A stretch of DNA of 33,425 bases from a bacterium (GTDB taxonomy: Bacteria > Patescibacteriota > Minisyncoccia > Phycocordibacterales > GWA1-40-21): NCBI GenBank assembly GCA_043814645.1, contig JBDRJU010000027.1:1-33425 (forward strand), in the 5' to 3' direction. Position numbers and translations under genes: made by a program. The first letter of the stretch is position 1; each line of letters starts with the position of its first letter. Shown piece after piece: positions 1 to 33,425 of the stretch. The notes under the pieces are model-generated. The model had not been told where the DNA came from. It saw only the letters and a list, made by a program, of their open reading frames with translations, and searched no databases.

Positions 1-965
1 ATTTTAAGTCCTGAATTTGTTACGGCCGAAGCAGCAATAAAAAACATACTATCTGTTGGATCTTCTGATAAATAATATGTAATATTTCTATTTATTTCTT
101 TTACCCCATGCACGGTAATAGTAGTTGTTCCTATTCCGTCTATTTGTACTCCGAGTTCTTGTAAAAAGAAGCATAGATCCTGAACCTGATAGTTTGCTGA
201 AGCAAATCTAATAGTTGTTTTACCTGGTATAAGTGCCGCTGCCATGATGGCGTTCTCCGTAACAGTGTCTCCGGACTCATATAAGGCAAATTCTGCAGGT
301 TTTAATCCATCATTTGAAATTTCATAACTGGAAATTTTCGTTTTTATATTTATGCCAAAATTCTCAAGTGCAAAAAAGTGAGGACTTACAGTACGATTAC
401 CAAGTTTACATCCTCCAGAGTGGGGAAGAGAAAACCTTTTGAATAAGTGAACCAAAGGTCCTATAAGCATGATTACACTACGAGTTTTTTCTGCCGATTT
501 CTTATTTATATTCTTTGGATTAATTTTTTTTGCTTCTATTTCTAAGTCATCATTGTTCCATTTTATAGATACTCCGAGACTCTCAATAACTTCTATCATT
601 CTATACACCTCTTCAATTTTTGGAACATTTTTTAAAACTGTTTTTCCTCTATTCATTAAAGATGCAGGTATGATTCCCATAGCGCCATTTTTAGATGTTT
701 TGGTTATGACTGTTCCAAAAAGTTTATTTCCTCCCTCTACTTCAAAATTTATCGTGCCTTTTGAAATATTTATTATCTCACTACCTAAAGCCTCGCTTAT
801 TTTTGAAATCATTTCTGTAGTAAGATTTTGTTCACCACTTTCAATACGAGCAATAACACTTTGTGTCGTTTTTAGTTTTTTCGCAAATGTAGACTGAGTC
901 ACTCCTTTTCTTTTTCTAAGCTCAGCTATTAAATTTCCTATTTGTGAAAGTTTGCTTATTGACAT
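1..965 (-). CDS. murA: UDP-N-acetylglucosamine 1-carboxyvinyltransferase (MurA) with an N-terminal XRE-type HTH domain. The C-terminal part lies outside the window.
   Basis: My own translation of the minus strand from the ATG at 965-963. It gives MSISKLSQIGNLIAELRKRKGVTQSTFAKKLKTTQSVIARIESGEQNL (HTH), then FEVEGGNKLFGTVITKTSKNGAMGIIPASLMNRGKTVLKNVPKIEEV and HSGGCKLGNRTV, the MurA active-site Cys loop. The frame is open to position 1. This ORF is missing from the supplied track because it runs off the edge. Confidence 0.85.
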   Translation of the reverse strand, partial: MSISKLSQIGNLIAELRKRKGVTQSTFAKKLKTTQSVIARIESGEQNLTTEMISKISEALGSEIINISKGTINFEVEGGNKLFGTVITKTSKNGAMGIIPASLMNRGKTVLKNVPKIEEVYRMIEVIESLGVSIKWNNDDLEIEAKKINPKNINKKSAEKTRSVIMLIGPLVHLFKRFSLPHSGGCKLGNRTVSPHFFALENFGINIKTKISSYEISNDGLKPAEFALYESGDTVTENAIMAAALIPGKTTIRFASANYQVQDLCFFLQELGVQIDGIGTTTITVHGVKEINRNITYYLSEDPTDSMFFIAASAVTNSGLK

Positions 966-1057
966 CTTGAAATTATAGCATATGGGCTATAAAATTTACT
1001 AGTGAAATTCAAACGTTATTAATTTGCAATTTAAACTAAACAATATAATATATAAAC

Positions 1058-2071
1058 ATGTCATTTTTTGTAAGAAAATTGGGAATAGATTTAGGTACTG
1101 CAAGCACTCTCGTATTTGTTCCGGGTAAAGGAGTTGTTCTTTTTGAACCTTCCGTTGTTGCTATTTCAGAACAAGATAATAAAATTTTAGCTGTCGGATT
1201 AGAAGCAAAAAATATGATTGGAAAAACTCCCGACAGTATTATTGCTTATAGACCAATGAAAGATGGGGTTATTGCCGACTATCGTGTTACAGAAGCGATG
1301 CTTAGATATTTTATAGATAAAGCTTTGGGTAAATGGAATATTTTTAAACCAGAAGTAATGATTTCAGTTCCCGCTGGAGTTTCTTCTACAGAAAGAAGGG
1401 CTGTTGTGGAAGCGGCAATTAAGGCGGGAGCAAAAAATGCTTATGTTGTTAAAGAACCAATACTTGCCGCTATTGGTGCTGGTATTCCCATTTATGAGCC
1501 GGTAGGTCATATGATTGTAGACATTGGTGGTGGAACAACAGATGTCGCTGTCATTTCACTTGGAGGGATTGTGGCTTCTACATCTGTAAAATGTGCAGGC
1601 AATAAAATTGATGCTGCAATTGCTGATTATATTAAAAAAACTTTCAATCTTGCTATTGGAGATAAAACTGCAGAACAAATAAAAATAACTATTGGAAGTG
1701 CAGTACCGATGGAAGAAGAATTGAGTGTAGTAATAAAAGGGAGAGATTTTTTGACAGGACTTCCACGTTCAACCGAAATAAAAACAAATGAAATTGTAAA
1801 AGCTATTTCAAAAGAACTTAAAGATATGATAAAAGCAATAAAAGATGTTTTACAAGATACTCCGCCGGAACTTGCTGCTGATATTATTGATAATGGAATT
1901 ATTATGACAGGGGGTTCTTCTCAACTTAGAAATCTTACTGAACTTGTGTTTAGAAGAATTGGTGTAAAAGCTGTTGTTGCTAAAGATCCACTCTACTGTG
2001 TTGCAAAAGGGACGGGAATAGCGCTTGAGCATTTAGATACTTATAAAAAGTCTATTATTACTAAACGATAG
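1058..2071 (+). CDS. mreB: Rod-shape determining actin homolog MreB, paralog 1
   Basis: 337 aa. Contains LGIDLGTASTLVF, DIGGGTTDVAVISLGG and GGSSQLRNL, the actin/MreB phosphate and adenosine motifs. Confidence 0.9.
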   Translation: MSFFVRKLGIDLGTASTLVFVPGKGVVLFEPSVVAISEQDNKILAVGLEAKNMIGKTPDSIIAYRPMKDGVIADYRVTEAMLRYFIDKALGKWNIFKPEVMISVPAGVSSTERRAVVEAAIKAGAKNAYVVKEPILAAIGAGIPIYEPVGHMIVDIGGGTTDVAVISLGGIVASTSVKCAGNKIDAAIADYIKKTFNLAIGDKTAEQIKITIGSAVPMEEELSVVIKGRDFLTGLPRSTEIKTNEIVKAISKELKDMIKAIKDVLQDTPPELAADIIDNGIIMTGGSSQLRNLTELVFRRIGVKAVVAKDPLYCVAKGTGIALEHLDTYKKSIITKR

Positions 2072-2100
2072 TTTGATTTAAACCTTAAAATACAATTATA

Positions 2101-2136
2101 AAAAGCTGATTTTGCTTCGCAAATCAGCTTTTTATT
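2101..2136 (+). terminator. Intrinsic terminator after mreB paralog 1
   Basis: 12-bp stem aaaagctgattt / aaatcagctttt (2101-2112 / 2121-2132), followed by a T-run. Confidence 0.7.
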
Positions 2137-2323
2137 TGGATCGTTTCAATTTTGACAAAACGTATTAATAAGTTATACTATTCTTTGAAACTAACTACGA
2201 GATTGGCCATAGCTAAAAGATTCTGAATCTTGGAATTTTTTGGCTATGACTAATGTCAGTCATAGTTCCTCCTCGGATTAGAGGAAAAATTTAAAGTGCA
2301 ACTAAGCGCAAAAGGAGAGTAAG

Positions 2324-2980
2324 ATGAAACAAGATTTTGTCTCAGCCGACTTAACTGTCGGCCAACTGAATGCCATTGTAAAGAAACTCGGTGGCAAAGA
2401 TGCAGCAATGGAGTTTCTCCGTGGTCATTACACGGTTCAACCATGGTGGGTAGAAAATGATGTAATATATTTTAATGTTACATCAGATGGAAAAACAGGT
2501 GAACAATGGGTGAGTCAATTTGAATCAAAAGGGATAGTGGTTCCCGAACTTACAAAAATGCGCCTTTTGTTCAATGATATCAATCATGTGAAGGAAAAAA
2601 TTTATAAGATTGCTGTCATTAAAGGAGAATATTTTTCTGATCAAGACCGTATTATGACAAAAATTGTGAAAGAGGCAATTAAACGTGGTTTTGAAATACC
2701 AAATCCCGAAATTGCTTGTTTCATCAGGGAAAAGTTTTCTGATGAACAAATTAGAATGATGGGTTTTGGCCAAGCTAACCTTATTGGTCAGGTTTATGGA
2801 TTGGGAATTGTTACCATGCACAAAAAACTTTCCGATTTTCATTCTCCATTTGGTATTTCTGAGGGAGTACTTTGTACGTATTCTTCCACCACAGGCTCGT
2901 CATATTTGGAGTCTAACTGGTTTGAACCCACTGACGGGTGGAGTAGCAATACGGGATTTGCGTTCGTAGTTTCGAAATGA
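2324..2980 (+). CDS. Hypothetical protein. No family recognised.
   Basis: 218-aa ORF with a good SD (aaaaggagagtaagATG). It is visibly GC-richer than its neighbours and has a terminator on each side. Confidence 0.6.
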   Translation: MKQDFVSADLTVGQLNAIVKKLGGKDAAMEFLRGHYTVQPWWVENDVIYFNVTSDGKTGEQWVSQFESKGIVVPELTKMRLLFNDINHVKEKIYKIAVIKGEYFSDQDRIMTKIVKEAIKRGFEIPNPEIACFIREKFSDEQIRMMGFGQANLIGQVYGLGIVTMHKKLSDFHSPFGISEGVLCTYSSTTGSSYLESNWFEPTDGWSSNTGFAFVVSK

Positions 2981-2993
2981 GTGTGTTTTTAAC

Positions 2994-3040
2994 AACACCA
3001 TAAACAAAAGTTTAAAAAACTTTTATTTATGGTGTTTTTT
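2994..3040 (+). terminator. Intrinsic terminator after the orphan gene
   Basis: Stem aacaccataaa / tttatggtgtt (2994-3004 / 3026-3036) with an inner aaaagt/actttt stem, followed by tttt. Confidence 0.65.
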
Positions 3041-3057
3041 GTTATTATAGTTTGAGT

Positions 3058-3759
3058 ATGGGTTTAAATTTACCTACAAAAAACAATATTCTTCATCATG
3101 CATACTGTATTTTGGGCAATACTGAAGATGTGATAAATGAATTAGAAAAGTTCTTTTTGAAAGAACTCAATTTTTCCATAGTGAATAATCCAGATTTTTG
3201 GTATGGAAAGTTCGATGTTATGGACATAGAAGATGGAAGATCTATTAAAAATTTGCATCAAAATAAGCCAATATCTGGAGATAAAAAAATATTTGTTGTG
3301 AGCGCAAATTTTATTACGGAAAAAGCTCAAAATGCGATGCTAAAACTTTTTGAAGAACCAAGAGGAGATACGCATTTCTTTTTAGTAATACCCTCTTTGA
3401 GTAATATTATTCCTACATTTAAATCTAGATTATTTATTATAGATACAAATGAAGTAGGCAGCTCTCTTATAAACCCTAAAAACTTTTTGAAAATGTCCAT
3501 AGGAAAGAGAATGGAAGCCGCTAAAAAAATATGTGAAAGTATTTCTGATGAAGAGCAAAGTAAAATAGAAATTATTAAATTTTTAAATTCCTTGGAATCT
3601 GAACTTAAAAAGAAGGTTAATTTTTTAAAAACCGATAATGATGAATTAAAAATGTTTGAAGAAATAGAAAAAGTAAGACAATATGCAGGCGAACAATCTC
3701 CATCTCTAAAAATGCTACTAGAATACATATCTTTAATCCTACCTGTATTAAAAGATTAA
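3058..3759 (+). CDS. holB: DNA polymerase III delta-prime subunit-like clamp-loader protein
   Basis: Contains AYCILG, AQNAMLKLFEEP and IPTFKSR, the sensor motifs of delta-prime/AAA+ clamp loaders. The track starts at TTG 3052. ATG 3058 is preferred. Confidence 0.75.
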   Translation: MGLNLPTKNNILHHAYCILGNTEDVINELEKFFLKELNFSIVNNPDFWYGKFDVMDIEDGRSIKNLHQNKPISGDKKIFVVSANFITEKAQNAMLKLFEEPRGDTHFFLVIPSLSNIIPTFKSRLFIIDTNEVGSSLINPKNFLKMSIGKRMEAAKKICESISDEEQSKIEIIKFLNSLESELKKKVNFLKTDNDELKMFEEIEKVRQYAGEQSPSLKMLLEYISLILPVLKD

Positions 3760-3899
3760 CTTTTGATATAATACAAACTACAAAATAAATTTATGGCACT
3801 TGCCCCGTTGGAAATTTACAGAGGCATGAATCATATATAAAATACATTTTATTAAAAAAGGTCAAAATATAAATTAAAAGTAATTCTATAAATTTCTAT

Positions 3900-4451
3900 A
3901 TGGGGTACGATTTCAAAAAATTAAAAGAAAATATAAAAGGAGCAGAAGAATGGTTAAAGAAAGAATACTCAGGGCTCCGAACAGGCATCGCAAGCCCAAC
4001 TATTTTGGATGGAGTTTGTGTTGAAGTTTATGGTTCTAGAATGCCTATCAATCAACTTGCGAATATTGGGATTGAAGATGCGAGAGTTATAAGAATCACT
4101 CCTTGGGACAAATCCCAATCAAAAACAATTGAAAAAGCCATTACAGTTGCAAATCTTGGCGTATCTGTGGGGATAGATGATAAGGGAGTTAGGATATTTT
4201 TTCCAGAGTTAACAACTGAAAGAAGAACACTTCTTATTAAAACTGCTAAGTCAAAACTTGAAGAAACAAAAATAAAAATAAGAGGTTTTAGAGATGATAC
4301 ATGGGAAGAAATTCAAGCGAAAGAAAAAGAAGGTGGAATGGGAGAGGATGACAAATTTAGATATAAAAATGAAATGCAAAAAATAGTTGATGATGGCAAT
4401 ACTGGTCTTGAAGTTTTGCTTGCTAAAAAAGAAAAGGAAATTAACTCATAA
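3900..4451 (+). CDS. frr: Ribosome recycling factor
   Basis: 183 aa. Contains LRTGIASPTILDGVCVEVYGSRMPINQLANI and FPELTTERR. Confidence 0.95.
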   Translation: MGYDFKKLKENIKGAEEWLKKEYSGLRTGIASPTILDGVCVEVYGSRMPINQLANIGIEDARVIRITPWDKSQSKTIEKAITVANLGVSVGIDDKGVRIFFPELTTERRTLLIKTAKSKLEETKIKIRGFRDDTWEEIQAKEKEGGMGEDDKFRYKNEMQKIVDDGNTGLEVLLAKKEKEINS

Positions 4452-4453
4452 AT

Positions 4454-5572
4454 ATGACTGTTGTTTTATTCTTGTTAATACTTGCGGCTCTAGTTTTTGT
4501 TCATGAACTTGGACATTTTGTCACAGCCAAATTTTTTGGTATACGAGTAGACGAATTTGCTATTGGATTTCCACCAAAAATATTTGGCTGGAAAAAAGGA
4601 GAGACACAATATAATTTAAATCTGATACCTCTTGGTGGTTATGTAAAAATATTTGGTGAAGATCCAGATGATGAGTCTTTGAATGGCCCAGATAATCAAA
4701 GAAGTTTTGTTAATGCTTCAAAATGGAAACAAATTGTAGTACTTCTTTCTGGTGTTTTTATGAATATAATTTTTGCATGGTTACTTATTTCTGCCTCTTT
4801 TAATTTCGGAGTGCTTACATCTGTAGAAGAACAATTTAAAAATAAAGCAGAAAATGTTTCTGTTAGAATATTGTCTGTATTAAAAGATTCACCTTCACAA
4901 ATTGCGGGGCTTAAAGAAGGGGATAGTATTTTAGGAATTGAATCAAAAAATACCCTAAACCCTAAAGTATCGGGCACAAAAATAATTTTTCCAACGGTAT
5001 CAGAAATACAAAATGTTATAGCAGAAAGTTCAGATAGCCTAAATATAGAATATAAAAGAGGAAATGCCACAGGAACTGTAAATATAGTTGCTACAAATGG
5101 AGTTGTGGAAGGAAAAAAAGCAATCGGTATTTCTATGGCTTTAGTTGGAACAGTTAAGTTTGGTTTTTTTCAGTCTTTTGTTGAAGGTGCAAAATTAACT
5201 TATATTGAAACGATAAATATTTCAAAAGGTATTTATAGTTTTTTGGGCGAAGCATTAAGTGGTAAAGGTAATTTGCTCTCTCAAGTTTCTGGTCCTATTG
5301 GCATCGCTGGTATGGTTGGGCAAGCAAGTGAAATAGGATTATCTTATCTTTTAGGTTTTGTTGCAATGATTTCAATAAATCTTGCGGTTCTTAATCTCGT
5401 TCCTTTTCCAGCACTTGATGGAGGTAGAGTTTTGTTTGTTCTTATAGAAATAATTATTAGAAGAAAAATAAAACCAGTAATTGCAAATTTACTAAATTTA
5501 ATTGGTTTTGTTCTTTTGATCGCTCTTATGTTATTTGTAACTTATAAAGATATTTTGAGGTTGTTTCATTGA
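4454..5572 (+). CDS. rseP: RIP metalloprotease RseP (M50 site-2 protease)
   Basis: Contains the HELGHF zinc motif, a central PDZ-like region and the NLVPFPALDGG motif. Multiple TM segments. Confidence 0.9.
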   Translation: MTVVLFLLILAALVFVHELGHFVTAKFFGIRVDEFAIGFPPKIFGWKKGETQYNLNLIPLGGYVKIFGEDPDDESLNGPDNQRSFVNASKWKQIVVLLSGVFMNIIFAWLLISASFNFGVLTSVEEQFKNKAENVSVRILSVLKDSPSQIAGLKEGDSILGIESKNTLNPKVSGTKIIFPTVSEIQNVIAESSDSLNIEYKRGNATGTVNIVATNGVVEGKKAIGISMALVGTVKFGFFQSFVEGAKLTYIETINISKGIYSFLGEALSGKGNLLSQVSGPIGIAGMVGQASEIGLSYLLGFVAMISINLAVLNLVPFPALDGGRVLFVLIEIIIRRKIKPVIANLLNLIGFVLLIALMLFVTYKDILRLFH

Positions 5573-5574
5573 TT

Positions 5575-5604
5575 TTGACTAAGTTTTAAAATTTTAGCTA
5601 TATT
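5575..5604 (+). promoter_or_regulatory. Candidate sigma70-type promoter upstream of proS
   Basis: ttgact (5575-5580), an 18-nt spacer, then tatatt (5599-5604). AT-rich DNA produces many such matches. Confidence 0.3.
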
Positions 5605-5740
5605 GGACACTTTTGTGTATTATTGGGTATAGTTAGTATATAAACAATAATTTTATAAAAAACATAGATTAATCGTACCAATTTTCTTCTTTTTGAATAA
5701 ATACCTTTTGTTTTATTCTAAAATAATGTATATTTAAGTT

Positions 5741-7000
5741 GTGAAGCAATCAAAACTGTTTAGCAAAACTCGCAAAGAGTGTCCAAAAGATGAAGTATCA
5801 AAAAATGCGGATCTTCTTATTCGTGCTGGTTTTATACATAAAGAAATGGCAGGTGTGTATTCATACTTACCACTCGGACTTAGGGTTATGCAGAATATTG
5901 AAAATGTAATTCGTGATGAAATGAATAAACTTGGTGGTTTAGAAATGAAGACATCAATAATTCAAAATAAAGAAGTGTGGGAAAAAACAAATAGATGGAG
6001 TGATGAAGTGGTTGATAATTGGTTTAAGACCAAATTAAAAAATGGTACTGAAGTTGGTTTATCTTTTACAAATGAAGAAGCTTATGCAAATATATTAAAG
6101 CAATATATTAGCTCTTATAAAGATTTGCCCGTCTACCCTTATGATTTTAAAGATATTTTTAGGAATGAAGTTAGAAGTAAATCAGGAATATTGAGAGGAA
6201 GAGAATTTTATTGGAAAGCAATGTATTCTTTTTCAAAAGATGAAGAAGAACATAATAAGTTTTATGAAAAAGCAAAAATAGCTTATAAAAATATTTTTGA
6301 AAGAGTTGGTATTGGTCATTTAACTTATTTAACTTTTGCGTCTGGTGGAACTTTTTCAAAATTTTCGCATGAATTTCAAGCTATAACTAATGCTGGGGAA
6401 GATATAATTTATCTTGATGAAAAAAGTGGTGTGGCAGTAAATAAGGAAATTTGTACTGACGAAATTTTGGAAAGTCTTAATCTTAAAAAAGATGAACTTA
6501 TAGAAATGAAAGCTATTGAAGTTGGAAATATATTTTCTTTAGGCACAAAATTTTCCGAGCCATTTGATTTAAAATATAAAAATGAAAAAGGTGAGAACAA
6601 ATTCGTGGTAATGGGTTGTTATGGTATTGGTCTCGGCAGACTCATGGGTACGGTTGTTGAAATTCTTTCTGATGACAAAGGAATAATATGGCCGGTATCT
6701 ATAGCGCCATTTAAAGTTCATATAGTTGAATTAACTTCAGAAAATAAAAAGGTAAGAGAGACTGCAGAAAAATTATATAATACTCTTGTGAACGAAGGAG
6801 TTGAAGTATTGTATGATGATAGAGAAATTCGTGCTGGGGAAAAATTTAATGATTCAGATCTTATCGGTATTCCTATGAGGATAGTTGTATCTGATAAAGG
6901 ATTAGAAAAAAGTTTGTTTGAAATTAAATTAAGAAAAGATGGAAAAATTGTAAACCTTAAAGAAAAAGAGATTGTTGATTTTGTAAATGAATATAAATAA
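5741..7000 (+). CDS. proS: Prolyl-tRNA synthetase, short form without an editing insertion
   Basis: GTG start. The N-terminus MKQSKLFSKTRKECPKDEVSKNADLLIRAGF is typical of ProRS. Class II core and C-terminal anticodon-binding region are present. 419 aa. Confidence 0.92.
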   Translation: MKQSKLFSKTRKECPKDEVSKNADLLIRAGFIHKEMAGVYSYLPLGLRVMQNIENVIRDEMNKLGGLEMKTSIIQNKEVWEKTNRWSDEVVDNWFKTKLKNGTEVGLSFTNEEAYANILKQYISSYKDLPVYPYDFKDIFRNEVRSKSGILRGREFYWKAMYSFSKDEEEHNKFYEKAKIAYKNIFERVGIGHLTYLTFASGGTFSKFSHEFQAITNAGEDIIYLDEKSGVAVNKEICTDEILESLNLKKDELIEMKAIEVGNIFSLGTKFSEPFDLKYKNEKGENKFVVMGCYGIGLGRLMGTVVEILSDDKGIIWPVSIAPFKVHIVELTSENKKVRETAEKLYNTLVNEGVEVLYDDREIRAGEKFNDSDLIGIPMRIVVSDKGLEKSLFEIKLRKDGKIVNLKEKEIVDFVNEYK

Positions 7001-7004
7001 ATTC

Positions 7005-7143
7005 ACCCTGTTAAATGATTTTAAATTTAAAAATGAAATATTACAAAAATAAAAAACAATATACACAGTATAACTGGTCGTACTTTATGAGAATTATTAA
7101 TTTAAAATTAAGATTTGAAGCTTCAAATCTAATTTAACAGGGT
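7005..7143. repeat. Intergenic segment bracketed by 12-bp inverted repeats and holding a perfect 20-bp palindrome
   Basis: accctgttaaat (7005-7016) is the reverse complement of atttaacagggt (7132-7143). The palindrome agatttgaagcttcaaatct lies at 7111-7130. Confidence 0.4.
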
Positions 7144-7145
7144 AA

Positions 7146-8207
7146 ATGTTCGAAAATTTAAAGAAAAAAATATACAAGCACTTATCCAACGATATAGGAA
7201 TAGATCTTGGTACTGCAAGCACCCTGGTTTATGTTTCTGGTAAGGGAATTATTATCAACGAACCTTCTGTAGTTGCACTAAATCAAAAAACAGGAAGAGT
7301 TGTTGCTGTTGGTACACAAGCAAAAGAAATGTTGGGAAGAACACCTCCACATATTGTAGCTATTAGACCGTTAGTGGATGGAGTTATTTCCGATTTTGAA
7401 ATAACAGAAGAAATGATCGCTTACTTAATAAAAAAGGCAGAAGAATTTTCTCCAAAAATGTTAGGGCCTAGAGTTGTGGTTGGGGTACCTTCTGGAGTCA
7501 CAAATGTAGAAATTCGTGCAGTTCGAGATGCTACACGAAATGCTGGAGCCAGAGAAGTGCATATAATAGAAGAGCCAATGGCTGGAGCTATCGGTATTCG
7601 TTTACCTATAAATGATCCCATAGGAAGTATGGTTATTGATATTGGTGGCGGTACTACAGATATAGCTGTCATATCTTTGGGCGGAATTGTTAAATCTAAA
7701 AGTCTAAGAATTGCTGGTGACAAACTAAATAATGATATTATAAGTTACATAAGAAGTGAATTTAAAATTTTAATTGGAGAAAAAACTGCTGAAAATGTAA
7801 AAATTGCCATATGTTCAGTTGTACCATGTGAACCTTTAGAAGCTCCTATAAAAGGACGCGACTTAATTACAGGTTTGCCAAGGGAAGTTATTTTGACAGA
7901 TTCTGATATAAGGGAAGCCGTATCTGCTTTTATTGAAAGTTTGGTAGATGCTACCAAAGAAGTTTTGGAGACAACCCCACCTGAAATTCTTACAGATATT
8001 ATGCAAAGAGGCATATATGTATTTGGAGGAGGTGCATTTTTAAGAGGACTAGATAAACTTTTAAGTGAATATTTAAAAATTCCAGTATATCTTGTCGATG
8101 ACCCCATAACCGCAGTTGCAAGAGGTACAGGTATTATTCTTGAAAATATGGAACTTTACAAAGAATCATTAATTCAAAACGAAGATGAACTCCCACCAAA
8201 AAAATAA
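7146..8207 (+). CDS. mreB: Rod-shape determining actin homolog MreB, paralog 2, at the head of mreBCD-mrdA
   Basis: 353 aa. Contains IGIDLGTASTLVY, DIGGGTTDIAVISLGG and GGGAFLRGL. Confidence 0.92.
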   Translation: MFENLKKKIYKHLSNDIGIDLGTASTLVYVSGKGIIINEPSVVALNQKTGRVVAVGTQAKEMLGRTPPHIVAIRPLVDGVISDFEITEEMIAYLIKKAEEFSPKMLGPRVVVGVPSGVTNVEIRAVRDATRNAGAREVHIIEEPMAGAIGIRLPINDPIGSMVIDIGGGTTDIAVISLGGIVKSKSLRIAGDKLNNDIISYIRSEFKILIGEKTAENVKIAICSVVPCEPLEAPIKGRDLITGLPREVILTDSDIREAVSAFIESLVDATKEVLETTPPEILTDIMQRGIYVFGGGAFLRGLDKLLSEYLKIPVYLVDDPITAVARGTGIILENMELYKESLIQNEDELPPKK

Positions 8208-8961
8208 AAAATTCCTTTTACCAATTTTTGCTGTAATATTTCTCATCACAATTTTTTCACTATCTTGGACAAAGAATCTCTTGTTTACCAGCGGAACCCC
8301 TTTGTGGATTATTAGAAATAATACAAACTCTTTTTTTTCAAATAATATTGGAGTTTTAAATTCAAAGGCGAGTTTATTAAAAGAAAATGAATTATTAAAA
8401 AAAGAAATTAAATCAAAAGAAAAAGAAAAAATTTTATTTAATTTATTAAAAAAAGAAAATGAAGATTTAAAAAATATTTTTAATAGGAAGCAAGCAAACC
8501 AAAATCTTTTACTTGGAGCTGTACTCGTTAAGCCGTTTTTATCTTTATACGATACACTCATAATAGATGTTGGTGCATCAGATAATGTTAAAGTAGGTAA
8601 TCAGGTTTTAGCCGAAGGAAATATTTTTATTGGATATATTTCAGAAGTTTATGAAAAAACATCAAAAGTTATTTTATATTCATCTCCTGAAGAAAAAACA
8701 AAAGTATTGATAGGGGATAATAATATAGAAAAAGAGGCTATTGGTTTGGGTGGAAATAATTTTAAAATTGAAGTTCCAAGAGAAATAGAAGTTAAAGAAG
8801 GGGATTCTATTGTTATGCCATCAGTTTCAACTAATATTTTTGGCACGGTAGAAAAAATAGAATTTAAAGAATCAGACTCTTTTCAGAATGTTCTATTTAA
8901 AAATCCTGTAAATATATTAGAGCTTAAATGGGTAGAGGTGCTCTTGCCTAATAAAAAATAA
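8185..8961 (+). CDS. mreC: Rod-shape determining protein MreC
   Basis: N-terminal TM helix, a coiled-coil region (LLKENELLKKEIKSKEKEK) and a C-terminal beta-rich domain. Sits between mreB and mreD/mrdA and overlaps mreB by 23 nt. Confidence 0.75.
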   Translation: MNSHQKNKKFLLPIFAVIFLITIFSLSWTKNLLFTSGTPLWIIRNNTNSFFSNNIGVLNSKASLLKENELLKKEIKSKEKEKILFNLLKKENEDLKNIFNRKQANQNLLLGAVLVKPFLSLYDTLIIDVGASDNVKVGNQVLAEGNIFIGYISEVYEKTSKVILYSSPEEKTKVLIGDNNIEKEAIGLGGNNFKIEVPREIEVKEGDSIVMPSVSTNIFGTVEKIEFKESDSFQNVLFKNPVNILELKWVEVLLPNKK

Positions 8962-8963
8962 AA

Positions 8964-9224
8964 ATGTTTAGAATTTTCTCAAACATATTCTTAATTTTAT
9001 CTGTGTTTATATTCCCTGTTTATTTATCAATTTTTTTAATATTTTTATCAATATTTATTTTTAACAATTTTACCGAAGCTGTTGTTTATGGTTTTGTCAT
9101 AGATTTATTATATGGTAGCGGAAGTATTTTTGGTATTAATTTTGCTTATTTTTTTACGACAAGTCTATTTATTTTTTATCTGATTTCTTTCAGATTAAAA
9201 ACCATTCTAAGATTTTCTCTCTAA
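8964..9224 (+). CDS. mreD: Small polytopic membrane protein in the MreD position
   Basis: 86 aa and very hydrophobic. Called only from synteny (mreC, this ORF, mrdA). Shorter than typical MreD. Confidence 0.45.
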   Translation: MFRIFSNIFLILSVFIFPVYLSIFLIFLSIFIFNNFTEAVVYGFVIDLLYGSGSIFGINFAYFFTTSLFIFYLISFRLKTILRFSL

Positions 9225-9233
9225 AGACTTACT

Positions 9234-10940
9234 ATGTTTAAGAAATTTAAAAAAAAATTTAAAAATAATCCATATAAAAATAGGGTTAAAGATATTGATC
9301 CTGATGAGATTTTTTTAGATTCAGAAAATCTGCCAAAATTTGATGTAGATCAATTTGAAGGACGGCTCGAAAAACCTATCTCTGTCAATACTTTTATTTT
9401 GTTTGGTTTGGTGTGTTTTTTTATTTTAGGGGGATTTTTTTTGAAATCATACAATCTCCAAATAACTAAAGGAAAAGCTTATTTAAAAAAAAGTGAAAAT
9501 AATAGATTAAAAAATATTGTTATCTTTTCTAATAGGGGCGTTATTTTTGATAGAAATGATAAAAAATTGGCGTGGAATGTGGCGAGTGAAAGTAACCCAG
9601 AATTTTCCTTGAGGAAGTATTCTGATTTTTCTGGAATATCTCATGTTTTGGGCTATATAAAATATCCATCTAAAGATAGCTCAGGTTTTTATTACAGTGA
9701 AGATTTTATTGGTAAAGATGGGGTGGAAAAATATTATAATGATATTTTGTCTGGACAAAACGGTTTAAGGATTGCTGAAGTTGATGCAAAAGGAAAAATA
9801 CAATCTGAAAGTGTAACCCGACTTCCAAAAGAGGGTAAAGATTTAAAACTATCAATAGATTTAGAATTGCAAAACTATATACATAAAACGATAGCAAACT
9901 TGGCTCTAAGGGTAGGTTTTACAGGAGGAGCCGGAGCAATAATGGATGTTAATACAGGCGAAATAATCGCGATGACTAGTTATCCAGAATACAATTCTCA
10001 GATTCTGACCAATGGCGATGATAAAACCGCTATCAATAAATTTTTAATAAATAAAAATAATCCATTTTTGGATAGGGTAATAGATGGCCTTTATACACCA
10101 GGTTCCATAGTCAAACCTTTCATGTCTATTGCCGCTTTATCTGAAAATATTATTGATCCAAATAAAAAAATATTAAGTATAGGATATATTTCAATACCAA
10201 ATATTTATAATCCCTTACATCCAACAGTATTTAAGGACTGGAGGGTTAATGGCTGGGTTGATATGAGACAAGCGCTAGCTGTTTCTTGTGATATTTATTT
10301 TTATGAAATTGGTGGAGGTTATGAAAAACAAAAAGGTCTTGGCATTGCTTTAATAGATAAATATATGAGTATGTTTGGTTTCGGACGAGATTTACCAGAA
10401 GGTTTCTTTAGCGGTATTTCAGGAGTTATTCCGGATCCAGAATGGAAGGCGGAAAATTTTAATGGAGAAAAATGGAATATTGGAAATACATATCATACCT
10501 CAATAGGTCAGTATGGTTTTCAAGTTACTCCTATTCAGGCAGTTAGAGCTGTCGCAAGTATCGCCAATAATGGAAAATTATTAGAGCCATCTATATTGTT
10601 TGGTGGAAATAAAGATATGTTTGTTCAATTAAATTTAAATCCAGATTATTTAAAAATTGTTAGGGAAGGTATGAAATTGGCAGTAGAAGAAGGTGTAGCT
10701 TTTGGATTAAATACTGAATATTTGACTTTGGGTGCGAAAACAGGAACAGCCGAACTCGGATCTAAAAAACAATTTATAAATTCTTGGATAACAGGATTTT
10801 TTCCTTACAATAATCCAAAATATGCTTTTGTTGTAATAATGGAAAAAGGACCCGTTAGTAATTCTGTAGGTGGTGTTTATGTGATGAGACAAGTTTTTGA
10901 TTGGATGTATAAAAATAAACCGGAATATTTAAAAAACTAA
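9234..10940 (+). CDS. mrdA: Penicillin-binding protein 2 (elongasome transpeptidase)
   Basis: N-terminal TM helix and dimerisation domain. Contains GSIVKP (SxxK) and KTGTA motifs. Confidence 0.88.
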   Translation: MFKKFKKKFKNNPYKNRVKDIDPDEIFLDSENLPKFDVDQFEGRLEKPISVNTFILFGLVCFFILGGFFLKSYNLQITKGKAYLKKSENNRLKNIVIFSNRGVIFDRNDKKLAWNVASESNPEFSLRKYSDFSGISHVLGYIKYPSKDSSGFYYSEDFIGKDGVEKYYNDILSGQNGLRIAEVDAKGKIQSESVTRLPKEGKDLKLSIDLELQNYIHKTIANLALRVGFTGGAGAIMDVNTGEIIAMTSYPEYNSQILTNGDDKTAINKFLINKNNPFLDRVIDGLYTPGSIVKPFMSIAALSENIIDPNKKILSIGYISIPNIYNPLHPTVFKDWRVNGWVDMRQALAVSCDIYFYEIGGGYEKQKGLGIALIDKYMSMFGFGRDLPEGFFSGISGVIPDPEWKAENFNGEKWNIGNTYHTSIGQYGFQVTPIQAVRAVASIANNGKLLEPSILFGGNKDMFVQLNLNPDYLKIVREGMKLAVEEGVAFGLNTEYLTLGAKTGTAELGSKKQFINSWITGFFPYNNPKYAFVVIMEKGPVSNSVGGVYVMRQVFDWMYKNKPEYLKN

Positions 10941-10952
10941 GTTTTTATATTT

Positions 10953-10981
10953 TTGACTTTAAATCATTTTTTTGCTAAAAT
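10953..10981 (+). promoter_or_regulatory. Candidate sigma70-type promoter upstream of greA
   Basis: ttgact (10953-10958), a 17-nt spacer, then taaaat (10976-10981). Lies 37 nt upstream of the greA ATG. Confidence 0.35.
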
Positions 10982-11017
10982 ACCAACAAGTTTTATTAAT
11001 TTAAATTCTCACAAAAC

Positions 11018-11485
11018 ATGGAAGAAAGAAAAGAATATCTTACTAAGAAAAAATACGAAGAATTGATGGCGGAGCTTACAGATCTGAAGAATGTTAAAAG
11101 AAAAGAAGTTGCTGAATCATTAGATTATGCCAGAGGTTTAGGGGATTTGTCAGAAAATGCTGAATATCACGAAGCAAGAGCTAAGCAGGCCGATATCGAA
11201 GAAAGAATTCTAAAACTAGAAGGTATATTAAAAAACACAATAGTGGTTGAAGACAGGCATGGTGATCATGTTGTAATAGGTAGTACTGTTGTTGTAGAAA
11301 AAATAGATGGTTCTAAAAAAATGACCCTTATGATTGTTGGGTCCGCAGAGTCAGATTTAGCTGGAGGTAAAATTTCAAACAGATCTCCTATAGGATCAGC
11401 TGTTTTAGGAAAAAAGAAAGGGGAATCTTTCTCTTTTAATTCTCCAAGTGGTAAGATGGAATACAAGGTGGTAGAGGTCAAATAA
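11018..11485 (+). CDS. greA: Transcription elongation factor GreA
   Basis: 155 aa. Contains GDLSENAEYHEARAKQ and a C-terminal FKBP-like domain. Confidence 0.93.
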   Translation: MEERKEYLTKKKYEELMAELTDLKNVKRKEVAESLDYARGLGDLSENAEYHEARAKQADIEERILKLEGILKNTIVVEDRHGDHVVIGSTVVVEKIDGSKKMTLMIVGSAESDLAGGKISNRSPIGSAVLGKKKGESFSFNSPSGKMEYKVVEVK

Positions 11486-11496
11486 AAGCAATAATC

Positions 11497-12954
11497 ATGT
11501 CTTCTTTTGAAGAACTAAGAAATATTAGAATAGAAAAACTAAAAATGCTTGAGAAAGCAGGTATGGATCCGTATCCAGCAATATCAAAAAAAGATTATTC
11601 CATATCTGAAGTTATCGATAGATTTGAAGAAATATCAAAAAAAGGATCTATATATCTTGTAGGTAGAATAATGGCCATAAGAGGCCAGGGAGGTTTAATA
11701 TTTTTAAATATAAATGATGGTACAGGAACTTTTCAAGGTTTATTAAAAAAAGATGAGATGGATGAAAAAGCTTTTGATTTATTTCAGAACACTATTGATA
11801 TTGGAGATTTTATAGAAATGAATGGAAAACTTTTTATTACAAAGAGGGGTGAAAAAACTCTTCAAGTTATAAATTGGAAAATATTAACAAAGAGTTTGAG
11901 ACCATTACCTGAAAAATGGCACGGCATCCAAGATGAGGAAGAGAAGCTTAGAAAAAGATATCTTGATATCATTTTCAATCCTGAGGTAAAAGTCATGATA
12001 GAAAAAAAGGCAAAATTTTTCAGTTCAATGAGACAATTTCTTACTGAGAGAAATTTTATAGAAGTAGATACTCCAGTTTTAGAAAACACTGCAGGTGGTG
12101 CAGAGGCGAGACCATTTGTCACACATTACAATGCCTATGATACAGATGTTTACCTAAGAATATCTCCGGAGCTTTGGCTCAAGCGTCTTATGGTAGCCGG
12201 CTTTTCAAAAGTTTATGAAATAGGAAGAATTTTTAGAAATGAAGGCGCAGACGCAGAGCATCTTCAAGACTATACTCATATGGAATTTTATTGGGCCTAT
12301 GCCGATTATAATGATGGTATGAAGCTTGTAGAAGAGATGTATAAATATATTGCAGAGCAAACTTTTGGAACACTTAAATTTAAGATAAAAGGCTTTGATG
12401 TAGATTTGGGAGGAAAGTGGCAAAAATATGATTATACTGAAACTGTAAAAGAAAAAACAGGTATAGATATTTTATCTGCTAACGTAAAAGATATTGAGAA
12501 AAAACTTCAAAGTTTAAAAATAGAATATGATAAAAAAGGATTTAATCTAAATAGGGCAATCGATTCTTTGTGGAAGTACTGTAGAAAACAAATAGGCGGT
12601 CCAGGGTTTTTAATAAATGTGCCAGTAATGATGGAACCACTTGCCAAAAGAATGCCAAAAAATAAAAATCTTGTTGAAAGATTTCAGGTAATTTTTGCAG
12701 GGTCTGAAATGGGTAAAGGTTTTAGTGAACTCAATGACCCTATAGATCAGATGGATAGATTTACGGAGCAAGCAAAGCTTAGAGAAGGGGGAGATGAAGA
12801 GGCACAGATGATGGACGGAGATTTTGTTGAAGCACTTGAATACGGTATGCCACCAACTTGTGGTTTTGGACTTTCCGAAAGATTGTTTAGTTTTCTTGTT
12901 GATAAGCCTATTAGAGAATGTCAGATTTTTCCCTTTATGAGACCAAAGGGATAG
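11497..12954 (+). CDS. lysS: Lysyl-tRNA synthetase, class II
   Basis: 485 aa. OB-fold N-terminus, EIGRIFRNEGADAEHLQDYTHMEFY (motif 2 region) and GMPPTCGFGLSERL (motif 3). Confidence 0.95.
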   Translation: MSSFEELRNIRIEKLKMLEKAGMDPYPAISKKDYSISEVIDRFEEISKKGSIYLVGRIMAIRGQGGLIFLNINDGTGTFQGLLKKDEMDEKAFDLFQNTIDIGDFIEMNGKLFITKRGEKTLQVINWKILTKSLRPLPEKWHGIQDEEEKLRKRYLDIIFNPEVKVMIEKKAKFFSSMRQFLTERNFIEVDTPVLENTAGGAEARPFVTHYNAYDTDVYLRISPELWLKRLMVAGFSKVYEIGRIFRNEGADAEHLQDYTHMEFYWAYADYNDGMKLVEEMYKYIAEQTFGTLKFKIKGFDVDLGGKWQKYDYTETVKEKTGIDILSANVKDIEKKLQSLKIEYDKKGFNLNRAIDSLWKYCRKQIGGPGFLINVPVMMEPLAKRMPKNKNLVERFQVIFAGSEMGKGFSELNDPIDQMDRFTEQAKLREGGDEEAQMMDGDFVEALEYGMPPTCGFGLSERLFSFLVDKPIRECQIFPFMRPKG

Positions 12955-12974
12955 AAAAAAATTTTAAATTAATT

Positions 12975-13017
12975 AAAAGGGGGTTTTCGCAAAGCGAAAA
13001 CCCCCTTTTAAATTTTT
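12975..13017 (+). terminator. Strong intrinsic terminator after lysS
   Basis: Perfect 16-bp stem aaaagggggttttcgc / gcgaaaacccccTTTT (12975-12990 / 12994-13009) with a 3-nt loop and a T-rich tail. Confidence 0.8.
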
Positions 13018-13191
13018 CTAATTAGGTCAAAAAAATACTTTTTGTAGATTGTCCAAAATTAAAACTGTTGATAACTTAATTCTCATAATATTTTAATTTT
13101 TAAAAACCTCAAAAACCATTATTTATGGCCGTATTATTGAATTATTTTTTTACCAATTATTGAATAATAGAAGTTAGTTTTTTGTTGCGTT

Positions 13192-13246
13192 GTGGGATAA
13201 AGTGCTATAAAATATACAGCAGGTGGGAATAAGTGGGATATATAAT
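13192..13246 (+). promoter_or_regulatory. dcw-cluster promoter region with a phased GTGGGA (MraZ-box-like) direct-repeat array
   Basis: GTGGGA occurs at 13192, 13223 and 13233, with a degenerate GTGCTA at 13202, all on a 10-11 nt register. An extended -10 (tgctataaa) lies at 13203-13211 and tataat at 13241-13246. Confidence 0.5.
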
Positions 13247-13369
13247 TTTTCCACAAAAAACTATTATGCTTATTGGAGAATATTCACCCGTAAAAATTTA
13301 TTAAAATTTTATCGGGCAAAGCACATTAGAGATAGAGATTTGCATAAAATAAATAATTTATCTAAAAAC

Positions 13370-13804
13370 ATGTTAATAGGAGAATATATACATACGCTAG
13401 ATGACAAAAAAAGAGTATCACTCCCAGTAAAATTTCGTAAAGAAGTTGGTAAAAAAATTATTGTTACAGCCGGACTTGATAATTGTCTTTGGATTTTTAC
13501 TTTAGCTCAGTGGAAAAAAATCTCAGAAAAACTTTCAAATTTTTCAATGCTTCAAGCGGACAATAGAAGCTTCAATAGATATATGTTTGGATCTGCGACA
13601 GAAGTTGAGGTAGACACAATCGGAAGAATTCTTTTACCAGAATTTTTAGTTTCCAGAGCATCTCTTAAAAATAAAATCGCAGTAGTAGGAGTTCAAGACA
13701 GAATAGAAATTTGGAATGAATCTGCATGGAGAGAATATAAAGATGTGGTAGAGAAGAAGGCAGATCAACTTGCAGAAAAACTCGGACAGGCAGGAGCACT
13801 TTAA
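13370..13804 (+). CDS. mraZ: Transcriptional regulator MraZ
   Basis: Begins MLIGEYIHTLDDKKRVSLPVKFRKE, and GRILLPEFL forms the second SpoVT/AbrB-like repeat. ATG 13370 is preferred over the track's GTG 13223. Confidence 0.9.
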   Translation: MLIGEYIHTLDDKKRVSLPVKFRKEVGKKIIVTAGLDNCLWIFTLAQWKKISEKLSNFSMLQADNRSFNRYMFGSATEVEVDTIGRILLPEFLVSRASLKNKIAVVGVQDRIEIWNESAWREYKDVVEKKADQLAEKLGQAGAL

Positions 13805-13808
13805 AAAA

Positions 13809-14696
13809 ATGATACACAAGACAGTTCTTTTACATGAATCAATAGAAAAACTTAACCTTAAAAAAGGATCAATCTTTTTTGACGGAACCCTTGGTGGCGC
13901 AGGGCACAGTTCAAAAGTTTGTTCTGAATTTGGAGGTAGTGTCAGAATGATTGCTACAGATAGAGACAGTCTGGCTATCAGAAATGCGAAAGAAAAATTT
14001 TCTAAACTCGGTTGTAAATCAGATTTAATTCTTTCAGATTTCAGACACCTAGATATAGTTCTGACCAATTTAGGGGTAGACAAGGTTGATGCAATACTTT
14101 TTGATCTAGGGCTTTCTTCAGATCAACTGGATGCTTCAGGTAGAGGTTTTACTTTTAGATACGATGAACCATTACTCATGACATTTTCAGAGGATGAACA
14201 GAAAGTTGATGCAAAAATAATTCTGAACAATTGGAGTGAAGAAACTATAGCAGACATATTATATGGATATTCAGACGAAAGATATTCAAGAAGAATTGCA
14301 AAAGCGATTGTATCTCACAGATTAAAAAAACCGATAGAGACAACATTTCAATTGGTAGAAATAATAAAACATGCAGTACCAATGGGTTATCAAAGAGGCA
14401 AGACACATTTTGCTACAAAAACATTTCAAGCTTTGAGAATTGCTGTAAATGATGAGATCACGGCCCTAAAAGAGGGAATGAAAAAAGGTTGGGAGTTTTT
14501 AAAAAAAGATGGACGTATGGCAATAATTTCATTTCATAGTGTTGAAGATAGAGAAGTTAAAAATTTTATAAGAGAAAAGGTAAAAAGTGGAGATGGAAAA
14601 TTTATAAATAAAAAACCAATAACTCCAAGTGATGAAGAGATTAGTGAAAATCCAAGATCGAGAAGTGCAAAACTAAGAGTGATAGAAAAAGTTTAA
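13809..14696 (+). CDS. rsmH: 16S rRNA (cytosine1402-N4)-methyltransferase RsmH
   Basis: Begins MIHKTVLLHESIE. Contains FFDGTLGGAGHS, FDLGLSSDQLD, SFHSVEDR and NPRSRSAKLR. ATG 13809 is preferred over 13770. Confidence 0.92.
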   Translation: MIHKTVLLHESIEKLNLKKGSIFFDGTLGGAGHSSKVCSEFGGSVRMIATDRDSLAIRNAKEKFSKLGCKSDLILSDFRHLDIVLTNLGVDKVDAILFDLGLSSDQLDASGRGFTFRYDEPLLMTFSEDEQKVDAKIILNNWSEETIADILYGYSDERYSRRIAKAIVSHRLKKPIETTFQLVEIIKHAVPMGYQRGKTHFATKTFQALRIAVNDEITALKEGMKKGWEFLKKDGRMAIISFHSVEDREVKNFIREKVKSGDGKFINKKPITPSDEEISENPRSRSAKLRVIEKV

Positions 14697-14700
14697 AAAT

Positions 14701-15039
14701 ATGGTAGCCCAAGTAATTAAAAAACAAATAGAAAAAATTGAATACAGGGAAAAGAAAATTTTCGGGATTCTTTTCTCGGTATTTGTTTTTTTCACTATGT
14801 CTTATGGTTTTTTGTTGAATAGTACTATGATGAACGCAGTATCAAGACAAAGTATGGAAAAAGAGATGGTGTCTTTAGGTTCAGATGTAAATTCCCTAGA
14901 ATTTCAATATTTAAACATAAAAAATAGTATTACTCTAGGATTAGCTCAATCTAAAGGCTTTATTTCTATATCTTTAGATAAATTTGCTGTAATAGATTCT
15001 ACTCAAAAAAAAATATCTTTGTCTATAAATGAAAATTAA
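14701..15039 (+). CDS. ftsL: FtsL-like small bitopic division protein
   Basis: 112 aa with a single TM helix. Called from its position between rsmH and ftsI. No sequence motif is available. Confidence 0.5.
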   Translation: MVAQVIKKQIEKIEYREKKIFGILFSVFVFFTMSYGFLLNSTMMNAVSRQSMEKEMVSLGSDVNSLEFQYLNIKNSITLGLAQSKGFISISLDKFAVIDSTQKKISLSINEN

Positions 15040-16771
15040 TACTTTTCAAAACAAAGTGAGACTAATCTTTTGCTTTATTGCTTTTTTTGCTCTGATTATG
15101 GCTGTAAGGCTATATTTTTTGCAGATAGTTTATGGACAAGATTATAGTGAAAAAGCAGATAGACAGTATACAAGCATATCCGTTGATACATACAACAGAG
15201 GTGCTATTTTTTTTCAAGATAAAAATAGCGATATAATCTCTGCGGCTAGTTTAAAAACTGGATATATTTTGGCATTAAATACAAAAATAATTGCCACTGG
15301 CACAGAAATTTATTATAAGAAAATATCTGAGATACTTCCTATGGATGCGGGTACTTTTTATTCCAAGGCATCAAAAATCAATGATTCTTATGAAGAAATA
15401 GCAAAACAAGTATCAGAAGATGAAATTAAGAAAATAAGCGAACTTCAACTCCCAGGTCTAATAATAAAAAAGAAAAAATGGAGATATTATTCTGGAGGTA
15501 ATTTGGCTTCAAGACTTGTAGGTTTTGTTGGATATGATAATACTGGAACAAAACTTGAGGGTAGATATGGTCTTGAAAAATATTATGAAGATAATTTAAA
15601 AAGAGAAAATGATAATTTATATACGAATACATTTGCTGAAATATTTTCTAACATAAATAAAAATTTTATTCAAAATAAAGATAGGGAAGCAGATATTATA
15701 ACTTCCATAGATCCCGAAGTACAAGGTTATGTAGAAAAAGTTGTTGACGACACAAATAAAAAATGGAACTCTAAAATTACTGGGGCTATTGTTATAGATC
15801 CAAAAACAGGAGAGATTTATTCCATGGCCATCTCCCCATCTTTTAATTTGAATGATTTTAAAAATGAAACAAATGTAAATATCTTTTCTAATCCTTTAGT
15901 TTCTGATGCTTATGAAATGGGCTCAATTATTAAACCGCTCACTATGGCTGCCGGAATAGATGATGGAGATGTGACTGCAAAGACCACATATATTGATAAA
16001 GGATTTTTGGAGATGGATGGAAGAACTTTTTATAATTTTGATAAAAAAAATAGAGGCGTGGTTGATATGCAATCAGTCCTAAGCAATTCCTCAAATGTCG
16101 GGGCTACTTTTGTTATGAATAGTATGGGAAAAGATATTTTTCTGAAATATTTTCAAGCTTATGGAATAGGATCGGAAACTGGCATAGATTTACCAGCAGA
16201 AGCTGCAGGCAATATAGGAAATTTATTAAATAATCTTAAAAATAGTAAAACTATAGAATATGCCACAGCATCTTTTGGACAAGGTATTTCTATGACGCCA
16301 ATGATTACCGTTAAAGCGCTGTGTTCTTTGGCAAACGGCGGGAAGCTCATAATACCCCACGTAGTTAAAAGGATAGATTATAAAGTTGGTCTTCCTAAAA
16401 ATATATCATATGTTAATGAAGCCAAGCAGGTTATAAAAAAGGAAACCTCCGAAGAGATTTCCAGAATGCTTGTAAGAGTTGTTGATGAAGCGTTGGTTGG
16501 TGGAACTATGAAAATGAAAAATTATAGTATTGCTGCAAAAACAGGTACTGCGCAAATTGCGAGACCTGCAAACGAGGGAGGTGGCTATTATTCTGATAAA
16601 ATATTACACTCATTCTTTGGTTATTTTCCGGCATATAACCCTAGGTTTTTGATATTTCTATATACACTAGAACCTAAAAATATAGATTATGCTTCACAAA
16701 CACTTACCGAGCCATTTTTTGACATTACTAAATTTTTAATAAATTATTATGAAATACCACCAGACCGTTAG
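15029..16771 (+). CDS. ftsI: Division-specific penicillin-binding protein (FtsI/PBP3-like transpeptidase)
   Basis: N-terminal TM helix. Contains GSIIKP (SxxK), SNSSN and KTGTA motifs. Sits in the dcw position. Confidence 0.88.
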   Translation: MKINTFQNKVRLIFCFIAFFALIMAVRLYFLQIVYGQDYSEKADRQYTSISVDTYNRGAIFFQDKNSDIISAASLKTGYILALNTKIIATGTEIYYKKISEILPMDAGTFYSKASKINDSYEEIAKQVSEDEIKKISELQLPGLIIKKKKWRYYSGGNLASRLVGFVGYDNTGTKLEGRYGLEKYYEDNLKRENDNLYTNTFAEIFSNINKNFIQNKDREADIITSIDPEVQGYVEKVVDDTNKKWNSKITGAIVIDPKTGEIYSMAISPSFNLNDFKNETNVNIFSNPLVSDAYEMGSIIKPLTMAAGIDDGDVTAKTTYIDKGFLEMDGRTFYNFDKKNRGVVDMQSVLSNSSNVGATFVMNSMGKDIFLKYFQAYGIGSETGIDLPAEAAGNIGNLLNNLKNSKTIEYATASFGQGISMTPMITVKALCSLANGGKLIIPHVVKRIDYKVGLPKNISYVNEAKQVIKKETSEEISRMLVRVVDEALVGGTMKMKNYSIAAKTGTAQIARPANEGGGYYSDKILHSFFGYFPAYNPRFLIFLYTLEPKNIDYASQTLTEPFFDITKFLINYYEIPPDR

Positions 16772-16863
16772 AAAATTAAAGATTAAATATCAAAAATCAA
16801 AAATAAAGTTTTAAATAATAAAATAATATCGGAAGAAAAATATCAGTTTATAAAACAAAAATA

Positions 16864-18165
16864 ATGAAATCAATTTTCAAAAAAATTATAACTACAATAA
16901 TCAAATTTGAATCGATTTTGATTATTAAGAAGTATAAACCACAAATAATAGCTGTGACAGGAAGTGTGGGAAAAACATCTACAAAAGATGCAATTTTTGC
17001 TGTAATGTCAGGTTCATTTTTTGTTAGAAAGAGTGAAAAAAGTTTTAATAGCGATATAGGCATTCCTCTCACAATCTTAGGTTGTCAAAACGCATGGTTT
17101 AATCCAATAATGTGGGCTAGAAATATTATTATAGGATTGGAACTGATTATTTTTAACTGTAATTATCCAAAATGGCTTATTTTAGAAGTTGGTGCTGACA
17201 GACCAGGAGATATAAAGGAAATTGCAAAATGGTTAAAGCCAAATATCGTAGTCCTCACTACTTTTCCAAAAGTACCAGTTCATGTCGAATTTTTTAAGGA
17301 TAGGGATGAAGTTGTTCGAGAAAAAAGATATCTAGTTGAAGCATTGAAATATGATGGAATACTCATAGTAAATGGTGATGATGAAGATTCCATGAAGATA
17401 AAAGGGGCTTCAAAAAATATTTCTATTATTTATGGAACAGACAAACTTGCCGATTTGGTTGCAACTGAATCTAAAAATTATTATGGTAAAGACGAAAAAA
17501 TAGAAGGGATAACTTTTAAAGTTGAATATGAAGGTAATATTGTTCCCATCGTAATAAAAGGCTCTTTGGGAGCTAAAAGTATTTACGCTTCCTTGGCTGC
17601 CATAGCTGTTGGACTTTATCTAAAAATAAATATAGTAAAATCTGGTGAAGCTCTTCTCAATTTTGATGCATCTAAAGGAAGAATGAAAATAATAAATGGA
17701 ATTAAAAATATTACAATAATAGATGATACCTACAATTCTTCTCCTGTTGCTTTGATATCAGCTCTATATTCTTTGAAACATGTGAATAAAAAAAATAAAG
17801 GAAGAAAAATAGCTGTTCTCGGAGATATGATGGAATTAGGAAAGCATTCTGCTGACGAACATTACAAAGTAGGGAAAATTGTTGCCGAAGTGTGTGATAT
17901 TTTAATCACTGTTGGCATCAGATCCAGAAAAATGGCTGAAGGAGCACTAGATGCTCTTATGAGTGAGAAAAATATCTTTCAGTTTGAAGATTCAATTTCC
18001 GCTGGAAAGGAGCTACAGAACATAATTAAGGAAAATGATATAATACTGGTTAAGGGCTCACAGTCTACAAGAATGGAAAAAGTTGTAGAAGAAGTGATGT
18101 TAGAACCTGAAAAAGCAAACAAACTTTTAGTGAGACAAGAAAGGGAATGGAAAAATATGATATGA
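16864..18165 (+). CDS. murF: UDP-N-acetylmuramoyl-tripeptide--D-alanyl-D-alanine ligase
   Basis: Contains AVTGSVGKTSTKD (P-loop), DDTYNSSP and VLGDMMELGKHSADEH, which is typical of MurF. Confidence 0.9.
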   Translation: MKSIFKKIITTIIKFESILIIKKYKPQIIAVTGSVGKTSTKDAIFAVMSGSFFVRKSEKSFNSDIGIPLTILGCQNAWFNPIMWARNIIIGLELIIFNCNYPKWLILEVGADRPGDIKEIAKWLKPNIVVLTTFPKVPVHVEFFKDRDEVVREKRYLVEALKYDGILIVNGDDEDSMKIKGASKNISIIYGTDKLADLVATESKNYYGKDEKIEGITFKVEYEGNIVPIVIKGSLGAKSIYASLAAIAVGLYLKINIVKSGEALLNFDASKGRMKIINGIKNITIIDDTYNSSPVALISALYSLKHVNKKNKGRKIAVLGDMMELGKHSADEHYKVGKIVAEVCDILITVGIRSRKMAEGALDALMSEKNIFQFEDSISAGKELQNIIKENDIILVKGSQSTRMEKVVEEVMLEPEKANKLLVRQEREWKNMI

Positions 18166-18216
18166 AATGATCACCTGATTTTTTAATTATCAGAATATTA
18201 TTAAATTTACAATTTA

Positions 18217-18398
18217 AAGACTCGATTTTTGCTGGAAAGGAACTACAGAACATAATTAAGGAAAATGATATAATGTTGGTTAGGGGCTCACAGTCTACAA
18301 GAATGGAAAAAGTTGTTGAAGGGGTGATGTTAGAATTTGAATTGGCTAAAGATTTTCTTGGAAAACAAGAGGAAAAGTGGAATAATATAAAATTAAAT
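18217..18398 (+). pseudogene. Duplicated fragment of the murF 3' end (last ~55 codons), in frame with thrC
   Basis: 18231-18340 matches 18001-18110 at 101/110 nt, with a constant offset of 230. Protein-level similarity continues beyond that (EPEKANKLLVRQEREWKNMI versus EFELAKDFLGKQEEKWNNIK). Confidence 0.7.
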
Positions 18399-18404
18399 AT
18401 GAAT

Positions 18405-19814
18405 ATGAAATTTTACAGTACCAACAATCACAAAAAAACTGTCAATTTTGAAACCGCATTGCTTAAGGGAATACCCTCTGATTATGGTTTATACATGATA
18501 GACAGAAAAGACATTCCAAAACTTTCAAAAAAAGAGTTAGCGGAGATGCATGGAAAATCTTATTCAGACATTGCGTTTAAAGTTCTAAATTTATTTATTG
18601 ATAGAGAAATACCGGAAAGAGATTTAAAGAATTTGCTTATTGATGCGTATTCTAAAAAAATAATTCCGACAAAAATTGAAAAAATAATAGGGAAGACGTA
18701 TATAATGTGGTTGACTGGTGGCCCGACTTATTCATTTAAAGATTATGCCGCAAGATTTTATGGCAGAGTGCTAAATTATTTTTTAAAAAAAAAGAAACTA
18801 AGAAGACTTGTTATCGTAGCAACAAGTGGAGACACAGGTGGTGCGATTGCTGATGCTTTATATAAACTTGATAATGTTGACGTGATTGTTTTTTATCCAT
18901 CAGGGAGTATTAGTCAGGGTCAGCGAAGACAGATGACTACGCTTGATGAAAATGTCTATGCTTTTGAAGTAAATGGTGATTTTGATGCATGTCAGGCTTT
19001 GGCTAAATATTTATTAAATGACAAAGATTTTGCAAAAAAAGTCTTTAATGATAGCGAACGATTTACATCTGCAAATTCAATAAGTATTGGAAGATTATTG
19101 CCTCAAATAGTTTATCCTTTTTATGCATACTCAAAAGTTAAAAAGGAATTCATTGCGAGTATACCAAGTGGAAATTTTGGTAATATGATGGGAACAGTGA
19201 TTGCAAAAGAAATGGGGCTTCCTGTTACAAAGATAATTTGTGGCGTGAATGAAAATGTTGTTTTTCCTAAATTTCTAAAAACTGGAAAATATATTGTGCA
19301 AAAAGCTAAAAATTCTCCCTCCTCGGCAATGGTCGTTTCTCATCCAAGTAATGTGGCAAGACTGATAGATTTTTATAATGGACATATTTATGATAAACGA
19401 GAAAAAGGCAGGGTGGTGGAAATTGGAGTAATTTCTAAAATGCCAAATTTAAAAGAAATGAGAAAAGATCTAATATCCTTTTCTGTAGACAATACACAAC
19501 ACTATAAAACAATGAAAGAAGTTTACGATAATTATAAAATAGTTCTTGATACACATGGTGCTGTTGGGTGGAGAGCTCTCGAATTATTTTTAAAAGGGAA
19601 TTATAATCAAACTGCAGTTATTTATGAAACAGCAGATCCCGGAAAGTTTCCTGATGATGTGAAAAAAGCAGTGGGAATAATTTCAAATATACCTTCAAGA
19701 ATAAAAAAACAAGAAAGCTTGAAAGAAAGAATTTATCCTATTCTAGGTAAAGATTTCGATTCTCAGTTAAGGGAAGTTAAGCTTATGATGATAAAAATTT
19801 TTAAAAACAACTAA
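18405..19814 (+). CDS. thrC: Threonine synthase (long, E. coli-type)
   Basis: Begins MKFYSTNN. Contains GGPTYSFKDYA (PLP lysine), ATSGDTGGA and NGDFDACQ. The track ORF starts at 18273 inside the murF-derived duplicate. 18399 and 18405 match family N-termini. Confidence 0.9.
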   Translation: MKFYSTNNHKKTVNFETALLKGIPSDYGLYMIDRKDIPKLSKKELAEMHGKSYSDIAFKVLNLFIDREIPERDLKNLLIDAYSKKIIPTKIEKIIGKTYIMWLTGGPTYSFKDYAARFYGRVLNYFLKKKKLRRLVIVATSGDTGGAIADALYKLDNVDVIVFYPSGSISQGQRRQMTTLDENVYAFEVNGDFDACQALAKYLLNDKDFAKKVFNDSERFTSANSISIGRLLPQIVYPFYAYSKVKKEFIASIPSGNFGNMMGTVIAKEMGLPVTKIICGVNENVVFPKFLKTGKYIVQKAKNSPSSAMVVSHPSNVARLIDFYNGHIYDKREKGRVVEIGVISKMPNLKEMRKDLISFSVDNTQHYKTMKEVYDNYKIVLDTHGAVGWRALELFLKGNYNQTAVIYETADPGKFPDDVKKAVGIISNIPSRIKKQESLKERIYPILGKDFDSQLREVKLMMIKIFKNN

Positions 19815-19823
19815 TAATAAAAA

Positions 19824-20084
19824 ATGTCAATTGATATTCAAAAACAAATCAATGATTTTACAGAAAGAATTCCAATAGGAAAAAGGAATCCTTTTCAAAT
19901 TTTTTTGATGCAAGAAATGGGGGTTAAGCATAAAGATATTGAATCTGGGGAAATTTGGTCAGAAAAGTATGGAAGAATAATTAGTGAAATTATTGATAAT
20001 CCAAATAATATAGAAATTAGAGATGATATTATGAATGATAAATTTAAAGATGCCTCTGATAAAATTTATAAACTGTTAAATTAG
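19824..20084 (+). CDS. Hypothetical small protein
   Basis: 86-aa ORF packed 10 nt after thrC. Its composition looks coding, but no family was recognised. Confidence 0.5.
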   Translation: MSIDIQKQINDFTERIPIGKRNPFQIFLMQEMGVKHKDIESGEIWSEKYGRIISEIIDNPNNIEIRDDIMNDKFKDASDKIYKLLN

Positions 20085-20183
20085 ATAAAAAAATATATAA
20101 CATAAAAAGCCGTGCAATGAAATTCACAGTCTTTTTAAAAATCATTTTTTCTTTAAAACCTTTGAATTATAAAATTCACTTTT

Positions 20184-20211
20184 TGTCATTCCCGCCTTTG
20201 CGGGAATGACA
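20184..20211. repeat. Isolated perfect 12-bp hairpin (REP-like palindrome)
   Basis: tgtcattcccgc-cttt-gcgggaatgaca. GC-rich within AT-rich spacer DNA, with no adjoining T-run. Confidence 0.5.
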
Positions 20212-20306
20212 ATTTAAGGCACTGTAATTCAAAGCATAGTAATGTCTACACACATTTATGACTCCGATTTTGTTTATTGATTACAAATATTTAAAAATCA
20301 GAAATT

Positions 20307-20334
20307 AAAAAAGCGGATATTTCCATCCGCTTTT
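20307..20334. terminator. Bidirectional intrinsic terminator at the 3' end of the SDR gene
   Basis: aaaaaagcggat-atttcc-atccgctttt. An A-run precedes and a T-run follows the 6-bp GC stem. Confidence 0.7.
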
Positions 20335-20349
20335 AATTTTAAATACCAA

Positions 20350-21174
20350 CTAAATTTTATAGTGCTGACAAAGCAAAAAATCTATAAAATTTTGCGGAAG
20401 AAATTTTTTCATTCCCACCAAAAATGAACTCGGTCCAATTTTATAGCGAAAACGGGGATTTTTTTTACTTAGAATCTTTACAATTAGGTTTGCAATTTTT
20501 TGAGGATTGCCCCCATTCCTTTCTTCATTTTCCTGAATTTCAATCGCTTTTTTAAAGTTTCCTTCATATATTGACCCGTGATGTAAACTTTTTTTAGCAA
20601 ATCGGCGATGTTGTGTAACTGGAGTTTGAAAATCTCCAGGTTCTATCAAAACAACTTTTATTCCAAAAAGCATTACTTCCAATTTTAACGCTTCGCTTAA
20701 TGCTTCGAGCGCAAATTTTGAAGCACTGTAAAATCCTTGAAAAGGCAAGCCAATCGCTCCAGCCAAAGAACTGATATTTATAATCAAACCTTTTTTTTGA
20801 GCTCGCATTATCGGTATGACTTCCCGACAAACTCTATGAACTCCAAAAAAATTTGTCTCAAGCTGTTTTTTTGCTTCATTGCTAGAAGTATCTTCAATAC
20901 TTCCAGCAAGCACAATACCAGCGTTGTTGATCACTACATCTATTTTCCCCGCTTTTTCAAGAACCAAATTGACGGCATTTTTTACAGATAAAACTTTATC
21001 TACGTCCATCTGGATTATTTCTAATTGTCCTAATCCTACGTTTAAAACTTGCTTTTCCTCTAAACGGCTTGTTCCAATAACATAGTAGCCTTTTTCTGCT
21101 AATTTTTCAGCGCAAGCTTTTCCAATTCCAGAAGATGCTCCAGTAATTAAAACAACGACTTTTTCCCCTTTCAT
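20350..21174 (-). CDS. Short-chain dehydrogenase/reductase (classical SDR)
   Basis: Contains VLITGASSGIGKA (TGxxxGxG), NNAG and YSASKFALEAL (YxxxK). ATG 21174 is preferred because aaggggg lies 7 nt upstream. The track starts at 21198. Confidence 0.88.
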   Translation of the reverse strand: MKGEKVVVLITGASSGIGKACAEKLAEKGYYVIGTSRLEEKQVLNVGLGQLEIIQMDVDKVLSVKNAVNLVLEKAGKIDVVINNAGIVLAGSIEDTSSNEAKKQLETNFFGVHRVCREVIPIMRAQKKGLIINISSLAGAIGLPFQGFYSASKFALEALSEALKLEVMLFGIKVVLIEPGDFQTPVTQHRRFAKKSLHHGSIYEGNFKKAIEIQENEERNGGNPQKIANLIVKILSKKNPRFRYKIGPSSFLVGMKKFLPQNFIDFLLCQHYKI

Positions 21175-21331
21175 AATATACCCCCTTTCAAAGAACAATT
21201 TTAAAGAACTAATTACGGAATATTAATTCCTTAATTATTTATACATTATCATGAGTTATTAAATTTGTCGAATAAATAATTGTACGCGTCCACCACACAT
21301 AGGACTTTTTTGTTACTATTACTTGAAGTCG

Positions 21332-21378
21332 GACCTCAAGTATTAAGACCTTAAGTATTAACGAACCTCAAGCATTAA
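21332..21378. repeat. Three tandem 15-16 bp iteron-like direct repeats
   Basis: gacctcaagtattaa (21332-21346), gaccttaagtattaa (21347-21361) and gaacctcaagcattaa (21363-21378). An inverted half-copy tacttgaagtc sits at 21320-21330, and a partial copy gacctcag at 21620-21627. Confidence 0.6.
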
Positions 21379-21522
21379 CGCTCCGTCTGTCGATTCCCCG
21401 TAAGCTCTACAAAAATATAATCACCAAACACAAGACTTTGTGTCTAGTTTATTAATTTGTCTAAAAGAATACAAAATATGTAAAAGCAAAGTAGAAATAT
21501 CATACCTCTAGCTGACAAGACT

Positions 21523-21560
21523 ATCATTCGCCAAAATAGGCGAATGATTTTATTATTTTT
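21523..21560 (+). terminator. Orphan plus-strand intrinsic terminator with no annotated gene upstream
   Basis: 10-bp stem atcattcgcc / ggcgaatgat (21523-21532 / 21539-21548), followed by tttattatttttt. Confidence 0.65.
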
Positions 21561-21633
21561 TGTGTCATAAATCACTAAGTTTTTTATTTCATTTCATTCA
21601 TAAAAAATAAAGTGTTTGCGACCTCAGCTCGTG

Positions 21634-21653
21634 GTTCCGCAAGCTTGCGGAAC
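21634..21653. promoter_or_regulatory. Perfect 20-bp palindrome, a candidate dimeric-protein operator
   Basis: gttccgcaag|cttgcggaac. GC-rich, and centred on a HindIII-like aagctt. Confidence 0.45.
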
Positions 21654-21664
21654 ATCACTGTGCT

Positions 21665-21718
21665 TTCACAAAAATAAAAAGCTAATGCGAATAAGCATTA
21701 GCTTTTTATTTTTGTGAA
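21665..21718. terminator. Long symmetric hairpin, a bidirectional terminator
   Basis: Perfect 22-bp core stem cacaaaaataaaaagctaatgc / gcattagctttttatttttgtg (21667-21688 / 21695-21716), 24 bp over 21665-21718, with a 6-nt loop. A-rich 5' arm and T-rich 3' arm. Confidence 0.65.
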
Positions 21719-21754
21719 GTAATTGTATCATTTGCTCTAACTTTTTTCAAAGAA

Positions 21755-21893
21755 AAAGCCGACGAATGAGAAAGCCCCGCCTCGGGATTACCCTCGGCGG
21801 ACACCGAAAAAAATGTTCCTGGCATTTTCTGATTTGCGCGCGACAGATTTTTTCTTTTCCAAAGGACAGGACATTTTTTCGGTGTTCTGCCCT
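21755..21893. repeat. 139-bp structured repeat, copy 1, in inverted orientation relative to copy 2
   Basis: Its reverse complement equals 29455-29593 at 138/139 positions. The only difference is 21872 c against 29476 a. Confidence 0.9.
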
Positions 21894-21993
21894 CAAGGTC
21901 TCGGGCAGGCTTTAAAAACAAATTAATATTGTCTCTTCCATTTTCTTATTCTCTTGGTCGTTCCTGACTACGGAGACCAGTCCATCGGCATTC

Positions 21994-22374
21994 GCCTCGG
22001 ACATTTCCGCTAGGGCTACTCGCGCCTAAGTGTCTAGGTGCGGGTGAAGTCTTTTCCGAACGGCTCAAATACACCAAATGAGCCGTTCGGAAAAATCACC
22101 CGCCACTATTTGGGGAGAGGAAGGAATCCTCTCCCCAGCTTCGGGTTCCTCCTCGCAGTGGTGTTTGGGAGTTTTTAGTTCTTTCTTTTGTTTCGTATTT
22201 ACTTTGAGTTCATTACTTCGTTTTCTGTGCCTTCGGAGTCCACCCTCGCACAACCCCTCTTCTCGTTTTCATATTAGAGTTGGTGGTGTCGCTTTCGCTA
22301 CAGAGTTTAGTGACTTTAGTTTTCGTCGGCGCTCATCCTTAAGTCAGGGTCGCCCTAGCGGAAATGTCCGAGGC
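21994..22374. ncRNA. GC-rich 381-nt element closed by a perfect 23-bp helix. Either a structured ncRNA of unknown class or a MITE-like element.
   Basis: 21994-22016 is the exact reverse complement of 22352-22374. Nested perfect hairpins lie inside (16 bp, 9 bp and 8 bp). GC is far above the surrounding spacer, and there is no credible ORF. Confidence 0.45.
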
Positions 22375-22702
22375 TGAAAGATACTGTACTCGTCGAACAA
22401 GAAGTAATCTTGCAATCTTTTTCTCCATTACTACACACGAGAGGATTGCAACCTTCTACTGCTGGGTCACAAAGTTCTATATTAAAAGCTTTCTTTTCTA
22501 TTTTTTTATAATAATCTATCTGGGCGGGACAATCTGCACCTTCACATGGATAGTAAAAACAACTTTCTGTTTGTGAGTCGCATTTTATTTGAGCGTATAC
22601 CAAATAATCTTTTTTGATTACATATTTATAAAAAGTCACACCTATAGAAATAACAATCAAAACGCCAAATATCCAAAACAAGATTTTAGATTTTTTATCC
22701 AT
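22355..22702 (-). CDS. Small membrane-anchored cysteine-rich protein
   Basis: 115 aa. N-terminal TM helix ILFWIFGVLIVISIGVTFY, then 10 Cys in about 65 residues. The last 6 codons overlap the 3' arm of the 23-bp helix. Confidence 0.6.
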   Translation of the reverse strand: MDKKSKILFWIFGVLIVISIGVTFYKYVIKKDYLVYAQIKCDSQTESCFYYPCEGADCPAQIDYYKKIEKKAFNIELCDPAVEGCNPLVCSNGEKDCKITSCSTSTVSFSLGHFR

Positions 22703-22734
22703 AAGAGAATTATATCCTAAACAATAGTAAAAAA

Positions 22735-23515
22735 CTATAGCTCTTTTATTTTCCTAGAGACACGCTCTGCAAATCTCAAATTTGCCTCCCTCGCTTCCTT
22801 AAGTGCATTTGGATAAGTCGGTACATTTTTAATGTCTTTAATATCAAAATTATTAGCAACTATTAAAGGATGACGAAACCCAAAAAATTTAGTAGAAAAA
22901 GGTTGCATCACAATAACTCTCCTTTTTAATAATGTCGCCCAATAAGCTCCGTGATAACTATTAGTAAGAACCAACTCGGCACTTCCAAGAAAGCTTATTA
23001 TCTCTTCAAAAGAATCGCCATTCTTCATTTTAGGAAGGTCCAAGTTCAAATTTCTCATTGGAAAATTTTTGTGTTCATAGATTACAACCTTATTTTTTAT
23101 TTCGAATTCTTTATCAAATATGCTGTGCATACAACTTGGGCAGGGAACCCACTCAAGATAATTTGTGCTATCTCTTACCCCAAACAAATCAAACTCACTA
23201 GAATTTTTATATTCGTCGTGCAATATATCACATCCGCCATGAACATTATGACCAAGTGCCCACCCTATAAGTAATTTGGTCTTAGCTCCAAGTAGTGCTT
23301 TCATATAATCTTTAAAATAATCCTGAGCAATAAAACCACCTCCACCAAATATAATAATCCTTGCCTTCGATTTCTTTGACAAATTCATCTATAGGCAACT
23401 CAGTAATATCTAAGGTCCTAACATCCTTCAAAAAATCAAAGTATTTTGTGGGTGTGCCAAATTTATCACCTGTATTAGATGTGTTTTTACGATAGATGTT
23501 TACTATTTTTTCCAT
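22735..23515 (-). pseudogene. Polysaccharide pyruvyl transferase family gene split by a 1-nt frameshift
   Basis: The N-terminal piece (23515-23312) carries NTSNTGDKFG. The C-terminal piece (23388-22735) carries IIIFGGGGF and NSYHGAYWA. The two frames overlap at 23312-23388, and the shift must lie in the upstream part of this overlap, before the FGGGG motif. Confidence 0.7.
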
Positions 23516-23593
23516 GTATGTATAATAGTAGATAAATAATCGAAAAACAAGTACGGGATGGGAGATATATTTATTAAATTAATATAATTTTTT

Positions 23594-24130
23594 ATGGACA
23601 CGAAACAAACACAAGTAGATAATAATAAAATTGAATTAGCAAAAAAGTATGCTGCAGAGAAATTTGCAGAAACTGGGAGAAAGAATCATTATCTCGATGT
23701 CTTTACAATATTACATGACGAATTCAATGTACCCGAACAAGATGTTTTAATTGCTGGGCTCCTTCATGACACTCTGGAAGACACTTCGGCTACATATAAA
23801 GAAATAGAAGAAACTTTTTCAAAACAAATTGCAAATTTAGTACAAGAAGTATCTCATCCGAAAAATTATACACAGGAACAGAAAATAGAATACTATGAAA
23901 ATATAAAGAAAATATCTGATGGAGCAAAACTAATCAAAATGGCTGATTTTACATCACACCTCCGAAATTTTGCTAAAATATACGAGAGAGGAGAACAACA
24001 CCTTTATCCTAAATTTGCTAATAATGATAAATATATTGCGAGCATACGCGATTTTTTGGCTAGTTGTAAAGAATCAACTGGAAAAAATTTGGTTTATGAT
24101 TTAACTAATAGGTTAGAGGCTTTATTATAG
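23594..24130 (+). CDS. HD-domain phosphohydrolase resembling RelA/SpoT-type (p)ppGpp hydrolase domains
   Basis: 178 aa. Contains HYLDVFTIL and LIAGLLHDTLEDT, the HD motif in the context typical of small alarmone hydrolases. Confidence 0.8.
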   Translation: MDTKQTQVDNNKIELAKKYAAEKFAETGRKNHYLDVFTILHDEFNVPEQDVLIAGLLHDTLEDTSATYKEIEETFSKQIANLVQEVSHPKNYTQEQKIEYYENIKKISDGAKLIKMADFTSHLRNFAKIYERGEQHLYPKFANNDKYIASIRDFLASCKESTGKNLVYDLTNRLEALL

Positions 24131-24165
24131 ACGAGGAGGAGCTTTTTAAGTTGGTCCGTTTAAAT

Positions 24166-24194
24166 TTGACATAATACCTTTTTTGCTGTATACT
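24166..24194 (+). promoter_or_regulatory. Near-consensus sigma70 promoter for the TMPK-like kinase gene
   Basis: ttgaca (24166-24171), a 17-nt spacer ending in tg, then tatact (24189-24194). The strong SD aaaggagga lies 6-7 nt before the ATG at 24218. Confidence 0.55.
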
Positions 24195-24217
24195 ATAACC
24201 AGAAAGGAGGAAAGCTC

Positions 24218-24769
24218 ATGAAAAACGAAGGGGTACCTAAGTTCATTGTTTTAGAAGGCATTTCTGGAAGCGGTAAGACGGAGCTTGGTGTAAAATTGTC
24301 TCAGCAGATTTCTGCTCAATATTATACCACTCCTCCTACTCTGTTTCGTAAAATCAGAGAGGAAGTTGATAGGACTTTGTGTTTAGAATCAAGATTTTTG
24401 TTTTATCTCTCCTCTGTCGTACAGGCGTCGTGGGAGATCAACAAGATTCTTGAAACACAAAGTGTTGTGTGCGATAAATACATTTGGTCCACTATCTGTT
24501 ATCACACAGTATATGGGCTTGATGTGGAAATACCACCATCAACTACCTACCGCCAACCGGATTATACTTTCCTTGTTGTCTGTGAGGAAGAAAAAAGACT
24601 CGAGCGTTTGCGTCACCGTGGAGTTGTCAAAGATCAAAAGAAATACGATCTACGACAAGAAACGGAACGACGGTGCTTAGTCGAGTTTCGGAAACACATA
24701 CAACATGAGATTGACAACAGGATTGATGGCCCACAAAATGCTATTGATCAAATTCTCGCAGTTATCTAA
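24218..24769 (+). CDS. Thymidylate-kinase-family P-loop (d)NMP kinase-like protein
   Basis: Contains FIVLEGISGSGKT (P-loop) and CDKYIWSTICYH, which is equivalent to the TMPK DRY..S..AYQ motif. GC-richer than its neighbours. Confidence 0.75.
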   Translation: MKNEGVPKFIVLEGISGSGKTELGVKLSQQISAQYYTTPPTLFRKIREEVDRTLCLESRFLFYLSSVVQASWEINKILETQSVVCDKYIWSTICYHTVYGLDVEIPPSTTYRQPDYTFLVVCEEEKRLERLRHRGVVKDQKKYDLRQETERRCLVEFRKHIQHEIDNRIDGPQNAIDQILAVI

Positions 24770-25705
24770 GAGAGGTAGACGTGTTCTACCTCTCTTTTTT
24801 TTCATATATCTAAAGGCGTATTTATAGCCGAACAGTCTAATTAATCTACAAAAAGCCTCAAAAAAATTAAATTTGTTAATTGCTTGAATCCATTCTTTTA
24901 AAAAGTGCCTCGTAAGACAGACCTCTTTTTTATCATAGAAATTCTCTAAACCTCTTTTTTCTACCATAATATAATCAGATATCCCTTGCCAAAATAACCT
25001 ACGGGTCATAAATATTCTTGTCAGTCTTCTCTCTTTAATTTTGGACCAAACCTCTGCTTGTGGCTCATACCAAACCATACTCTGTGGAATTCTAATCAAA
25101 AATTCTGTGTCACCATTAGACAATAGATTATTACCTTTCCTGTCTAGGTTTGGATCAAACATACCAAATTTTTCAAATACTTCTCTCTTAAATGACATAT
25201 TTGCACCAATTATATAATAAGGCATATAGAGATGACCTGCTTGTTTAGGAAAATCGGGGGGCAAGAGAAATCTAAGAAAGTAGTTTGAAAACCAGGTGGG
25301 CCATTTTTTTGTCTCCTTATCTTTGACAAAAACAGGGCCTCCAACACAAAGTATATTCTGTTCGTTATAACCTTTTGAAATACTTTCAGCCCAATATTCC
25401 GATACGACTACATCATCGTCTAGGAACGCTATTATATCTGTCGTTGCTTCGATAATTCCCGTATTTCTGGCATAATTCAGACCAATACTTTTTTCTTCTA
25501 TAATCTTGACATTATTATAGTTTTTAAATTTTAAAATGTCTGAATCAAGGGAAAGAGAATTACCATTATCTACTAAAATGATTTCTTTGATATATTTTAT
25601 ATTAGAAGTAGTTGATAGGGAGCACACCAAATCTATTAGATTAGTAAATCTTTCTTCGTGCTTATATGTAGGAATAATTACAGTTATTAAAATTTTTTGT
25701 TGCAT
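24677..25705 (-). CDS. Family 2 glycosyltransferase
   Basis: Contains VIIPTYKHE, VDNGNS and IAFLDDDVVV (DxD). Its last ~31 codons are antisense to the kinase gene and its terminator. Confidence 0.85.
   Translation of the reverse strand: MQQKILITVIIPTYKHEERFTNLIDLVCSLSTTSNIKYIKEIILVDNGNSLSLDSDILKFKNYNNVKIIEEKSIGLNYARNTGIIEATTDIIAFLDDDVVVSEYWAESISKGYNEQNILCVGGPVFVKDKETKKWPTWFSNYFLRFLLPPDFPKQAGHLYMPYYIIGANMSFKREVFEKFGMFDPNLDRKGNNLLSNGDTEFLIRIPQSMVWYEPQAEVWSKIKERRLTRIFMTRRLFWQGISDYIMVEKRGLENFYDKKEVCLTRHFLKEWIQAINKFNFFEAFCRLIRLFGYKYAFRYMKKKRGRTRLPLLDNCENLINSILWAINPVVNLMLYVFPKLD
24769..24803 (+). terminator. Intrinsic terminator of the kinase gene, lying inside the convergent GT2 ORF
   Basis: agagaggtaga / tctacctctct (24769-24779 / 24785-24795), followed by tttttttt. 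Confidence 0.7.

Positions 25706-33425: not shown

Follow-up and report, generated by a model that had tools for sequence, protein, structure and literature searches.

The GC-rich element at 21994-22374 of the window (the whole 33,425-nt stretch of DNA that was analysed) is probably the core of a large structured non-coding RNA truncated at its 5′ end, which forms the 3′ module of mobile accessory-gene cassettes in CPR bacteria and is co-transcribed with their cargo. The CPR are ultra-small bacteria that make up a poorly understood bacterial branch. On our best reading, the element is not a classic MITE, nor is it a housekeeping RNA, and no published description of this RNA family was found in the literature searched.

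The element was found to be closed by the perfect 23-bp terminal helix described in the first-pass annotation. The 23-mer GCCTCGGACATTTCCGCTAGGGC occurred exactly twice in the window, at 21994-22016 on the plus strand and at 22352-22374 on the minus strand, and no such pair was expected by chance (none in 100 shuffles); the inverted repeat at the arms widened to 37 nt at 84% complementarity. The island of about 50% GC in an AT-rich tract was also real, with a GC content of 0.487 for 22001-22400 against 0.326 for the window overall, and the GC-rich tract (21725-22467) was wider than the 381-nt element. The nested hairpins that had been reported were all found in the sequence. The 16-bp perfect stem (22052-22067/22079-22094), an 11-bp perfect stem (22111-22121/22127-22137) and the outer pairing (22035-22047/22096-22108) were present, as was an 8-bp hairpin with one G-T pair that was read straight from the sequence. 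The terminal helix and most of the hairpins matched helices of the family described below, with compensatory changes. The folding z-score of the element was -10.1 on both strands, about 10 standard deviations better than dinucleotide shuffles. However, the 381 nt are not the complete sealed unit they had been taken for, but only the core domain of a longer conserved unit that extends on both sides.

A search for homologues in genomes and metagenomes, which the first-pass annotation had proposed, showed that the element is no orphan. Homologues were found in 75 loci from about 71 MAG species, nearly all Patescibacteria, and more were present in further metagenome contigs; the 75 loci were gathered by one exact conserved 29-nt pattern drawn from the near-invariant block at 22235-22257, and estimates of prevalence and conservation are biased because the family was ascertained with this single exact pattern. 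An independent profile, from which the window and its two closest relatives had been left out, matched the window at 22381-21985 with an E-value of 8.8e-100 (327.8 bits), which was the sole full-length match in the window, and nhmmer E-values among the homologues went down to 1e-100 and beyond. The alignment of the core (A3) contained 58 sequences. The window was 90.7% identical to locus L015 over 21739-22390 and 71% identical to the visibly more GC-rich L014 over 21937-22379, while three other assemblies of the same locus contained the element at 99.9-100% identity and were uninformative on covariation. MAGs contained one or two copies (two in four MAGs), and a single copy was present in the 33-kb window. 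Cores that were near-identical by eye were found in MAGs labelled Roizman-, Falkow-, Kaiser- and Nomurabacteria and 'Saccharibacteria', many such labels being automatic and possibly imprecise; near-identical cores in different CPR classes suggest horizontal transfer, not vertical descent. No named cultivated CPR genome was found among the 75 matches of the exact 29-nt pattern in GTDB species. The element had no match in a blastn of INPHARED (GenBank) phages and PLSDB plasmids or in pattern scans of IMG/VR, and a phage or plasmid origin was rejected on that ground. The signature of the family, UGAAAACGAG...GGGGUUGUGCGAGGG(C/U)GGACUCCGAAGGCAC together with P1, P2 and a GGGGnnnGG hairpin, was present in the window with all its helices. 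The block GGGGUUGUGCGAGGGUGGACUCC and the flanking UGAAAACGAG and GAAGGCAC formed the most conserved part of the family. The features of the window copy are listed in Table 1.

Table 1. Features of the RNA and its cassette in the window
Feature	Position	Strand	Basis or remark
Core domain of the RNA, closed by P1 (381-nt element of the first-pass annotation)	21994-22374	-	Profile match, alignment
P1, 5′ strand, GCCUCGGACAUUUCCGCUAGGGC	22352-22374	-	7 pairs changed on both sides; 97.9% of cells paired
P1, 3′ strand	21994-22016	-	Compensatory swaps
P2, 5′ strand, UGAGCGCC	22328-22335	-	Partner 22019-22026; helix 2 of the covariation test
P2, 3′ strand, GGCGCGAG	22019-22026	-	Competes with the 8-bp plus-strand hairpin of the first-pass annotation
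Small predicted hairpin between P1 and P2, CCCUGACUUAAGGAU (5-bp hairpin of the first-pass annotation)	22336-22350	-	
GNRA-loop hairpin, GUAGC-GAAA-GCGAC	22288-22301	-	Loop alternates between GAAA and GGAA
Near-invariant block GGGGUUGUGCGAGGGUGGACUCC, predicted hairpin	22235-22257	-	Invariant alignment columns
A-rich, poorly paired linker	22162-22232	-	Variable sequence
Hairpin GGGGAGAGGA-UUCCU-UCCUCUCCCC	22111-22137	-	Helix 4
Variable stem-loop; here a perfect 16-bp stem of the recurrent GAACGGCUCA...UGAGCCGUUC type	22043-22100	-	
Residual ~17 nt of the family linker upstream of P1, ACAGUAUCUUUCA; junction with the host gene	22375-22391	-	
Conserved 3′ extension after P1, GGCGAAUGCCGA...	21940-21993	-	Conservation profile, flank comparison
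Hairpin UGGUCUCCGUAGUCAGGAACGACCA inside the 3′ extension	21955-21979	-	
3′ domain 'A', structured; one arm of the cassette-scale inverted repeat	21754-21893	-	Identity to 29594-29455
Inverted second copy of the 3′ domain; distal cassette boundary	29455-29594	+	Cargo side, 7.1 kb off
Truncated gene of a Cys-rich membrane protein, 115 aa, fused to the RNA	22355-22702	-	Comparison with proteins of relatives

The structured-RNA character of the element was borne out by this family and by its compensatory changes. The helices of the family, taken from RNAalifold and manual pairs, were paired in 94.2% of cells, compared with 35-54% when the partners were slid. Pairs changed on both sides numbered 15, against 8.1 ± 1.0 in shuffles (none of 500 reached 15) and 4-8 when slid. 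Compensatory changes backed P1, the second closing helix P2 and two hairpins, in agreement with RNAalifold. An automated column-pair search for helices was not relied on because G-rich and C-rich conserved runs gave many false helices. The swaps of P1 in the family included CGGACA/UGUCCG, CGGGCA/UGCCCG, CAGGCA/UGCCUG and GGGCUA/UAGCCC. In P2, the tandem G·A pair of GAGCGCC/GGCGCGAG was swapped for Watson-Crick CGAGCGCC/GGCGCUCG in 13 sequences, and L075 contained GAACGCC/GGCGUUC. Helix 3, in the 22235-22257 block, was paired in 99.6% of cells and had zero covariation because its sequence never varies, whereas two pairs of helix 4 changed from G-C to A-U, in 20 and 24 sequences. The GGAGGAG segment is a candidate pseudoknot partner of the UUCCU loop.

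The remaining parts of the core were more variable. At the site of the variable stem-loop (22043-22100) most relatives contained another, covarying hairpin (helix 5), in which 4/4 pairs were changed on both sides. Mini-hairpins of the GAACGGCUCA...UGAGCCGUUC type were also seen outside the RNA in L015, L038, L024, L034 and L043. The hairpin position between P1 and P2 was filled in most of the family, mostly by GUCC-AUGACUAA-AGGAU and in a subgroup by GUCC...GGAC, and was shortened or replaced in a few sequences, e.g., L024, L043, L034 and L083. The GNRA-loop hairpin was missing in one subgroup. A T-rich, poorly paired linker that had been reported at about 22162-22225 matched the variable linker of the family, which is A-rich on the minus strand and was deleted in the ~313-nt forms (L018, L031, L080 and L083).

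Two cues to the strand had been offered earlier, and they pointed in opposite directions. The tttc at 22293-22296 reads GAAA on the minus strand, and this cue was right: GAAA and GGAA alternate in the family, and in the minus orientation the wobble cells comprised 194 G·U/U·G against 7 A·C/C·A. The G-T pairs cited for the plus strand depended on the 8-bp hairpin at 22021-22028/22035-22042, which exists in the sequence but competes with the pairing 22022-22026/22328-22332 of P2, better supported by covariation. Judged from the alignment, the wobble asymmetry and the GAAA/GGAA loop place the predicted RNA on the minus strand, although the asymmetry alone is no proof of RNA because folded single-stranded DNA can accommodate G·T wobbles too.

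No known RNA family was recognised in the element, as had been said from the sequence. Rfam 15, which covers RNase P, tmRNA, SRP, 6S, GOLLD, ROOL, OLE, HEARO and group I/II introns, gave no match in the whole window at gathering thresholds and only chance miRNA-like hairpin matches in 21400-22800 at E ≤ 10. It also gave no match to the element in 18 homologous loci, or to a full-length member at E ≤ 1. ARAGORN found no tRNA and no tmRNA in the window; a genuine tmRNA was present in L015, 1.7 kb from the element. RNase P, tmRNA, SRP, 6S and introns were rejected for want of Rfam or ARAGORN support. The sequence GGAAAUGUCCGAGGC, which by eye resembles the P4 motif of RNase P, lies on the wrong strand within a fully paired arm. 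A retron msr-msd with a1/a2 repeats was rejected because the element has no adjacent RT and because the 282-aa ORF downstream encodes a short-chain dehydrogenase. A real plus-strand protein was rejected because the homologues are read in different frames, the plus strand being simply poor in A; the ORFs over the homologous DNA were spurious.

The conserved unit was found to span roughly 550-800 nt. Full-length members, of roughly 750-800 nt, contained a ~95-nt 5′ domain, the ~380-nt core, a short 3′ hairpin and a structured 3′ domain of 140-290 nt. The 5′ domain consisted of AGGGAG, a hairpin and then GCGCGCGAACGGGAGGGUGGGUCAAGCGC, and in clear cases the preceding gene had its stop codon 2-10 nt ahead of AGGGAG. 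A profile of the 5′ domain gave 73 matches in the family loci versus none in the window at E ≤ 10, which makes the window copy a truncated member of the family. The protein homology of the 115-aa ORF stopped at about 22380. Its relatives were 119-130 aa long and went on with ...S(E/S)GEECS..., whereas the window ORF ended with FSLGHFR* from P1, the 5′ strand of which doubles as the last codons and the UAG stop. The overlap of this CDS with the 3′ arm, reported earlier, is thus real but not incidental, since a truncated gene is fused to the element. A deletion at an 8-nt microhomology (ACAGTnTC) probably took away the 5′ domain together with the last part of the 115-aa gene, joining gene and RNA. 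Because the downstream genes differ among the relatives of this gene (P0001, P0003, P0046 and P0047), these offered no clean empty site. In the window, the 115-aa gene is accordingly a product of fusion and truncation, and the RNA copy is incomplete. The copy was atypical in having no 5′ domain, no XRE gene and cargo partly on the opposite strand, and it may be a non-functional relic, although three further assemblies contain it at 100% identity. The 67-aa ORF at 23312-23515 was rejected as an XRE gene; it resembles the N-terminal part of a pyruvyl transferase with a frameshift, in our own view of the translation and from a partial Pfam match of the adjacent ORF.

The genes on the 5′ side of the RNA were arranged as cassettes. 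In about 55 of 66 loci, by a count of the locus listing, the nearest ORF on that side ran in the direction of the RNA, and in most of the co-directional loci it ended 41-110 nt past the end of the profile. The cargo was very diverse and included restriction-modification, Shedu, CBASS-like, RT and GmrSD genes, metal and P-type ATPases and sugar enzymes; a small XRE/HTH_3 regulator was often first in the operon, behind a palindromic promoter region. Domains of the 'A' type were found 3′ of the core across loci, and a terminator-like hairpin was present within domain 'A' of the window at 21775-21787. Beyond the cargo, at least 20 loci contained a second, inverted copy of the 3′ domain; the window is one of them, and its 21754-21893 and 29594-29455 were 99.3% identical. 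This repeated 140-nt segment had been overlooked in the first-pass annotation. The inverted repeats of the cassettes ranged from 55 to 288 nt and were mostly 100% identical within a genome, differing between genomes. About half of the evaluable loci had no distal inverted copy in the 8-kb blocks, and none was found in contig L088, which looks circular. In L028 an 11-bp direct repeat flanked the cassette-scale inverted repeats, and no target-site duplication was found at these repeats in six other loci, the outer flanks of each cassette being compared with each other. No conserved transposase, integron integrase or Rep was found near the element among the Pfam families of neighbouring ORFs. The element is part of gene cassettes that are bounded by inverted repeats and spread horizontally; the mobility suspected earlier holds at this scale and not at that of the 381-nt element.

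No conserved promoter was found ahead of the RNA and no terminator between the RNA and the cargo, which makes read-through of the cargo operon the most likely source of the RNA. From this layout we infer co-transcription, processing and a biological role. The read-through transcript would then act as a 3′ RNA module, in which the long P1 duplex would seal the core and offer a plausible processing site for a double-strand RNase, the 3′ domain would end transcription and insulate the cassette, and the invariant unpaired blocks would presumably bind a partner. A more far-reaching reading, which we hold to be unlikely, is that the ~800-nt RNA, with its 3′ domain duplicated as the inverted terminal repeat of the cassette, marks a cassette platform, forms the functional core of the mobile unit and directs the capture, exchange or mobilisation of arbitrary accessory genes (for defence, metal resistance or glycans) between deeply divergent CPR lineages. 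If true, the platform would correspond in function to integrons or RNA-guided transposons but be built around an RNA, with no cis-encoded recombinase, and the window copy would be a decayed one.

There is also a slim chance that the RNA acts in trans in cassette mobility or capture, like a bridge RNA or a guide from a transposon end, as the partner of a recombinase or nuclease encoded elsewhere. This would fit the identity in sequence of the 3′ domain of the RNA to both cassette ends and the observation that nothing is constant among otherwise unrelated cassettes except the RNA, its inverted 3′-domain copy and, in many cases, a small HTH protein. The missing transposase or integrase in cis and the within-genome identity of the repeats also agree with it. 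However, no candidate protein partner was identified, and the inverted repeats were seen in some loci but not in others; this reading is inference throughout.

It is improbable that the element is a housekeeping RNA gene of the CPR (a divergent functional analogue of RNase P RNA, 6S RNA or similar) and that the adjacent variable genes are islands integrated beside it, as happens at tRNA and tmRNA genes, rather than cargo. The 3′ end is where islands insert when they target RNA genes, whereas here the variable genes lie on the 5′ side of the RNA, co-directional and at a fixed distance. Near-identical cores across CPR classes, MAGs with two copies and a window genome that keeps only a 5′-truncated copy also argue against such a gene. 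So do the genuine tmRNA elsewhere in L015 and the lack of an RNase P signature in the Rfam search of the window. That there were only 75 matches in GTDB species, none in a named cultivated CPR genome, is a weak argument because an exact 29-nt pattern was required. A housekeeping gene would agree with the usual single copy per MAG and with the size, closing helix, GNRA loops and invariant unpaired blocks, which are typical of catalytic or scaffold RNAs. It would also agree with the recombinases found nearby in 5 loci, with the tRNA or tmRNA genes that adjoin the unit in L015, L022, L055 and L063, and with assemblies that often break beside the element, to which the conserved RNA and the inverted repeat may contribute in CPR genomes.

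A DNA-level element, either a MITE with 23-bp arms or a folded single-strand site of replication or recombination (an sso or an oversized attC), was judged quite unlikely. The perfect terminal inverted repeat is of the MITE type, but the MITE alternative that had been raised earlier fails on copy number (one in the 33-kb window, 1-2 per MAG) and on the absence of a target-site duplication at the arms. As had already been observed, no direct repeat exists between the flanks (...ggcattc before and tgaaaga... after the element). The arms vary among relatives by compensatory changes, as RNA helices do, while a protein-binding site would stay fixed, and in relatives the conserved sequence runs on past both arms. 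A single-strand site would suit the position 3′ of cargo genes, which is that of attC, as well as the circular appearance of L088, the direct repeat of L028, the tolerance of G·T wobbles in single-stranded DNA and a distribution that suggests horizontal spread. However, the GNRA tetraloop and the replacement of tandem G·A by Watson-Crick pairs are hallmarks of RNA, and the multi-domain architecture of ~800 nt is far larger than attC or sso sites. The absence of a conserved integron integrase, Rep or transposase nearby and of matches in PLSDB plasmids, GenBank phages and IMG/VR also speaks against such a site.

The RNA module of CPR cassettes, which remains our preferred reading, is a candidate new RNA class, with clear covariation, invariant blocks, presence in many CPR lineages and no Rfam 15 match. 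Structured RNAs that are both large and strongly conserved are rare, and to our knowledge every one discovered to date (RNase P, OLE, GOLLD, ROOL and the ωRNAs) has revealed unexpected biochemistry. As a fixed 3′ boundary of cassettes with diverse cargo and long perfect inverted repeats, the RNA can serve to locate accessory and defence genes of the CPR, and its position gives a clue to the movement of genes among these reduced, episymbiotic cells.

Several known systems resemble the CPR element in part. Bacterial MITEs (e.g., Correia, RUP and ERIC) are likewise non-coding and distinct in GC, have terminal inverted repeats and are predicted to fold strongly, but the CPR element is present in 1-2 copies, has covarying arms with no target-site duplication and belongs to a larger unit that contains genes. 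C-protein-controlled restriction-modification operons share the HTH_3 regulator behind a palindromic operator, and methyltransferase and restriction endonuclease genes are frequent cargo here as well. The CPR cargo, however, is not limited to restriction-modification, and we know of no large 3′ RNA or long flanking inverted repeats in the C-protein-controlled systems that have been described. In integron cassettes (an ORF with attC), diverse cargo is similarly followed by a co-directional folded element with paired arms at a fixed distance. The attC site is a 57-141 nt single-stranded DNA recognised by IntI, whereas the CPR element is ~550-800 nt long, contains RNA-type motifs and has no IntI (no integron integrase was among the listed Pfam families of the neighbours). 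One CPR element is present per locus instead of an array, and long inverted repeats bound the CPR unit.

GOLLD and ROOL are likewise RNAs of several hundred nucleotides with multiple helices, strongly conserved unpaired blocks and an association with mobile DNA and not with core genes; oligomers have been seen with both. However, cmscan gave no match between them and the CPR RNA, and their hosts are Lactobacillales and rumen or lake phages, whereas this RNA is found in CPR bacteria and not in the viral collections. Unlike GOLLD and ROOL, the CPR RNA directly follows a cargo operon and has a part duplicated as an inverted repeat. The ωRNAs of HEARO/IscB and TnpB (reRNA) and the bridge RNAs of IS110 differ in having an adjacent IscB, TnpB or IS110 recombinase gene, and the CPR RNA is much larger, with no guide segment identified and no Rfam match to HEARO. 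Like the CPR RNA, they are structured RNAs placed at or overlapping the end of a mobile unit, and they form the most conserved non-protein part of the element.

In our study, the GC-rich 381-nt element of the window (21994-22374) was found to be a real, conserved and structured nucleic-acid element of a family outside Rfam 15. The first-pass annotation had proposed a structured RNA or a MITE-like element closed by a perfect helix. The 23-mer GCCTCGGACATTTCCGCTAGGGC was present at 21994-22016 and its reverse complement at 22352-22374 and nowhere else in the window, where none is expected by chance; the inverted repeat reached 37 nt at 84% complementarity. The nested perfect stems were also recovered, one of 16 bp (22052-22067/22079-22094) and one of 11 bp (22111-22121/22127-22137), together with enclosing pairings. 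The jump in GC content was real (0.49, with 0.33 as the window mean), but the GC-rich tract was wider than the element, from 21725 to 22467. Folding was about 10 sd better than that of shuffled sequences on both strands, so the strand could not be chosen from folding energy. No recognisable RNA family had been seen at first reading, and Rfam 15 gave no match at gathering thresholds and, at E <= 10, only chance hairpins; ARAGORN found nothing. The element was located in a gene-free tract of 1.15 kb with minus-strand genes on both sides. The window comes from a metagenome assembly and was a cellular contig containing mraZ, mraW, ftsI, mur-ligase genes, aspS, greA, glycosyltransferases and similar genes, and it was placed in the CPR because the close relatives of its proteins were labelled Minisyncoccia or Nomurabacteria. 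A direct pair of segments of about 190 nt (17977-18168 and 18207-18398, 230 nt apart, about 80% identical) was found from the end of a Mur-ligase gene to the start of a threonine-synthase-like gene.

Searched at the DNA level, phage, plasmid and viral collections yielded no relatives of the element, and further assemblies of the window locus were identical. Relatives were reached by translating the plus-strand open frame across the element and searching a protein collection, where 13 "proteins" matched. These contained common peptide blocks in frames that differed between matches; they were therefore gene-caller artefacts over homologous non-coding DNA, and a real plus-strand protein was rejected. 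A locus from their contigs (L015) was 90.7% identical to window 21739-22390, and another locus (L014), visibly more GC-rich in sequence, was 71% identical to window 21937-22379. The family was gathered with a single exact pattern of 29 nt, taken from the block of highest conservation; this pattern matched 75 loci in GTDB species genomes, one locus in most genomes and two in four. The hosts were nearly all Patescibacteria MAGs, with partly automatic taxonomy labels (Saccharibacteria, Nomura-, Kaiser-, Zambryski-, Adler-, Vogel-, Falkow- and Roizmanbacteria, Absconditabacterales and Paceibacterota). The nhmmer E-values for the family reached 1e-100 and beyond, and a profile from which the window and the two relatives nearest to it had been left out gave one end-to-end match to the window (E = 8.8e-100). 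Rfam families had no match in 18 loci and none in a full-length member at E <= 1. By inspection, the aligned cores appeared near-identical across MAGs assigned to different CPR classes, which points to horizontal spread and not vertical descent.

Selection was found to maintain the pairing of the helices on the minus strand. Fifty-eight cores were aligned in minus-strand orientation and evaluated by RNAalifold and a curated structure of 48 pairs. In that structure 94.2% of cells were paired versus 35-54% with the partners slid. Both-sided changes occurred in 15 pairs versus 8.1 ± 1.0 in column shuffles (0 of 500 reached 15) and 4-8 in slid controls; this evidence comes from variable positions, and invariant regions lie outside such a test. 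The terminal helix, P1, showed repeated swaps (CGGACA/UGUCCG, CGGGCA/UGCCCG, CAGGCA/UGCCUG, GGGCUA/UAGCCC and CGGGUA/UACCCG), rarer in its very conserved inner half. In the second closing helix, P2 (22328-22335 paired with 22019-22026), a tandem G·A motif was replaced by Watson-Crick pairs in 13 sequences. Two G-C pairs of the GGGGAGAGG hairpin were substituted by A-U in 20-24 sequences, and all four scored pairs of a variable stem-loop changed. The minus-strand reading contained 194 G·U or U·G wobbles versus 7 A·C or C·A, and one hairpin loop was GAAA in some members and GGAA in others; the RNA was therefore placed on the window minus strand. Of the conflicting strand cues in the first-pass annotation, the minus-strand GAAA loop was thus borne out, and the 8-bp plus-strand hairpin occupied P2 bases and had no support in the family. 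The family signature was a near-invariant unpaired or hairpin block, UGAAAACGAG...GGGGUUGUGCGAGGG(C/U)GGACUCCGAAGGCAC, and the A-rich linker was variable and deleted from forms of about 313 nt.

A mini-hairpin, (G)AACGGCUCAUUU...AAAUGAGCCGUU(C), was present at window 22052-22094 and in six other loci (L015, L038, L024, L034, L043 and L045). Its place varied: some members had it in the variable stem of the RNA, others had it outside, on the 5' or the 3' side, suggesting a small hairpin that is modular or moves separately.

Conservation extended past both P1 arms. Most members contained, upstream in RNA orientation, a 5' domain of about 95 nt with AGGGAG, a covarying hairpin and GCGCGCGAACGGGAGGGUGGGUCAAGCGC. 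A conserved tail, whose hairpin is at window 21955-21979, followed downstream of P1, and after it came a structured 3' domain of several sequence types, one of which is the 140-nt repeat of the window. With the core, these parts give an estimated unit of roughly 750-800 nt. The AT-rich hairpin next to the repeat looks like a bidirectional terminator.

Features of the window around the element
Feature	Position	Strand	Remarks
Upstream ORF, 115 aa	22355-22702	minus	N-terminal membrane helix, then Cys-rich region
140-nt GC-rich structured segment	21754-21893 and inverted 29594-29455		3' domain of the unit and cassette boundary repeat; 99.3% identity, 7.6 kb apart
AT-rich perfect 24-bp hairpin, TTCACAAAAATAAAAAGCTAATGC/6-nt loop/complement	21665-21718		A/T runs on both sides; directly outside the 140-nt repeat
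Simpler hairpin, then T-run	21523-21548

In the window, the family member had lost its 5' part and was joined to a gene that is itself truncated. The 5'-domain profile had no match in the window (E <= 10) versus 73 matches in the loci, and homology to the closest relatives, L038 and L015, started only at ACAGUnUCUUUCAGCC, upstream of which was the 115-aa gene. This gene had many relatives of 119-130 aa, to which its homology ended at about 22380, five bases short of the arm, and its native tail ...S(E/S)GEECS... was swapped for FSLGHFR*, encoded by the arm. The overlap of arm and CDS noticed at first reading is therefore present, now as a gene truncation. At the junction the relatives of the gene contained ACTGTATC and the RNA family ACAGTGTC, which makes it a microhomology. 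Further upstream, a minus-strand polysaccharide pyruvyl transferase gene (22735-23515) appeared split: a 67-aa ORF (23312-23515) overlapped the start of a 217-aa ORF (22735-23388), whose Pfam match was limited to profile positions 55-276, suggesting a frameshift, pseudogene or assembly error.

Examined as 8-kb blocks, the loci showed the family as a marker of the 3' end of accessory-gene cassettes, which vary in content and often have long inverted repeats as bounds. On the 5' side, about 55 of 66 loci, by a count from the locus listing, had a nearest ORF that reads in the direction of the RNA; in most of these it ended 41-110 nt past the profile end, and in clear cases its stop codon was 2-10 nt ahead of AGGGAG. 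These ORFs had no kinship to one another, and no conserved promoter or terminator was seen across loci between them and the RNA, so read-through transcription from the cargo would be the simplest reading. The cargo included D12, N6_N4 and C5 methylases, HARE-HTH nuclease, GmrSD, Shedu SduA, SMODS/AGS-C, ThsB-TIR, patatin, RT/DRT-like and SocA-HTH proteins, P-type ATPases, multicopper oxidase, epimerase, NUDIX and PPDK. In at least 20 loci the 3' domain recurred in inverted form past the cargo, 1.4-7.3 kb away; these copies were 55-288 nt long and mostly 100% identical. The units ranged from 2.3 to 7.8 kb, that of the window (21754-29594) being 7.8 kb. Immediately on the inner side of the distal copy, 7 of 13 loci had an AT-rich palindromic region, and their first gene encoded an HTH_3 protein of 48-72 aa. 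Directly outside the distal repeat of the window, a minus-strand block (30536-32900; methyltransferase, NUDIX, GT2) had a GC content of 0.41-0.59, markedly above the rest of the window, and may be foreign DNA.

No transposase or integrase was conserved across loci, and many MAG contigs ended within or beside the repeat. tRNA genes adjoined the unit ends in three loci (L022, L055 and L063). In L015 (3360-5253), a genuine tmRNA gene downstream of smpB was overlapped at its 3' end by a large serine recombinase gene, and the RNA unit came directly after; the arrangement looks like that of an island that has entered a CPR genome at ssrA. Another locus, L028, contained an 11-bp direct repeat, GAGTGTAGCGA, outside both inverted-repeat copies and set in AAAAAA/TTTTTT (1-300 and 6845-6916), followed further outward by direct repeats of 35-55 nt (GGCTGGGAGACTAGGACCG...), which could be a target duplication or nested integration. 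A 149-nt identical direct terminal overlap in L088 (1-149 and 7689-7837), as expected of a circular molecule, suggests one of 7.7 kb; it contained a 5'-truncated RNA copy, an HTH-SocA/Panacea gene, a DNA methylase and an 837-aa protein without Pfam match.

We favour a cis-acting role, in which a 3' module would support the expression or stability of a self-contained cassette and insulate it. The RNA would be co-transcribed with the cargo, P1 would act as a sealing or processing duplex, and the 3' domain would end transcription or insulate. Also weighed was a trans-acting RNA on which maintenance or mobility of the cassette would depend. A DNA-level origin or recombination site fits less well; the GNRA loop, the replacement of the tandem G·A by Watson-Crick pairs, the size and the position argue for RNA rather than folded single-stranded DNA. 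A housekeeping RNA serving as an integration hotspot likewise fits less well.

No description of this RNA family was found in Rfam 15 or in full-text literature searches, although one may exist. To our knowledge, the cassette architecture, in which a regulator is followed by arbitrary cargo and a large RNA whose 3' domain is repeated inverted, has no prior description. GOLLD and ROOL, large "ornate" bacterial RNAs tied to mobile DNA, and transposon-end RNAs are alike in kind, but have neither sequence nor layout in common with the CPR RNA.
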